Positions 1 to 64,000 of a stretch of DNA of 64,000 bases are shown here, one piece after another. Origin of the DNA: an uncultured Dehalococcoidia bacterium (GTDB lineage: Bacteria > Chloroflexota > Dehalococcoidia > DSTF01 > JACRBR01); contig CAYJMG010000017.1 in assembly GCA_964371355.1 (NCBI GenBank), positions 10,277 through 74,276 on the forward strand, given 5' to 3'. The notes beneath the pieces are model-generated. The model saw only the letters and a program-made list of their open reading frames with translations, was not told where the DNA came from and made no database searches. How positions within the stretch are numbered: the first letter of the stretch is position 1; each line of letters starts with the position of its first letter. The position numbers were made by a program, and so were the translations under genes.

Positions 1-2
1 TC

Positions 3-716
3 GTGAGCCGCGGCGCGCAAAAGAACTTCGCAGACCACACAGTTCGCCTGAGGAAGCGGGGAGCGGTCAACGTCGATGCCGCATATTTCCATCGCCTTGC
101 TGCGAAGGCGATCCTCTTTCGGCGAGCCGAGCGGATCGTCCAGTCACTCAACCTTGGAGGATATCGGGCGAACGTCGTCACCTACTCGATTGCGTACATC
201 GCTCACAAGACATCCCACCGCATCGATCTTGATCGCATCTGGCGGGATCAAGACCTATCTCCTTCGTTGCAAGCGACGTTGGCAACGCTAGCGCCAGTGA
301 TCCATCTGCATCTAGTCGAAGGTGCGTCCGGCAAAAACGTCACTGAGTGGTGTAAGACGGATCAATGCTGGGCTTCGGTTCGGCAGTTGGAACTCGAGCT
401 GTCACCGGGCCTTTCAGCGGAACTCATATCTCGCGGTGAAGCCGTTGGCGTTCAGCGCGAACCAGAGAGCCTGGCCCCGGAAGCGCAGGTCCACATTGAA
501 CGCGTCAAGGAAATCCCATCCGAGACCTGGTATGCAGTAGCTAAGTGGGCCAAAGACACGAACAATCTCGCGGGGTGGCAACGTTCCCTGAGCTTCAGTC
601 TTGGCCGGTTGGCCGCGGCGAAGAGAGAGCCTTCGGCAAAGCAGGCTAAGCAAGGCGTGCTCATCTTGGAGGAGGCCGCTCGTCTTGGCTTCAGGTCGCC
701 TTTGGAAGAAGGTTAG
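3..716 (+). CDS. Hypothetical protein, 5'-truncated at the window edge (C-terminal 237 aa). Possible restriction or defence partner of the adjacent MTase-glycosylase pair.
   Basis: The ORF is open from the window start with no start codon and ends 5 nt before the glycosylase RBS. No recognisable catalytic motif, so function was not recognised. Context only: it lies inside the integrase/MTase island. Confidence 0.35.
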   Translation: MSRGAQKNFADHTVRLRKRGAVNVDAAYFHRLAAKAILFRRAERIVQSLNLGGYRANVVTYSIAYIAHKTSHRIDLDRIWRDQDLSPSLQATLATLAPVIHLHLVEGASGKNVTEWCKTDQCWASVRQLELELSPGLSAELISRGEAVGVQREPESLAPEAQVHIERVKEIPSETWYAVAKWAKDTNNLAGWQRSLSFSLGRLAAAKREPSAKQAKQGVLILEEAARLGFRSPLEEG

Positions 717-720
717 GTAC

Positions 721-1530
721 ATGGCGACGCACGGGTTCGCACATGAGCGCTCTATCGACGCGCGCCGCATCGGTCAGATTAGACGGGCCTTGGTACGCTG
801 GGGCGATGCGCACTTCCAGACTTACCCATGGCGCCGCGAGTTGCCGCTCTGGCAAGGGCTGGTTGCAGAAGTGCTGCTCCAAAGAACACGTGCCGCCCAG
901 GTCGCTCCTGTCTTTGATGAGCTGATCCGCCGCTATCCGTCGGCTCAACGCTTCGCGATGGCGTCTGAGCGCGACATCCAAGAGCTGATAACTTCGCTAG
1001 GTCTTCGCTGGCGCGCACCGCTTCTACATCGACTGGCCTCAAGTATCGGTGTGCGAAAGGGGCACCTCCCGAGGACACAAGTCGAGTTGGAAGCGCTCCC
1101 CGGTGTCGGGCCATACGCCGCGGGCGCAGCACTGAGCCTTCACGGGAATACTCGCGCTCTAATCATCGATTCCAATGTCGTGCGCGTTCTCTCAAGACTA
1201 GTTGGCGCGCCCTATGACGGTGAGACGCGTCGAAAGCGATGGCTGCGCGAGTTGTCGGATGAACTCACTCCGCACGACGGACACCGTCGATTCAACTACG
1301 CCCTCTTGGATTTGGCAATGCTGCTTTGCTCGCCACGATCGCCTCGCTGCAATGCTTGTCCCCTCCGAGCGATGTGTGTCACTGGGACTTCCCTAGCGGC
1401 CGGCGCCACGGCAGTGCGATCACCCTCCGCTGGAGTATCCGGACGCTGTGTCGTCCCAACCTCTAGGATGTCGCGAACAACACGAGCAACCTCGTACGCG
1501 AGTAGAGGTGGGACCGCGTTGCCCACTTGA
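721..1530 (+). CDS. HhH-GPD superfamily DNA glycosylase with a [4Fe-4S] cluster loop (Mig/MutY/EndoIII family). Probably a monofunctional T/U:G mismatch glycosylase.
   Basis: ATG at 721 with AAGG about 8 nt upstream. Helix-hairpin-helix LPGVGPYAAGA with Tyr, not Lys, after GVG (no EndoIII lyase lysine). Catalytic Asp in IIDSNVVRVLSRL. C-terminal C-x6-C-x2-C-x5-C (CSPRSPRCNACPLRAMC). The first in-frame stop is at 1528-1530. Confidence 0.75.
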   Translation: MATHGFAHERSIDARRIGQIRRALVRWGDAHFQTYPWRRELPLWQGLVAEVLLQRTRAAQVAPVFDELIRRYPSAQRFAMASERDIQELITSLGLRWRAPLLHRLASSIGVRKGHLPRTQVELEALPGVGPYAAGAALSLHGNTRALIIDSNVVRVLSRLVGAPYDGETRRKRWLRELSDELTPHDGHRRFNYALLDLAMLLCSPRSPRCNACPLRAMCVTGTSLAAGATAVRSPSAGVSGRCVVPTSRMSRTTRATSYASRGGTALPT

Positions 1531-3047
1531 ACGTATTGCTCGGTACGAGAGCCTTCGAATAGGTAGTTGTCCGGAAATGTTTGAAGTCGGGCGGCCTCGC
1601 GTACAGTGAGGCTTCTGCATTGCGTTGGATCCGGGTGGATGAAGTAGTGACCGTCCTTCGATATGTGCGACGTGATCGTGGTGGATGGACGGCCACGCAC
1701 CTGGACGCGAAACCGATCCGAGAATAGATTGCCGTTAAGGGCCTTCTTCGCATTGCCGTGATTCGGCAACAGGATGGCTGGAAAGTCCCTGAGTGTCGGG
1801 GAACGACCATAAACGCTGGCGAAGCAAGCCGCGAAGAAGTAGCGTTCGAGGTCGGCCTTGATGTGTCCCCTCGTCTCGTGGTTGCAGATACCCTGAAGCT
1901 TCGGGTCGCAGTACCAGTCTCTCCTGTACATTGGCCGACTCGGAATCCCAAGATAGGCGGCACCGCGTTTGGCATTCGGCACATGAATACGCTTGGCTGC
2001 GGCCTCAGCACATTTGAGAACCCTGCTGAGTTCCTGCGTTCTAAATTGTCTGCTGCCTCGCCAGGCATTCGTCGCGCCTGAGAATATGGATCGCCAATCG
2101 TCGTCTGAATCAGGTTGCTTCGAGAACCCGCTGCGCACGCGAGGCAGGTTGTCGATAACAGATTCGACTGCGATCGCGCTGACTTGCTCCAACACTCCAA
2201 GTTCGGGCGCACGGTTCGACCAATCCTCGCGGATACCGACAATGATTACCCGGTGTCTCGCCTGCGGAATGCCAAAGTCCTCACCCCGGATGACGAATTG
2301 CTCCGCGTCGTAGGCGTCGGTCGCTGGTGCAGACTCGTTTCGGACCAGCGGAAGAAGCACATATCGGAGCCCATTGCCCTCACCCAGCGCCTCCGTCGGT
2401 GCTCGGAGGTCAGACGCGATCAAGTCGAAGGTGTTTTGACCAGACAGCTTTGATGATAGTAAGCCCTTGACGTTTTCCATCACGAACAGCGGTGGCCGGT
2501 GGTCTGCGAGGATACGGAGATACTCCTTGTAGAGACGATGCCGACTATCCTTCTCAAACTGTTCGCGAGGTACGCGCGCCTGTCTCGAACGACCGGCGAG
2601 CGAGTACGCCTGGCAGGGCGGGCCACCAATCAATACCCAGAGTGAAATTCCACCCAAGGCCTTAGTGATACGTCGCTTCACACTGTCGTGCGGTTCGACT
2701 CCGAGTTCGGCTTGCCAAGCTTCTTGCTTCGCAGCCGCGCTCTCGTGTGGGTACGCCGCGAAGAGTTTTTCGCGCGTGAACTCGCCGCGGAGATAACGGT
2801 AGTATTCGCTCGGGGCATTGCCGGGCGGGAACTGACGAAAGAACGCTCTTAGTTCAAGCGTGGAGTGCGCAGCCTCGTCGCGTTCGACAGAGAGTGCGAT
2901 ACGGAATGCGCGCTTTCCCGGCGATGCGAACACGCTGGAGAATCCTTCGCCAAGGCCACCAGGCCCGGCGAACAAGTCGATGACCGGGATCGGCTTCGTC
3001 AATGGTTCGTCCGTGTGTCGCGATCGTACTACCCCGCCAATCGGCAC
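1296..3047 (-). CDS. dcm: DNA (cytosine-5)-methyltransferase, 583 aa, with a long target-recognition region.
   Basis: Motif I IDLFAGPGGLGEGF, motif IV GGPPCQAYSLAG, motif VI FVMENVKGL, motif X QVGNAVPPLLAYEVA. Confidence 0.9.
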   Translation of the reverse strand: MPIGGVVRSRHTDEPLTKPIPVIDLFAGPGGLGEGFSSVFASPGKRAFRIALSVERDEAAHSTLELRAFFRQFPPGNAPSEYYRYLRGEFTREKLFAAYPHESAAAKQEAWQAELGVEPHDSVKRRITKALGGISLWVLIGGPPCQAYSLAGRSRQARVPREQFEKDSRHRLYKEYLRILADHRPPLFVMENVKGLLSSKLSGQNTFDLIASDLRAPTEALGEGNGLRYVLLPLVRNESAPATDAYDAEQFVIRGEDFGIPQARHRVIIVGIREDWSNRAPELGVLEQVSAIAVESVIDNLPRVRSGFSKQPDSDDDWRSIFSGATNAWRGSRQFRTQELSRVLKCAEAAAKRIHVPNAKRGAAYLGIPSRPMYRRDWYCDPKLQGICNHETRGHIKADLERYFFAACFASVYGRSPTLRDFPAILLPNHGNAKKALNGNLFSDRFRVQVRGRPSTTITSHISKDGHYFIHPDPTQCRSLTVREAARLQTFPDNYLFEGSRTEQYVQVGNAVPPLLAYEVARVVRDILEVGTTQRPDTPAEGDRTAVAPAAREVPVTHIARRGQALQRGDRGEQSSIAKSKRA

Positions 3048-3106
3048 TTCCCAAGAAGCAGATCTTACCGACTTCGCCTATGACGAGATAGCCTCGAGCT
3101 GCGCTG

Positions 3107-4069
3107 CTACCTGCCGCCCAGCCGATCCGCTGGCGACAGCTTCTTGTGTGCGCGTCGGGCACGGACGCCGGCCGTGGCCTTCGTGTAGCGCTGGACCATC
3201 TGGAGCGAGTTCCAGCCGGCGAGCTGCTGCAGGTCCTCGGCGTAGCCGCCGCCGTCCAGGTACGCGATGGCGAACGAGCGCCGGAAGCCGTGGATGCCCT
3301 TGAACGGCACGCCGGCTTCCTTGAAGCGCCGGCGCAGACACATGCGGAGCGCGTTGAAGCTCATCGGCTGGCCGCGCGTCGAGACGAAGACGAAGTCGGC
3401 CACGGTGGCCGGGCGCTTCCTTAGGTACTTGTCGAGCGCCACGGCGGCCTTGCTACCAAGCCCCACAATGCGCTCCTTGCCACCCTTGCCGGTGACCTTG
3501 ATCGTCTGTTCGTCCATGTCGAGGTCATCCATGCGGATCCCGCACAGCTCGGAGGCGCGGACCCCCGTGTCGTAGAGCACCATCACCATGGCGCGGTCCC
3601 GCAGCGAGGTCCACGACTTGTCGCCGCACGCCTTGAGCACGCGCTCCAGGCCCTCGGTCCCATAATGCTCCTTGATGGTGTCGGGCACCTTCGGCGGCTT
3701 GATGCGCAGCATCGGGTTCTCGCGGATCTCGCCTTCCTCGACGAGCCAGCGGTAGAAACGCTTGAGCGACCGGTAACGCTGGTTCACCGTCGAGGGAGCG
3801 TTGCGCTCCTGCATGTCGCCGAGGAACTCGCGGACGTGCTCGGTGCTCATCGCCGGGATCGGCGCCATTCCCTTGTGAAGCCGGAACGCCTCCAGCCGCT
3901 TGATGGCGTCCGCGTAGATATTGAACGTCTTCTCGGTCAGGCCCTCGGCGCGGAGGGTCAGTCGGAAGCTCGACAGGAGCGCTTGGATGCTCGGGCCGGC
4001 GTCCGCTGGGTCCGAATAATTAGGCGCACTTGGATGCAAGCTGCGAGTGGGGCTGGACATGGGGCACAC
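3107..4069 (-). CDS. Tyrosine site-specific recombinase / phage-type integrase.
   Basis: N-terminal SAM-like core-binding region. Catalytic region GVRASEL...HGFRRSFA...LAGWNSLQMVQRYTKA (R..H-x-x-R..Y). Lies 50 nt from the tRNA 3' end, in the same orientation. Confidence 0.85.
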   Translation of the reverse strand: MCPMSSPTRSLHPSAPNYSDPADAGPSIQALLSSFRLTLRAEGLTEKTFNIYADAIKRLEAFRLHKGMAPIPAMSTEHVREFLGDMQERNAPSTVNQRYRSLKRFYRWLVEEGEIRENPMLRIKPPKVPDTIKEHYGTEGLERVLKACGDKSWTSLRDRAMVMVLYDTGVRASELCGIRMDDLDMDEQTIKVTGKGGKERIVGLGSKAAVALDKYLRKRPATVADFVFVSTRGQPMSFNALRMCLRRRFKEAGVPFKGIHGFRRSFAIAYLDGGGYAEDLQQLAGWNSLQMVQRYTKATAGVRARRAHKKLSPADRLGGR

Positions 4070-4118
4070 CTCCGAATCTCTTACCTATAGATTCGGCAGC
4101 GTGCGCCTAATTATGAAC

Positions 4119-4194
4119 TGGAGCGGGAGATGGGACTCGAACCCACGACCCTCTGCTTGGGAAGCAGATGCTCTACCGGCTGAGCTACTCCCGC
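4119..4194 (-). tRNA. tRNA-Gly (anticodon CCC), CCA encoded.
   Basis: Reverse complement reads GCGGGAG-TA-GCTC-AGCCGGTA-GAGC-A-TCTGC-TTCCCAA-GCAGA-GGGTC-GTGGG-TTCGAGT-CCCAT-CTCCCGC-T-CCA. Acceptor stem 7/7, anticodon stem 5/5, GTTCGAGTC T-loop. Confidence 0.85.
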
Positions 4195-4660
4195 TCGATG
4201 TGCGACCCGGTGGCCGTGCGCTTTCGCACGCGTTCTACAGCATACGGCCTCCGGCCCGTGATAGGCACCCCCGTCTTCGGCCACCCTCGCCGTGACTTCA
4301 TGCCTATTGTGCTGTAGCGCCATCTATCTGGACGAGATCAGCGGTGTCACGCACCTGCGCTCGTCTCACTGCTGACGAGATGCACGCATCCAACATGGCG
4401 AGATGCACCCCGCCGGGCGCGACGGGGCGTCCCACCAATTGAACGCGCAAGATCCAGCGGAGGGGGTGGGGTTCACCGTACGCGTAGTCCCGCGCAAACG
4501 AGTTCAAAACGCGCGCTGTTATCAGCCTGGCACGGAGCCGAGACACTGCCGTTGCATTCTTCCTTGAAACCCTTATGGGGCCCTTGGATAGTCTTCGCCC
4601 TGCATTGCTTGGGCGGTCGTCAACCGTTGTTGCGACCGTCGTCTGGAGGACGAGGCTTTC

Positions 4661-6181
4661 ATGAGTGCAACCACCGAGATTTCCACGCAGACGCCACGAC
4701 CGACCGACGCCGCGCGCTACCTGGCCCTGCTGAGCCGCTGGTGGTGGCTGCTGGTGGCCGGCGCCACGATCGCGGGCATCGCCGCGTATTTCGTGACCGG
4801 CACCATCGCGCCGACCTACCGCGCGTCGTCGACGCTGCTCATCAACCAGGTCGAGACGCCCGGCTCAATCGTCTACAGCGACGTGCTCACGAGCGAGCGC
4901 CTGACGAAGACTTACCGCGAACTGATCACGAAGCGCCCGATCCTGGAGACCGTCATCGAAGACGCGGACGAGCCGGGGCTCACCGTCGACGAGCTGTCCG
5001 GGAAGCTGGACACGAAGGCGGTGAAAGACACCCAGCTCGTGACCATCTCCGTGAGCGATGAGTCGCCCCAGCGCGCGGCGCGGCTGGCGAATCTTGTCGC
5101 GAGCACGTTTGTGCGCGAAGAGAGCGAGGACGCCCTGACGCGGACCGGCACCACGCGGATCGTGGAGCCGGCCACGGTGCCTGGCGCGCCCATCGCGCCG
5201 AATCTGAAGCTGAATCTGGCGCTTGCGGTGTTGGCGGGCCTGGTGCTTGCGGGCGGGGTGGCGCTGCTCATCGAGTATCTGGACGACACGATCAAGTCGC
5301 CCGACGACGTGAGCATGGCCTCGGGACTGGCGACGCTGGGCGAAGTGGGGCGGCTGCCGCACGACAAGGACCGCATTCCGCTCAGCACACGCGGGCTGCC
5401 CATGCACGAGGCGGAGACGTACGCGATCCTCCGCACCAACATCCAGTTCAGCTCCATCGCGCACCCGGCCCAGGTGATCCTCGTGGCCAGCGCCAACAGC
5501 GGCGACGGCAAGTCGACGACGTCCGCGAACTACGCCCTGGCATGCGCGGAGTCCGGCAAGCGCGTGGCGCTGGTCGACGCGGACCTGCGGCGGCCGACCC
5601 TGCACCGCGCCTTCGGGCTGGAGAACACAAGCGGACTGACGTCAGTGCTACTGGACGGCGCGTCGCTGGACGAGCGGTCGCTGATTCCCACCAGCCACCC
5701 CAACCTGTTCGTCGTACCCAGCGGCCCTCTGCCGCCGAACCCGACGGAGCTGCTGGAGTGGGTCGGCTTCGACGCCATCATCGAACAGATGAAGCAGAAG
5801 GTGGATGTGATCGTCATCGACAGCTCGCCGCTGCTGGCCGTGGCCGACGCGCGGATCCTTGCAGCGAAAGCTGACGCCACGATCCTCGTGGTCGAGCAGG
5901 GACGGACGCGCGCGAGCGCGCTGCGTGCCGCCTACCACGCGACGGCTCGCGCAAATGCGAACGTACTGGGCGTGGTGCTGAACAAGGTGCGGCGCGGCCG
6001 CAGTGGCTACGGCTCGTACTACTACTACTACGACCGGTCGTACGCGGTGCGCGGCGGCGATTCCGGGGGCGGCGGCGGACGCGGCAGGCTCCCGGAACTG
6101 GCGGCGATTCAACTGGCGCCGGCACACGGCAGTGCGGAGGCGGGACGCGGGGGGGCGGCCGCGGACGAGACGCGCGTGTAG
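4661..6181 (+). CDS. Polysaccharide co-polymerase / tyrosine autokinase (fused Wzz-like transmembrane module plus BY-kinase, Wzc/CpsCD-like).
   Basis: Two TM segments flank a ~130 aa extracytoplasmic loop. Walker A ASANSGDGKSTTSAN. C-terminal Tyr cluster GYGSYYYYYDRSY. Confidence 0.85.
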   Translation: MSATTEISTQTPRPTDAARYLALLSRWWWLLVAGATIAGIAAYFVTGTIAPTYRASSTLLINQVETPGSIVYSDVLTSERLTKTYRELITKRPILETVIEDADEPGLTVDELSGKLDTKAVKDTQLVTISVSDESPQRAARLANLVASTFVREESEDALTRTGTTRIVEPATVPGAPIAPNLKLNLALAVLAGLVLAGGVALLIEYLDDTIKSPDDVSMASGLATLGEVGRLPHDKDRIPLSTRGLPMHEAETYAILRTNIQFSSIAHPAQVILVASANSGDGKSTTSANYALACAESGKRVALVDADLRRPTLHRAFGLENTSGLTSVLLDGASLDERSLIPTSHPNLFVVPSGPLPPNPTELLEWVGFDAIIEQMKQKVDVIVIDSSPLLAVADARILAAKADATILVVEQGRTRASALRAAYHATARANANVLGVVLNKVRRGRSGYGSYYYYYDRSYAVRGGDSGGGGGRGRLPELAAIQLAPAHGSAEAGRGGAAADETRV

Positions 6182-6255
6182 GCACGACACAAACGGGGGA
6201 GATGGGACCGGCCGCTGGGCCGGATCCATGCAAAGGACACGAGGAGGAACACAGC

Positions 6256-6837
6256 ATGCTCAGGATTGCATCGCTACTTGCCGTCGTCACGTCGACGATG
6301 CTGATCGCCTCGATGGCGGGCACGGCTCACGCGCAGTACCCGCCGCCGGGCTCGAGCCTGACGGTCACGGCAGGGCAGACGACGGCGACCGCCGGCCAGA
6401 CGGTCCCCATTACGGCAGTGCTCCGCGACAACGACGGCGACGTACTGGCGAACCAGGCCTGCGTGGCACGCGTGGCGCGCCAGCCCGGCACGGGCGCCAG
6501 CGTTTCACCGACTGACGTCACGACCGATGGCAACGGCGCGGCGCGCACGACGCTCAACGTCGGTAGCACGCCCGGCACGATTGAGGTCGAGGTGGTCTGC
6601 GGCACTATCACCGGCCGGGTCAGCGTGATCCTGTCGGCCGCGGCGCAGCCCCCGCAGTCGCCCATCGAGCTGCCGAGCACAGGCAGCGGGCCCGACTCGC
6701 AGTCCGGTGGACTGACGGCGGTCCTGCTGATCACCGCGGGCGCTATCGCGCTGCTGGGCGCGCGCAGGTACGCACGCACGACGCGCACAAGCGGAAAGCG
6801 ACCATCGACTCGGGCGGCGCACGGCCAGGCGAGCTAG
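6256..6837 (+). CDS. Small secreted Ig-like (Big-type) surface protein with an LPXTG-type cell-wall sorting signal.
   Basis: GAGGAGGA RBS before the ATG at 6256. Signal peptide MLRIASLLAVVTSTMLIASMAGTAHA. Beta-rich Thr/Gly domain. LPSTG, then a 17-aa hydrophobic stretch, then a basic tail RRYARTTR. Confidence 0.6.
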   Translation: MLRIASLLAVVTSTMLIASMAGTAHAQYPPPGSSLTVTAGQTTATAGQTVPITAVLRDNDGDVLANQACVARVARQPGTGASVSPTDVTTDGNGAARTTLNVGSTPGTIEVEVVCGTITGRVSVILSAAAQPPQSPIELPSTGSGPDSQSGGLTAVLLITAGAIALLGARRYARTTRTSGKRPSTRAAHGQAS

Positions 6838-6870
6838 CCGAAACACGGGGATAGGAAGGAGCCAGGCCGG

Positions 6871-8838
6871 GTGTCAGCTCGAGCCATCGCGTGGACGCCC
6901 TGGCTTCGATCGGGCATCGCGAGGCGCGGCGGCCTGCTGGCCTGGATCCTGGCGGCGCTGTTGGTCGCCGGTGTGGTCGAGGGATACCGCGCGGCCATGG
7001 TGCTCCGCGACATCAACCAGGGACGAGCATCGCTCCAACGGGGGGAAGACGTGCTGGAGACGAGACGACTCGACGCGAAGACGGAGGACCTGCGATCGGC
7101 GCGCACGGCGTTCGAGTCGGCGGGCGACGACTTCGCGGCAGCGCAAGGCAGGATGAGCCGCGACCCGCTGCTGTGGGCCGCCGGCCACCTCCCCTTCGCA
7201 GGCCGACAGGTGGACGCGGCCGGGGATCTCGCCGCTGTCGGTGCCGAGGCGAGCGCGATCGGCCTTGCCGCCGTCGATGCCGCCGACGAGTTCGCGGCCG
7301 TGCGCGATGGCGACAGCGGGAGCCTGCTGGAGACCAGCGTCGAGGTCCTGGACCGCACCGCGCCCGCGTTCGACAAGATCGACATGCACCTGTCGCAGGT
7401 GGACGCCCTGCGCAACGGGCTGAGCGGCGGCGCGCTGCTGCCACCCCTGTCCGGCGCGGTCGATAAGCTCGACGAGCGGCGCGAGCACATCGCGACCATC
7501 ATCCAGACGTACGGTGACGCCCGCGCATTCCTGCCGGCGTTCCTGGGGTTCTCCGGGCCGAAGTGTTACCTGGTCCTGGCGCACAACAACGCCGAGCTTT
7601 TGCCCACGGGTGGGCTCGTCAGCGTGCTGGGGCTCATGTGCCTGGAGCGCGGTCGCATGACCACGTTCGAGTTCACCGACGCGATCGAGTTTGGCATGGA
7701 CTGGATGCGGGCCGGCGGAGCGTACGAACCGCCTCCGGGGCCGCTCGACCGCTATCTGCTGAAGGGCGTGACCTGGAACCTCAGCGTCTCGAACTGGTCG
7801 CCTGACTTCCCGACCGCCGCGCGGGAGGCACAGCGGTTCTACGAGCTGGGCGGCGGTGGTCCCGTCGACGGCGTCATCGGGATCAACGTGCGGACGCTGG
7901 AGCGGATGCTGGCCGTGACCGGACCGGTGGAGATCCCCGAATACGGGGTGATGGCCACCAGCAGCAACGTCTTCGACCTCACCGAGCAGTACACGCGCGA
8001 CCCGTCAGCGCCCGATGCGGACCGGAAGGAGTTCGTTGCCCTGCTGGCGCGCGAGGTGCTGGACCGCTCGCTACACCCGGAGACCGGGAACTGGAGCGGG
8101 TTCATCGACCTGGTGCAGAAGCTGGGCGACGAGAAGGAGCTGCTCATCTACGCGAACGACCCAACGCTACAGGATGCCGTCCGCGACCTTGGCGTGGCGG
8201 GCGAGGCCCGCTACGAAGGCGGCGACTTCCTGATGCTGGTGGATGCGAGCGTCAACGGCACCAAGCTCAACGCCGTCATGGAACAGTCGCTCAGCATCGA
8301 CGTGCTGCTGGACGAGCGCGGCGCCGCGCACACGGCGGTCACTATCGACTACTTCAACAACCTCGCGCCGTGGGAGGAGGGCCGGGATCCCGCGCTCGTC
8401 CGAAAGTTGATGCTGGGCGGCGTGTACGGCGACTACGTACGCCTGTACGTGCCACCCGGCAGCACTATCGCCGACGTGCGTGACGAGTTGGGGACCATCG
8501 GGGTGGAGGATGTCGGCGACGAACTGGGGCTGACAGTGTTCGGCCGCTTCTTCACGGTGCCGCGGGACACGCGCCGCCAGTTGAGCTTTTCCTATGTCAC
8601 GCCGGCCGTCGTCGACCTGCGGAGCGGGCGCGAGGCACTGTACCGGCTCACGATCCGCAAGCAGCCGGGCCAGCGCGCGCTGCCCGTCACGCTGCGCCTT
8701 TCGGCGCCGAGCGGCGCCCGCGTCTCCGCGGTGCGCGTGAACGGAGAGAGCGCGGAGCCAGCGGAAGCTGGTCTCCAGATCGAGCTGACGAGGGACTTCG
8801 TCATCGAATACAGCATCGAAAGGACAGGTGCGCAGTGA
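6871..8838 (+). CDS. Membrane-anchored hypothetical protein (N-terminal TM, large extracytoplasmic domain, DUF4012-like).
   Basis: GTG start with GGAAGGA about 10 nt upstream. A single N-terminal TM helix. Synteny with the glycan locus. The family assignment is from memory only. Confidence 0.45.
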   Translation: MSARAIAWTPWLRSGIARRGGLLAWILAALLVAGVVEGYRAAMVLRDINQGRASLQRGEDVLETRRLDAKTEDLRSARTAFESAGDDFAAAQGRMSRDPLLWAAGHLPFAGRQVDAAGDLAAVGAEASAIGLAAVDAADEFAAVRDGDSGSLLETSVEVLDRTAPAFDKIDMHLSQVDALRNGLSGGALLPPLSGAVDKLDERREHIATIIQTYGDARAFLPAFLGFSGPKCYLVLAHNNAELLPTGGLVSVLGLMCLERGRMTTFEFTDAIEFGMDWMRAGGAYEPPPGPLDRYLLKGVTWNLSVSNWSPDFPTAAREAQRFYELGGGGPVDGVIGINVRTLERMLAVTGPVEIPEYGVMATSSNVFDLTEQYTRDPSAPDADRKEFVALLAREVLDRSLHPETGNWSGFIDLVQKLGDEKELLIYANDPTLQDAVRDLGVAGEARYEGGDFLMLVDASVNGTKLNAVMEQSLSIDVLLDERGAAHTAVTIDYFNNLAPWEEGRDPALVRKLMLGGVYGDYVRLYVPPGSTIADVRDELGTIGVEDVGDELGLTVFGRFFTVPRDTRRQLSFSYVTPAVVDLRSGREALYRLTIRKQPGQRALPVTLRLSAPSGARVSAVRVNGESAEPAEAGLQIELTRDFVIEYSIERTGAQ

Positions 8839-8945
8839 GGGCGAGGGCAGCAACCAACGGCCACGTGCCGGCGCAGGCGACCACGGCACGCCTGAACGGC
8901 GCGAGCCATGCTTCGACGAACGGATCGCATCCCGCGCCGAAGGCC

Positions 8946-10355
8946 ATGATCCTGGCGGCGGGCGCAGGCACGCGCCTGAAGCCGCTGACGGACCGCGTGC
9001 CAAAGGCGATGGTGCCCATCGCCGGCAAGCCGCTGCTGGAGCACACGATCGAGCTGCTCGCCCGGAGCGGCGTGCGCGAGATCGCCGTCAACCTGCACGC
9101 GCACGCCGACGTCATCGCCGACGAGCTGGGCGACGGGTCGCGGTTCGGAGTCGCGCTCCGCTACTCCTTCGAACCACGGCTGCTGGGCACGGCCGGCGCG
9201 GTGAAGGCGCTGGCGTCCTTCTTCTCATCGGGTGCGTCGGGCACATCGGGCTCGTCGGGGCCGTTCTACGTCGTCTACGGCGACGTGTTCACACTGATCG
9301 ACCCGCGCCGGATCATGGAAGCGCACCGTGTACACGGCGCGCTGGCGACGATCGCCCTGCGGCGGCCGGACGACGCGAGTCAGTGCGGCATCGTCCAGCA
9401 GGACGCCGAAGGATGGGTCACGGGATTCGTCGAGAAGCCGGCCCCCGGCCAAGCGCCCGCGGACGCCTGGGCGAACGCCGGGATCTACGTGCTGGACCCC
9501 GCCGTACTGGACACCATCGAGGCGGGCATCCCGCAGGACTTCGGCGCCGACGTGTTCGGCGCGCTGGCATCGAACGGCCGCGCGCTCTTCGGATATCGGA
9601 CCGACGCCGCCTGCTGGGACATCGGGTCCGCCACGCGGCTGCGCGAAGCGGACGCGGCGTTGCGAGCGCTCCACGTCACGAGCCCGCGCCGCCGGGCGGT
9701 CGAGCGCGCGGTCGATGCGTACATCGGTGACATTGCCGCGGCCATATCGGCGCTGGACCAGCGTGCCATCGTGCAGGCTGCCGAGCTGCTGCTCGATGCG
9801 CGGACACGCGGGAACGCCGTCTACATCATCGGGAACGGCGGGAGCGCGACGACAGCCAGCCACATGGCGGCGGACCTGGTACGCGCGGCGATGGAGTCCG
9901 ATGGGCCGCCCCTGAACTGCCGCGCGCTCTGCGACAACGTGGCGGTCCTCTCGGCCTGGGCGAACGACGTCGGCTACGAGGCGGTGTTCACACTACAGCT
10001 CTCGCAGATCCTCGCGCCGGGTGATGTCGTTGTCGCCATCTCCGCCAGCGGGAACTCACCCAACATCGTCGCCGCGGCGGAACTGGCGCGTGACCGGGGG
10101 GCATCGGTGCTGGGCTTCTCCGGCTTCGGCGGAGGCGCGCTGGCGCGGCTGTCCGATGTGGCGGTGGTGATCGATAGCGACGAGTACGGGCCGGTGGAGG
10201 ACGCGCACCTCCTGTTGAACCACCTGCTGGCCACAGCGATTCGGCGCGCCAGCCGCGGCGAGCGGCCCGAGGAACGCGGCGAGGACACGGATTCCGCCCA
10301 CGAAGGGAACGATGAGACTGCCGCGCCGGTGCGACGGCTGGCAGCGGCTGCCTGA
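8946..10355 (+). CDS. Bifunctional sugar-1-phosphate nucleotidyltransferase (HddC/ManC-like) fused to a SIS-domain sedoheptulose-7-phosphate isomerase (GmhA-like).
   Basis: N-terminal MILAAGAGTRLKPLT...PKAMVPIAGKPLL (NTP_transferase). C-terminal SIS domain AVYIIGNGGSATTASHMAADL...VVVAISASGNSPNIV. GAAGG RBS 7 nt before the ATG at 8946. The track's GTG start at 8835 adds an unlikely 37-aa extension. Confidence 0.7.
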   Translation: MILAAGAGTRLKPLTDRVPKAMVPIAGKPLLEHTIELLARSGVREIAVNLHAHADVIADELGDGSRFGVALRYSFEPRLLGTAGAVKALASFFSSGASGTSGSSGPFYVVYGDVFTLIDPRRIMEAHRVHGALATIALRRPDDASQCGIVQQDAEGWVTGFVEKPAPGQAPADAWANAGIYVLDPAVLDTIEAGIPQDFGADVFGALASNGRALFGYRTDAACWDIGSATRLREADAALRALHVTSPRRRAVERAVDAYIGDIAAAISALDQRAIVQAAELLLDARTRGNAVYIIGNGGSATTASHMAADLVRAAMESDGPPLNCRALCDNVAVLSAWANDVGYEAVFTLQLSQILAPGDVVVAISASGNSPNIVAAAELARDRGASVLGFSGFGGGALARLSDVAVVIDSDEYGPVEDAHLLLNHLLATAIRRASRGERPEERGEDTDSAHEGNDETAAPVRRLAAAA

Positions 10356-10370
10356 GACGCGAGGGAACGC

Positions 10371-11384
10371 ATGTTGATAGCACGAGCGCCGGTGCGCGTC
10401 AGCTTCTTCGGAGGCGGGACCGACTTGCCTGCGTACTACGAACAGCACGGCGGCGCCGTGCTGAGCGCGGCGATCGACAAGTACTTCTACGTGATCCTCG
10501 GGAACAGCGAGGGCTGCGTGCAGGTGTCGTCGTCGGACTACCGTACGTTCTTCCGCCACGAAGGACCGGCCCGGCGCCGGGTGGACGACGACCTTCGCCT
10601 GCCCAGGGCGGTGCTGGACGAATTCTCCGTGTACGAGGGGCTGTCTGTATTCCTGTCGTCGGAGGTGCCGCCCGGCACCGGGCTGGGTTCGTCCAGCGCG
10701 GTTACGGTCGCGCTCGTTAAGGCCATATCGACGTACTGCGGCCGCCAGATGTGTCAGCAAGATCTGGCCGAACTTGCGTGCGAGATCGAGATCGACCGGC
10801 TGGGACAGCCGATCGGAAAGCAGGACCAGTACGCGGCGGCGTTCGGCGGCCTGAACTTCATCGAGTTCCACCCGGACTCGCACGTGGATGTACAGCCCGT
10901 CGCGCTGCCACCTGAGACGCGGCTGGGGCTCGAGCGGCGGGTACTCCTGTTCTTCACGGGCATGTCCCGTGACGCCGCGACGATCCTGGGCGAGCAGCGC
11001 CGCAATCTCACCGAACACCGCGACGAGACGCTGCGAGCGTCCGACGAGATGAAGCGCCAGGCGTTCCACGCCCGCGATCTGCTCCGCGAAAACCGGCTGG
11101 ATGAGTTTGGGACGCTGCTGGATGACGCTTGGCACACGAAGAAGCGCGCGGCGGCGGGCGTCAGCAACGCCCGCACCGATCGCGCGTACGAGGTCGCACG
11201 CGGAGCGGGAGCGCTGGGCGCAAAAGTGGCCGGCGCCGGCGGCGGCGGATTCATGATCGTGTTCTCGCGCGACGGCTATCAGCAGCAGATCATTTCGGCC
11301 CTTGAGGCCGAGGGGCTGTCCGCAATGAAGTTCCGGTTCGAACCGAGTGGAGCGAGGGTGCTTGTCAATGCGCTGGCTGCCTGA
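10371..11384 (+). CDS. hddA: GHMP-family sugar kinase, D-glycero-alpha-D-manno-heptose-7-phosphate kinase (HddA-like).
   Basis: GHMP motif PPGTGLGSSSAVTVAL. N-terminal ARAPVRVSFFGGGTD. Adjacent to the GmhA/HddC fusion. Confidence 0.7.
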   Translation: MLIARAPVRVSFFGGGTDLPAYYEQHGGAVLSAAIDKYFYVILGNSEGCVQVSSSDYRTFFRHEGPARRRVDDDLRLPRAVLDEFSVYEGLSVFLSSEVPPGTGLGSSSAVTVALVKAISTYCGRQMCQQDLAELACEIEIDRLGQPIGKQDQYAAAFGGLNFIEFHPDSHVDVQPVALPPETRLGLERRVLLFFTGMSRDAATILGEQRRNLTEHRDETLRASDEMKRQAFHARDLLRENRLDEFGTLLDDAWHTKKRAAAGVSNARTDRAYEVARGAGALGAKVAGAGGGGFMIVFSRDGYQQQIISALEAEGLSAMKFRFEPSGARVLVNALAA

Positions 11385-12723
11385 ATCCTTCGTGCGCGGT
11401 GACGGCTCTGTCCGCAGGGACTGGCTCGTCTACACCATCGCCCTCGTGGCGATCGACGCCACGGCGACGACGATCGCCCTCGCGCTCGCCGCCGGTCTGC
11501 GGCCGGCCTCGGTGTCGGTCGCGACATACGCGAGCGCGGGCGCGGCGCTGCTGGCGTGCTGGCTCCTGTTCATGCACACCACGGGGCTGTACGGGCGCAC
11601 GCGGCTGCTTTCGGGCACCGATGAGTACGCGGGCGTGCTCCAGGCCGTCGCGGCGATGATGGTGGCGGCCGTGATGGGCGACGTGCTGCTGGACGCGGGA
11701 CTGGTGTCGCGCGGCTGGCTCATGACGTTCCCTGCGGCAGTCGTGGCGCTCACCGGCGTCGCGCGGATGTGCGCCCGGCGCGTCGCCTACGCAACGAGGC
11801 GGCGCGGCGCGTTCCGGTCGCGGGCCATCATCGCAGGCGTCGACGACCGCTCGCTCCAGCTCGCGAAGCATCTGACGGCGTCCGGCTTCGACGTGCTCGG
11901 CTTCCTCGACGACTTCCGGCCCGCCGGTTCGCGCATCGGCGCGGGCCCGTGGCCGGTGCTGGGCGTGACCGCCGAGCTATCGCGAGCCGGTGAGCTGGGC
12001 GCAGACGAGGTGATCGTGAACCCGGTCGCGATCCCATGGGAGAGCCGCAGGGCGATCCTGGGCGCGCAGACCGCGTGGCCATTCGACGTCCGCATGCTTG
12101 CCGACCGCGAGGAGGCGCTGACCGGACACATCCGCGTATCGAGCCGGGCGGGCGTGCCCCTGTACGCGCTGCACGAAGTCCGGATCGCCGGCCTGGAGGC
12201 GGCGGTGAAGCGCGGATTCGACCTTGTCGCGTCACTGGCGTTGGCCGTGCTCCTGGGGCCGTTTGCCGTGTGGCGCGCGCTCAGCCGCCTGGCGGCGCGG
12301 GAGCGCGTGTTCGAGCGCCACGAGCTGCGGGGCGCCGCTGGCCGGCCCTTCACGGTGTACACGCTGGCGGGCCCGGGCCACCGTGTGATCTCGAAGCTGC
12401 CAGCCGTGGCCGCCGTAATCCGCGGCGACATGAGCATCGTCGGACCCGGCGGTATCGAGGGGACGAGCGACCGCGCTTCGTCCGAGCTGCGGATGATGAA
12501 GCCGGGACTCACGTCGCCCGTCCCGGCAGGACGCCAGGGCTTCGACGATGCTTCCGCTGCCGCCGTGCAGCTCGAATACGTGAGGAACTACTCGGTGTGG
12601 CGAGACCTGCAGGTGCTGTGGCACCGGCTGCTGGCGCTTCGGCAGGCGCCGCGGGACGCCGTGAACGCCGCAGCCTTCTGGGAGCTTCGTCCATACGCGC
12701 CGAGCGTGGAGCACGAATCATGA
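11368..12723 (+). CDS. WbaP-like large polyprenyl-phosphate glycosyl-1-phosphate transferase paralog whose catalytic domain looks degenerate.
   Basis: N-terminal TM bundle and a CoA-binding-like middle domain (IIAGVDDRSLQLAKHL). The C-terminal Bac_transf start KRGFDLVASLALAVLLGPF is intact. The DE(LPQL) catalytic dyad reads SK (ISKLPAV). The PRP motif reads PGG. KFRTM is lost. Confidence 0.6.
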   Translation: MRWLPESFVRGDGSVRRDWLVYTIALVAIDATATTIALALAAGLRPASVSVATYASAGAALLACWLLFMHTTGLYGRTRLLSGTDEYAGVLQAVAAMMVAAVMGDVLLDAGLVSRGWLMTFPAAVVALTGVARMCARRVAYATRRRGAFRSRAIIAGVDDRSLQLAKHLTASGFDVLGFLDDFRPAGSRIGAGPWPVLGVTAELSRAGELGADEVIVNPVAIPWESRRAILGAQTAWPFDVRMLADREEALTGHIRVSSRAGVPLYALHEVRIAGLEAAVKRGFDLVASLALAVLLGPFAVWRALSRLAARERVFERHELRGAAGRPFTVYTLAGPGHRVISKLPAVAAVIRGDMSIVGPGGIEGTSDRASSELRMMKPGLTSPVPAGRQGFDDASAAAVQLEYVRNYSVWRDLQVLWHRLLALRQAPRDAVNAAAFWELRPYAPSVEHES

Positions 12724-13427
12724 GCCTCGACTACGCGGAAAAGCATGGGCGCATAAGCACCGTCATGGAGCCGCGGGAGATTGGCGGCGGGCCGCTGTAC
12801 GAACTCCTCACGGCGGCGTACAACCGCGCGGCCGCGCTGGCGCTCATCGTCATGCTGGCGCCGCTGTGGATGGCGATCGCGGTGGCGATCAAGGTGAACT
12901 CGCGCGGCCCGGTGCTGTTCCGCATGCCGATCGTCGGCCGGGGCGGCAGGGTCTTTACGTACTACAAGTTCCGGACGATGAAATCGGGCCAAGACGACGG
13001 CGGCCACCGCGCGTGGATCCGCGCGTTCGTGCAAGGTGACCAACCGTACGCGCGGGACGCCGACGGCAAGGCGGTGTACAAGCTGGTCGACGACCCGAGG
13101 GTGACGCGGACCGGCGGCTGGCTCCGCAAGACCAGCCTCGACGAGCTGCCGCAGCTCATCAACGTCCTGCGCGGCGAGATGAACATCGTGGGCCCGCGAC
13201 CGCCCGTCTCGTACGAGTACGAGCTGTACCGCCCGCACGAGCGGATGCGGCTGGCGGTAAGGCCCGGCATTACCGGCCTGTACCAGGTCAACAAGCGCGG
13301 GCGGGCGAGCTTCAGCGAAATGCTCGCGCTGGACCTGGAGTACGCCCGGCGGCGGTCCCTGTGGCTCGACATCCTCATCATGTTGCGCACGCCGCGGGCG
13401 ATGTTGGGCGAGGTGAGCAAGCCATGA
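12720..13427 (+). CDS. Small (PglC-type) phosphoglycosyl transferase that keeps the catalytic signature.
   Basis: ATGA start/stop overlap with the upstream gene. GPVLFRMPIVGRGGRVFTYYKFRTM, LDELPQLINVLRGEMNIVGPRPP and GITGLYQV motifs are all present. Confidence 0.8.
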   Translation: MSLDYAEKHGRISTVMEPREIGGGPLYELLTAAYNRAAALALIVMLAPLWMAIAVAIKVNSRGPVLFRMPIVGRGGRVFTYYKFRTMKSGQDDGGHRAWIRAFVQGDQPYARDADGKAVYKLVDDPRVTRTGGWLRKTSLDELPQLINVLRGEMNIVGPRPPVSYEYELYRPHERMRLAVRPGITGLYQVNKRGRASFSEMLALDLEYARRRSLWLDILIMLRTPRAMLGEVSKP

Positions 13428-14545
13428 AAATCCTGCTCATCGGAGGCGCCGGCTTCATCGGCTCGCACACGGCCGACGCACTGCTAGCCCGCGGACACGA
13501 CGTGCGCGTGCTCGACTCTCTCGAGCCGCCCGTCCATACCGGCGCCTGGCCCGCGTATCTCGATGCGGCGCTGGATCTGCGCCAGGGCAGCATCACGGAT
13601 CGGGCGGTGCTGCGCGATGCGCTCGACGGCGTGGACGCCGTGTTCAACTTTGCGGCGTACCAGGACTACATGACCGACTTCAGCCGGTTCTTCGCGGTGA
13701 ACTGCGCGGGGACCGCCCTCCTCTACGAGACGATCGTCGCCGACCGGTTGCCCGTGGAGCGCATCATCGTCGCGTCCTCGCAGGCAGTGTTCGGCGAGGG
13801 GCTCTACCGCTGCCGCGAACACGGCGCACAGCTTCCGGAGCCGCGCACACGCACGCAGCTCGAGCGGGGCGCCTGGGACGTCGCATGCCCGACATGCCTG
13901 CGTCCCATGGAACTCCGGGCGATCGACGAGCGGTACGCGAAGCCGCAGTCATGCTACGGGCTCTCCAAGCGGGCGCAGGAGGAAGTCGCGTTGACCCTGG
14001 GGCGCCAGTACGGCATCCCCAGCGTCGCGTTGCGGTACTCGATCGTGCAGGGGCCCCGGCAGTCGCTGCGGAACGCCTACTCCGGTGCGCTGCGGTCGTT
14101 CGCGATGCGGGCGCTGTGCGGCGAGCCGCCCGTGCTGTTCGAGGACGGCGGCCAACTGCGCGACTACGTCTCCGTCCACGACATCGTGCGCGCGAACCTG
14201 CTCGCGCTGGAGGACGGCCGGGCCGACTACCACGCGTTCAACGTCGGCGGCGACCGGCGGGTGTCCGTCGGCGAACTGGCGGGGATGGTGCTGGACGCGG
14301 CCAACGTGCGGGGCGAGCCGGAGATCCCGGGCCTCTATCGGGTCGGGGACAGCCGGCACATCGTCTCTGACGTTTCGAAGCTGCGGGCGCTGGGCTGGGA
14401 GCCGCGCGTCGCGCAGGAGGACATCGTACGGGAGTACGTCGCGTGGGCGGCGGGGCAGCGCGACCTTCGGGACGCGTTTGCCGACGCGCGGCGACAGATG
14501 ACGGCGGCGGGCGTCCTGCGCCCACTGTGCACGGAGGCAGCCTGA
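13424..14545 (+). CDS. NAD-dependent nucleotide-sugar epimerase/dehydratase (extended SDR).
   Basis: MKILLIGGAGFIGSH Rossmann motif. YxxxK in YGLSKRAQEE. ATGA coupling to the upstream gene. Confidence 0.8.
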   Translation: MKILLIGGAGFIGSHTADALLARGHDVRVLDSLEPPVHTGAWPAYLDAALDLRQGSITDRAVLRDALDGVDAVFNFAAYQDYMTDFSRFFAVNCAGTALLYETIVADRLPVERIIVASSQAVFGEGLYRCREHGAQLPEPRTRTQLERGAWDVACPTCLRPMELRAIDERYAKPQSCYGLSKRAQEEVALTLGRQYGIPSVALRYSIVQGPRQSLRNAYSGALRSFAMRALCGEPPVLFEDGGQLRDYVSVHDIVRANLLALEDGRADYHAFNVGGDRRVSVGELAGMVLDAANVRGEPEIPGLYRVGDSRHIVSDVSKLRALGWEPRVAQEDIVREYVAWAAGQRDLRDAFADARRQMTAAGVLRPLCTEAA

Positions 14546-14546
14546 C

Positions 14547-15335
14547 GTGAAGACGGTGATTCTCTGCGGCGGTAAGGGCATGCGGCTTCGCGAATACACC
14601 GAAGCCATCCCCAAGGTGCTGGTGGAGGTCGGCGGTAAGCCGATCCTGTGGCACATCATGAAGAGCTATGCGCAGGCGGGCCACACCGACTTCGTGCTGG
14701 CCCTGGGTTACCTGGGCGACCGCATCAAGGAGTACTTCCTCGACTATCACAGCTGGCGGCGGCGTGACATGCGCCTCCACCTGGGCAACGGCAACGTGCC
14801 CGAACTGCTGGGCGACAACCGCGAGGACTGGTCCATCACCTTCGCCAACACCGGACCGGAAACCAACACGGGCGGCCGCATCAAGCGGCTGGAGCCGTAC
14901 CTGACCGACGATCTGTTCTTCGCCACCTACGGCGACGGCGTCTCCGACGTCGACCTGGGCGCCCTGCTCGACTTCCACCGGACGCACGGGCGCATCGCCA
15001 CCGTCACCGTTGTGCAGCCGCGGCTCACGCTGGGCGTGCTGGACATCGACGGCGGTCAGCGGGTGACCCGCTTCGAGGAGAAGCCCCGTATGGACGGCTG
15101 GGTGAACGGCGGATTCTTCGTCTTCGACCGGCGCGTCTTCGACTACCTCGGCGACCAGACCGACCTGGAGCGCGAGTGTCTCGTGCGGCTTGCCGAGCAG
15201 GGAGAGCTGATGGGCTACCAGCACACGGGGTTCTGGGCCTGCATGGACACCTACAAGGACAACGTCGACCTGAACGCCGCCTGGGCGTGCGGACGCGCGC
15301 CGTGGCGGACATGGGAGGAGACCCGAATTGGCTGA
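14547..15335 (+). CDS. rfbF: Glucose-1-phosphate cytidylyltransferase.
   Basis: GTG start with GGAGG 9 nt upstream. MKTVILCGGKGMRLREYTEAIPKVLVEVGGKPILWHIMKSYAQAGHTDFVLALGY is the canonical RfbF/DdhA N-terminus. Confidence 0.85.
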   Translation: MKTVILCGGKGMRLREYTEAIPKVLVEVGGKPILWHIMKSYAQAGHTDFVLALGYLGDRIKEYFLDYHSWRRRDMRLHLGNGNVPELLGDNREDWSITFANTGPETNTGGRIKRLEPYLTDDLFFATYGDGVSDVDLGALLDFHRTHGRIATVTVVQPRLTLGVLDIDGGQRVTRFEEKPRMDGWVNGGFFVFDRRVFDYLGDQTDLERECLVRLAEQGELMGYQHTGFWACMDTYKDNVDLNAAWACGRAPWRTWEETRIG

Positions 15336-16323
15336 CAACGACTGGCAGCGACGCAGTGTGCTGGTGACCGGCGCGGGTGGCTTCGTGGGATCATGGCTTG
15401 CGCGCGCGCTGGTCGATCGCGGTGCCGAAGTGACGCTTATCCTCCGCGACGAGTCAGCGAAGAACAACCTCGGGCACCTGGGGCTTACGGCGCGAACCAA
15501 CATCGTGCGCGGATCGATTACGGACGGACGGCTGGTGGAGCGGGCGCTCATCGAGTACGGCGTCGACACGTGCTTCCACCTGGCTGCGCAAGCGATCGTC
15601 GGGCCGGCGAACCAATCGCCGATCTCCACGTTCGAGTCGAACATCCGCGGCACGTGGACCATCCTTGAAGCCTGCCGCACTGCGGGTGTGCGGCGCATCG
15701 TCGTCGCGTCCAGCGACAAGGCATACGGCGCGCAGGCGGCACTCCCCTACATCGAGGACTCCCCTCTGCTGGGCACGGCACCCTACGAGGTGTCGAAGGC
15801 GTGCACGGACATGCTGGCGCGCAGCTACCGCCTGGGATTTGGGCTGCCCGTGTTGGTCGCCCGCTGCGCCAACATCTACGGCGGCGGCGACTTCAACTTC
15901 AGCCGCCTGGTGCCCGGCACGATCCGATCCGTCCTGGCTGGAGAGCGTCCGATCATCCGAAGCGACGGCTCGCCGATGCGCGACTACCTGTACGTCGACG
16001 ACGCCGTCGACGCGTACCTGCGACTGGGCCTGTGTCCGGACGAGGCCGCCGGCGTCGGCGCGGCGTTCAACTTCGGGAGCGGCGAGCCCGTCTCCGCGTT
16101 GCACCTCGTGCGGCGCATCACCGAGGTGTGCGGGCGGTCGGACCTGGAGCCCGATGTACAGGGCGCCGGCCCGGGACGCAACGAGATCGACTGCCAGTAC
16201 GTGGACAGCGGCCGTGCACGGTCGGTGCTGGGTTGGTCGCCGCGCGTGCCCCTCGATGAAGGTCTGCTGCGGACGGTGCACTGGTACCGCTCGTTCCAGG
16301 GCGAACGAAAGGCCGCGGCATGA
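15328..16323 (+). CDS. rfbG: CDP-glucose 4,6-dehydratase.
   Basis: TTG start with GGGAGGAG 7 nt upstream. VLVTGAGGFVGSWLARAL...YEVSKAC (YxxxK) is the RfbG/DdhB-like extended SDR. Confidence 0.8.
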   Translation: MADNDWQRRSVLVTGAGGFVGSWLARALVDRGAEVTLILRDESAKNNLGHLGLTARTNIVRGSITDGRLVERALIEYGVDTCFHLAAQAIVGPANQSPISTFESNIRGTWTILEACRTAGVRRIVVASSDKAYGAQAALPYIEDSPLLGTAPYEVSKACTDMLARSYRLGFGLPVLVARCANIYGGGDFNFSRLVPGTIRSVLAGERPIIRSDGSPMRDYLYVDDAVDAYLRLGLCPDEAAGVGAAFNFGSGEPVSALHLVRRITEVCGRSDLEPDVQGAGPGRNEIDCQYVDSGRARSVLGWSPRVPLDEGLLRTVHWYRSFQGERKAAA

Positions 16324-17864
16324 GCACCACTTCCACCGTGGATGCGGTCGAGGGAAGCGCCGCCGCCCGCGCATCGGGCGACGGCGACCTCTCCGGTCGA
16401 GCCACGATGAACACGCTCGCCCAACTCGCGCCTCCCCTGCTGCGGGTGGTGCTCGGAATCGTGCTCGTCGCGCTGCTGAGCCGCGAGCTGGGCCGGGAAG
16501 GGCTGGGGCAGTACGCGCTGATCTTCGCGTACGTGGCGCTGTTCAACGTCGTGTTCAACGACTGGGGCATATCGACGATCGTCCTGCGCGAGATTTCGCA
16601 GCATCCCGGGGATCGCCGCGCGCTGCTGCACGCCGCGGCATCGCTGCAGATGTTCATCTCGGCCGGCAGCTACGCATGCATGGCGGCAGGCCTGTTCCTG
16701 CTGGATTATCCGGAGCCGGTGCGGTACGGCGCGATGATCTACGGGCTCTCGCTGTTCGCCGGTCCGATCAACCTGCTGGCGCTGCCCTTCCAGGCCGATC
16801 TGCGCCTCCACGAGCTGCTGGCGCCGTCGATCGCCCAGACGCTCCTGATGTTCGGGCTCAGCGTGGCTGTGGTCGCCGCCGGGGGCTCCGTGTTGTGGCT
16901 CGCCGTCGCGAGCCTGGCCGCGATCGCCGTGCAGTACACGTGGACGGCGCTGCTGTGCCGGCACTGGATCTCGCCCAACGGCGCCGTGGACGGCACCGCG
17001 CGGCGGGCGCTCTGGCGAAGGCTGACGCGCGAGGCGTGGCCTGTCGGCGCGGCGAGCACGCTGAAGGTCGGCTGGCAGCAATTCCCGGTGCTGGTCCTGG
17101 GCGCGTTCAGCGTGGGCGCCACCGGCCTGTTCCACGCGGCCAACCGTGTGCCCCAGCAGCTCATCGTGCTGCCGATGGCGCTGAACACCACCATGTTCCC
17201 ACTGCTCGCGCGCTCGTGGGCATTCGACCGGGTGTTGTTCGCGCGTCAGCTCGACCGGCTGGTGGGCGGCAGTCTCTTCTTCGTCGTACCGGCCGCCGTC
17301 TTCGGCATCGCAACCGCAGATCCGTTCATGCGGTTGCTGCTCGGCCCGGAATTCGCGGGCGCGACCACGCCATACACGCTTCTGCTCGCGACGGCCGCCT
17401 TGCTCTTCCCGATCATCTTCCTCGCCGAAGCACTGAACGCCGCATCGTGCCAACGACTCAACCTCACGCTTCTGGCAGTCCTCACGCCTGTCCTGATGGT
17501 CGCCGTCATCACGGGAGCACGACTCGAGGGTGCTACGGGAGTGGCGGCGGCGCTCGTGGGCGGTTACGCCGCATACCTGGTGGCACTCCTCGCGGCGGCG
17601 ATCTGGCGCTTTGGCCACGCTGCCCCCGTCTCAGCGACGGGTACATCAGTCGCCGCGGCACTCGCTGGCACGATGACGGTCCTGGTAACCGCGGATGCGG
17701 GCGCCGTCCTCTCGGGAACCGCGGGAGCGGTCACGGCCATGGCAACGTTTGCTGCCGCCCGCCCCGACCTGGCGACGCTCACGCGGCGGGCGCTTGGAGC
17801 ACTGCCCGCTTTCACCACTCAACCGATTGCACAGGAGGCACCCCATGGTCAGCGCACTTCCTGA
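16320..17864 (+). CDS. wzx: Wzx-type polysaccharide flippase (MOP superfamily).
   Basis: About 12-14 predicted TM helices. The N-terminal LGQYALIFAYVALFNVVFNDWGISTIVLRE block is typical of Wzx. ATGA coupling. Confidence 0.75.
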   Translation: MSTTSTVDAVEGSAAARASGDGDLSGRATMNTLAQLAPPLLRVVLGIVLVALLSRELGREGLGQYALIFAYVALFNVVFNDWGISTIVLREISQHPGDRRALLHAAASLQMFISAGSYACMAAGLFLLDYPEPVRYGAMIYGLSLFAGPINLLALPFQADLRLHELLAPSIAQTLLMFGLSVAVVAAGGSVLWLAVASLAAIAVQYTWTALLCRHWISPNGAVDGTARRALWRRLTREAWPVGAASTLKVGWQQFPVLVLGAFSVGATGLFHAANRVPQQLIVLPMALNTTMFPLLARSWAFDRVLFARQLDRLVGGSLFFVVPAAVFGIATADPFMRLLLGPEFAGATTPYTLLLATAALLFPIIFLAEALNAASCQRLNLTLLAVLTPVLMVAVITGARLEGATGVAAALVGGYAAYLVALLAAAIWRFGHAAPVSATGTSVAAALAGTMTVLVTADAGAVLSGTAGAVTAMATFAAARPDLATLTRRALGALPAFTTQPIAQEAPHGQRTS

Positions 17865-18636
17865 GCCTCTCGCCGCCCTCCGGCGCGCAGGTGCCCGGCT
17901 GCGACATTCCCCTGAGCGCGCCTCCGGGGGCTGCACGCCGCTATCGGGCATGCGGGAAGTCCGCAAGGGCTACGACATGGAGGACGCGGCTCGCGAGGCG
18001 ATCGCCATGGTCGCCGGGCACACGCAGCTTTCGTACGAGCGCCTGGTGACGCTGTACGAGCAGGTGGCGTACGTCGAGCAGCGGGGGCTGCCGGGCGCCC
18101 TCGTGGAATGTGGTGTCTGGCGGGGCGGCGCGGCGGCGATGATGGCGCTGGCCAACCTCGCGGAAGGAACGGCACGCCGCCCGCTGCACCTGTTCGACTC
18201 CTTCGAAGGCATGCCCGAACCGAGCGCGGGCGTGGACGGCGACGCCGCGTTCGCGCTGATGGCGGCGGGGCGCGGGAAGACGGGCGTCAACGTCGCCTCC
18301 CCCGATGATGCGCTCGGCCTCATCGTGGACCGCGCGGCATACCCCCGATCCTCCGTCTTCGTGCACAAGGGCTGGTTCGAGGACACGCTGCCCGCCACGC
18401 GTGGGGCCCTCGGTCCGATCGCCGTGCTGCGCGTCGACGGCGACTGGTACGCGTCGACGCGCACGGTGTTCGAGCAGCTTTACGACCTGGTGGTCCCCGG
18501 TGGCGTGATCGTGATCGACGACTACGGCCATTTCGATGGCTGCCGCCGGGCGACCGACGAGTTCCTGCGAGAACAGGCGCCCGACGCCTACCTGCACTAC
18601 ATCGACTACACCGGCCGCTACCTGATCAAACCGTGA
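17845..18636 (+). CDS. TylF/MycF-family sugar O-methyltransferase (class I SAM MTase).
   Basis: AGGAGG RBS. GALVECGVWRGGAAAMMA...LFDSFEGMPEP...VLRVDGDWYASTRTV...GGVIVIDDYG. Confidence 0.8.
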   Translation: MVSALPEPLAALRRAGARLRHSPERASGGCTPLSGMREVRKGYDMEDAAREAIAMVAGHTQLSYERLVTLYEQVAYVEQRGLPGALVECGVWRGGAAAMMALANLAEGTARRPLHLFDSFEGMPEPSAGVDGDAAFALMAAGRGKTGVNVASPDDALGLIVDRAAYPRSSVFVHKGWFEDTLPATRGALGPIAVLRVDGDWYASTRTVFEQLYDLVVPGGVIVIDDYGHFDGCRRATDEFLREQAPDAYLHYIDYTGRYLIKP

Positions 18637-18643
18637 GGTACTC

Positions 18644-19489
18644 GTGAACGCTGCTCTCGAGACATCCATCAACTCCGGCGCGCGTCGCCGGCCGAGCTTC
18701 CGTGGGACGGTGCGACCGCTGCTCTCCGCGCTCGCCTCCGTCGTGCCCGGCATACCGTCCGGCGCCTTCAGGCGCGCGGTCGTGGAGCGGCTGTACGACC
18801 GTGACTGCGAGATGGTCACGGATGCTCTGGGCCGGCGGTCATACGGCAGCATGACGCTCGACGGCGTGGAGCTGGACTTCCCGCCCGCCGGGCGCGTGCA
18901 GTTCGAGGACCTCTCAGGGCTCTTCCCCAGCACGCCGTTCGCCTTCGGGGTCGCGCTCATGACGCCGCGGCAGCTCGCCTACATCTTCGGGCTGGCGCGC
19001 CGCTCCGGCGCCCGCACGGCGATCGAGATCGGGCGATACAAGGGCGGGGCAACCGTAGCGCTGGCCGCGGCCATCGCGCCGCAGGGCACGCTGTGGTCCA
19101 TCGACGACGGATCGCTGGAGCTGGACCCGGCGGAGGAACACTTCACCCGCCCGCACGACGAGCAGATCCACGATTTGTGCGCGCGCCTGGGGCTCGACGC
19201 GCGCCTGCTGGTGGGCGATTCCCGCACGATCGAGGTGGACACCGGTCCCGCGGACCTGGTGCTCATCGACGGTGACCACCGCTACGAGGGGGTGAAAGCC
19301 GACCTCGACCGCTGGGGCGGTCGCGCACGCATCGGGGGGCACGTGCTGCTCGACGATGTCTTCGCGCTGGGTTCCTACCGCCGCGGGTGTGAGGGCGTGG
19401 GCCGGGCGGTGCAAGAAGGGATCGACGAAGGAACATTCAAGCTGGTGCGCGCGGTCGACCGCATGGCGCACCTGGAACGGATTCGCTGA
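18644..19489 (+). CDS. Class I SAM-dependent O-methyltransferase (CmcI/Methyltransf_24-like).
   Basis: AIEIGRYKGGATVALA...DLVLIDGDHRYEGVKADLD. Confidence 0.7.
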   Translation: MNAALETSINSGARRRPSFRGTVRPLLSALASVVPGIPSGAFRRAVVERLYDRDCEMVTDALGRRSYGSMTLDGVELDFPPAGRVQFEDLSGLFPSTPFAFGVALMTPRQLAYIFGLARRSGARTAIEIGRYKGGATVALAAAIAPQGTLWSIDDGSLELDPAEEHFTRPHDEQIHDLCARLGLDARLLVGDSRTIEVDTGPADLVLIDGDHRYEGVKADLDRWGGRARIGGHVLLDDVFALGSYRRGCEGVGRAVQEGIDEGTFKLVRAVDRMAHLERIR

Positions 19490-19490
19490 C

Positions 19491-20318
19491 ATGATCGCAC
19501 AAGAACTGCGCACGGTCGGGCCGCGGGTGCCCATCATCGAAGGCGCGCTGCCGCACGAGGGCGAGCGGTCGTACGTGGAGTACGAGCACTACGAGTTCGG
19601 CGGCGCCGACGCATTCGCGAGCGAGTGGGACGACGACCAGAAAACGGCCTGGCGCAAGCTGCGCGAGAAACTGGAGCCGTTCTCCGAAGCGGTGCTCGAT
19701 GAGTTGCTCGCCGACGCGACACTGTCGTCACGTGTGCGGGGCACGGTTGCCGATATCGCGGCCGGCTCCTGCTGGCTCGCGGGCAAGGTGTCGCACCTCC
19801 CGTCGGTCGACCGGGTATACGTGCAGGATCTCTCGCGCGGCTTCCTCGAGCGCGTAGGCACGCAGGTGTACGAGGATCAGGGCGGCGACCTCTCGAAGCT
19901 CACACTGGTGGCCAGCGACTTCAACCACATTCCGCTGGAGTCGGGGAGCCTCGACGCGGCCTTCCTGTTCGCCGCGCTCCACCACTCGCTCTCGCCCATC
20001 CCGACACTGCGCGAGGTGCTGCGCTGCTTGAAACCGGGCGGCACGTTGTTCATCCACGAATCGCCGGTGGCCCAGCTCGGCCTCGAGCGCGACCGCCGCT
20101 GGTCGGAGACCGTGCACAACGCGTGTGAGATCCCGACCACGTTCAACGACATCCGCTACTACCTGAACATGGCGGGCGCCGTAAACACGTCATGGCGCAC
20201 CTTCGACTTCTCGCGGAACGCACTGAGGCGCGCCCTCCGCCGCGTCCTGCGCGTGTCGGGGACCGAGAATTGGCTCCGGCCGCCGGCCTACATCTTTACC
20301 TGCGAGGCGCCGCGATGA
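19491..20318 (+). CDS. Class I SAM-dependent methyltransferase.
   Basis: ATG 2 nt after the upstream stop. VADIAAGSCWL (motif I), VYVQDLSRGF, LKPGGTLFIHE. Confidence 0.7.
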   Translation: MIAQELRTVGPRVPIIEGALPHEGERSYVEYEHYEFGGADAFASEWDDDQKTAWRKLREKLEPFSEAVLDELLADATLSSRVRGTVADIAAGSCWLAGKVSHLPSVDRVYVQDLSRGFLERVGTQVYEDQGGDLSKLTLVASDFNHIPLESGSLDAAFLFAALHHSLSPIPTLREVLRCLKPGGTLFIHESPVAQLGLERDRRWSETVHNACEIPTTFNDIRYYLNMAGAVNTSWRTFDFSRNALRRALRRVLRVSGTENWLRPPAYIFTCEAPR

Positions 20319-21007
20319 GCGTCCGCACACTCACCAGGAGCCATTCGGCGACCGAAGGTGTCGCGCGCATGGAGCGCGTCCTTCTCGACCGCGACGAGGG
20401 GCCGCTGGAGGCGCTGGTCTGCGAGGAGATCGCTCGGTTCGGGATCAGGGGCCCGTTCCTCGACGTCGGAGCGGGGACCGGGATCTGGGTCGCGATGATG
20501 GAACGCGCGGGCGAAGTGGCGTGCGGCATCGACGTGCTGCCCAGCGTGCTGCTGGCCGGCAGGGAGCGTTATGGCCTGCGGAGCCTCCTGGTGGGCGAGG
20601 CCACCTGTCTGCCGTTTCGCGACAACACCTTCCGCTGGGTCCAGCTGCGTGAGGTCATCGAGCACGTCGACCGTGCACAGGGGCTGGCGCTGCTGTCCGA
20701 GCTTCGACGCGTGCTCGTGCCCGGAGGCGTGCTTCGATTGACCACGCCGAACAGGCTGAAGTACGCGGCGCCTTCCCGGAGGGTATCCCGCGCGCTCGCG
20801 GGACTGGCCGGGAGGGCGGACGACCGCGCGCACGTGCACGAGTACTGGCCGTGGGAACTGCGCGGGCTGCTGCGCCAGGCCGGCTTCGGCATCGAATCGT
20901 TCGGCTACAGGGCGCCCAATCGCTACGTCCCGCTGGACTTCCTCTGCGCGGGCATCGACATGCGCGCGACGGCGCCGGCCGATCACGGTACTGCGAGGGC
21001 AACATGA
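20315..21007 (+). CDS. Class I SAM-dependent methyltransferase (Methyltransf_11-like).
   Basis: ATGA overlap. LDVGAGTGIWVA...VLVPGGVLRLTTPN. Confidence 0.7.
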   Translation: MSVRTLTRSHSATEGVARMERVLLDRDEGPLEALVCEEIARFGIRGPFLDVGAGTGIWVAMMERAGEVACGIDVLPSVLLAGRERYGLRSLLVGEATCLPFRDNTFRWVQLREVIEHVDRAQGLALLSELRRVLVPGGVLRLTTPNRLKYAAPSRRVSRALAGLAGRADDRAHVHEYWPWELRGLLRQAGFGIESFGYRAPNRYVPLDFLCAGIDMRATAPADHGTARAT

Positions 21008-21182
21008 GCAACACAATCCTGAAGATGCGGCCGAACATCTCACGTCGCAACGAACCCGATCGTGCAGCGGCGACGCCGGTGGCTCGTGCACGCGCGGCGC
21101 GCCCCATCCGGGTCAAGCCGACGTTCATCCAGCTTCGGAGGCCCCGCTTTGCGGTGTCCGACGGGCTTATGACGGAGGCGCC

Positions 21183-22403
21183 ATGACGCTCGCGCCAGCC
21201 GCCGTTGCCGACCGCCGGATCGCCGCCCTCGCCCCCATCGCGCGGCCGGAATCGCGGTCATTGCGGGTGCTCACGGTCATGAGTTGCGGCCGGAACGAGG
21301 CCAGCGGCATGCCCGTCGCGAACGCCAGCATCAGCGCAGCGATGCGCGATCTGGGCTGCGTCGTCGACCACCTGTACCTCGACGATTACCCGGCAATCGC
21401 GCGCCGGCCGTCGATGCGGTACGCGCTCTTCGGCCCGTTGACCATTGGCCGCGTGCGCGCGATGGAGGCGGCACGCGGGCCGTACGATGTCGTGCAGATC
21501 AGCAGCGGTGACGCCTTCCTGGCCTCGCTGCTGCGCCATGACCGCACGGGACGGCGACGCCTTGTCGTTTCGCGCTGCCACGGGCTCGAGCACCGGTACT
21601 GGGACGCGTTCCTGCGCGAGGCGAGGGCCGGCACCCTGCGGACCACACTGCGTCACCGCCTGTACTTCGGCGGGCTGCGTCTGAAGCAGACGGAGTGGTC
21701 AGTGCACGGCGCCGACCTCTTCAACTGTCACACAGAGGCCGACGCGGATTACGCGGTCGAGCGCGGCTGGAAACAGCGCGATCAAGTGCTCGTGCTCCCT
21801 GGGGGAATCGAACCCGACTGGTTCGGGCTGGCAGACCCGCCGCCCGGCGAGCCGCTTCGGCTGCTGTTCTGCGGCTCCTGGACATGGATGAAGGGCCCTC
21901 ACGTGCTCGCCGAAGTCTTCCGGCGTCTGGCATCAGAACGCCCCGGTCTCTCGCTGACCGTCGTCGGCGCGGGCGTCGAACCGCCGGCTGTGCTGCGCGA
22001 CTTTGCGCCGGAAGTACGAGACCGGATCCGGGTGCTGCCGCGGCTGCCCCATCGCGCGGTGTTGGACGAAGTGCGCCGGCACGATCTGCTGATCGGCACG
22101 TCGATGTTCGAGGGCTTCGGCACGGCCGTGCTCGAAGCGATGGCCGCGGGGCTCCCCGTCATCGCCTCGGCGGTGGGGACGGCGCCGCAGTACATCGACC
22201 ACGCCCACAGTGGTTTCCTGGTGGAGCCCGGCGACATCGACGGGTTCGTCGCCGCCTACGAGGCTCTGGCCGCCGCGAGCCCCTCCCGGCGGCGGGCGAT
22301 GTCCGAGGCCGCGACGGCGGCCGTCGCCGCCATCACGTGGCCGAGCGTAGCCGCGGCGACTGTCGGCGCGTACGCCGAAGCCGCAAGACTCGTCGGGAGA
22401 TGA
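21183..22403 (+). CDS. GT4-family (GT-B) glycosyltransferase.
   Basis: GGAGG RBS. C-terminal EGFGTAVLEAMAAGLPVIAS...GFLVEPGD (E-x7-E). Confidence 0.8.
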   Translation: MTLAPAAVADRRIAALAPIARPESRSLRVLTVMSCGRNEASGMPVANASISAAMRDLGCVVDHLYLDDYPAIARRPSMRYALFGPLTIGRVRAMEAARGPYDVVQISSGDAFLASLLRHDRTGRRRLVVSRCHGLEHRYWDAFLREARAGTLRTTLRHRLYFGGLRLKQTEWSVHGADLFNCHTEADADYAVERGWKQRDQVLVLPGGIEPDWFGLADPPPGEPLRLLFCGSWTWMKGPHVLAEVFRRLASERPGLSLTVVGAGVEPPAVLRDFAPEVRDRIRVLPRLPHRAVLDEVRRHDLLIGTSMFEGFGTAVLEAMAAGLPVIASAVGTAPQYIDHAHSGFLVEPGDIDGFVAAYEALAAASPSRRRAMSEAATAAVAAITWPSVAAATVGAYAEAARLVGR

Positions 22404-23590
22404 TGGTCGTGAAAATCCTGCAGATCACCCGCGACTTCACCGACAACGGCGGCATCGGGCGCTACGTACAGGACGTCACCGGCGCGTTCCGTGACGCCGG
22501 CCACACGGTCGAGGTGATCTGTGCGGAGGGCCCCGATGGCGGCGCTCCCGGCGTGCAGGTCATTCCCGGCTGCGACGAGTTCGAGCATCCGGAGTCCAAG
22601 CGCGTCCGGGAGGCGGTGGCCGGGCGGGCGGACGCGTTTGCGCCGAACCTGATCCTGCTCCACGCCATGGACGATTTCGCGCTCGAGACGAGGCTGCGTG
22701 CCCGCTACCGCGTCGCCAGGTTCGTCCACAACAACGTGCACTGCCCCAGCGGCCTGGACCACGCCACGCAGTCGTCGCGCCCGTGCGATAGCGCTGTCGG
22801 GGCGACTTGTGTCGCCGGATACGCGAGCCGCCGGTGCTGGTACGTGCGCAACCCCGTCATCGCGCAGCGCTTCTTCCGGCGCGCCCGGTCTGCGGTGGCG
22901 AGCATGCGATCGGCGCCGCTTACGTTCACCGCCTCGCGCCACATGCGCCAGCGCATCGCGCGCCAGGGTGTCGATGCGCAGCGCGTGGTGGTGGCGCCGT
23001 ACTTCACCCGCCCGCCAGCGGCCTCGTGTGCGCGCCCGGCCTCGACTCAACGGGAGATGCGCCTCCTGTTCGTCGGCAGGATCGTCCCCGAGAAGGGACT
23101 GCACCACCTCCTCCAGGCGATGCCCGCCCTCGGGGACGACGTCCGCCTGTTGGTGAACGGCGACGGCCCCGCGCGTGCGGCCGCCGAGGCCCAGGCGCGC
23201 CAGCTTGGCATCGAGGGGCGCGTCGACTTCCTGGGCTGGACCGATCAGGACAAGCTCGCCGAGTGCTACGAAAAGGCCGATGCCGTCGCGATGCCCTCGC
23301 TCTGGCCCGAGCCGTTTGGTCTGGTGGGCATCGAGGCGATGTCCTACGGCCTACCCGTCGTGGGCTACGGCAGTGGTGCGATCCCGGAGTGGCTCACGGA
23401 CGGCGTCACCGGACATGTCGTCGCGCGCGGCGACATCGAAGGGCTGGCCCGCCGCGCGCGGCAGATCCTGGAGGACGGCGCACTTCGCCAGCGAATGGGC
23501 AAGGCGGCGCAGGACCGCGTCAGAGAGCAGTACACGGCGGCCCGCCACCTCGACACGCTCCTGTACTCCGTGAGTAACGCCCGATGGTAG
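22400..23590 (+). CDS. GT4-family glycosyltransferase.
   Basis: ATGA overlap. MMVVKILQITRDFTDNGGIGRY...EPFGLVGIEAMSYGLPVVGY. Confidence 0.8.
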   Translation: MMVVKILQITRDFTDNGGIGRYVQDVTGAFRDAGHTVEVICAEGPDGGAPGVQVIPGCDEFEHPESKRVREAVAGRADAFAPNLILLHAMDDFALETRLRARYRVARFVHNNVHCPSGLDHATQSSRPCDSAVGATCVAGYASRRCWYVRNPVIAQRFFRRARSAVASMRSAPLTFTASRHMRQRIARQGVDAQRVVVAPYFTRPPAASCARPASTQREMRLLFVGRIVPEKGLHHLLQAMPALGDDVRLLVNGDGPARAAAEAQARQLGIEGRVDFLGWTDQDKLAECYEKADAVAMPSLWPEPFGLVGIEAMSYGLPVVGYGSGAIPEWLTDGVTGHVVARGDIEGLARRARQILEDGALRQRMGKAAQDRVREQYTAARHLDTLLYSVSNARW

Positions 23591-24801
23591 GGACAGCGAT
23601 CCGCGAGCCGACGGTCCTGGAACCGACGCAGCGCCCCGCTGGTCCAGCGGTGGCGCCGATGCGCATCGCCTTCGTGACGGGCGAGTTCCCGCCCGATACG
23701 GGCGGCGTCGGCGACTACACACAACACCTGGCGGGCGCCCTGGGCGACCGCGGGCACGAAATCACCGTAGTCAGCACGGCGGCGGAGCACGACGCGCACG
23801 CCGGAGGGCACGGCGACACGCGCTTCGAGGTGCTGACGACCGGCGGCCGGCCGTCAGCGGCCGGCAGCGTCATGACGATCGTCCGCTCGCTACGGCCCGG
23901 CGTCGTGAGCTTCCAGTACGTGCCCCAGATGTACGGGCGAGCAGGAATCGCACCGGCGATCGCCACCCTGCCGCTGAAGCTCCGGCGTGAGGGTATCCGC
24001 GTCGTCTGCACGATGCACGAGATCGCGTCGCCCTTCGCGCCGGGCCCGCGACGGTCCGCGGTCGCCCTGGCGCACCGGCTCCAGGCGGCGGTCCTGCTCG
24101 CCGGGTGCGACACGGTCATCGTCACCAACGCCGCCCACGGCCGGTTCGCGCGCCGGCTCAGCCTTGGCCGCGCGCGGGTGCACCAGATACCGGTCGGAGC
24201 AAGCGTGCTCCCGCACGGCGATCGCGCCGCATCCGCGGCCCTGCGCCACGAGTTCGGCGAGGCCGTGCTGCTGGCCGGCGACTTCAGCCCGCTCGCAGTC
24301 GGGAAGCGTCCCGAAGACCTGATCGCATTGGCCCGCACGGCGGGACCGCGCGCCCGCTTCATGATGATGGGCGGGCTCCCGGCCGACGCGCGGCGGCGGG
24401 CGGCCTTCATCCGGCGCGCGGAAGCGGCTGGCGTTGACGATCGCTTCCTGTGGACAGGCCAGCTGACCTCACGCGACATCTCGCGCCACCTCGGCGCGCT
24501 TGATCTGTACGTACACACGAGCCACGCCGGCCCCACCGGCGGCAGCACGACGCTCGCGTCGGCGCTGGCGCACGGGTTGCCGGCCGTCGCGTACGACAGC
24601 GGCGACACGCCGGCCTACGCGCGGCAGGGTGGAATCGCGTTGGCGGCGCCGGGTAAGACCGAGGACTTCGTGGAAAAGGCCGCGGCGCTGCTGGACGATC
24701 CGGCCGCACGCTCGGCCCTGGGTGAGGGGGCAGAGCGGCTGCACGAGCGCCACCTGTCCTGGGATGTCATCGCGCAGCAGGCAGAGGAGGCCATGTCATG
24801 A
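23584..24801 (+). CDS. GT4-family glycosyltransferase.
   Basis: MRIAFVTGEFPPDTGGVGDYT core. An alternative start at 23659 is more typical for the family. The C-terminal GT-B domain is present. Confidence 0.75.
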   Translation: MVGTAIREPTVLEPTQRPAGPAVAPMRIAFVTGEFPPDTGGVGDYTQHLAGALGDRGHEITVVSTAAEHDAHAGGHGDTRFEVLTTGGRPSAAGSVMTIVRSLRPGVVSFQYVPQMYGRAGIAPAIATLPLKLRREGIRVVCTMHEIASPFAPGPRRSAVALAHRLQAAVLLAGCDTVIVTNAAHGRFARRLSLGRARVHQIPVGASVLPHGDRAASAALRHEFGEAVLLAGDFSPLAVGKRPEDLIALARTAGPRARFMMMGGLPADARRRAAFIRRAEAAGVDDRFLWTGQLTSRDISRHLGALDLYVHTSHAGPTGGSTTLASALAHGLPAVAYDSGDTPAYARQGGIALAAPGKTEDFVEKAAALLDDPAARSALGEGAERLHERHLSWDVIAQQAEEAMS

Positions 24802-26228
24802 TCGCCATCCAGACACCGCGCATCGAGCGCAACGCCCCCATCGTCGTGGTTGGCCTGTTGGCGCTCGTACTGCTCGGCGAAATCGTGGTGGGAAACGCGG
24901 CTGCGCGGGGACGCAGCGACCTCCTGACGCTGTTCGCCGTCGCGGCGGCGTTCTGCTTCTCCTTCGTCTACTGGCGGCAGGCCGTGTACGGGGCGCTGAT
25001 GCTGGTGTTCGTCGAAGGGTACTTCCGCAACCTGTTCAACGACCCCGGCGTGTTGCTGCTGAAAGATCTCGTCGTGTTCGCCATCTACGCCCGGGTGCTG
25101 ACGGACCGCGTGCAGCGTCGCGACACGCTGGTGCCCGCCAGCCCTATCGGCCTGCCCCTCGCCATATTCGCCAGCATCGTGATCGTGCAGATGGCTAACC
25201 CGCACGTCACGTCGTTCGAGCAGGCGCTCGTCGGCGTGCGGACCTGGCTGTATTACGTGCCCCTGTTCTTCGTGGCGCAGGAGATGATCCGCGAGGAGCG
25301 CGACCTGCGCCGCACCGGGTGGTTCGTGCTCATCGCCGCGGTGCCCATCGGCCTCCTCGGCCTGTACCAGTACCTGGCGGGCTCGCAGGCGTACGCCAGC
25401 CTGGGTCCGGGGTTCGCCAACGCGACATTCCTGGTGGGCGACGGCGCATCCGCGATCTTCCGCCCGAACGCGACCTTCGCCTGGCCGTCGAACTTCGCGC
25501 TGTTCCTCTCCCTCGCCACGCTGCTGTGCCTGGGCTTGCTCCTGGGGAGTCGCGGCCAAAGCCGCTGGGTCCTCTGGTTCCTGCTCGCGGGCCTCATCGG
25601 CATGAACGTGATCGAGAATCAGCGCTCGCTGCTCGTGCTGTTGCCGCCGCTCATGCTGGCCACCATCGCCCTGCGCAAAAGCTACGGCGCGGCGACGCTG
25701 ACGGCGCTCGCGATGCTGTTCGGTATCGTCGTCGTCGCGCTCGTCGCCTCGCCCGGTACGTTTACCCGCGTTGACGGCCTGGTCCGCAACCAGGACGGCA
25801 TCTTCCACGCTCGCACGATGACCTACGCCGAGCACCTGCGACTCGCGCTCGACTCCCCGATCGGCCTCGGCACCGGCGCGACGGCCATCGGCACGCGCCA
25901 CGTCGCGGGCGACATCCCGCTGTTCGTCGAGTTCTCGCTGGCCAAGGTGGCGGGCGACCTCAGCGCCCTAGGCCTCGCAGCATACCTGTGGCTCTTCGTC
26001 GCGCTGGTCCGCACGACGTTGCGGGCGCACCGTGCGGCCTCGCGTGCGCGGATGACGGGGGTGGCGGGCCTGTGCGCGGCGACCGCGTCGTTCCAGCTCC
26101 TTGTCGCCTACACGGGCTACGAGCTGGCCGTGGTGGCGCTGCCGTTCTGGTTCCTGAGCGGGGCGATGGTCGCCTTCGACCGCACGGGAATGCCCGAACC
26201 GCTTGCGGAAACGGGAGGCGCCGCATGA
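24798..26228 (+). CDS. wzy: Wzy-type O-antigen/glycan polymerase (O-antigen ligase-like multi-TM protein).
   Basis: GAGGAGG RBS. About 11 TM helices with a large loop. Sits between glycosyltransferases in a Wzx-containing locus. Confidence 0.65.
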   Translation: MIAIQTPRIERNAPIVVVGLLALVLLGEIVVGNAAARGRSDLLTLFAVAAAFCFSFVYWRQAVYGALMLVFVEGYFRNLFNDPGVLLLKDLVVFAIYARVLTDRVQRRDTLVPASPIGLPLAIFASIVIVQMANPHVTSFEQALVGVRTWLYYVPLFFVAQEMIREERDLRRTGWFVLIAAVPIGLLGLYQYLAGSQAYASLGPGFANATFLVGDGASAIFRPNATFAWPSNFALFLSLATLLCLGLLLGSRGQSRWVLWFLLAGLIGMNVIENQRSLLVLLPPLMLATIALRKSYGAATLTALAMLFGIVVVALVASPGTFTRVDGLVRNQDGIFHARTMTYAEHLRLALDSPIGLGTGATAIGTRHVAGDIPLFVEFSLAKVAGDLSALGLAAYLWLFVALVRTTLRAHRAASRARMTGVAGLCAATASFQLLVAYTGYELAVVALPFWFLSGAMVAFDRTGMPEPLAETGGAA

Positions 26229-27367
26229 CGACGATGCCGGCGACCCGCCTTCATGGGACTAGCACAGAAATCGAAGCCGCGCACAGCGAGCGCGCGGTCC
26301 GGCCGCTGCGCATCGCGATGCTGCAGCGCTTCCTGCCCAGCCGCTCGCAGGGTGGCGTCGGCCACTTCACGGACCAACTTGCCGCCCGGCTCGCGTCGCG
26401 CGGGCACGATGTCACGCTGTTTTCGGCCGATCCGGCGCCCGCGGACGCGCGCTATCGCGTGGTGCAGCCGGCGGCGGAGGAGCGCGTGACGCGAGGCAAG
26501 CTCGGGAACGTGTTCGGCTTCGGCCTCTGGCTGGCCGGGCGCGACTACTCGGAGTTCGACGTGATCCACGCGATGGGCGATAACCATCTGCTGCGGACGG
26601 ACACGCCCGTGGTGCGCACGCTCCACGGCTCGGCCCTCGGGGAAGCGATCCACGCGCGCAAGCTGGTGACGAAGGCGCTGTTCGCCGGCATCTACCCGCT
26701 GGAGCTTGCGGGCATCGCCCGGGCGACCCGCACGGCCACGGACTCCGCCGCGTCGATGCGTCACTTCCCGTTCGTGCACGCGCGCACCATCCCGAATGGC
26801 GTGGCCGACGCGTTCTTCAGCGAACGCCGGGTGAAAAGCCCCGTCCCCTCGATCCTGTTCGTCGGCCACGGGCTCCACGACCGTAAGCGCGGCTACCTGC
26901 TCCTGCGCGAGTTCCAACGCCTGGTGCAACCGGCGCTCCCGCGGGCCCAGCTCTGGCTCGTGTGCGACGACGTCGTGTCCGCGCCGGGCGTCCATACGTT
27001 CCACGACCTCGCCCTCGAGCGCCTCGCCGCGCTCTACCGGCAGGCGTGGGTGTTCTGCTTGCCCAGCAGCTACGAGGGCTTCGGCCGCCCCTACGTCGAG
27101 GCGATGGCGAGCGGTACGGCAGTCGTCGCCACGCCCAACCCGGGCGCCAGGGAGATCCTGGCGGACGGCGCATACGGCGATCTCGTCGATCCCTCCCGGC
27201 TCGGGCAGCGGATACTCGCGCTGTTGCAGGACGACGACGCACGCGATGACCTGGCCCGCCGCGGCCGCTCCCACGCCGAGCGGTTCCGGTGGGGGGGCGT
27301 CGTGCGGCAGTACGAGGCGCTGTACGAAGAGGCGATCGCCGCGAAGGCGAAGGGAAGGACGTCGTGA
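26225..27367 (+). CDS. GT4-family glycosyltransferase.
   Basis: ATGA overlap. SSYEGFGRPYVEAMASGTAVVATPNPGAREIL. Confidence 0.8.
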   Translation: MTTMPATRLHGTSTEIEAAHSERAVRPLRIAMLQRFLPSRSQGGVGHFTDQLAARLASRGHDVTLFSADPAPADARYRVVQPAAEERVTRGKLGNVFGFGLWLAGRDYSEFDVIHAMGDNHLLRTDTPVVRTLHGSALGEAIHARKLVTKALFAGIYPLELAGIARATRTATDSAASMRHFPFVHARTIPNGVADAFFSERRVKSPVPSILFVGHGLHDRKRGYLLLREFQRLVQPALPRAQLWLVCDDVVSAPGVHTFHDLALERLAALYRQAWVFCLPSSYEGFGRPYVEAMASGTAVVATPNPGAREILADGAYGDLVDPSRLGQRILALLQDDDARDDLARRGRSHAERFRWGGVVRQYEALYEEAIAAKAKGRTS

Positions 27368-28491
27368 TGCGCGTCCGCATGCTGCACACGCTGCCGGCCG
27401 ATGGCCGCACCAGCTCGGAGGTGTACGCGGGCGAGCTGGCAGGGGCGCTGGCCCGCATCGGGGCCACCGATCTCGAACTGACGCACCATCGCCCAGGCGA
27501 GCCGGCGCGATCGCTCCTCGCCGGGCTCAACGCCGGGCTCAACGCCGCGGCGCGTTTGGGCACATACATCGACCACTACGTCGCGTATCCCTGGCGCGCC
27601 GCGGCTGAAGCGGCCGACGTCCACCACGTCATCGAGCACGGTTACGGCCACCTCGCGCTGCGGCTCCCGGCGCGCCGCACGGTGGTGACCTTCCACGACG
27701 CCATGCTCATGAAGCTGCAGGCGCGCGAGCTGCCAACGCCCTACTACCCGCGCTCGTCGTTCCTTGCCCACCGCTTCAGCATCGCCGGGATGGAGCGGGC
27801 CGCGCACGTCGTCGCTGTGTCCAATCAGTCGCGGGCCGATTTGCTGCGGTTCACCGACTGCGACCCGGCACGTGTCAGCGTCATCCACGAAGGCGTGTCG
27901 CCGTCCTTCCGCCCGTCGCCGCGCACGGACGCCGGCGAAGCCCGGGGGACCGTGCGCATCCTGCACGTCGGACACTGCGGCTTCTACAAGAACATCGAGA
28001 CCATTCTGCGCGTCATCGCCGCACTCCGTCGGCGCTCCGAATGCTCTGTGGAGTTCGTGAAGGCCGGCGGGGCGTTCACGCTGGACCAGCGCGCACTCAT
28101 CGCCCGCCTCGACATCGATGACCGGGTCCGCTGGCTCGGCAACGTCCCCGCGCCTGACCTTCCCGGCGTCTACGGATCGGCGGACGTGCTGCTTATGCCG
28201 TCGCTGTACGAGGGATTCGGCCTACCCGCGCTGGAGGCAATGGCATGCGGCACGCCGGTCGTCGCATCAAACGCGGGCGCGCTGCCGGAGATCCTGGGAG
28301 ACGCGGGGCTACTGGCCCATCCGCTCGACGTCGACGGACTCGCCGCGCAGGTCACTCGCGTGCTCACGGAGCCCGGGCTGCGAGCCGAAATGCGGCATCG
28401 GGGCATCACGCGGGCGGCGAACTTCGCCTGGGAACGTACGGCACAGGCCACGCTGGAGGTCTACCGGCGTGTACAGGAGGAGGCATCATGA
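27367..28491 (+). CDS. GT4-family glycosyltransferase.
   Basis: SLYEGFGLPALEAMACGTPVVASNAGALPEIL. Confidence 0.8.
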   Translation: MRVRMLHTLPADGRTSSEVYAGELAGALARIGATDLELTHHRPGEPARSLLAGLNAGLNAAARLGTYIDHYVAYPWRAAAEAADVHHVIEHGYGHLALRLPARRTVVTFHDAMLMKLQARELPTPYYPRSSFLAHRFSIAGMERAAHVVAVSNQSRADLLRFTDCDPARVSVIHEGVSPSFRPSPRTDAGEARGTVRILHVGHCGFYKNIETILRVIAALRRRSECSVEFVKAGGAFTLDQRALIARLDIDDRVRWLGNVPAPDLPGVYGSADVLLMPSLYEGFGLPALEAMACGTPVVASNAGALPEILGDAGLLAHPLDVDGLAAQVTRVLTEPGLRAEMRHRGITRAANFAWERTAQATLEVYRRVQEEAS

Positions 28492-29372
28492 ACGCGACGG
28501 CTTCGGCCACGGTAAGTGGCAACCAATCACGGCTGAAACGGAAGCTGCTGCAGGGTTCCCCGCGGCGAGCGCTGGAGATCCTGCGCTCGGCGCGGCGTAC
28601 CGGCCTGCGAATCCTCGATCCGCTCGACTACGCCGCGCGCGCCATCAACAACCAGCGGCGGCTTCCACCGTTCCACCTCCGACGCGAGGTCGGCGACCCC
28701 AGCATCTTCGAGCGCTCGGGCGCCGAGTTTCTGGCGTACATGCGCCTGATCTGCGGCCTGCGGCCGGGCGAGCGCGTGCTGGACATCGGCTGCGGCTGCG
28801 GACTGATGGCGCTGTTCCTCGAGGACTACCTGGACGACAGCGGCTCCTATACCGGGATCGACGTGCAGGCCGAGGCCATCGACTGGTGCACGTCGCACAT
28901 CGCCGACCGACGGCCGAATTTCCGCTTCGTGCACCTGGACCGCCACAGCAGCAGGTACAACCCGGGCGGCGAAAGCGGCCCCCTGCGCCTGCCGTTCGAG
29001 AACGCGTCCTTCGACGTGATGGTCGTGAAATCGGTGTTCACGCACCTGCTCCGCGGCGACCTCGAGGAATACATACGGGAGATCAGTCGCGTGCTCGCCC
29101 CTGGTGGCCGCTGCCTGGCGTCGTGGTTCGTGTTCGACCTGCCGGGTGCACCATCGCGTGCGAGCACGTTCGGCCACGGCGACGGCGTCTGCCGCTATGA
29201 ATCGGAGCACAGCCCGGAAACCGCCGTCGCCTACAGCGAACCCTACCTGCGATCGCTCCTGGCCGCCCACGACCTCGAGATCCAGGGTCCCGTGTACCGC
29301 GGCCGCTGGGCGGGGGAGGCGGACGGCCTCTCGACCCAGGACCTCATGGTGATCGCGCACCACGATGCTTGA
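28488..29372 (+). CDS. Class I SAM-dependent methyltransferase (fifth in the locus).
   Basis: ATGA overlap. VLDIGCGCGLMALFL...LAPGGRCL. Confidence 0.7.
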   Translation: MNATASATVSGNQSRLKRKLLQGSPRRALEILRSARRTGLRILDPLDYAARAINNQRRLPPFHLRREVGDPSIFERSGAEFLAYMRLICGLRPGERVLDIGCGCGLMALFLEDYLDDSGSYTGIDVQAEAIDWCTSHIADRRPNFRFVHLDRHSSRYNPGGESGPLRLPFENASFDVMVVKSVFTHLLRGDLEEYIREISRVLAPGGRCLASWFVFDLPGAPSRASTFGHGDGVCRYESEHSPETAVAYSEPYLRSLLAAHDLEIQGPVYRGRWAGEADGLSTQDLMVIAHHDA

Positions 29373-30621
29373 GACAAGAGCCGGATCGCGGCAGACGGCG
29401 ATGACAGCGCCCGCACGTGCCCGTCGGGAGCCGGGACGGCGCACGGTGCTGTTCGTGCAGCCCACGTCGGAGGTGGGTGGCTCTGACATCGCGCTCTATC
29501 GCCTGGCGGCGGAGCTGGACCGCACCAGGTTCGATCCCGTGGTCGTGCTGCCGCGCGAAGGCCCGCTCACCGGCAAGCTGCGCGACGCTGGCGTGCGCGT
29601 CGTCATATGCCCGATGACCCAGCTTCGATCCACGCGCAACCCGCTCGTGCACCTGCGATACCTGGCCGCGTTCGTGCCGTCCGTGGCCGCCCTGGTGCTC
29701 CGCATCCGCCGCGAGCGAGCGGCGATCGTCCACACCAACTCGCTGTACAGCCTGCAAGGGGCGTGGGCGGCGCGCGTCGCCCGCGTGCCGCACGTCTGGC
29801 ATATCCGGGAGATCCCCGACGCGCCGTGGCCGATCAGGAGCCTGCTGCTCTTTATGGCGCGCAACCTCTCAACGCGCGTCGTCGCAATGACCGGCGCGGT
29901 GGCCTCGATGTTCGGCGAACGCCGCGACGAGCGTCTCCTCACCATCCCCGACGGCATCGACCTCACGCGATTCTCCCCGGAGCACCAGGGAGAGCGGGTC
30001 CGCCGCGACCTGGGGATCCCGCCCGGAGCGCCCGTCGCGGGCTTCGTCGCGCGTCTCGACCCGTGGAAAGGCGCCGACGTGTTCGTTCGAGCGGCGGCGG
30101 AGGCCGCCCGTCAGCGCCCGGACGCGCACTTCATCGTGTGCGGTGGCGAGCTGCCGGGCTACGAGGCATACGCGAGAGGCCTGCGCGAGCTGGCCGGACG
30201 ACTCGGCCTCGACGGCCGGATGCACTTCACGGGCTGGACGTACCGCGTCGACGACATCCCCGACGTCATGGGCGCGATCGACGTCCTGGTGCACACGTCG
30301 GTGCGCCCTGAGCCCTTCGGGCTGGTGCTGATCGAGGCGATGGCCAGCGGCAAGCCCGTTGTGGCCGCGCGTGACGGCGGCGTCCCCGAAATCGTCGAAG
30401 ATGGCGTGACCGGGGTCCTCGTACGGCCGGGCGACTGGTACGAAGCAGCCTGCGCCGTGGCGGCCCTCCTGGGGCAACCAGAGCGTGCGCGCGTGATGGG
30501 CGCCGCGGGCCGGAGGCGTGCACAGCGGCTGTTCGACATCGACACGTACGTCCGCCGCGTCGAGCGCCTCTATGACGAGATCCTGACCACGGAACGGCTA
30601 ATGGAGGCACAGGCAGCATGA
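29365..30621 (+). CDS. GT4-family glycosyltransferase.
   Basis: SVRPEPFGLVLIEAMASGKPVVAARDGGVPEIVEDGVTG. Alternative start at 29401. Confidence 0.8.
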   Translation: MLETRAGSRQTAMTAPARARREPGRRTVLFVQPTSEVGGSDIALYRLAAELDRTRFDPVVVLPREGPLTGKLRDAGVRVVICPMTQLRSTRNPLVHLRYLAAFVPSVAALVLRIRRERAAIVHTNSLYSLQGAWAARVARVPHVWHIREIPDAPWPIRSLLLFMARNLSTRVVAMTGAVASMFGERRDERLLTIPDGIDLTRFSPEHQGERVRRDLGIPPGAPVAGFVARLDPWKGADVFVRAAAEAARQRPDAHFIVCGGELPGYEAYARGLRELAGRLGLDGRMHFTGWTYRVDDIPDVMGAIDVLVHTSVRPEPFGLVLIEAMASGKPVVAARDGGVPEIVEDGVTGVLVRPGDWYEAACAVAALLGQPERARVMGAAGRRRAQRLFDIDTYVRRVERLYDEILTTERLMEAQAA

Positions 30622-31574
30622 GCGCGCGCCTTAGCGTGATCGTCGTGAACTTCAACGGCGGCTCGACCGTCCGCCAGTGCCTGGAACACCTGTGGCCGCA
30701 GATCCCCGAGGGCGCAGACGGCTGCGAGGTGGCCCTCGTGGACAACGCTTCCAGCGACCGCAGCGCCGACGGCCTCGAGCGCGCATTCCCGGCCCTGCGA
30801 ATCATCAGGAATCACGAAAACGTCGGATTCGCACGGGCCAACAACCAGGCCATCGTCGACACCACGGGGGAGTACGTCCTGCTGCTGAACCCCGATGTCG
30901 TACTCGCGCCCGGCGCGCTCTCGACGGCGCTGGCATACATGGACGGACACGGCGACGTGAGCATCCTTGGGCCCAAGATCCTGCTGCCCGACGGCCGGCT
31001 CGACCCGGCCGCGCACCGTTCCTTCAAGACGCCGATGACGTACCTGTATCGCATGGCGGGGCTCTCAAGGCTCTTCCCACGCAACCGCATCTTCGGCCGG
31101 TACTACCTGACGTATCTCGACGAGAACTCAATCGCCGACGTCGACTCCGTGGTGGGCGCGTTCCTGCTTATCCGCCGGTCGGTCATCGACGAGATCGGCA
31201 TGCTGGACGAGCGGTTCTTCATGTACTGCGAGGACGAGGACTGGTGCTGGCGCGTAAAGCAGGCAGGGGGCCGCGTCGTGTATCACCCGGGCGTGGTGGC
31301 CCACCACCGAAAAGGAAGCAGCACGCGAACGGTGCCCATCCGCATGGCGTACCACTGGCACCGCTCCCTGTACCTGTACCACCGCAAGAACATCGCGCGC
31401 CGCTACGGCGCGGTGACAAACCTGACGGTGTACGCGGGCATCGCACTATCGCTCGCCGCGAAGGTCGTCCTCCTGACTGCGCATCGCGTCCTTGGCCGCC
31501 GTCCGGTGTCAATGAGGACGGGAGGCATCACCACAGTGGGGCCGCGTCCTGCCGCGCCATCGCCGCCGCGCTGA
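30618..31574 (+). CDS. GT2-family (GT-A) glycosyltransferase.
   Basis: LSVIVVNFNGGSTVRQCL...VALVDNASSD...LLLNPD. GGAGG RBS. Confidence 0.8.
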   Translation: MSARLSVIVVNFNGGSTVRQCLEHLWPQIPEGADGCEVALVDNASSDRSADGLERAFPALRIIRNHENVGFARANNQAIVDTTGEYVLLLNPDVVLAPGALSTALAYMDGHGDVSILGPKILLPDGRLDPAAHRSFKTPMTYLYRMAGLSRLFPRNRIFGRYYLTYLDENSIADVDSVVGAFLLIRRSVIDEIGMLDERFFMYCEDEDWCWRVKQAGGRVVYHPGVVAHHRKGSSTRTVPIRMAYHWHRSLYLYHRKNIARRYGAVTNLTVYAGIALSLAAKVVLLTAHRVLGRRPVSMRTGGITTVGPRPAAPSPPR

Positions 31575-31586
31575 CGGCATCCGCCA

Positions 31587-32198
31587 TCAAGCCGATTCGA
31601 GCAGCCGCCGCACCCGCGCCAGGTCGGCGTCGGTGTTGGTGTTCAGGAACGACCGCAGCTCCGGGTCCAGCGCCCGGCACTCGTGTTCCTGCACGTAACA
31701 GACTCGCACCGCACCGAGGAATCCCGTGATCTTGTACTGGCCGGCGCCAAGCCGCTCGCGCATCGGGTCGATACAGGCGGGGCTGTAGACCGCATGCAGT
31801 GGTTCCGGGTACTTGATCACCGGCATGACCACGTCACAGTCATCCGAACGGCGAAACAGGTCGGCGATGAGCGCCGCTGAGAGCAGCGGCATGTCGCAAG
31901 CGACGGCGAGCGCGCGCGGCGCTTCGATGCGGGCGAGGCCCGTGGCGATCCCGCCCAGCGGTCCACAGCCCGGGAAGTCGTCCTCGGCGATCCGGACGGA
32001 GATCGCGGCGGCGACGGGCGGCAATGCCTGCCCCGGAGCCGAGACGACGACGATCTCGCCCACGACACCGGCGATGCGGTCGACCACCCGCTGAAGCAGC
32101 GTGGTGCCCAGCAGCACTTCCGACGCCTTGTCACGACCAAGGCGCGTACTGCGCCCGCCTGCGAGGACGATCGCGGCGAAGTCAGGGCGTGCACGCAT
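31587..32198 (-). CDS. mobA: Molybdenum cofactor guanylyltransferase.
   Basis: AAIVLAGGRSTRLGRDKA N-terminus. About 200 aa. Directly downstream of the molybdoenzyme alpha subunit. Confidence 0.8.
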   Translation of the reverse strand: MRARPDFAAIVLAGGRSTRLGRDKASEVLLGTTLLQRVVDRIAGVVGEIVVVSAPGQALPPVAAAISVRIAEDDFPGCGPLGGIATGLARIEAPRALAVACDMPLLSAALIADLFRRSDDCDVVMPVIKYPEPLHAVYSPACIDPMRERLGAGQYKITGFLGAVRVCYVQEHECRALDPELRSFLNTNTDADLARVRRLLESA

Positions 32199-32240
32199 CG
32201 ATATCAGCGTAGCAGCCGCCGCGAGCGGATCGAGGCCGGG

Positions 32241-34976
32241 CTAGAACCGCTTGCGGCGCCCGTCACCACCGCGGCGCGGCGCGCCCGGCTTGTCGATGCG
32301 CACCGCGCACACCTTGTACTCGGGGATCTTGGACTTCGGGTCGTAGGCGGCGTTCGTAACGAAATTGGCGGCGGAGTCCGCGAGCTTCACGAACGGCACA
32401 AAGATCTCCCCCCGCATCACCGCATCCGTCACGAGCGCCTGTCCGCGCAGTTCTCCCCGCCGCGAACTCACGACCACCTCCTCAAGGTCCGCGATGCCGC
32501 GCTCGGCCGCGTCGTCCGGGTGGATGGCGACGCGCACGACCGGCGACCGCGCCAGCAGCCCCTTCACGCGTCTTGTCATCGTGCCGCCGTGCCAGTGGTA
32601 CAGCACGCGGCCTGTGTTCAGCATCAGCGGGAACCGCCGCGAGGGCAGCTCGGCCGCCGGCGGCCCCTGCGTCACCGGTACGAACTTCGCCTTGCCGATC
32701 GGGAACCGCTCGGCGAACAAGATCGGCGTGCCTGGATGGTCCGGCGCCGGGCACGGCCACTGGATCCCGCCTTCTCGATCCAGCCGCCCGTGCGAAATGC
32801 CACCCATGTTCGGCGCCAGCGACGCCAGTTCGTCGAAGATCGCGGCGGGGCTCTCGAAGGCAAAGCCGTCATCCGAGCGGCCCAGCAGTCGGGCCACCCG
32901 CCGGGCCACCTCGCACACGATCGCCCAGTCCGGGCGGCAGTCGCCGACCGGCGGGATCGCCTGCCGCACGCGTTGCACGCGTCGCTCGCTGTTCGTGAAC
33001 GTCCCTTCCTTCTCGGCGAACGAGGTCGACGGCAGGACCACATCGGCCAGCTCCGCCGTCTCCGACATGAAGATCTCCTGCACCACCAGGAACTTCAGCC
33101 GCTCGATCGCCTCCTTCGCGTGCGCCAAGTACGGCTCGCTGAGCAGCGGGTTCTCGCCGACGATGTACATGCAGTCCAGCCGCCCCAGCGCCGCTTCCTC
33201 GATCATCTCCGTCGCCGTCAGCCCGGGCGCCGACGGCAGCTCGTTGCCCCAAGCTCCGGAGAACTTGCGCACGGCCTCGGCCCCGATCCCCTGCAGGCCC
33301 GGGAGCTGATCGGGCAGGCACCCGGCATCACCGCAGCCCTGCACGTTGTTCTGGCCCCGTAGTGGCGAGATCCCGGACCCCGGCTTGCCCACCTGCCCGG
33401 CGGCCAGCGCGAGGTTCACCAGCGAGTGGGCGTTGTCTGTGCCGCAGGTGTGCTGGGTCACACCCATGCCCCACAGCAGGCACGATCCGCTGGATGGCGT
33501 CCGCGCGTAGAGCCGGGCGGCCGCCCGCACCTGTTCGGCCGGGACGCCCGTTACAGCCTCCGTCTCCTCGGGCGCGTACCGGTCGAGGCTGGCGCGCCAT
33601 GCGTCGAAGCCCTCAGTGCGGCTTTCGATGAAACCGGCGTCCTGCAGTCCCGCCTCCAGCATCGCCTTCGCGATGCTGTTGAACAGCGCCACGTCCGTGC
33701 CCGGGTTGGGCCGCAGCCAGATGTCCGCGTAGTCGCAGAGGTCGATGCGCGTCGGGTTCACGACGATGAGCCGGGCGCCGCGGGTATCGATCGCACGCCG
33801 CAGCCGCGAGGCGATGACCGGGTGGTTGGAGCTGGTGTCGCTCCCCACCACCATCAGGCACCCGGCCCGCTCGTAGTCCTCGTACGAGTTGCTGGTGGCG
33901 CCACTCCCGATCTGCAGCATCATCGCCTTCACAGACGGGCCGTGGCAGAGGCGCGAGCAGTGGTCGATGCTGTTCGTCCCCATGAGCAGGCGCACGAACT
34001 TCTGGAAAATGTAACCGTCCTCGTTCGTCCCCTTGGCCGAGGCGAGGGCCGCGAACGAGCCCCGGTGCTCGACGAGCTTCCGCGCGACGAGGTCGAGCGC
34101 CTCGTCCCAGGATGCGGGCTGTAGCGCGCCCTCGCGACGTATCAGCGGCTGCGTCAGCCGATCCGGCGCGTGCACGAACGACGACCCAAAGCGCCCCTTG
34201 ACGCAGAGCATCCCGGTGCTCGAGGGGTTCGCCGGCTGGTCCAGCACCTCGATGATCCGGTCGTCGGCGTCAACACGCAGCGCGACGCCGCACCCCACGC
34301 CGCAGTACGGGCAGGTCGTCGATACCTCACGACGCGTCTCCGCTGCCGGCACGGGCTTCGCCAGCAGCGCGCCCGTCGGGCAGACGGACACGCACTGCCC
34401 ACAGGAGGTGCAGATCGACTCGACGATCGGCCTGTCCATGAATGCGGCGATCCGCGCGTCGGCACCGCTGCCTGCGATGGCGATCGCGCCGATGTGCTGG
34501 ACGTCCTGGCACGCCTCGACGCAGCGGCCGCAGAGGATGCACGCGCCAAGGTCAGTCGTGAAGAATGGGCTGCTGTCGTCAAGACGCTCGCGCGGCCGTC
34601 GAGTGAGTCCGTCCGTCACCACGCCGTAACGGCTCATCTCCGCCTGCAGCTCTCCCGCCGGCACACCGTCCGTCGCGACCGCGGCGATCCGGGTCATCGC
34701 CGCCGTCAGGGACAGCACCGTGCGGCGTGTGCGCTCGGCCAGGGGGCTCGCTGTCAGCACCGTCATCCCATCGGCGGCGGGCGTGTGGCAGCTCGCGCGA
34801 AGCCCTCGCAGTCCTTCGACCTCGACGAGGCATGTCCGGCAAGACCCAATCGGCGACTGGTCGGCGTCCTTGCACAGGTGTGGGACGTGCGCCCCTGCCG
34901 CCAGTACAGCGTCCAGGATGCTGGCGCCTTCCTCGACGTGCACGGCGGATCCGTCGACGATGACGGCCAGCGTCAT
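32241..34976 (-). CDS. NAD-dependent formate dehydrogenase alpha subunit (FdsA-type; N-terminal 2Fe-2S and 4Fe-4S domains plus a Mo-bisPGD domain).
   Basis: Start MTLAVIVDG at 34976, overlapping the upstream stop (ATGA). Cys clusters CKDADQSPIGSCRTC, CILCGRCVEAC, CTSCGQCVSVCP. A long molybdopterin oxidoreductase domain. mobA is adjacent. Confidence 0.7.
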   Translation of the reverse strand: MTLAVIVDGSAVHVEEGASILDAVLAAGAHVPHLCKDADQSPIGSCRTCLVEVEGLRGLRASCHTPAADGMTVLTASPLAERTRRTVLSLTAAMTRIAAVATDGVPAGELQAEMSRYGVVTDGLTRRPRERLDDSSPFFTTDLGACILCGRCVEACQDVQHIGAIAIAGSGADARIAAFMDRPIVESICTSCGQCVSVCPTGALLAKPVPAAETRREVSTTCPYCGVGCGVALRVDADDRIIEVLDQPANPSSTGMLCVKGRFGSSFVHAPDRLTQPLIRREGALQPASWDEALDLVARKLVEHRGSFAALASAKGTNEDGYIFQKFVRLLMGTNSIDHCSRLCHGPSVKAMMLQIGSGATSNSYEDYERAGCLMVVGSDTSSNHPVIASRLRRAIDTRGARLIVVNPTRIDLCDYADIWLRPNPGTDVALFNSIAKAMLEAGLQDAGFIESRTEGFDAWRASLDRYAPEETEAVTGVPAEQVRAAARLYARTPSSGSCLLWGMGVTQHTCGTDNAHSLVNLALAAGQVGKPGSGISPLRGQNNVQGCGDAGCLPDQLPGLQGIGAEAVRKFSGAWGNELPSAPGLTATEMIEEAALGRLDCMYIVGENPLLSEPYLAHAKEAIERLKFLVVQEIFMSETAELADVVLPSTSFAEKEGTFTNSERRVQRVRQAIPPVGDCRPDWAIVCEVARRVARLLGRSDDGFAFESPAAIFDELASLAPNMGGISHGRLDREGGIQWPCPAPDHPGTPILFAERFPIGKAKFVPVTQGPPAAELPSRRFPLMLNTGRVLYHWHGGTMTRRVKGLLARSPVVRVAIHPDDAAERGIADLEEVVVSSRRGELRGQALVTDAVMRGEIFVPFVKLADSAANFVTNAAYDPKSKIPEYKVCAVRIDKPGAPRRGGDGRRKRF

Positions 34977-36670
34977 GGCGCCGTCTCCCGCAACTCTTCG
35001 TCGAAATGGCGGCGCGCGCTCATATACGGAAGCGGCGCCATCTGCCCCAGGCCGCACAAGGACGCCGCATTCACGGCCTCGGCAAGCTGATCCAGGCGCG
35101 ACATGGCATCGGCCGACGCGTCAGCAAGCAGCTCGAGCATATGCGCCGTCCCCTCGCGGCACGGCGTGCATTTCCCGCACGACTCCCGCGCGTTGTACGC
35201 CGTCAGGTGGCGCACGACCTCGCGGATCGACATGGACTCGTCGATCACGACGATGCCACCGGCGCCCGGGGACGCGCCGGTCTCGTCCAACCCACCCGGC
35301 AGGAACGATGCATCGAGCTTTGACGGCGGAAGCAGCGTGCCCGACGGCCCACCGCACAGCACCGCCCGCAGCCGCTTCCCTTCGGCGACGCCCCCAGCGC
35401 ACCCCTCGATGATCTCGCGCAGCGTCGCGCCGAACGGCACCTCGTACACACCCGGCGCGCGGACGGCGCCGGAAACACACGCGAGCTTCGTACCGGGATG
35501 ATCGGCCGTCCCCGCCCGCCGGAACGCCGCGGCTCCCTCGGCGAGGATGTACGGCAGGTTGCACAGCGTCTCGACGTTGTTGATGACCGTCGGCCGCCCC
35601 CATAACCCCACATCGACCGGGAACGGCGGGCGCAGCCGCGGCACCGCACGGTGACCTTCGATGCTGGAGAGGATGACGGACTCTTCGCCGCACACGTAGC
35701 CGCCCGCCCCCCGGCGGAACGTGATGGGTGGGGTGCTCTCGTCGACCAAGCCCCGCTCGCGCATCGCCGCGATCGCGGCGGCGAGTCGCCTCGTTGCCTC
35801 GTCGGCCTCACCATTTATGTAAACAAAGACCTCCGCCGGCTCCAGTGCCCGCGCCGCGATCAGGATGCCTTCGACCAGCATGTGCGGGTCCAGCTCCATG
35901 ACGACTCGATCCTTGAACACCGCCGGCTCGCCTTCTTCCGCGTTTACCACCAGGTAGCGCGGCCCTGCATGCTCCCGCGTCGCCTTCCACTTCACGGCGG
36001 CCGGGAAGTATGCGCCTCCGCGCCCACGGAGCCCGGCGGCCTCTACCTCGGCCACGATCGCATCGGGGCTCATCGAACGCGCCCTGGCCAACGCCGCATA
36101 CGCACCCGCGGCTATCGCGGCATCGATGCTCGATGGGTCGATTTGTCCGCAGCGCTTCAGCACGCGGCGCACCTCGCCCGGCGCCGACTCCGCGACGCTG
36201 CGCGCCCGCACTGGTATCCGCGCGGGATCGCGCGTCGCCTCCATCACCGCCGCCGTCGTCGCCGAATCAACGTACCGGCCATCTACCGCGGCAACGGGCG
36301 CGCGATCGCACCGGAAGCGGCAAGGATGCTCCTCTACCGTCCAGCCCGCGGGCATTGACGCATGCAGCGACGCCGCAAGCGGCTCGGCGCCCGCGAGCAG
36401 GCAGCTCAGTCCGGTGCAGACGCCGACATGTTGCCCCGTGGGAGGCGCGAGCGTCAGTTCGCTGTAGCTCGTCGCGACACCGAAGACCTCGCTCTGCGGC
36501 ACACGCACATGGCGGGCGATGGCCGTAAGCGCGGCCTCGGACAGGTAACCGGCCTGGTGCTGGACGGCGAGGAGGATGGGCAGCAACTCGCTGCGGCGCC
36601 GCCCGAAGCCGGAAAGGACGCGCTCGACATCCGCCGCTGCCTCCGGGGCCTGTACGACCGTGCGCTCCAT
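34973..36670 (-). CDS. Formate dehydrogenase beta subunit, a fusion of a NuoE-like [2Fe-2S] thioredoxin-fold domain and a NuoF-like NADH/FMN/[4Fe-4S] domain.
   Basis: N-terminal VCTGLSC...CRFRCDRAP. NuoF motifs GRGGAYFP, GEESVILSSIEG, ESCGKCTPCREG. GGAGG RBS. Confidence 0.75.
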   Translation of the reverse strand: MERTVVQAPEAAADVERVLSGFGRRRSELLPILLAVQHQAGYLSEAALTAIARHVRVPQSEVFGVATSYSELTLAPPTGQHVGVCTGLSCLLAGAEPLAASLHASMPAGWTVEEHPCRFRCDRAPVAAVDGRYVDSATTAAVMEATRDPARIPVRARSVAESAPGEVRRVLKRCGQIDPSSIDAAIAAGAYAALARARSMSPDAIVAEVEAAGLRGRGGAYFPAAVKWKATREHAGPRYLVVNAEEGEPAVFKDRVVMELDPHMLVEGILIAARALEPAEVFVYINGEADEATRRLAAAIAAMRERGLVDESTPPITFRRGAGGYVCGEESVILSSIEGHRAVPRLRPPFPVDVGLWGRPTVINNVETLCNLPYILAEGAAAFRRAGTADHPGTKLACVSGAVRAPGVYEVPFGATLREIIEGCAGGVAEGKRLRAVLCGGPSGTLLPPSKLDASFLPGGLDETGASPGAGGIVVIDESMSIREVVRHLTAYNARESCGKCTPCREGTAHMLELLADASADAMSRLDQLAEAVNAASLCGLGQMAPLPYMSARRHFDEELRETAP

Positions 36671-36936
36671 CGCGACGACCTCCGCAGGTGATCTTAGCGG
36701 TTCAACAGCTCATTCATCCCGCGCCCGGCGGCGGAACCGCGCGGCCCGGCCTGAAGATCCCGCATCTGCGCCCATCTCAGATACAGGGGCCCGCCGGGCC
36801 AGCGCCTCCGCGAACTCCACGCCACTCGCCATTCGGCATGCCGCAGTTCCGGATGTTCGCCTCGCGGTTTTCGGCCATCCGGCACAACCTCGCAACCGCG
36901 TTGCTGCGGCACAGTGGAGGCGACAGGAGGCGGGTT

Positions 36937-38097
36937 ATGCACACGGACACACGCGGGACGCTGCTGGAAGACGTGCAGTTCGAGGAGTTGGTGCGGCGGC
37001 TCACAGGCTACCGGAACGAGGAGGGCGTGCTCAGCGTCTACCTGGACATCGATCCGGCGACCGCTGCGCGCGAGGGATACGAGGCCGCACTGCTGGCGGC
37101 CTGGAAGCCGCTTAAGGCGCAAAAGATGGATCAGTGGACCCGCGGCCGCCTGGAGTACGAGATGGCCGGGATCACGGAAGAGGTCCAGAGCTGGCGCGAG
37201 GCCCCCGGGCGCTCCGTCGCGATGTTCTTCAGCGGGCCCGGTGGTCTGCGCGTCGTCATCCCCCTGCAATTCCCGCTGCGCACGCTCGCGAGGTTCGAGC
37301 GCCGGCCGCTCATCCGGCCGCTCATCGCGGCCCTGGACGAGCATCACCGCTACTGCCTCGTGATGGTGGACAAGGCGGGGGCGCGCCTCATCACCGTGAT
37401 GCTGGGCCGCGTCGAGGAGGAGATCCACCTCGAGAGCGACATCCTGCCCCGCACGGACGTCGGCGGCTGGGGTGGCTACCTGCAGCCCCGCTACACCCGC
37501 CACCGGGAGCGGCACCTGATCGACCACCTGCACCGCGTCATCGAGCACCTCTGGGCCATCGATCGGTCGCGGCCCATCCATTCTCTCATCCTCAGCGGTC
37601 CCGACGAGCCCGTCAGCGCTCTGCGCCGCCTGCTGCCGAAGGCGCTGGCCCGCTCCGTCGTGGGGGTCGCACACATGGATCTCGACCTGCCGACGCCCGA
37701 GGTCGTCCGCCAGCTGGAAACCCTCGACGCCGAAGGGCGCGCGCGTGAGGACCGCATCGTCGTCACGGAGCTGGCGAACAGGGCGGCCAGGAAGGACCAC
37801 GCCGTGGCGGGCTGGAGCCCCACGCTGGAGGCGCTGAGCGAAGGCCGCGTGCACCTGCTCGTTATCGCCGAGCAGGAGGCACGCACCGGCGCCCAGTGCC
37901 CGGAGGGCCACTTCCTCACGCTGGGCGAGGACGTCCGCACCTGCCCCTTCTGCGAGGAGACACTCTGGCACATCGATGACGTTGCTGAAGCGGCGATCAG
38001 GATCGCGCTGGCGACAGACGCGCAGGTGCGCTTCGTCTCCGGGACGGCGCAGGCCGATCTTGGCGCGGACGGCGTGGCGGCGGAGCTACGCTGGTAG
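36937..38097 (+). CDS. eRF1/Pelota-like (bacterial baeRF-family) protein with a C-terminal zinc-ribbon insert.
   Basis: AGGAGG 8 nt before the ATG at 36937. Central loop DVGGWGGYLQPRYTRHRERHLIDHLHRVIE resembles the eRF1 domain-2 GGQSALRFARLR...VRKVAE. C-terminal CPEGH...CPFCEE. Confidence 0.5.
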   Translation: MHTDTRGTLLEDVQFEELVRRLTGYRNEEGVLSVYLDIDPATAAREGYEAALLAAWKPLKAQKMDQWTRGRLEYEMAGITEEVQSWREAPGRSVAMFFSGPGGLRVVIPLQFPLRTLARFERRPLIRPLIAALDEHHRYCLVMVDKAGARLITVMLGRVEEEIHLESDILPRTDVGGWGGYLQPRYTRHRERHLIDHLHRVIEHLWAIDRSRPIHSLILSGPDEPVSALRRLLPKALARSVVGVAHMDLDLPTPEVVRQLETLDAEGRAREDRIVVTELANRAARKDHAVAGWSPTLEALSEGRVHLLVIAEQEARTGAQCPEGHFLTLGEDVRTCPFCEETLWHIDDVAEAAIRIALATDAQVRFVSGTAQADLGADGVAAELRW

Positions 38098-38183
38098 GCC
38101 GCACTTCTTCGGCACAACGTGGCGTTGGCTACAGCCCGCGCCGTCCGACAGCCCTCGACGAATAGCTGCGGGCTCGGAGAGCG

Positions 38184-38762
38184 TCAGAACTGCAGCCACT
38201 GGTACCACTTGCCCAGCGGCAGGACCATGACCGCGAGGTCGTGCGGGTGGCCGTGCTGGTCGCGCAGGAACTCGTGCACGGTGGCCGCGCGAATAAACCC
38301 GAGCTGTTCCATGGCCTCGATCGCATCGTCCTGCACGCCCGAGATCAGCTCAGACGTGACCTTCTCCAGGTCGGCGTCGGCGGCAATGTCGCAGAGGTCT
38401 CGCAACAGCGCCGTACCCAACCCCACCGCCCGGTACTCCGGATCGACGGTGGCGCGCACCGTCCCGATCTCGCGGTAGGCGCCGTGCCGGCTGCGGATCA
38501 GCGCCGCATCCGCCACGATGCGTTCTCCGTCGCGCGCGACGAGCGGCAGCGCCCGGTCATAGTCCAGGCCGTCGCACCATGCCGCTATCGTGCGCGGAGA
38601 CGCGACGTCCTGCTTCAGGAACTGGCGTTCGTCCGCGGGCAGGCGGAGAAAGTACGCACCCAGCGCATCGCGGTCGCCCTGCTCCAGCGGGCGGATGTCG
38701 ACCTTGCGGCCGTCGCGCAGCACATGCTGCCGGGGATAGGCCGTGAGCTTGTAGACAGACAT
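38184..38762 (-). CDS. GNAT-family N-acetyltransferase.
   Basis: Motif A RAVGLGTALLRDL, about 190 aa. Confidence 0.75.
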   Translation of the reverse strand: MSVYKLTAYPRQHVLRDGRKVDIRPLEQGDRDALGAYFLRLPADERQFLKQDVASPRTIAAWCDGLDYDRALPLVARDGERIVADAALIRSRHGAYREIGTVRATVDPEYRAVGLGTALLRDLCDIAADADLEKVTSELISGVQDDAIEAMEQLGFIRAATVHEFLRDQHGHPHDLAVMVLPLGKWYQWLQF

Positions 38763-38873
38763 CCTGCGCCTCCAACCTTTGCTGCACGCCCGCGGCCGGC
38801 CGTCGCGGCCATCATCGAGAGAGGCTGGCGCGGGGCGCAGCCTCTCTCGATCTTAGCCGACTGGTGACAGCGC

Positions 38874-39371
38874 TCAACTCACCTTCAACGTGCCCGCCAT
38901 CGTCGCGGGGTGCGCGTCGCACTGGTAGAAGTACTCCCCGGCCTCGGCGGTAAACGTCACTTCCTGGACAAGTGGTCCTGACTCCAGCTCGGTTTCAGCC
39001 AACGTGTCCGCCTTTGCGTCATCGCCCTTGTAGAAGTGGATGTTGTGCACCACGCCCGCATCCTTGTTGTCGAACTTCACGGTGATGCTTCCGGCGGGCG
39101 CCTCCAGCTCGTCCCTGTCGAACAGCGTGCTGACCCCTTCGATCTCCAGCACGGTGCCGCCCGCGGGCGCCGTGCCGGGCGGCGCCTTCGTCGCCGTGGC
39201 CGCCGCCGGAGTCGCCGTCGTCTGCCCGCCGTCAGCCGGGGTGATCTTCCACGTCTTCACCGGCGTGGGGTCCCCTTCCGCCGCCTCCCCGCAGCCAGCC
39301 AGCGCGATCGAGGACGCGCCCAGCGCGACGGCAGCGAACAACGCGGCGACGCGCCGTGTCCTGATGTTCAT
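38874..39371 (-). CDS. Lipoprotein cupredoxin (type-1 blue copper protein).
   Basis: GGAGGAGG RBS before MNIRTRR. Lipobox LAGC. Cu ligands in HNIHFY...YFYQCDAHPATMAG (His, Cys, His, Met). Confidence 0.7.
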   Translation of the reverse strand: MNIRTRRVAALFAAVALGASSIALAGCGEAAEGDPTPVKTWKITPADGGQTTATPAAATATKAPPGTAPAGGTVLEIEGVSTLFDRDELEAPAGSITVKFDNKDAGVVHNIHFYKGDDAKADTLAETELESGPLVQEVTFTAEAGEYFYQCDAHPATMAGTLKVS

Positions 39372-39418
39372 CGTCCCTCCTCCTTCAACAATCCTCCTCA
39401 TTCAACCGTCCGCCGCCA

Positions 39419-40534
39419 CTATTGGCCCGAGGGCGCCGTCATGCCCGCCATGGAGGTGTTCATGTCTGCCACAGCGTCCGTCAGGTCCCCGCTGCCCGGC
39501 CTGATGCCGGCCTTCTTGAGACCCTCGACGGCGGCCGTCAGGGCATCGACGATCTCCTGGAAGTTGTCGCTGTCGCTGTACACGACCGGCACCACCATGC
39601 CACCGTTGGCCTCGGCGATGTTCAGTGACGTGCCGTCGGGGCCCATGACGTGCGAGATCACGTGACAGTGAAAGAGCCAGGCCCCCTTGCCAGGCGCCTC
39701 CATCTTGACCGCGACATCGATGGTCTGCCCCGGCGCGATGAGTACGGTGTTTTCCACCTTTCCCGACTGAGCGCCCTTCACGGCCGTGCCGTCCCGCGAG
39801 ATCTCCCTCACGAAATGGCCGTGGAAGTGCATCGGGTGAATGTCGTTTGGGCCGACGTTGATCATGCGGACGCGGATCTCGTCGCCCTTCTTGACGATGT
39901 ACGGGTCGATGCTGGGGAACTCCTTGCCGTTGATGAGGAAGTGCCCCTTGATCGTCTGCAGGAACATCACATGGTCCTGGTCGTAGCCACCGTCACCGCC
40001 ATCCCGTGGATCGACGATGAAGCCGCCCGCCAGGCCATTGCCCATCTGCACCAGGTCGTTCATGTGCGAGTGGTACATGAACGTGCCAGGGGTGTTCGGG
40101 ATGGTGAACTCATACACGAACGTCTGCCCGGGCATCACCGGCGGCTGCGTCAGCAGCCCGACCCCGTCCATCGAGTTCGGCACGATCAGGCCATGCCAGT
40201 GCACGGTCGAGGCCTCGTCGAGATCGTTCCGGTAGTAGATCCGCACCTTGTCGCCGGCACGGAAGTGCAACGTGGGCCCGGGGATCTGGTTGTTGTACCC
40301 CCAGACCTCCACCGGTTCCTGGTCGTCGCGGAACTGCCACATGAACTTGGAGCTGGTGAGGTGGACGACCTTCCAGTCGTCCTCCATCGTGACGTCGGCC
40401 TCCTTGGGCCCGAAAAACTCCGTGGCGGCGCCTGCCGTATCGGCGCCACCCCGGCCAGTGCCGGTCAGGGCGAACGCCGCGACCGCGGCAAGCGCGATCG
40501 CCAGCCACGAACCTGCGATCCATCTTCGCTTCAT
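39419..40534 (-). CDS. Two-domain multicopper oxidase (laccase-like), secreted.
   Basis: HWHG, HSHM, HPMHFHGH, HCHVISH copper-binding motifs. N-terminal signal peptide. GGAGGAAGG RBS. Confidence 0.8.
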   Translation of the reverse strand: MKRRWIAGSWLAIALAAVAAFALTGTGRGGADTAGAATEFFGPKEADVTMEDDWKVVHLTSSKFMWQFRDDQEPVEVWGYNNQIPGPTLHFRAGDKVRIYYRNDLDEASTVHWHGLIVPNSMDGVGLLTQPPVMPGQTFVYEFTIPNTPGTFMYHSHMNDLVQMGNGLAGGFIVDPRDGGDGGYDQDHVMFLQTIKGHFLINGKEFPSIDPYIVKKGDEIRVRMINVGPNDIHPMHFHGHFVREISRDGTAVKGAQSGKVENTVLIAPGQTIDVAVKMEAPGKGAWLFHCHVISHVMGPDGTSLNIAEANGGMVVPVVYSDSDNFQEIVDALTAAVEGLKKAGIRPGSGDLTDAVADMNTSMAGMTAPSGQ

Positions 40535-40792
40535 TGATGCGTCCTTCCTCCTGGGTTGCTTAAGCGGCTGTGAAGCACTATCCGGAACCTGGCCCCCTGA
40601 TCCGAGGGGCCGAAAGTCACTTCAGCGATTCCAAACTTCCCAAACCCCGGGCTGAGACCCCCCTTGTGACAACCGGCCGCCTTTTGAGGGGCCAATTGGC
40701 CCGTCTTCGCCCCGTGCGCGGGCCGTACCTTACTGGATGGCAGACCACAGGAGCGGCAGGCCACGGCCTGCGTGACAAAGGGGAACACCGCG

Positions 40793-41854
40793 ATGGCCAT
40801 CGACCAGAAGGAGATGCTGCTGCAGGAGACGCCTCTGCCCGAGGATCTCGATCTCTCCTGGCTCCAGTCCGAGACCGACTGGGGCATCTGGGCCAAGCCC
40901 GGCAAGCGCGGACTCACCCTGGACGAGATCAACGCCACGCCCTACGGCGACGTCCCCAACGTACCCGGCGACCAGACGATGCGGCCCCGCGGCGCGGCGA
41001 AGCGGGTCGGCGTGCCGCACATCGGCTATACGCTGGCCCGCGACGACGTATGGTCGAAGAACGCCACGCTGCTGTACGAAGAAGCGGTGCAGCGCCAGTG
41101 GAGCAGCGCGACCGACATCCCCTGGGACACACTGGAGCCGCTGCCCGACGACATCGAGCGCGCGATGAGCCAGCTCTGCACCTTCCTCACTGAGGTCGAG
41201 TTCATCGCCGGCGACACGCCCGGCCAGTGGCTGCCAAACATCAGCAACGAGCATTACGAGATCAAGCTCTACCTGGCCAGCCAGGTGATGGACGAGGCGC
41301 GCCACCTCGACGTGTTCCGCAAGCGGGCGCTGGCGAACGGCGGCGGCCTCATGAGCGGCGGTCCCGGCTCCGGCCTGCGCCAGATCATCGCGTCCCGCGA
41401 CTTCAGCGAGATGTCGGCGATCATGCACATCATCGGGGAGGGCTTCATCCAGAGCCTCTTCCGCTCCGGCGAGCTGCTCTCCAACAACGAGGCCGAAAAG
41501 CGCATGTTCCGGCTCGCCGCGCAGGACGAGTCGCGTCACGTGTCGTTCGGTGTGATGCACATGAAGCACGTGCTGGAGACAACCCCAGAACGTCGCGAGG
41601 AGATCCACAGCTATCTCGATGTCGGCGAGGAGATCTTCGCGGGCACCGGCGTGTCGGCCAGCGGCGGTTCGATGGAGTCGCTCGCGATCCTGCTTGGCGG
41701 CGGCCTCGACCACATGGACGATGGCTTCCGCAAGCTCATGGCCGTCCGGCGCCGTCAGGTCAACGAGTACATGCACCGGCTCGAGGTCGCGGGACTGGGC
41801 GACCGCCGCGGGCGCATGACCGATCAGTTTGCGGTGTTCCTGGACGCGGCCTAA
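40793..41854 (+). CDS. Ferritin-like diiron-carboxylate protein (AurF/desaturase-type dinuclear-iron oxygenase fold).
   Basis: Two E...E-x-x-H pairs: EVEFIAGD...QVMDEARH and IIGEGF...AQDESRHV. AAAGGGGAA RBS before the ATG at 40793. Confidence 0.5.
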   Translation: MAIDQKEMLLQETPLPEDLDLSWLQSETDWGIWAKPGKRGLTLDEINATPYGDVPNVPGDQTMRPRGAAKRVGVPHIGYTLARDDVWSKNATLLYEEAVQRQWSSATDIPWDTLEPLPDDIERAMSQLCTFLTEVEFIAGDTPGQWLPNISNEHYEIKLYLASQVMDEARHLDVFRKRALANGGGLMSGGPGSGLRQIIASRDFSEMSAIMHIIGEGFIQSLFRSGELLSNNEAEKRMFRLAAQDESRHVSFGVMHMKHVLETTPERREEIHSYLDVGEEIFAGTGVSASGGSMESLAILLGGGLDHMDDGFRKLMAVRRRQVNEYMHRLEVAGLGDRRGRMTDQFAVFLDAA

Positions 41855-42062
41855 CCGGCCCGTCCAGCTCCGGCCCTTGCAAGGCTCCCGATCGCTCCAC
41901 GGGAGCCTTGCTGCTTCTCGCTCCTGCCGCGGGCCATCCGCGGCAGCCCCCGGGTGCCGAACGGCACCGTGCTTCAATTGCATCCGGCCGATTACAGGGT
42001 GCGCGGGCCCTCGCTAGCATGCGGGGAGTCTGTAGAAGTACCAGCAAGGACATCGTGGGGCG

Positions 42063-42821
42063 ATGGACGAACTCAAAGGCAAAGTAGCGATCGTTACCGG
42101 CGGCGCGTCCGGCATCGGCGAGGCAGCAGCCGCGCTGTTCGCCGAGGAGGGTGCTGCCGTCATCGTTGCCGACGTGCAGGACGACCGCGGCAAGGCGCTC
42201 GTCGACAGGCTGTCGGCGGCCGGGCACACCGCGACCTTCGTACACGCCGATGTGTCACGAGAGGCCGACGTACAGGCCATGGTTACGCTGGCGCTGAGCC
42301 ACTATGGCCGGCTGGATGTGCTCTTCAACAATGCCGGCATCGAGGGCGATCAGGCGACCACGGCCCAATTGTCGGTCGAAAACTGGGACCACGTGATCTC
42401 GATCAACCTCAGGAGCGCCTTCCTCGGCATCAAGTACGGCGCCGAGGCTATGCTCCGCGGAAACGGCGGGGCCATCATCAACACCGCCTCGGTCGCCGGA
42501 CTCGTGGGCTTTCCCTCGATGCCGGCCTACTGCGCGTCGAAGGGCGGCGTCGTCCAGCTCACCCGCGCCGCCGCGCTGGAGTACGCCGCACGGGGCGTGC
42601 GCGTGAACTGTGTCTGCCCGGGCGTCATCGACACGCCCATGGCCGGCCGCTTCACGCATGACAGCCCGGAGGCGACCGCCGCGCTCGCCCAGTTGCACCC
42701 GATGGGCCGCATGGGCCACGCGCGGGAGGTCGCGGAGGTGGCGTTGTTCCTGGCGTCTGAACGCTCGTCGTTCATGACGGGCGCGATTGTTCCGGTGGAT
42801 GGCGGGCTGGTGGCCCGCTAA
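42063..42821 (+). CDS. Short-chain dehydrogenase/reductase (classical SDR).
   Basis: VAIVTGGASGIGEA, NAG, YCASK. Confidence 0.85.
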   Translation: MDELKGKVAIVTGGASGIGEAAAALFAEEGAAVIVADVQDDRGKALVDRLSAAGHTATFVHADVSREADVQAMVTLALSHYGRLDVLFNNAGIEGDQATTAQLSVENWDHVISINLRSAFLGIKYGAEAMLRGNGGAIINTASVAGLVGFPSMPAYCASKGGVVQLTRAAALEYAARGVRVNCVCPGVIDTPMAGRFTHDSPEATAALAQLHPMGRMGHAREVAEVALFLASERSSFMTGAIVPVDGGLVAR

Positions 42822-42835
42822 GGGGAGGTGATGTG

Positions 42836-43375
42836 ATGAAGGTGCTCGCGACATTCGACGGCTCTCCATCGTCGGAAGCCATCATCGAGGAGCTGACCAA
42901 GATGCTCCAGTTGCCGGTACACGAGGTAGTGCTGTTCTCGGTGGTCGAACCGCCTGAGAAGGGTGTGCGCATGCGGGGGCCGCTCCGCCCGGTTATCGGC
43001 GTCGCAGCCGGGCCCGGTTCCACCCCGATGGTGATCCAGCGCGAGCAGCCCGGCTTCGCCGAGACCAAAGCGCAGGCGATCGACCGGGAGCTTGCGGAGC
43101 GCGCGGACTACCTGCACGCGCTCGAGACGCGGCTACCGAAGGGGCCCCGTTACTCCTGCACCACCGTCGCCCATGACGACCCGGCCCGCGCGATCATCGA
43201 ACGTGCGCTCACCGATTGCCCGGACGTCATCGTTATGTCCACCCACGGCCACAGCGGCCTGGTGCACATCCTGTTCGGCGACGTCGCCGAAGAAGTCGTG
43301 CGTTCCGGCGTGGCGCCCGTGCTGCTCGTACACCCCGAGAGCGTGCGAAGGGCGCGGACCTCGACCCGCCGCTGA
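42836..43375 (+). CDS. Universal stress protein (UspA family).
   Basis: MKVLATFDGS...PDVIVMSTHGHSGLVHILFGDVAEEVVRSGVAPVLLVHPE. AGGGGAGG RBS. Confidence 0.8.
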   Translation: MKVLATFDGSPSSEAIIEELTKMLQLPVHEVVLFSVVEPPEKGVRMRGPLRPVIGVAAGPGSTPMVIQREQPGFAETKAQAIDRELAERADYLHALETRLPKGPRYSCTTVAHDDPARAIIERALTDCPDVIVMSTHGHSGLVHILFGDVAEEVVRSGVAPVLLVHPESVRRARTSTRR

Positions 43376-43399
43376 AGCCGTGCGGTGCGGTTATCTGGT

Positions 43400-44050
43400 C
43401 TATCGGTCAGGAGAAGGCTCGCGGCGGGCGATGAACGCGGCGGCCTCGCTTCGTCGGCGCAGGTTCAGCTTGTTCAGGATATTGCTGACGTAGTTCTTCA
43501 CCGTCTTGTCGCTCAGGAACACCTCCTGGGCGATCTCTTTGTTCGTCTTCCCCTCCGCGATTAGCAGCAGGATCTTGTGCTCTTGATCGGTCAGCGCGTC
43601 GAGCGGGTCGTTCTCCTTGCGCTCGTTCGCCTTGCGGACCCGCTCGAGGACCTTCTGCGTTACGACAGAGTCCAGCAGCGACTCGCCGCGCGCCGCCGCC
43701 GCTATCGCGTCGGCCAGCACGGCCCCGCGGGTCTGCTTCAGCACGTAGCCGGCCGCCCCGGCGATGATCGACGCGAACACCGCCTCCTCGTCCGCATACG
43801 ACGTGAGCATGATGACCTTCGTCTCCGGCCGCGCCTCGCGGATCTCGCGGCACGCCTCGATGCCGCTCCCATCGGGTAGCCGCACGTCCATCACGATGAC
43901 GTCGGGCTTCATCTTGGCGGCCTCAGTGATGGCCTCCTGGACGGAGCCCGCCTGCCCGACGACCTCCATGCCGTCACGGCGCGTCAGGAGTGTGCGGAGC
44001 CCCTCGCGCACGACCTCGTGGTCATCGACGATCAGTACGCGTGTAGTCAT
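43400..44050 (-). CDS. NarL/LuxR-family response regulator (DevR/DosR-like).
   Basis: REC domain VLIVDDHEVVREGL...DVIVMDVRLPDGSG. C-terminal HTH LTDQEHKILLLIAEGKTNKEIAQEVFLSDKTVKNYVSNILNKL. Confidence 0.85.
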   Translation of the reverse strand: MTTRVLIVDDHEVVREGLRTLLTRRDGMEVVGQAGSVQEAITEAAKMKPDVIVMDVRLPDGSGIEACREIREARPETKVIMLTSYADEEAVFASIIAGAAGYVLKQTRGAVLADAIAAAARGESLLDSVVTQKVLERVRKANERKENDPLDALTDQEHKILLLIAEGKTNKEIAQEVFLSDKTVKNYVSNILNKLNLRRRSEAAAFIARREPSPDR

Positions 44051-45087
44051 CGTGGTTCTCCATTCATCGTCTGAACCGGCATTTCCACCATCACATTGGT
44101 CCCGGCGCCCGGCGCCGTCTCGACCCTCAGCATCCCACCCACGGAAGCGGCCCGTGACAGCATGTTCCGCATCCCACGGTGCTCCTCGGGCAGGTCCGCC
44201 CCCGGATCGAAGCCAGTCCCATTATCCTCGATTTCGATGCGTACCACGCCATCCACCCCCCGAATCTGAATTGACAACCGCGTCGCGCGCGAGTGCTTCC
44301 TGGCGTTATTCAGCGCCTCCTGCGCGATATGGAAGATGGCCGTCTCCTGCTCGACCAGCAGCCCAGGCAGATCCGGCGCGACCTCGATCACCGTGTCGAT
44401 GAGGCTGTTGGCCTGAAACTCCGCGATCAGCCCGTTCAGGGACTCGAGCAGGTCGCCCCCATATCGCACCGGCCGCAGGTCCAGGATGTAGCTGCGGAGA
44501 TCTCGAATTGTGTCATTCAGCCGGTCGATCGCCTGGTTGACCTGGACGATGGCCTCGTCCGGCGCCGACTCCACGTCCGCCGCCGCGGTCTCCAGGTTCA
44601 GGCCCACCGCGTAGATCGACTGGATGATGCCGTCGTGCAGGTCCATGGCGATCCGCTGCCGCTCGCGCTCGGTCTCCGCGATGGTGCGAAGCTGTTCCCG
44701 CTCCGACTCCAGCCTGCGGCGGTCGGTGATGTCCCGCACGATGCTGATTACGAGGCTCGCGTCCCCGGTGCTGAACGGGCTCAAGCTGATCTCGACGGGG
44801 AACTCGCTGCCGTCGCGGCGCTGGGCGAGGAGTTGCAGGTTCGTGCCCATGGGCCGGGTCCCGGGGCGGCGCATATACGCCTCCCGATGCGATAGGTGGT
44901 GGGATCGCAACGCCTGGGGGAGTAGCATGTCGACGGTCGCGCCGGACATCTCCTCCCTCGTATAGCCAAACAGCTTTTCCGCCCGCTCGTTAGCAAGCAC
45001 GATGCGACCCTGCGCATCGACGACAACGATGCCGTCCGGCGCCGCTTCACAAATGTAGCGGAAAAGGTCGTCGCGTTCTCGCTCCAT
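44047..45087 (-). CDS. PAS-domain sensor histidine kinase (HisKA_3 / NarX-DevS class).
   Basis: A PAS domain, then H-box MDLHDGIIQSIYAV, then an HATPase_c domain. ATGA-coupled to the response regulator. Confidence 0.8.
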   Translation of the reverse strand: MERERDDLFRYICEAAPDGIVVVDAQGRIVLANERAEKLFGYTREEMSGATVDMLLPQALRSHHLSHREAYMRRPGTRPMGTNLQLLAQRRDGSEFPVEISLSPFSTGDASLVISIVRDITDRRRLESEREQLRTIAETERERQRIAMDLHDGIIQSIYAVGLNLETAAADVESAPDEAIVQVNQAIDRLNDTIRDLRSYILDLRPVRYGGDLLESLNGLIAEFQANSLIDTVIEVAPDLPGLLVEQETAIFHIAQEALNNARKHSRATRLSIQIRGVDGVVRIEIEDNGTGFDPGADLPEEHRGMRNMLSRAASVGGMLRVETAPGAGTNVMVEMPVQTMNGEPR

Positions 45088-45141
45088 GCTCCGGCCTTCG
45101 CGTCAGTGTACCGGCGGGACGGACGGACACGGAAGGCGGTA

Positions 45142-45570
45142 TCAGGCGTGGAGGATCTCAGGCCATCGTTCCGGCGGAAGGACGCGCTGCGTTGTCTGCA
45201 GGAGTTTCAGCGACAGCACGTCGACGCCGATCTGCTTCAAGATCAGGTCGTCCGCCCCGGCGGCGCGCGCCAGCACCCAGTGCTCCGGCTGGTAGTACGA
45301 CAGGTGCACGACGAGGACGGGCCGCAGTTGCTCCGGTAGCGCCGCGAGCGACGACACGATCCGCGACCCCTGTTGGTCCTCCCGGACCGTGTCGATGAGG
45401 GCAACGTGCGGCCGCTGGTCCACGATGATCTCATGCGCTTCAAGTGGGTCGGACGTGTGCCCTGCCACGAGGATCTGCGGATGCGCGCGAAGCCGGCGGG
45501 CCAGGGCCGCGCGCGCTATCTCGTGATCGTCGACCAGCACCAGCTTCAGCCGGGGGTCGCCTGGGTTCAT
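45142..45570 (-). CDS. Stand-alone receiver-domain protein (CheY-like).
   Basis: KLVLVDDHEIARAALARRL...HVALIDTV. No output domain. The start is uncertain (ATG at 45570 lacks a clear RBS; the ORF is open to 45672). Confidence 0.55.
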   Translation of the reverse strand: MNPGDPRLKLVLVDDHEIARAALARRLRAHPQILVAGHTSDPLEAHEIIVDQRPHVALIDTVREDQQGSRIVSSLAALPEQLRPVLVVHLSYYQPEHWVLARAAGADDLILKQIGVDVLSLKLLQTTQRVLPPERWPEILHA

Positions 45571-46035
45571 GCCGAAGCAGCGTAACAGCGTCACCGGGCC
45601 GCAACAGGAGCCGATCGTCACTTGTTCCAGGCCCCCAAAAGGTGGTTGACGTGGTTGCGCCCCACCGGCCAACTTGATTGGGGCCGTTTGTCACCAGAAT
45701 CAGTCCCCCGATCGGCTCTGCCTCCGCGCGCGCCGCCCTCCTGATACTCAAGTTGACCCCCGGGCCCCTCGGATCCGAGGTCAAACAACAAGACCACTAC
45801 CGCTGCGAGCGTAGCTACGGGCGAGTCTTCCGCTCGCTGCCCCTGCCGGAGGGATGTGACACGCAGCAGGCCGAGGCGAACATGAGGGGTGGGTGTTGGA
45901 GGTGGTGGTGGCGCCCAAGACGGGCCAAGCCTCGGCGAAGAAGGTGGAAGTGAAGCTCGCCTGACGGTCGAGGGGGCTGCGCCCGGCGGTGGATGGCTGG
46001 CGACGCAGCCCCCAAATGTCCGACGCGGAAGGATC

Positions 46036-46467
46036 ATGGCCAAAAAGCACAAGAAGACCACACGAAAGCGCACCGGCTTTCTCGCGAGCCGTACCTTTCT
46101 CGCCGGAGCGACCCTCGTGCTCGGCGCGATCGTCGCAGCCGGGGCGTTCTTCGCGTTCCGCGGTGATGACGCGCCCAAGCGTGAGCTTCGACCCGATCCG
46201 GTGATCAGCACGGAGATGCAGGTCGACGTCATCGTCGACAACAAGGATTACACGCCCCGCGACCTCACCGTGACCAAAGGCGCCACCGTCACCTGGGTCT
46301 TCAAGGACGACCTGCCCCACAACGTCGTCGATGACCGCGGCGCCTTCGAGAGCGGCATCCTGCAGAAGGGCGACTCCTGGGCCTTCACGGCCGACACGCC
46401 GGGCATCTACTACTACTACTGCACCCTGCACCACATCATGACCGGCACGCTCACAGTCGTGGAGTGA
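46036..46467 (+). CDS. Membrane-anchored cupredoxin (plastocyanin/azurin-like blue copper protein).
   Basis: GGAAGGA RBS. N-terminal TM anchor. C-terminal Cu site YYYYCTLHHIMTGTLTV with an upstream His in LPHNVVD. Confidence 0.7.
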   Translation: MAKKHKKTTRKRTGFLASRTFLAGATLVLGAIVAAGAFFAFRGDDAPKRELRPDPVISTEMQVDVIVDNKDYTPRDLTVTKGATVTWVFKDDLPHNVVDDRGAFESGILQKGDSWAFTADTPGIYYYYCTLHHIMTGTLTVVE

Positions 46468-46657
46468 CCTCGCCCCACGCCCAAGGGCGACCCACCCCCT
46501 GCCCGCCGCGACACCACGCGCCAGACTCCCCCTGTCGTCACTATCGCCAACAACCCTTCTCCCCCGGTCCCATTCTGGGAACCTGGGAGGGGTAGCGCCC
46601 TGTTGGCGTCGGGCCGGAAGTGTGCGATGCTAACGGCCTTAAGCCGAAGGGGGATCC

Positions 46658-47191
46658 ATGAAAGTCATGGCCACATTCGACCGTTCCAGCTTCTCGGAGG
46701 CGATCGTCCCGCTGCTGACGCGGCTCGCGGCGTACCCCGAGGCTGAGTTCCTCCTGTACTCCGTATCGGATGGGCCCCAGGGCAGACGCGAGTCCGAGGT
46801 CGTGCCGCCTGCGCGGGCCGTGGGTATGGCCAGCTCGGCTACGTCGCCACTTATCGTCGAGCAACACGAGCCAAACGTGGTCGAGAACAAGGAACAGGCG
46901 GTCGAACGGCGCCTCGCTGATATCCGCGATTACCTCGAGGGGATCGCCGCGAAGCTGCCCCCGGGCACAAAGTACGTAACGGCAGGCGACATCGACGCGC
47001 ACGCCGCCGATGCCATCGTACGGGAGGCCGAGAAGGAGCGGCCCGATGTGATCGTGATGGCCACGCACGGGCGCACCGGCCTTGCGCACGTCCTCATCGG
47101 GAGCGTCACTGAAAAGGTGGTACGCGCCGGCGTGGCTCCCGTGCTCCTCGTCCACCCCGAGGACGTGAAGCACCAGCGCAACTCCTCGTAG
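46658..47191 (+). CDS. Universal stress protein (paralog of 42836-43375).
   Basis: MKVMATFDRS...PDVIVMATHGRTGLAHVLIGSVTEKVVRAGVAPVLLVHPE. GAAGGGGGA RBS. Confidence 0.8.
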   Translation: MKVMATFDRSSFSEAIVPLLTRLAAYPEAEFLLYSVSDGPQGRRESEVVPPARAVGMASSATSPLIVEQHEPNVVENKEQAVERRLADIRDYLEGIAAKLPPGTKYVTAGDIDAHAADAIVREAEKERPDVIVMATHGRTGLAHVLIGSVTEKVVRAGVAPVLLVHPEDVKHQRNSS

Positions 47192-47209
47192 GACGCCGGA
47201 CACGCGTAC

Positions 47210-48526
47210 ATGCTGCGAGTCCTCGCCGCCGACCTTGGCGCGTCCTCCGGGCGGGTGGCAGCCGTCGACCTCGACGCGCGTCCTGTCGCCGTCGATATCG
47301 TGCACCGGTTCGCCCACGAGCCTGTACGTGCCGGCGACGGCTCCCTTCGTTGGGACTGGCCCCGGCTCGTACGCGAGGTCGTGCGCGGCCTCGACGCGGG
47401 CATCGCGGCCGGTCCCGTCGCCTCCATCGGCGTCGACGCCTGGGGCGTTGACTACGGCCTGCTTGGCGCGGATGGGGAGTTGCTGTCCTCGCCCTACAGC
47501 TATCGCGACGCGCGAACCGCCGGCTGGCGCGCGACGGCGGAGCGGATCGGCACCGAGCGTCTGTACGGCATCAGCGGCATCCAGCTCATGCCCATCAACA
47601 CGGTCTTCCAGCTCGCCGCACACGACCGCGCCGAACTGGCGCGCGCGCGGCGCTTGCTCATGCTGCCCGAACTGTTGGTGCGTGAGCTGACCGGGGCCGT
47701 GATGGGCGAGCGCACGTCCGCGGGGACGACCGCCCTGGTCGACGCGCGCATCGGTGGCTGGTCGCGCGAACTCCTCGGCGAAATCGGCGTCGATCCCGCG
47801 ATCGCGCCACCGATCACGGCACCGACCGCGTACGCCGGTTCGTGGCGCGGCATCCCCGTGCACCTGGTCGCCGGACACGACACAGCGTCCGCGGTCGCGG
47901 CGCTGCCGTCCCCGGCCCCCAACGCCGCCTTCATCTCCTCCGGCACATGGATGCTCGTCGGCGCCGAGCGCGAGACGCCCGATACGTCCGACGCCGCCCG
48001 GCGAGCCAACTTCTCGAACGAGCCCGGCGTCTTCGGCAACGCGCGCTTCCTCCGCAACGTGATGGGGCTGTGGATGCTCGAACAGTGCCGTACGCAATGG
48101 GGCAGCCCGCCGCTCGACGACCTGCTGCTCGCCGCGGAAGCGTGCCCTCGCGGGCGGGTGGTGGACGCGACTGACGAACGCTTCCTGGCGCCCGTCGACA
48201 TGGAGGCCGAAGTCCGTCGCGCCGCACACCTTCCAGAGACCTCAGGCCGCGATGCCGTCGCGCGTTGCATCCTCGACTCGCTGGCGCTCGCCGCGGCGGG
48301 GGTCGTGCGGGCGCTGGAACCCTTCCTCGGGACCCCCGTGTCCGAGATCTGCATCGTGGGTGGCGGCGCGCGGAACCGCTTCCTGAACCGCCTGATCGGT
48401 GAAGCCGCGGGCCTGCCCGTCCGTGCCGGCTCGGCCGAAGCGACCGCGCTCGGCAATGCGCTCGTGCAGGGCATCGCGCTCGGCCGGTTCGACTCCCTGG
48501 TGGCGGCGCGCGCGTCGCTCGCTTGA
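47210..48526 (+). CDS. FGGY-family carbohydrate kinase, rhamnulokinase-like.
   Basis: VLAADLGASSGRV N-terminus (RhaB-like). GTWMLVG. C-terminal ICIVGGGARNRFLNRL. Confidence 0.65.
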   Translation: MLRVLAADLGASSGRVAAVDLDARPVAVDIVHRFAHEPVRAGDGSLRWDWPRLVREVVRGLDAGIAAGPVASIGVDAWGVDYGLLGADGELLSSPYSYRDARTAGWRATAERIGTERLYGISGIQLMPINTVFQLAAHDRAELARARRLLMLPELLVRELTGAVMGERTSAGTTALVDARIGGWSRELLGEIGVDPAIAPPITAPTAYAGSWRGIPVHLVAGHDTASAVAALPSPAPNAAFISSGTWMLVGAERETPDTSDAARRANFSNEPGVFGNARFLRNVMGLWMLEQCRTQWGSPPLDDLLLAAEACPRGRVVDATDERFLAPVDMEAEVRRAAHLPETSGRDAVARCILDSLALAAAGVVRALEPFLGTPVSEICIVGGGARNRFLNRLIGEAAGLPVRAGSAEATALGNALVQGIALGRFDSLVAARASLA

Positions 48527-48531
48527 GTCCG

Positions 48532-50616
48532 CTATCGCACGCGGATCTGCCCGATGGTGATCAGGTTCGCGGCATCTGCCTGCGCCTGCGTGGGATCGCC
48601 CGTCGAGTCGAACACCGCCAGCCGGATGTCGTACAGGCCCGGCGCCAGGTCGCGCGGGACGAGCGAGAAGTACGACTCCCGGTAGATCGGGCCAGTCTCC
48701 CACTCCGACGTCTCCCGCAGCCCCTGGCCGATGTCGCGGGGCTGCGACCACACCGGGAACCCGCGCCGCTGCAACGCCGCCCCGGCCGAGTCGAACATCA
48801 GGGTGGTCGCGCTCAGGTCGACGTCCACGGCGCCGTCCGCGCGCCAGAAGTACTCCATCTGCACCACGTCGCCCCGCCCGACCTCCGCCACGCCGGTCTG
48901 GAAACCCACCAGCGTGACGCCATGCGCGAACGCGATCTCGCGCTCCGCCCCGGCGGGGGTGCTGGTGACGACCGGGTCCGCCGCCTCCAGCAGCAGCTTG
49001 TACAGGCTGCCCGTCATCACCAGGTCGTCGCGGTACGCCGGCTTCGGCAACGAATCCACGACCATGCGTTCGATCCCCTCCAACAGCACCGGCTGCAGCA
49101 CGAACTCCTCACGCAGTCCGCCGGCCGGCGTCCGCAGGCCCTCCGCGACGTACACGCCGCGCCCTTGCTCCAGATATGGCCGGGCGAACGCGCTCACATC
49201 CTCCCCCGGCACCGAGAAGATCGGCGAGACGAGTACGTCCAGCCGCTCTCGCTCGACGAGCTGTACGTACCACAGCGGCGAGGCCGTCCAGCTATCGGTG
49301 AGGATTACGGACTCCGGCGGCACCCGCTCCAGCGTCGTCCGCGCGAAGTCCAGCGCGTTGTAGTCCTCGCTGCGGTCAACGCGCTCGTAGTTGCGGAAGA
49401 ACAGGAACGCCGGAAGCAGCGCGATGATGGCCGCCATGCCGGCCAGGCTGACGTGCGGCCGGATGCCACCGCGCTCCTCCGCGAGGCGGCGCACGGTCTC
49501 CGCCAGCCAGGCTGCCGCAACACCGATGAACACGCAGAGCCCCAGGTATCCGGGCGTCAGGTAGTTGTAGATGTTGTGGATTCCGTAGGACTCCACCACC
49601 GCCGCGTCCAGCAGGACGAGCATCGCGAAGAACGCGGCCACGGCGCGCGCGCGCAGCGCCAGGATCACCGCGCCGGCACCGCTCAGCGCCAGTCCCGCCC
49701 ACGTCAGGTCGTACGACGGGTATGCCCACAACACGTCGATGCGGTCCGCGATATCGATGCTCCAGTACCCGCCCGGCGTCTGCCCGTTGACGAACATCGA
49801 CCAGTACGTCTGCCACTCGGCCGGCCGCGCCCAGGACAGCGCCGGCTCCATCTCGCCCCGTACCGGCAGGTAGACGTACACACTCAGCCCCAGCAGGAAC
49901 GCGCCGGCGGCCAGCAGACACGCCCGTGGTGTCAGGCTGCGCCAGCCCAGCGCCAGCAGCATCAGCGACGGCGGCGCCACCAGCACGATGAGCCGGTGAT
50001 TGCACAGGCCCAGTCCCAGCGCCAGCCCTGCCAGCACCAGCGCCCGTGCATCGCCTGCCTGCGCCCCCGGAGCATCGGCTCCGCTGGAGGTCGCATCCAC
50101 GGCTGGCAAGCGTCCCCGCCACCAGGTGAGCATGAGACGGGCGATCGCCGCCGTGAAGAACAGGTTCATGCCGTACGACGTCGCCCACGTCGCGTTCGCC
50201 CACACCGTCGACGCGAACGCCAGCGTCAGCGCGCCGGCCGTCGCGCCAATGTAATCGCGTGTCAGGTCGCGAATGATGCCGAACACGATCGCGACCGCCA
50301 GCGCTGTAAACACGGCCGACATCAGGTTGACGCGCCACGCTGTTTCGCCGAACGGAAGGAACGTGAACGCCTTCCCGACGATGATCAGCAGCGGATACCC
50401 GGTGTTGTGCGCGATCCCCAGCGTCGCCGATGTGGTGGCGAACTCGCCCATGTCGTACCACATCACGCTGGGCGCGAGCGTCGTGAGGTAGACGCTGAAC
50501 ACCAGCCCGCCTGTTAGCGCAGCGGCAAGCCACGCCGAAAGGGCCGCACCCACGCGCACGTGCGCCAGCGTCAGCTTCGCTGTGGACAGGCGGCCGCGGG
50601 GCGTATCAAGCTGCAT
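48532..50616 (-). CDS. DUF2723 / TMEM260-like GT-C-fold membrane glycosyltransferase (protein-O-mannosyltransferase-like) with a C-terminal soluble domain.
   Basis: Hallmark N-terminal block YLTTLAPSVMWYDMGEFATTSATLGIAHNTGYPLLIIVGKAFTFLPFGETAWRVNLMSAVF. About 11 TM helices. Overlaps the pilT stop by 11 nt and is co-oriented with it. Confidence 0.6.
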   Translation of the reverse strand: MQLDTPRGRLSTAKLTLAHVRVGAALSAWLAAALTGGLVFSVYLTTLAPSVMWYDMGEFATTSATLGIAHNTGYPLLIIVGKAFTFLPFGETAWRVNLMSAVFTALAVAIVFGIIRDLTRDYIGATAGALTLAFASTVWANATWATSYGMNLFFTAAIARLMLTWWRGRLPAVDATSSGADAPGAQAGDARALVLAGLALGLGLCNHRLIVLVAPPSLMLLALGWRSLTPRACLLAAGAFLLGLSVYVYLPVRGEMEPALSWARPAEWQTYWSMFVNGQTPGGYWSIDIADRIDVLWAYPSYDLTWAGLALSGAGAVILALRARAVAAFFAMLVLLDAAVVESYGIHNIYNYLTPGYLGLCVFIGVAAAWLAETVRRLAEERGGIRPHVSLAGMAAIIALLPAFLFFRNYERVDRSEDYNALDFARTTLERVPPESVILTDSWTASPLWYVQLVERERLDVLVSPIFSVPGEDVSAFARPYLEQGRGVYVAEGLRTPAGGLREEFVLQPVLLEGIERMVVDSLPKPAYRDDLVMTGSLYKLLLEAADPVVTSTPAGAEREIAFAHGVTLVGFQTGVAEVGRGDVVQMEYFWRADGAVDVDLSATTLMFDSAGAALQRRGFPVWSQPRDIGQGLRETSEWETGPIYRESYFSLVPRDLAPGLYDIRLAVFDSTGDPTQAQADAANLITIGQIRVR

Positions 50617-51700
50617 AGGCGGCGCTGCTCCCTAGCAGGCGCCCCAGTTCCTCGGGCGAGCGCGCACACGCGAACGCCGTGTCGCTCGAGATCGTGCGCC
50701 CTCGCACCAGTTCGGCGAGTGCCTGGTCCAGCGTGCGCATGCCGATCGCCGCGCCCGTCGCGATGATGTTCGGGATCTGGTGCGTCTTCTGCTCGCGGAT
50801 GAGGTTGCGGACCGCCGGGGTGCCAAGCATCACCTCGCACGCCGCCACGCGCCCGTCCTCCGCGACCGTCGGCACGAGGATCTGCGCGATGATGCCTTCG
50901 ACGACCATCGAGACCTGCAACCGTATCTGCTGCTGCTGGTGGGCGGGGAACGCATCCACAATGCGGTCGATCGTCTGCGGCGCGTCAGGCGTGTGCAGCG
51001 TCGCGAAGACCAGGTGCCCCGTTTCCGCAGCGGTTATCGCCGCAGCCATCGTATCAAGGTCACGCATCTCGCCCACGAGGATCACATCCGGATCCTGCCG
51101 CAGCGCCCGCCGCAGCGCCTCGGAGAACGAGCGTGTGTCGACGCCGACCTCCCGCTGCTCGATGATGCTCTTGCGGTTGTGGTGTACGAACTCGATCGGG
51201 TCCTCGATCGTAATCACGTGGCGGGCGTCGCGCTCGTTGATGCGCTCGATCATCGCTGCCAGCGTCGTCGACTTCCCGCTGCCCGTAGGCCCGGTAACGA
51301 GCACGAGGCCGCGCGGCAGGCGCGTCAGCCGGTCGCACACGGGCGGCAGCCCCAGATCCTCGATCGACATCACCGCATCGTTCACCAGCCGGAACGAGAA
51401 GTACGGGTATCCCCGCTCGAACGCGGCGTTCACGCGGAAGCGCCCGATGCCCGTCAGCTCGAACGCGTTGTCCAGCTCGCGCTCGTTCACGAACCGCTCG
51501 CGTTCGGCTTCGCCGGCGATAGCGGCCAGCACCGCCTGCAGTGCACCCGCGTCGAGCCGCGGCGCGCCGTCCACCGCGACGAGCGTCCCGTGCAGGCGCA
51601 GGATCGGCGGCGAGTTGTACGAAAGGTGCAGGTCGGACGCCTCGGAGTCGACCATCTGCCGCAGGAGATCCGCCAGCACGGGGGCCGTTCCCTCGCTCAT
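50606..51700 (-). CDS. pilT: Type IV pilus retraction ATPase PilT.
   Basis: GAGGTGA RBS before the ATG at 51700. Walker A GPTGSGKSTT. Asp box. His box HLVFATLHT. About 364 aa. ATGA coupling to pilN. Confidence 0.8.
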   Translation of the reverse strand: MSEGTAPVLADLLRQMVDSEASDLHLSYNSPPILRLHGTLVAVDGAPRLDAGALQAVLAAIAGEAERERFVNERELDNAFELTGIGRFRVNAAFERGYPYFSFRLVNDAVMSIEDLGLPPVCDRLTRLPRGLVLVTGPTGSGKSTTLAAMIERINERDARHVITIEDPIEFVHHNRKSIIEQREVGVDTRSFSEALRRALRQDPDVILVGEMRDLDTMAAAITAAETGHLVFATLHTPDAPQTIDRIVDAFPAHQQQQIRLQVSMVVEGIIAQILVPTVAEDGRVAACEVMLGTPAVRNLIREQKTHQIPNIIATGAAIGMRTLDQALAELVRGRTISSDTAFACARSPEELGRLLGSSAAYAA

Positions 51701-52272
51701 CGTGTCACCTCGACCGTGAACTGTCCCCCCGCCTGCGTGCCTGGCGTGTATGCCGTCATCCGTGCCGCCTCGAATCCGCCCTGGGTCGCCAGCTTCTGGG
51801 CGTACGCGATCCCGTCGAGCGGACCGGTCGCCTGGCCGTCGACCTTGAATCCCGTCGGCGAGCCGGTGACGGCCGTGATGTGCGCGCCGGCAGGCAAGAA
51901 CCCGAAGCCGTACAGCCAGAACATGTCTTCGTACAGCGGGCGCGTCCCGCCCTGCATGAACGCACGCTCGCCCCGCAACGCCTCGAGCCGCGCGTTGCCG
52001 GTGTCGATCTCGATGCGCAGGGCCCGCTGCTGGGCCAGCTCGCTCTCCACGGCGGTCAGCTCGAACTCGGCGCCCTTCGCCAGTTCCAGCGCGTCGTCGG
52101 CGCGCGCCTGCGCCGCCTCCAGCCGGAACGCCAGCGGGATCATCGCGAGCAGCATGACCGCCAGCACTGCGGCCACCCCGAGCGCCATCCACGACACCTG
52201 CGCCGGACGGTACTCCGCCGGCAGCAGGTTGACGTCGACGATCGCAGCCGGGCCGGTGTTCTGCATGCTCAT
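51697..52272 (-). CDS. pilN: Type IV pilus assembly protein PilN.
   Basis: VNLLPAEYR signature, a single TM helix, coiled coil. Confidence 0.6.
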   Translation of the reverse strand: MSMQNTGPAAIVDVNLLPAEYRPAQVSWMALGVAAVLAVMLLAMIPLAFRLEAAQARADDALELAKGAEFELTAVESELAQQRALRIEIDTGNARLEALRGERAFMQGGTRPLYEDMFWLYGFGFLPAGAHITAVTGSPTGFKVDGQATGPLDGIAYAQKLATQGGFEAARMTAYTPGTQAGGQFTVEVTR

Positions 52273-53162
52273 GCGGCAATGTCCTTCAACGCCATGCCGA
52301 CATTGGCCGCGAATCCCACGGTGTCCTGCTCCGGCGACAGCACGAGCCGCAGCGGGGGCATCTCCACCTCACGGCCCGTCATCTCGCGGATCTCGGGCGC
52401 CAGCATCGCCCGGGGCGCCGCGTCGCCGACGAGCGTGATCGGCAGCTGGCCCGCCAACTCGTCGTCGCGGTGCGTGTCGCGATAGAACTTCAGCGTGCGC
52501 GTCAGCTCCTCCGCTAGCTGCCGCGCCCACTCCGTATCCTCTGCGCCCGCCACCAGGTCCACGTGACGGACGACGCTCGGCATGCCGTCGCGGAATATGG
52601 AGATCTCTGCTTCGTCGTCCTCCACGCAGGCGATGACGCTATCGCTTTGCCCAACTGCGCGCGCCGCGGCGATGATGCGCAGGTCCGCCGACTGCGGATG
52701 CAGGCCGGCCGCTCGCGCCGCCGCCACATGCGAATCGACGATATCGCGCGCCACACCGACGACGAATACGACGGCGTTCGTGTCGCGGTCGCGCAGGCGC
52801 GTCCAGCTCACGTACGCGTTCTCCCCCATCATCGGCATCTCGCGCCGGATCTCCCGCGAGACCAGCTCATCGAACCGCTTGCCCTTCACCCTCGGCAGCT
52901 CCAGCACCCGGAACACAGTCCGCTGTGCCGGGACCGCCAGGGCTACCTGCATGCGGCCCTTCCCGCCGAAGTCCCGCGCCTCGCGCAGGATGCGCCCGGT
53001 CGCGTCTGGCTCCACGACGACGCCGTCGGACAGCGAGCCCGCAGGCAACGGCACCCGCCCGGACGACGAGACCCGCCCCTTCCCGCCGATCGTCCAGCGG
53101 ACGCCCGATGGATGGAAGGCGATGGTGAGCACGGGCTGCCGCAGAATTGACCGCAGGTTCAT
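52269..53162 (-). CDS. pilM: Type IV pilus assembly protein PilM-like (actin-fold), atypical N-terminus.
   Basis: C-terminal half resembles PilM/FtsA-like proteins. ATGA-coupled on both sides. The N-terminal ATP-binding motif was not recognised. Confidence 0.5.
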   Translation of the reverse strand: MNLRSILRQPVLTIAFHPSGVRWTIGGKGRVSSSGRVPLPAGSLSDGVVVEPDATGRILREARDFGGKGRMQVALAVPAQRTVFRVLELPRVKGKRFDELVSREIRREMPMMGENAYVSWTRLRDRDTNAVVFVVGVARDIVDSHVAAARAAGLHPQSADLRIIAAARAVGQSDSVIACVEDDEAEISIFRDGMPSVVRHVDLVAGAEDTEWARQLAEELTRTLKFYRDTHRDDELAGQLPITLVGDAAPRAMLAPEIREMTGREVEMPPLRLVLSPEQDTVGFAANVGMALKDIAA

Positions 53163-53797
53163 CGCGCACTCCCCGGCGTCACCACCGCGACGGGCGTCGG
53201 CGGGATGACGAGCGTATACACGCTGAACACGATCTCGGCGTGGGCTGTGTTCGCTTCGTTGACCGACATCGAGGTGATCGTCGGAATGAGGCCGGGCTCC
53301 GCCTCTCCGAGCTGTGTCAGGAAGTCGACCAACTGGCTGACGCCGCCCTCCACGGTCATACGGATCCCTTCGACGTCGTACGTCGCTTCCGCGTTCTTGA
53401 CCTGCGACGATGGAGCGCTCGCCAGACCACGTACGTTCAGCGCCGACGCTGTCGCACGCTGGATGAGCAGCGATGTCGCCGCGTCCGATGACGGATCGAC
53501 GGAGGGCGGCAGGGCCAGAGCCTCGGCCGTGGCAAGGGCCGCCTTTGACCCGGCAAGTTCGTTCTCCAGCCCGGTCGTGTCGACGGGTGGCAGCGCCAGC
53601 AGCGCCTCGGCGTCGGCGTATCGCCGCAGCGCCGTCTCCTCATCGTTGTGGGCCTTCCACGTGCCGGCGAACAACGAGCCGATCGACAGGAGGACAGCCA
53701 CCACGCACACCGCCGTCAGCACGCGTGCGGGGACGTGCAGGCGCTCTCCCGACACGAACATGTCGCTGATTCGGCGAGGGTTCAGTTGAGCTGCCAC
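53159..53797 (-). CDS. Pilus assembly membrane protein (PilO-like: N-terminal TM plus coiled coil).
   Basis: Bitopic architecture and operon position. Weak sequence evidence. Confidence 0.4.
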   Translation of the reverse strand: MAAQLNPRRISDMFVSGERLHVPARVLTAVCVVAVLLSIGSLFAGTWKAHNDEETALRRYADAEALLALPPVDTTGLENELAGSKAALATAEALALPPSVDPSSDAATSLLIQRATASALNVRGLASAPSSQVKNAEATYDVEGIRMTVEGGVSQLVDFLTQLGEAEPGLIPTITSMSVNEANTAHAEIVFSVYTLVIPPTPVAVVTPGSAR

Positions 53798-54513
53798 GAT
53801 GCCACCCTCACCCCGCTATACCCGGCTACCAGCCGCGCGACTGTGCTGCGGCTGCCGGTGGTCGAGCGCACCTCGTAGGTCGCGGCCGGGACGGAGAGCT
53901 GCACCGTCCCCGTCGTCGCCGTATCGGTCGAAACCAGGAGCTGATACGTGCCCGCGCTCGCCAGCGTGAAGTCGGCCCCCACCTGCGGTGCGGTCCCCGC
54001 CGGGGTGAGGCCGCCCGGCTTCACGCACGGCGCTCCGTCGGCCAGCAGCGCCAACCACACCTGCCCCGCGTCGACCGTAATCCGCGCCGAGAGCGTGCCC
54101 GCCTCCGATGCCGACACCGTGTAGCACTTGTCTCCTCCGCCCGATTGCCAGGCCGGCGCTTGCGCCTCCACGGCGGCCTCGCCGGAGACGTACCGGATCT
54201 CCGTTTGCGGGAACGCCTCGCCGTTCACCGTCGCCGGGAACGGCTGCAGGGGCACCGCGGTAAAGGTAGTAACGGCGGTCAGGCGGGGATCCGATATCAG
54301 GCGCCACCCTGACCACTCGATGCCCGCATCCATGCTGTATCGCTCCATCGCCCTGCGCCCGACGAGGCTCGTCGCCTGGGAACCGCCGCTCGCCCCATCC
54401 AGCAGCGGCGCAATGAGGATCACGCCCAGCGCAAGCGCGCCGATGGCGATCGGCAGGGCCTGCCCTCGCTCTCCCCTAGGGGTTATCAGCCACGAAAATA
54501 CGCGTCGCATCAT
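53782..54513 (-). CDS. Hypothetical membrane-anchored or secreted protein in the pilus operon.
   Basis: Start MMRRVFSWLITPRGERGQALPIAIGALALGVILIAPLL (ATGA overlap with the upstream gene). Beta-rich Thr/Gly/Ala composition. Confidence 0.4.
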   Translation of the reverse strand: MMRRVFSWLITPRGERGQALPIAIGALALGVILIAPLLDGASGGSQATSLVGRRAMERYSMDAGIEWSGWRLISDPRLTAVTTFTAVPLQPFPATVNGEAFPQTEIRYVSGEAAVEAQAPAWQSGGGDKCYTVSASEAGTLSARITVDAGQVWLALLADGAPCVKPGGLTPAGTAPQVGADFTLASAGTYQLLVSTDTATTGTVQLSVPAATYEVRSTTGSRSTVARLVAGYSGVRVASWQLN

Positions 54514-57077
54514 GGCGTCAACGCCAGGTAGTAGTAGGTCGAGCCGTTGGTGTTCACCTGCGAGTGCGTCCCGACCTGGAACCCGTCCGCCAGCAGAGAC
54601 TGAATCTTGTTGGCGGCCGACCCGCCGGCGTCCCAGTACAGCGTCCGGTCGCCCGACACGGTGTCCGTGCGCCAGACGCCCTCGCTCGACGCCGAGCGCT
54701 TCGCCCACACGAAGTCCGGCGTAATCCCGACCCCCGTGATGTTCCGGTTGTCCGTACCGTTGCCGACGTAGGAGCCGACCTTCACCTGGGCCGTCGCGTC
54801 GAACGCGATCCAGTAGTAGGTCCGGCCGCTGCCGTTCACGTCGGCGTTCGTCCCCAGCTGGAAGCCGTCGGCCAGGATGGACTGGATCCGGTTGGCGAAC
54901 GAGTTGCCCCCGTTCATCAGGAACGACGCGTCGCCCGCTACCGGCCCCGGCCGGAAGACATCCTGCTCGTTGTCCGCCATCGTCATCACCCAGTCCGGCT
55001 GGAACCCGACGCCCGTGATGCTGCGATTGTCGACTGCGTTGCCGGCGTAGCTGCCGATCTGCACGTTCGTCCCCGCCTTCATCGCCACCCAGTGGTACAG
55101 GCGTCCGCTCGTGTTCACGTTCGCGTTCGACCCGATCTGGAAGCCATCGGCCAAGAACGCCTGGATGTAGTTCGTCTGTAACGACGTGTTGGACGTGATC
55201 CGCTTCGCGCGGTCGGAAGGCATGCTCGACGTGCTGATCACGGGCGCTGTGTTGTTGTCATAGCGGACAATCACGATGTCCGGCTGGAAACCGACACCCG
55301 TGATATCGCGATTATCCGTGCCGTCGCCCGTGTAGCTGCCGGTCGCGAACCAGACCTCCGCCGGCGACGTCGGCGTGGGCGTGTTCGTAAACGTCGGCGT
55401 CGGCGTCGATGTGATCGTAGGCGTCGCTGTCGATGTTGGTGATGCCGCGGCGGCGTCATAGCAAAGCTGGCTCTGCGGGATCACCTGCTTCGCCTGACTC
55501 GCGCTCGACCACGACAGCGCGGCCACCGCGAGACCGCCGTTCTCGTAGAAGTCCATCTGTACCGTGTAGGCGACACCGGCGGTCAGCGCGATCGTCCCGC
55601 TGTTCTCCGTGGTCGCGTGGTCGGTCCAGTTGTTGACGATCTGGGTGCCATCCACCCACAGCCGCACACCGTCGTCGGACTGGGTGTAGAAAGTGTACGT
55701 CTCCGAGTACAGCGGTACGACGTACCCAGTCCATCGGACCGAGAACGTGTCCGCACCGATCGCCGGGTCCGGCGAGCCGGCTGCCCAATCGAAGTTGACT
55801 GTCGCGTCGACCCGGGTCAGCGCCAGCGACGTGAAGTTCGTGTTGTTGTAGTAGTCGCCGCCCAGCCCCGCGCACGTCAGCGCCGGCGTCGGCGTCGATG
55901 TCGGCGTGAACGTGTTGGTCGCCGTGGGCGTATTCGACGGCGTCGGCGTGTTCGTTGGCGTCGGCGTGTTCGTCGGCGTCGATGTCGGCGGCGGCGCGTA
56001 GTACACGTTGATCGGGATCCAGTCCAGGTACAGCTCCTGGCCCGAGTTCCCCAGGTCCATCGTGACGCGCACCCGCAGGTTCGTGTCGTTCAGCTCCGCG
56101 CCGGTCCACGTCCGCCCCCAGGTGTCGGCGCTCGACCCCAGAATCACCGTCGTCTCACTCGTCGGCTCACTGCCGTCGCTCTTGGCGCTCGTCCACGACG
56201 TACCGCCGTCCCACGAGAGCTGCGCGCTGATGCTGTTGCTGCCGCCCGTGTTCTTCAGCCAGTAGTCCAGCCGCAGGGCGATGCCCGTGACGTCGCACCC
56301 GGCCGGCAGGTTCATCCCGTACGTGTAGTACCGGTGCCGGTCGCCGTCGCCGCCGTTATTCGTAGCGTTTCCACCGCCGTCCGCATACGCGTTCGCCGGC
56401 GTGAGTTCGAACCCGTCGCCGTTCCCGCCCGTGTCCGCCACGTTCGCACTCGGGCTCAAGTATCCGGTGCTGCTATTGGTACACGCCGCCGGCGTGAAGG
56501 TCGGGGTCAACGTCGGCGTGTCCGTCGGTGTCGGGGTGGCGGTGAACGTCGGCGTCGGCGTGAACGTCACCGTCGGGAAGGGCGTGGTTGGCAGGTCGTC
56601 GACGCGCATCGTCGTCGTCTCGGTCCGCGTCTGCGTGCCACTGTTGCCCTGCTGCACCGTCAGCGTGTACGTCACGTTGTTGCCCGACTGCGTTGCCGTG
56701 AAACCGCCCGACACGACGTTCCGCGCGACGACGTGTGTGTTCGGCACGCCGCCCACCGTGATCGTGCGCTGCAGCTCGTCGCCCACCTGCTGGAAGCGAC
56801 TGCTGTACGCCGTGCCCGTGCTGTAGTCGGTCCACTGCATCGTCACGTCGCCCGCGGCCACCGCCGCCAGAGACGCAACGCCCGACTGCGTGTCCTGGTT
56901 CAGCCAGAAGAACCCCGTCCGCAACTGGTGCGTCGCCGAAAGCTGGTCCTGGCCCTGCGTCGTCGTCTTCAGGATCGACACCAGCGTCATGCCCGCCGTC
57001 GAGAGGATCATGCTGACGATGGCGATGCCGATCACCAGCTCGACCAGACCGATGCCCAGCTCCCCCCGGCCCTTCAT
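54510..57077 (-). CDS. Giant (855 aa) type IV pilin-like adhesin. N-terminal pilin helix, then a PA14 domain, then three ~93-aa C-terminal repeats separated by Thr/Pro-rich linkers.
   Basis: N-terminus MKGRGELG|IGLVELVIGIAIVSMIL (class III signal-like, Glu at +5). PA14 core FSVRWTGYVVPLYSETYTFYTQSDDGVRLWVDGTQIVNNW...YENGG. Three repeats ITGVGFQPD...ADGFQIG...G..Y. Linkers TPTPTFTATPTPTDTPTLTPTFTP and others. Confidence 0.7.
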   Translation of the reverse strand: MKGRGELGIGLVELVIGIAIVSMILSTAGMTLVSILKTTTQGQDQLSATHQLRTGFFWLNQDTQSGVASLAAVAAGDVTMQWTDYSTGTAYSSRFQQVGDELQRTITVGGVPNTHVVARNVVSGGFTATQSGNNVTYTLTVQQGNSGTQTRTETTTMRVDDLPTTPFPTVTFTPTPTFTATPTPTDTPTLTPTFTPAACTNSSTGYLSPSANVADTGGNGDGFELTPANAYADGGGNATNNGGDGDRHRYYTYGMNLPAGCDVTGIALRLDYWLKNTGGSNSISAQLSWDGGTSWTSAKSDGSEPTSETTVILGSSADTWGRTWTGAELNDTNLRVRVTMDLGNSGQELYLDWIPINVYYAPPPTSTPTNTPTPTNTPTPSNTPTATNTFTPTSTPTPALTCAGLGGDYYNNTNFTSLALTRVDATVNFDWAAGSPDPAIGADTFSVRWTGYVVPLYSETYTFYTQSDDGVRLWVDGTQIVNNWTDHATTENSGTIALTAGVAYTVQMDFYENGGLAVAALSWSSASQAKQVIPQSQLCYDAAAASPTSTATPTITSTPTPTFTNTPTPTSPAEVWFATGSYTGDGTDNRDITGVGFQPDIVIVRYDNNTAPVISTSSMPSDRAKRITSNTSLQTNYIQAFLADGFQIGSNANVNTSGRLYHWVAMKAGTNVQIGSYAGNAVDNRSITGVGFQPDWVMTMADNEQDVFRPGPVAGDASFLMNGGNSFANRIQSILADGFQLGTNADVNGSGRTYYWIAFDATAQVKVGSYVGNGTDNRNITGVGITPDFVWAKRSASSEGVWRTDTVSGDRTLYWDAGGSAANKIQSLLADGFQVGTHSQVNTNGSTYYYLALTP
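55361..56591 (-). repeat. Three interspersed Thr/Pro-codon microsatellite-like tracts (ACG/CCG-rich) encoding the TP linkers of the giant pilin adhesin (about 56490-56591, 55883-55997, 55361-55442).
   Basis: On the + strand they appear as runs of gtcggcgtcgg / gttggcgtcgg units. In the protein they are the TPTPT... linkers. Confidence 0.6.
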
Positions 57078-57442
57078 CGGTCCACCTTGTACCCCTCGAG
57101 GGTGTACACGACGAGGCCGTCCTTCGTGACCTGCACCGTCACGAGCTGGATGTCGGCGTCCCCACCCGAGATCGTGCTCGCGTTCGCGCTCACGGTGTAA
57201 CCGCCGGGCGGGGTTACCGTCGGGTACGACGAGGGCGCCGCCTGGTACGCGGTTTCCTTCGTGTACTCCATCTGCGAACGCGCCAGCTCGTGCGCCGTCG
57301 AGAGCCGGTCGGAGTGGTTGGATGAGAGGACGCCCGTCGACATTCCAGCCAGGAACACGATCAGCGCGATCGCGAGGATCGCGACCGACACCAGCGCTTC
57401 AACGAGCGTGAATCCGTCTTCGGCCCGGAGGCGCGCGATCAT
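57074..57442 (-). CDS. Type IV minor pilin / pseudopilin.
   Basis: Prepilin signal MIARLRAEDG|FTLVEALVSVAILAIAL (G-F cleavage site, Glu+5). Confidence 0.75.
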   Translation of the reverse strand: MIARLRAEDGFTLVEALVSVAILAIALIVFLAGMSTGVLSSNHSDRLSTAHELARSQMEYTKETAYQAAPSSYPTVTPPGGYTVSANASTISGGDADIQLVTVQVTKDGLVVYTLEGYKVDR

Positions 57443-58683
57443 GGCGTGGGCGCCGGACCCGACCCGGCCGTGGCGTCGTTGATGTTCCCGATGAGCTGGT
57501 ACATCGGCATGATCAGCGACAGCGCCACAAAACCGACGATGAGACCCACGACCAGCGTCAGCGCGGGCGTCAGCATCGCCGCCAACGCGTCGACCTTCTG
57601 GTCTACCTCACGCGTGAAGAACGCGGCCGTGATATTGAGGTTGGCGTCCAACGTGCCCGTCTCCTCGCCCACGGCCACCATCTGGACGAGCATCGGCGGG
57701 AAGCATCTCGCGCGGGCCATGGGGCCCGAAAGCCCGTCGCCGTCGATCAGGTCGCGCCGCACGGTCTCCACCTTCTCCCGCAGGATGCTGTTGTCGGTGG
57801 TCTTGACCAGCATGTCCATGACCTCGGTCAGCGGCAGGCCCGCCCGCAGCATCAGCGAGAGCGTGCGACTAAAACGCGCCGCGTTCGCGTTGATGGTGAC
57901 GTCTTTCATCACGGGCACGGTGATCTGCAAGCGATGCAGGAACCGCTTGCCGGCCGGCTGGCCCGCCAGCAGCGTCCCCGCCAGCAGCACGAGCACCGAC
58001 ACTCCGAGGATCTGCACGCGATACGCCGCGGCGAAGTCGCTCGACGCCATCAAGAGGCGTGTCGTGATCGGCAGATCCCCGCCGAACTCGTCAAAAAGCT
58101 GGGTCAGCGCCGGCAGCGCCGTCGTCATCAGGAGGCCCGCCACGCCGACCGCCAGCACCATGATGAACGCCGGGTAGGCGAACGCCGACCGCACCCGCTT
58201 CATCACCTCGTCCTCGCGCTCCATGTAGTCGGCGAGCTGGTTCAGCATCTCCTCCAGCCGCCCCGTGCGCTCGCCCAGCTCCACCATGCGCGGGTACAGC
58301 GTCGGGAAGATAGAGGGGTAACCCCGCAGCGCGTCAGCGAACGTCGTGCCTCCACGGATCTCGCGCGCGATACCCCGGATTGCGTTCGCCAACTGCTTCG
58401 ACGCCGCCTGCTCCTCCAACAGCTCCAGGCAGCGCATGACCGGGACACCGGACTCCAGCAGGGTCGCTAGCTGGCGCGAGAAGGTGATGAGCGCGCGCTT
58501 CTTCACGCCATACAGGCTCGGCAGGATCTTCTCCAGCCCTGGCAGCTCGCGCGCCTTGCGGATACTCACCACGCGGTAGTCCGCGTCCCACAGCGCGCGC
58601 TCGGCCTGCGCCTCGTTCGGGACGTCGATCTGCCCCTGGATCTGCTCGCCCGTTGGGGCGATGGCAACGTAGCGGTACGGCAT
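57439..58683 (-). CDS. pilC: Type IV pilus platform protein PilC (GspF family, two T2SSF domains).
   Basis: GGAGG RBS before the ATG at 58683. Duplicated T2SSF domains. Three TM segments. Confidence 0.8.
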   Translation of the reverse strand: MPYRYVAIAPTGEQIQGQIDVPNEAQAERALWDADYRVVSIRKARELPGLEKILPSLYGVKKRALITFSRQLATLLESGVPVMRCLELLEEQAASKQLANAIRGIAREIRGGTTFADALRGYPSIFPTLYPRMVELGERTGRLEEMLNQLADYMEREDEVMKRVRSAFAYPAFIMVLAVGVAGLLMTTALPALTQLFDEFGGDLPITTRLLMASSDFAAAYRVQILGVSVLVLLAGTLLAGQPAGKRFLHRLQITVPVMKDVTINANAARFSRTLSLMLRAGLPLTEVMDMLVKTTDNSILREKVETVRRDLIDGDGLSGPMARARCFPPMLVQMVAVGEETGTLDANLNITAAFFTREVDQKVDALAAMLTPALTLVVGLIVGFVALSLIMPMYQLIGNINDATAGSGPAPTP

Positions 58684-58694
58684 CAGGCCCCCTC

Positions 58695-60401
58695 CTACGA
58701 GATCGAGTAGACGCTGCGGAGGATTTCCGCCGGCGTGACGACGCCCTGCTTCACCTTCAACATGCCGTCGCGCCGCATCGGGATCATGCCGTCGGCGATC
58801 GCCTGCTCGCGGATCGTGTTCGCGGACGCCCCGGCCAGCAGCAGCCGGCGTATGTCTTCGTTGAGATACAGCACCTCGTACACGCCGATGCGGCCCAGGA
58901 AGCCGGTCTCGGCACAGAGGTTGCACCCCGTGCCCCGCTTCACCACCTCCAGCGCCTCACCGACCTCCGCCTCGTATACGGCCTGCTCCTCGACCCCCGG
59001 TTTCGCGTCCGTCGCACAGTAGGTGCACACCCGCCGCACCATGCGCTGGGCGACGACGCCGATGAGCGACGAAGCGATGAGGAACGCCTCGATATCCAGG
59101 TCGGTCAGGCGCATCAGCACGCCGACCGCATCGTTCGCGTGGATGGACGAGAGGACCAGGTGCCCCGTAAGCGCCGACTGGCAGGCGATGCGCGCCGTCT
59201 CGCTGTCTCGGATCTCACCGACCAGGATCACGTCCGGGTCCAGCCGCATCAGCGAGCGCAGGCCCGTCGCGAACGTGATATCCGCCTTCTCGTTCACCTG
59301 TATCTGGTTGATCCCGTCGAACTGGTACTCGACCGGATCCTCGATCGTCACGATGTTCCGCTCGGCGTCGTTCAGCATGTTCACCGAGGCGTACAGCGTC
59401 GTCGTCTTCCCCGAGCCTGTGGGCCCGCTCACCAGCACCATCCCGAACGGAGAGCGCAGCAGCCGGATATGCCGCTCCAGCGCCGCCGGCGAGAACCCCA
59501 GCTCGCGGAGCGACATGAGCGACACGCTCTTGTCCAGCACGCGCAGCACCATCATCTCCCCGTGCACCGAATCCGACGTCGCCGCGCGCAGATCGACCCG
59601 CTTGCCTTCCACCTCGGTGCTGATCTGCCCGTCCTGCGGGCGCCGCTTCTCGGCGATGTTCATCCCCGACATCACCTTGAAACGGGAGACCAGCGGCGCG
59701 TGCACGTCGCGCGGCAGCCGCATGGACTCGTGCAGCACGCCGTCGATGCGCAGCCGCACCCGGAGCGCGTCAGCCTCCGGTTCCAGGTGGATATCCGACG
59801 CGCGGTCGCGCACCGCCTGGGCCAGCAGCAGATCCGCTGTCCGCACGATCGGCGTCTGGCTGATCTGGAGGTCCAGCTCCTGGCGCTCCGCCTGAGCCTG
59901 GCTATGCAGCGTCGAGGGGACGACCAGCCCCACCTCGCGCTCGATCTCGGACGACACGCGGTAGCTGATGTTGATTGCCCGCCGGATCTCGTCCGGAATA
60001 CCGACCGCGGGCTTGATGTCGAGCCCGGTCATCGACCGCAGCTCTTCGATGATCTGGATGTTCCCGGGATCCGCCATGACAACCAGCAGCGACCGGCCGT
60101 CGGTCTCGACGGGGATCAGGGTGTGTTCGCGGCAGATCTCGGCGGGGACGAGCTGAGTGGCCTCATGCTGGATGTTCGTCCGCATGAGGTCCAGAAACCG
60201 GAGGCCAAGCTGGGTGCTCAGCGCCAGCGCCAGCGCCTCGGCGGTGACCAGCCCCTTTTGGACGACGTACTCACCCAGGCGCATGTCCGCTTCGCGGGCC
60301 TCGGTGGCGGCCCTGGCGACGTCTTCCTCAGAGAGCAAGCCCGCCTCGACCAGCATCTGGCCGAGGCGCTTGCGGAGTGTTGCTGTTGCGGTCGCGTCCA
60401 T
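58695..60401 (-). CDS. pilB: Type IV pilus assembly ATPase PilB (GspE family).
   Basis: N-terminal T2SSE_N domain (LGQMLVEAGLLSEEDV). Walker A GPTGSGKTTTLY. A tetracysteine motif near the C-terminus. Start MDATATA at 60401. The ORF's upstream Arg-rich extension is rejected. Confidence 0.8.
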   Translation of the reverse strand: MDATATATLRKRLGQMLVEAGLLSEEDVARAATEAREADMRLGEYVVQKGLVTAEALALALSTQLGLRFLDLMRTNIQHEATQLVPAEICREHTLIPVETDGRSLLVVMADPGNIQIIEELRSMTGLDIKPAVGIPDEIRRAINISYRVSSEIEREVGLVVPSTLHSQAQAERQELDLQISQTPIVRTADLLLAQAVRDRASDIHLEPEADALRVRLRIDGVLHESMRLPRDVHAPLVSRFKVMSGMNIAEKRRPQDGQISTEVEGKRVDLRAATSDSVHGEMMVLRVLDKSVSLMSLRELGFSPAALERHIRLLRSPFGMVLVSGPTGSGKTTTLYASVNMLNDAERNIVTIEDPVEYQFDGINQIQVNEKADITFATGLRSLMRLDPDVILVGEIRDSETARIACQSALTGHLVLSSIHANDAVGVLMRLTDLDIEAFLIASSLIGVVAQRMVRRVCTYCATDAKPGVEEQAVYEAEVGEALEVVKRGTGCNLCAETGFLGRIGVYEVLYLNEDIRRLLLAGASANTIREQAIADGMIPMRRDGMLKVKQGVVTPAEILRSVYSIS

Positions 60402-60447
60402 ACGAGAGCCCCACCGGGCGGGCCGGACATCCGGTCCGCGCGGCTGT

Positions 60448-60798
60448 TTACGGGTAGGCGGCCTGCGACACCTTGCCCGCCGTGTCGACGGTGTAGGTGC
60501 CGTGCGTGGCCGTGCTGCGCATGTACGTCGGTGAGAGGCTGAAGCCGCCCGCCGCCGTCGACATGTCGCTTGTCGCCGTCGTAATCGCCGTGGTCGTCGA
60601 TGAGCTGGTGTTCGCCAGCTTGGCGTCAACGGCCGTCTGCACGATCCGAAGCTCGGCCGCGCCCGCGTTCGTCTTCGACGTGCCCAGAAGGCCGACGAAG
60701 TTCGGCAGGACGACCGCGACCAGGATCCCGAGGATCGCCACCACGATCAGGAGCTCCGTCAGCGTGAAACCCTGTTCACTGTTCAGTTTCTTCAGCAT
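60448..60798 (-). CDS. pilA: Type IV major pilin (PilA-like).
   Basis: Prepilin signal MLKKLNSEQG|FTLTELLIVVAILGILVAVV. 116 aa. First gene of the operon. Confidence 0.8.
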   Translation of the reverse strand: MLKKLNSEQGFTLTELLIVVAILGILVAVVLPNFVGLLGTSKTNAGAAELRIVQTAVDAKLANTSSSTTTAITTATSDMSTAAGGFSLSPTYMRSTATHGTYTVDTAGKVSQAAYP

Positions 60799-61001
60799 GG
60801 ACCTAATCCCCCGTGTTTAACGTCTGGATTCAAGGGCGATAGGAGGCCCTCACCGACGTTATCGACGTGTGCTCAGGGTGGTTTAGGGTCTTCCGGGCCG
60901 TTTGTTGGGAATTACCCCAACCTGAAAGCCGGGGTAACAACCTTGTGAGGCGCGCCGGGTGCAGGCACCCCGGATCGGCCGGCTGCGCCGGGTCGCGCGG
61001 G

Positions 61002-61169
61002 TCAGCGGCGGCTCCGCGGACGCGATTTCCGTTGCCGCTTCAGGATCGCGTTGCGATACACCTCGCCCAGCGTCGCCCCGTGCTTGCGCATCGCTTCCTG
61101 GCGAGCCTTGCGCCGCCGCTCGCGGCGTTCGGCGCGCGCGTCACGTGGCTCGTCGTCGTGGCCCTTCAT
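61002..61169 (-). CDS. Possible small Arg/Lys-rich protein (55 aa); very uncertain.
   Basis: ORF MKGHDDEPRDARAERRERRRKARQEAMRKHGATLGEVYRNAILKRQRKSRPRSRR. No clear RBS. Overlaps the SDR remnant. Confidence 0.15.
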   Translation of the reverse strand: MKGHDDEPRDARAERRERRRKARQEAMRKHGATLGEVYRNAILKRQRKSRPRSRR

Positions 61170-61621
61170 GGCTGCGCAGCGTGCTTGAGCCCTGCCAGGA
61201 ACTTCTTGTCGCCCTGGCACAGGTCGGCGCCGCTGTTCACGCTCTCCTTTAACAACATACGGCTGTAGAAATGCTGGCCGCTCAACGCCCTTGCGTCCTC
61301 GCCGCAGAGGTAGATCGCGGCGCGCCCCACCGCCTCCGGCCGCTCACGCATCGGGCCGACAGACGGCATGGTCTCGTCCTGCTGGTAGAAGAGGATCCCC
61401 GGCGTGGGTACCCACCCCAGCGGCGACAGCGCGAACACGCGGACGTTGTGCCCCTGCTCCTCCGCGGCCAGCCCTCTGGCCAGCTCGCGTAGCGGGTGCT
61501 TCGTCAGTATGTAGCTGATGTTCCCGGCGCCCGCCTGGCCGGCGGCGATCGACGAGATGTTGATGGCCGCTTTCCCTTCGAGCTGCTTCATGGGATGGAA
61601 CTCCCCGACCAGCACAGACAA
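61166..61621 (-). pseudogene. N-terminally truncated SDR remnant (C-terminal ~150 aa only).
   Basis: NISSIAAGQAGAGNISYILTKH (S...YxxxK) and the NVRVFALSPLGWVPTP tail are present. There is no Rossmann N-terminus and no room for one upstream. Confidence 0.45.
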
Positions 61622-61660
61622 GAGTGCCAGGCGGCCGCTTCCGTATGTTAGAGGCAGATA

Positions 61661-62203
61661 CTAGATCCGCGGCCCGCGACGCTGGTCCGGCTCCCCGCCA
61701 CCCGCGTACTTCGGCTTGTACTCCGGCTCGCGTCCGGCGATCTGGTCCCGGTGCATCCGGTCGTGCCGATAGTACGACCGAAGCCACTGCAGCACCGTCA
61801 GCCGTCCGAACATGGGCTGCGAAGCCGTGCGGTCGAACTGGCCGGGCATCATCGACTCGATGAGCTTCAGCGTCACCGTCCGCTGTTCGCGGAGCTGGGC
61901 CGTAAGCTCGACCATCGTGCGCTCCTGGGCCCCATCCAGCCGGATGACCGGGCGCTCCGGGCGTACGTCGCTCACGTCGGGGTCGTCGGCCTCCAGTGCC
62001 CGCTGCACCCACGCCCGATACGCCGTCTCCATCTCCGCCAGGTGGGCCAACTGCTGTTTCGGCGACCACTGGGCCTCACCAACGCCATCCGGCGGGGCGA
62101 ACGCGGCAGCTTCAGGGCTCAGCGCCTCAGCTTCGGCCAGGAGCGCCGCCCGCTCACTGGCCATCTTCTCCAGAAGCTCGGTGATCGCCTCGGGGTTCGC
62201 CAT
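61661..62203 (-). CDS. DinB_2/DinB-superfamily metal-binding four-helix-bundle protein.
   Basis: LAHLAEMETAY...LQWLRSYYRHDRMHRDQI His-rich motifs. The start MANPEAI at 62203 is chosen over the longer ORF. Confidence 0.55.
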   Translation of the reverse strand: MANPEAITELLEKMASERAALLAEAEALSPEAAAFAPPDGVGEAQWSPKQQLAHLAEMETAYRAWVQRALEADDPDVSDVRPERPVIRLDGAQERTMVELTAQLREQRTVTLKLIESMMPGQFDRTASQPMFGRLTVLQWLRSYYRHDRMHRDQIAGREPEYKPKYAGGGEPDQRRGPRI

Positions 62204-62334
62204 CGAACCTGTTCCTTGACAGAGCCGTTCGGCCCGAACCGGAAGCCCGCCGCTGGATCCCGCCGCGCCCGGCGTAACAACGCGCCGGTTTCCGCCGTTT
62301 GATCCGTGTGTCAAGGGTATTCGGAGATAGAGGT

Positions 62335-62583
62335 ATGGCCAAACGTGATCCTCAGCGCACCGAGAAGCTCCGCCGAGCGGTGCGGTACATGCTGGAGCAC
62401 GGAACGCTCGTCCAGGGGAGCCAGACGCGGCTGGCCGAGCACTTCAAGGTCACCCGCCAGCGTGTGCACCAGATCGTCGTCGAAGAGCGGCGCGAGGTGA
62501 TGCGCAGCGCCGGCGGCGAGAGCCCATCGTACATGGATTCAGCGACGGCCGACCCCGCACAGCCGTCGTGGAGGGCCTCATAG
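62335..62583 (+). CDS. Small HTH-like protein (tandem paralog A).
   Basis: MAKRDPQRTEKLRRAVRYMLEH...LAEHFKVTRQRVHQIVVEERRE. GAGATAGAGG upstream. Confidence 0.5.
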   Translation: MAKRDPQRTEKLRRAVRYMLEHGTLVQGSQTRLAEHFKVTRQRVHQIVVEERREVMRSAGGESPSYMDSATADPAQPSWRAS

Positions 62584-62633
62584 CCCGAGCAAACCACCCT
62601 GCCGGTTCAGTCGTAACGGAGACGAACACAACC

Positions 62634-62822
62634 ATGGCCAAGCGGGATCCACAGCGCACACAGAAGCTCCGCATCGCCGTCCGCTACCTGCTCGAGCGCG
62701 ATTGCATGGCGAAGGGCAACCAATCGAGGCTGGCCGAACACTTCAAGGTCTCTCGCCAGCGCGTGCACCAGATCGTCTGCGAGGAGCGGCAGCGCTACAG
62801 CCAGCCCAGCATGGCCGGCTGA
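62634..62822 (+). CDS. Small HTH-like protein (tandem paralog B).
   Basis: MAKRDPQRTQKLRIAVRYLLER...LAEHFKVSRQRVHQIVCEERQR. GGAGA upstream. Confidence 0.5.
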   Translation: MAKRDPQRTQKLRIAVRYLLERDCMAKGNQSRLAEHFKVSRQRVHQIVCEERQRYSQPSMAG

Positions 62823-62899
62823 GCGGGACCGCGACAGTCGAACAAACGTGAGGCGGGCCATACGCGGGCCCGCTTTGCTTGTGTCCGTACGGTCGATCC

Positions 62900-64000
62900 T
62901 CAGCCCCGAAAGCCGTGCCGCTCCGCCGTCCCCACCGCGAAGTGGTCAGTCATGCCGCTGATGTAGTCCGCAACCCGCCGCGCCAGCGGATCCTCCGCCC
63001 GCGTGTACTCCGATGCCGCGAACTCCTCCGGATGCCTCAGCAGCCTCTCCCACAGAAACTCGATGATCCGGCGTGCTCGCGCCGCTTCCGCCAGGCGCTC
63101 CTCCCACAGGTACACGTTCTCGAACATGTAGTCGCGCAGCTCGTCGGCGGCCTCGGCCACCTCGTCGCCCATGCCGATGACGGCGGGCCCACCGTCGCGC
63201 GCACGCTGGGCCACGGCCCACGACGCGTCCACGATGTCGCTGACCAGTGCATCGATGCGCTCGGAGTGCGTCTCCCCCAGCACGCGCCGGGCACGCGCCG
63301 GCAGCTCGTCGGCGCGCAGCAGGCCCGCCCGGGTCGCGTCCGCAATGTCATGGTTCAGGTACGCGACGGAATCCGCCAGACGCACGATCTGCGCCTCCAG
63401 CGTCGACGCCAGCGGCGCTCCCCACTCTTCCTCACTCCAGTACCGCTCTTCCAGCTCCTCGAAGATGCCCTCCCGCGGCTTCGAATGCTTCAGGATCCCC
63501 TCGCGCACCTCCCACGTCAGGTTCAGCCCGGCACCGGAGCCCTCCAGCAGGTCGACGATGCGCACGCTCTGCTCGTTGTGCCGGAACCCATCCGGCAGCA
63601 GCTCGCCCAGCGCCTGCTCGCCCGCGTGCCCGAACGGTGTGTGCCCCAGGTCGTGGCCCAGCGCGATCGCTTCGGTCAGGTCTTCGTTCAGCTCCAGCGC
63701 CCGCGCGATCGTCCGCGCCACCTGCGCGACCTCCAGCGTGTGCGTCAGCCGCGTGACGTAGTGGTCGCCTGCCGGCGCGATGAACACTTGCGTCTTGTGC
63801 TTCAGCCGGCGGAACGCCATGCAGTGGATGATGCGGTCGCGATCCCGCTGATACTCCGTCCGCATGTCCGATGGAGCCTCCGGCCGCACCCGGCCTCGCG
63901 TCTCGGCGGCACGCATCGCGCCGGGGGCCAGCGTTTGCTCCCGCTCCTCCAGCCGCCGGCGTACGGCTTCATGCGGCCGTCCTTGCACGCGTTCGGTCAT
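62900..64000 (-). CDS. dGTP triphosphohydrolase-like HD-domain phosphohydrolase (Dgt family). The start coincides with the window edge.
   Basis: HD motif HTLEVAQVAR...GHDLGHTPFGH...D. 366 aa to the window end. The ATG sits at 63998-64000. Confidence 0.75.
   Translation of the reverse strand: MTERVQGRPHEAVRRRLEEREQTLAPGAMRAAETRGRVRPEAPSDMRTEYQRDRDRIIHCMAFRRLKHKTQVFIAPAGDHYVTRLTHTLEVAQVARTIARALELNEDLTEAIALGHDLGHTPFGHAGEQALGELLPDGFRHNEQSVRIVDLLEGSGAGLNLTWEVREGILKHSKPREGIFEELEERYWSEEEWGAPLASTLEAQIVRLADSVAYLNHDIADATRAGLLRADELPARARRVLGETHSERIDALVSDIVDASWAVAQRARDGGPAVIGMGDEVAEAADELRDYMFENVYLWEERLAEAARARRIIEFLWERLLRHPEEFAASEYTRAEDPLARRVADYISGMTDHFAVGTAERHGFRG

Follow-up and report, generated by a model that had tools for sequence, protein, structure and literature searches.

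A probable modular type IV minor pilin of Chloroflexota that joins a GspJ-like head to three sugar-binding-type modules

The window, that is, the whole 64-kb stretch of DNA analysed here (64,000 nucleotides), carries on its minus strand a type IV pilus operon at 50606..60798, recognised through the Pfam families T2SSE, MshEN, T2SSF, PilM_2 and N_methyl. The gene order is pilA-pilB-pilC-minor pilin-target-p243-GspM-like-pilM-pilN-pilT, where the target encodes the 855-aa protein under study:

60448-60798, minus strand, pilA
58695-60404, minus strand, pilB
57439-58686, minus strand, pilC
57074..57442, minus strand, upstream 122-aa minor pilin (PilV/GspI-like; PF07963, E 2.3e-6), translationally coupled to the target
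54510..57077, minus strand, whole target gene, probable 855-aa modular minor pilin (open reading frame and sequence analysis)
53782..54513, minus strand, downstream 243-aa protein (p243) with a pilin-like N-terminus (conserved N-terminus, synteny)
53159-53797, minus strand, GspM/PilO-like gene (sub-threshold NCBIfam GspM match, E 1e-4)
52269-53162, minus strand, pilM
51697-52272, minus strand, pilN-like gene
50606-51700, minus strand, pilT

The target gene is an uninterrupted open reading frame of 855 codons with an ATG start. ATGA overlaps join it to both neighbours, its start codon (57075-57077) running into the stop of the minor pilin gene upstream and its TGA stop (54510-54512) into the ATG of the gene downstream. 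The target thus shares an operon with PilB, PilC, PilM, PilN-like and PilT proteins and with two other pilins, and the order of these genes is kept in about 20 Chloroflexota/Dehalococcoidia genomes. The 122-aa pilin, which has sub-threshold matches to PilV (E 1e-5) and GspI (E 7e-4) and also to ComGE, is syntenic in every related locus that reaches upstream of the target gene. The gene for p243 is syntenic as well, and the p243 N-terminus, RGQALPIAIGALALGVILIAPLL, is conserved, with the Gly present and Glu+5 absent. GspK and PilX likewise have a pilin-like N-terminus without Glu5, and p243 is a candidate third member of a tip complex. It gave no match with a profile against PDB sequences or in Pfam scans of 14 orthologues, so that a GspK/PilX-like nature is without sequence support and the idea of a tip complex draws on gene order and analogy of fold. 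A crude six-frame regular-expression search of the 64-kb window for the G.GD.K motif of prepilin peptidases (peptidase A24) returned nothing. A TMEM260-like transferase (48532-50616) is also syntenic with the operon.

The 855-aa protein is divided into a leader, a pilin module and three further globular modules, with linkers between them:

57054..57077, minus strand, class III (prepilin-type) leader, aa 1-8, MKGRGELG, ending in Gly(-1) (from sequence; Gly8 and Glu13 invariant among relatives)
56598..57053, minus strand, pilin module, aa 9-160, predicted GspJ-type fold with α1 helix (aa 11-65) and 8-stranded antiparallel β-sheet (aa 72-156)
56487..56597, minus strand, TP-rich linker 1, aa 161-197, T+P fraction 0.66, predicted disordered (pLDDT <50 for aa 170-194)
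55992..56486, minus strand, module D2, aa 198-362, predicted β-sandwich, galactose-binding-domain-like (CBM32/discoidin-type), Cys199/Cys261
55881..55991, minus strand, TP-rich linker 2, aa 363-399, T+P fraction 0.68
55452..55880, minus strand, PA14 domain, aa 400-542 (Pfam match aa 404-536; PF07691, E 5.4e-26), Cys402/Cys539
55344..55451, minus strand, TP-rich linker 3, aa 543-578, T+P fraction 0.56
54513..55343, minus strand, DUF7483 domain, aa 579-855, three ~93-aa repeats in one compact all-β unit (PF24299, E 1.2e-26)
55074-55331, minus strand, DUF7483 repeat R1, aa 583-668
54789-55073, minus strand, DUF7483 repeat R2, aa 669-763
54513-54788, minus strand, DUF7483 repeat R3, aa 764-855

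At the N-terminus, MKGRGELG is followed by IGLVELVIGIAIVSMILSTAGMTLVSIL, placing Gly at -1 and Glu at +5. An initial annotation of this DNA had called the N-terminus pilin-like on the basis of these residues, and the sequence bears this out, with both Gly8 and Glu13 invariant across 36 aligned relatives. The leader is short and basic, as in prepilins, with Gly(-1) before an Ile at +1, where Phe or Met is usual, and Glu13 is followed by a stretch of about 20 hydrophobic residues, LVIGIAIVSMILSTAGMTLVSIL. The N-methylation-motif HMMs PF07963 and TIGR02532 did not match the target even at E <= 1. The thresholds of these models were passed by the homologues P0087 (27.5 bits against 21.2) and P0104 (21.1 against 16.3). 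A search of a set of 5.8 billion proteins with a profile of the N-domain returned at least 22 proteins among the matches listed, and 12 of these 22 relatives also passed the prepilin-motif HMM threshold.

The same profile run against PDB sequences aligned only the hydrophobic helix, to geopilins (E 0.04), which was uninformative, and fold comparison was therefore used for the head; every structure used here is a prediction. In the predicted structure, aa 9-160 have the pilin fold, in which a long N-terminal α-helix lies against an antiparallel β-sheet, and their globular part is of the GspJ type. The closest solved folds are the pseudopilins XcpW, EpsJ and GspJ of type II secretion systems (T2SS), and the type IV-like pilin TTHA1219 matches equally well. 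The gspJ HMM (TIGR01711) did not match the target, and relatives reached only E 0.005-0.15, far under the cut-off. Some relatives found by sequence are named PulJ, 'PulJ/GspJ family protein' or prepilin-type by their source databases, including the distant stand-alone relative P0387 (E 8.5e-14 to the N-domain profile), which NCBI names 'PulJ/GspJ family protein', and homologues that consist of the N-domain alone are typical prepilins of 150 aa. The pilin head is thus supported by its motif, its predicted GspJ-type fold, the names of its relatives and its conserved place in a type IV pilus operon.

Given the T2SS proteins among the closest folds, and given one neighbour that resembles GspM (E 1e-4) and another that resembles GspI among other families, the target could be a pseudopilin of a T2SS-like or other non-pilus type IV filament, forming the tip of a short periplasmic or cell-wall piston that does not extend and using its modules to hold or release substrates, not for adhesion. 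GspJ-like minor pilins of the PilW class, however, belong to type IV pilus tip complexes too, and TTHA1219 fits the head just as well. Hallmarks of retractile type IV pili are present in the operon, namely a retraction ATPase of the PilT type, PilM and a PilN-like gene, and no secretin gene adjoins the operon in the list of open reading frames. Some 700 residues of cargo on long linkers are also a better fit to surface display. Overall, we regard a pseudopilin of this kind as improbable.

The cargo begins after the first of three linkers with a Thr+Pro content of 56-68%, compared to 12-18% in the globular parts, in agreement with the TP-rich separation of modules described earlier. Module D2, a fourth globular module between linkers 1 and 2, was absent from the initial annotation. 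It is predicted to adopt a β-sandwich jelly-roll fold, and it matched no Pfam family at E <= 1, the F5_F8_type_C and CBM models included. As its likeness to CBM32 is at the level of the fold only, D2 is not filed as a CBM32 member. The PA14 domain, already recognised in the initial annotation, is recovered by Pfam at 91.6 bits against a cut-off of 24, with the match spanning profile positions 4-146 of 147, and a GLEYA match (PF10528, E 2.7e-6) overlaps the same region. Carbohydrate binding by this domain is suggested by its family membership; such domains, as well as CBM32-like folds and those of tail fibres, can mediate protein contacts too.

The C-terminal region was correctly described as three repeats of about 93 aa. 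The motifs ITGVG..PD, ADGFQ.G and VN..G..Y are present and the repeats share 42-51% pairwise identity (BLASTP E 6e-24 to 9e-30), far beyond chance. The further claim that they fit no known family fails, as PF24299 (DUF7483) matches in three stretches at 90-94 bits against a threshold of 27 and PHROG tail-fibre families match the domain as well, one with E 7e-33. A match to a known domain had been named in advance as evidence against the initial reading, and DUF7483 is such a match, although the family has no assigned function; a literature search for 'DUF7483' found no papers that mention it. An AlphaFold2 model of the repeats, which had been proposed as a check, gave a single confident unit (pLDDT 96, pTM 0.93), and a Foldseek comparison with viral models from BFVD reached TM 0.89. 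Among 47 relatives, the repeats occur solely in multiples of three.

Among the relatives the head is constant and the cargo varies. With N for the head and RRR for a set of three repeats, the arrangements N-RRR, N-RRR-RRR, N-PA14-PA14-RRR, N-D2-D2, N-D2-RRR and N-PA14 were found, and the closest orthologue (L001, 86% identical) lacks exactly D2 (aa 198-362) and one linker, with breakpoints within the Thr/Pro linkers. Such fast turnover between close relatives is what diversifying pressure would produce, and together with the occurrence of DUF7483 in phage tail-fibre and virion proteins it raises the possibility that the pilus displays a module for cell-cell or interspecies recognition, with the tail-fibre-like domain directed at another microbe's surface or acting as a phage decoy, and does not serve attachment to environmental polysaccharides. 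PA14 and the CBM32-like fold, however, indicate glycans generally, whether on cells or in plant or microbial polymers, and we consider this narrower role unlikely. A broader proposal is that the GspJ-like tip pilin of this Chloroflexota/Dehalococcoidia lineage is a fixed carrier of rapidly exchanged binding cassettes, that the repetitive DNA of the Thr/Pro linkers is the recombination junction, that DUF7483 is a receptor-binding domain exchanged with phage tail fibres, and that the pilus tip evolves like a phage host-range determinant, possibly with O-mannosylation of the linkers by the syntenic TMEM260-like transferase. Taken jointly, these parts make a tentative proposal that we would not expect to hold in full.

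A reading without any filament is less probable again. The N-terminal helix might merely anchor a surface glycan-binding protein, as an uncleaved signal anchor or a Sec signal, with its place in the pilus operon owed to chance or co-regulation. This would account for the failure of the target to match the prepilin-motif HMMs, and DUF7483, PA14 and D2 are mostly found in ordinary secreted proteins with Sec-like N-termini. Against it stand the invariance of Gly(-1) and Glu(+5), the typical prepilins among the stand-alone homologues, and the strict synteny across about 20 genomes, with the gene overlapping that of a bona fide minor pilin. A sortase- or S-layer-anchored wall protein was rejected on the C-terminus, YYYLALTP, which is without an LPXTG-type signal, as was a glycoside hydrolase with a PA14 insert, since the NCBIfam xylosidase match (E 2e-8) is confined to the PA14 region and a catalytic domain is absent.

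The best explanation as a whole, to which we assign a probability of about 0.7, is that the 855-aa protein is a modular type IV minor pilin with a GspJ-like head and three sugar-binding-type modules. A modular pilin is defined by an N-terminal pilin module and at least one domain that is not pilus-specific (PMC8179133), here PA14, DUF7483 and D2, and the protein probably joins this class as a tip-located glycan adhesin. The earlier suggestion of a tip adhesin or very large minor pilin is, as a prediction, still the best reading and matches published modular pilins (PMC8179133). In the mechanism that we infer, the 8-residue leader would be removed by a prepilin peptidase acting after Gly8, and the hydrophobic α1 helix would then lodge the GspJ-type module (aa 9-160) in a pilus built by the PilB/PilC/PilM/PilN machinery. 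This module would most likely sit in a priming or tip complex alongside the products of the two overlapping genes, themselves minor-pilin-like. The CBM32/discoidin-like β-sandwich, PA14 and DUF7483 modules would project from the filament on disordered Thr/Pro linkers and most likely bind polysaccharides or cell-surface glycans, which would make the pilus an adhesin retractable by PilT. Across this Chloroflexota lineage, the head and operon stay constant, while the cargo modules change as cassettes whose junctions lie in the linkers.

To our knowledge, no work has addressed the type IV pili of uncultured Chloroflexota from soil, and the target is a concrete candidate for what the pili of uncultured Chloroflexota use for attachment. 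It also gives a first functional context to DUF7483, a family with no solved structure or literature that is often found in phage tail fibres and in giant surface proteins, and to D2, a 165-residue CBM32-like module without any Pfam entry. The constant head with swappable cargo is a natural experiment on the evolution of adhesin specificity, and could guide engineered pilus display of binding modules.

Several known systems resemble the target in part. The GspJ, XcpW and EpsJ pseudopilins (PDB 3nje, 2ret, 3ci0) and Thermus thermophilus TTHA1219 (5g23) are only 10-15% identical to it and are without C-terminal cargo, which the target has; compared to the pseudopilins, the target also fails the GspJ HMM and sits in a Chloroflexota retractile type IV pilus system. 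CofB of the ETEC type IVb pilus and ComZ of Thermus are large minor pilins with extra domains (PMC8179133), and the target shares with them β-rich domains after the pilin module and a location thought to be at the tip. The extra domains are unrelated, however, and CofB trimerises, whereas the DUF7483 unit of the target is one chain with three internal repeats. PilY1/PilC of type IVa pili is a large, modular, variable adhesin tied to a minor-pilin tip complex (PMC8179133), as is predicted for the target. PilY1 is a non-pilin that docks by a C-terminal β-propeller, whereas the target adhesin would be fused to the pilin itself, and a Pfam scan detected no PilY1 domain in it. In phage DUF7483 proteins (Pelagibacter phage HTVC011P, Synechococcus phage S-CBS2, cyanophage SS120-1; PHROG 24898 and 19943) the three-repeat unit shares 24-30% identity with that of the target in an alignment spanning 98% of its length, and the structural predictions overlay with TM values of 0.8-0.89. 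The phage domain belongs to a virion fibre, while that of the target is the C-terminal module of a probable cellular pilin.

The closest parallel in design is Streptococcus sanguinis, whose modular pilins PilB (pilin and vWA) and PilC (pilin and ConA-like lectin) (Raynaud et al. 2021, PMC8179133; Shahin et al. 2023, PMC9934059) likewise use a small N-terminal pilin module to bear a binding module for pilus display, and PilB is a proven adhesin (PMC8179133). The target differs in having three unrelated cargo modules where these have one, 35-aa Thr/Pro linkers where these have a short loop, a GspJ-like pilin module, and the uncharacterised D2 and DUF7483. The published survey of modular pilins includes PA14 (IPR011658) among the grafted domains (PMC8179133). 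The N-terminus of the target escapes HMMs of the IPR012902 type, so that it would be overlooked by an InterPro survey relying on such models, and surveys built on the standard prepilin HMM undercount modular pilins because some escape that HMM. As the overall design principle is already published, the target extends a known idea and does not open a new one; what is new is the combination of modules, including one common to phage tail fibres.

The open-reading frame at 54510-57077 on the minus strand runs for 855 codons from an ATG start without interruption, in a window of 66-70% G+C, and encodes a protein beginning MKGRGELG|IGLVELVIGIAIVSMILSTAGMTLVSIL, in which position -1 is Gly and position +5 is Glu. 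All of the features listed in the initial annotation were found where it had placed them, and its reading of the protein as a pilin-headed adhesin is retained, although a fourth globular module, D2 (aa 198-362, between the first two linkers), had been overlooked. Thr plus Pro make up 56-68% of three linker stretches, as opposed to 12-18% of the globular parts, and the protein carries the following modules.

aa 404-536, PA14 domain (Pfam E 5.4e-26; bit score 91.6, cut-off 24), overlapped by a GLEYA match
aa 583-668, 669-763 and 764-855, three repeats (pairwise identity 42-51%, BLASTP E 6e-24 to 9e-30)

The N-terminal domain is identified as a pilin. Neither Gly8 nor Glu13 varies across 36 aligned relatives, and the prepilin-motif thresholds of PF07963 and TIGR02532, which the N-terminus of this protein does not reach, are passed by relatives P0087 and P0104; two relatives are named 'type II secretory pathway component PulJ' by JGI. 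The matches listed in a profile search with this domain include stand-alone proteins of ~150 aa annotated as 'prepilin-type N-terminal cleavage/methylation domain-containing protein' (E about 5e-21 to 6e-18) and a 'PulJ/GspJ family protein' of an Anaerolineae bacterium (E 8.5e-14). In an AlphaFold2 model of aa 1-362, built on a 79-row alignment (mean pLDDT 89), a helix of 55 residues (aa 11-65) is predicted to lie against a set of eight β-strands (aa 72-156), with pLDDT >90 for all of these elements. The head resembles GspJ at the level of the fold, outside the GspJ sequence family as defined by HMM; a sequence-only profile searched against the PDB matched the helix alone, to geopilins (E 0.04).

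The modules carried by this head are of three kinds. The HMM match places the central module in PA14, a well-established carbohydrate-binding-type domain. D2, which has no Pfam match, is predicted to be a β-sandwich (pLDDT about 95) that is CBM32-like in fold, outside the CBM32 family by HMM, and its 101 homologues are mostly secreted Chloroflexota proteins of ~210 aa. Many such stand-alone secreted D2 proteins occur in Dehalococcoidia, and in three proteins (P0123, P0124 and P0146) D2 is fused to segments matching PF01917, of the archaeal flagellin type. The C-terminal repeats had been described as novel and unassignable, a claim that did not survive the Pfam search, in which PF24299 (DUF7483) matched in three stretches (E 1.8e-25 with the full-length protein as query, 1.2e-26 with only aa 579-855). 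Across 47 relatives with the N-terminal domain, repeats come in sets of three or six only, which fits a single structural unit, and the model of aa 579-855 (40-row alignment, pLDDT 96, pTM 0.93) is all-β, each repeat having about nine strands plus one short helix.

Foldseek comparison of this unit with predicted viral structures returned large phage proteins, one a 'DUF7483 domain-containing protein' (query-normalised TM 0.8-0.89, E 1e-13 to 4e-19), and in PHROGs the region fell into two families, one named 'tail fiber protein' (E 7e-33) and the other 'virion structural protein' (E 2e-27). The complete three-repeat unit was found by tblastn in 23 phage records, mostly of Pelagibacter phages and cyanophages, several of the genes being annotated as tail fibre (HTVC011P, S-CBS2). 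An exhaustive HMMER search gave 3876 cluster representatives, 974 of them at E<=1e-30, many being proteins of 1-7 kaa with multiple copies and Sec-like N-termini. They include giant secreted proteins (P0222-P0367, up to 7419 aa, many with low-complexity, Sec-like N-termini) that contain several copies, and the matches as a whole indicate that DUF7483 is a widespread extracellular module. A second pilin-like fusion with DUF7483, P0331 (GFTLMEAIIIIV...), is unrelated to the protein analysed here. A search for DUF7483 in one literature library found no paper mentioning it, and the domain gains its first functional context through this protein.

The genes neighbouring the open-reading frame all lie on the same strand and encode a type IV pilus system.

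60448-60798, minus, major pilin of 116 aa (N_methyl)
58695-60404, minus, PilB (T2SSE, E 6.5e-122; MshEN)
57439-58686, minus, PilC (T2SSF)
57074-57442, minus, minor pilin of 122 aa (N_methyl; sub-threshold PilV/GspI)
54510-57077, minus, the open-reading frame analysed here
53782-54513, minus, 243-aa protein, no family match
53159-53797, minus, GspM/PilO-like protein (sub-threshold GspM)
52269-53162, minus, PilM (PilM_2)
51697-52272, minus, PilN-like protein (NLLP-type N-terminus as read from the sequence, no family match)
50606-51700, minus, PilT (T2SSE)
48532-50616, minus, TMEM260-like O-mannosyltransferase (PF11028)

The stop of the 122-aa minor pilin overlaps the ATG of the modular gene (ATGA, 57074-57077), whose own TGA overlaps the ATG of the 243-aa gene (ATGA, 54510-54513). 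Since these overlaps chain the three genes, the three pilin-like proteins are probably translationally coupled as a unit. The 243-aa protein, for which neither Pfam nor the PDB sequences gave a match, adjoins the modular protein in 18 loci and has a pilin-like N-terminus (RGQALPIAIGALALGVILIAPLL; conserved as RGQALP(I/V/L)A..ALA.GA.L.TP.L) and two invariant Cys, with the Gly present and the Glu at +5 absent. Tip pilins of the GspK/PilX type likewise do not have Glu at +5, and this uncharacterised family may be of that type. The G.GD.K motif of A24 prepilin peptidases was absent from every frame of the 64-kb window in a crude regular-expression search, so the peptidase gene probably lies elsewhere in the genome.

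The gene of the O-mannosyltransferase (GT-C, 694 aa, PF11028 E 2.9e-31) directly follows pilT, with synteny across at least 12 related loci of Chloroflexota; candidate substrates of the enzyme are the Thr/Pro linkers and, in the major pilin, the C-terminal part rich in Ser and Thr. On the same strand, ~3.5 kb past the 3′ end of the operon and beyond the glycosyltransferase gene, lie a LuxR-type response regulator (43400-44050, minus) and a PAS/histidine kinase (44047-45087, minus), both identified by reading of the translations alone. The sole tRNA of the window is tRNA-Gly(CCC) (4119-4194, minus).

A search with the N-domain alignment, run on a single genome from each species, gave 27 loci, 26 of them in uncultured Chloroflexota or Dehalococcoidia MAGs, and every locus on a long enough contig shares the order pilA-pilB-pilC-minor pilin-N-domain gene-243-aa gene-GspM-like-pilM-pilN-pilT-glycosyltransferase. 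Relatives have the N-domain in common at 38-84% identity. With N for the head and RRR for one DUF7483 unit, N-RRR is the commonest architecture, N-RRR-RRR, N-PA14-PA14-RRR, N-D2-D2, N-D2-RRR and N-PA14 also occur, and N-D2-PA14-RRR is found in this protein and two 82%-identical ones. The nearest species-level orthologue (L001, 4148-5135 against window 55577-57077, 86% nucleotide identity) aligns over nt 1-531 and 1093-1501 of the gene and does not contain nt 532-1092 (561 nt), that is, D2 plus one linker, with both breakpoints inside Thr/Pro-linker sequence. It is therefore the cargo that is swapped; the pilin head and its operon are kept. That the tip pilin serves to carry a quickly changing set of cassettes, including one in common with phage tail fibres, is a tentative and rather doubtful extension.

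Taken together, we propose that the protein is a modular minor pilin acting as a tip glycan adhesin, with a probability of about 0.72. Prepilin peptidase would cut off the 8-residue leader and the GspJ-like module would join the filament via α1; its likeliest place would be a priming or tip complex that also contains the proteins of 122 aa and 243 aa. The disordered linkers (pLDDT <50 at aa 170-194 in the model) would hold the three modules off the filament, where they would bind glycans, and PilT-driven retraction would then draw the cell to the bound surface. A subunit of a T2SS-like pseudopilus is a weaker reading of the same protein, as is a plain surface protein anchored in the membrane, and a role in cell targeting or as a decoy is likewise less probable than the adhesin.

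As a minor pilin with grafted modules, the protein belongs to an already known class whose design principle was published before. Raynaud et al. (2021, PMC8179133) surveyed >1200 modular pilins of 264 architectures, PA14 being one of the domains grafted on, and demonstrated that PilB of S. sanguinis is an adhesin; according to these authors, such pilins are undercounted where the modules are without database signatures. The design here is alike, and the protein is a clear candidate, open to experimental test, for an adhesin in a pilus system not yet studied. It is unlike the published modular pilins in that its cargo comprises three modules, two of them uncharacterised, on long linkers rich in Thr and Pro, and in that the prepilin HMM misses its GspJ-type head.
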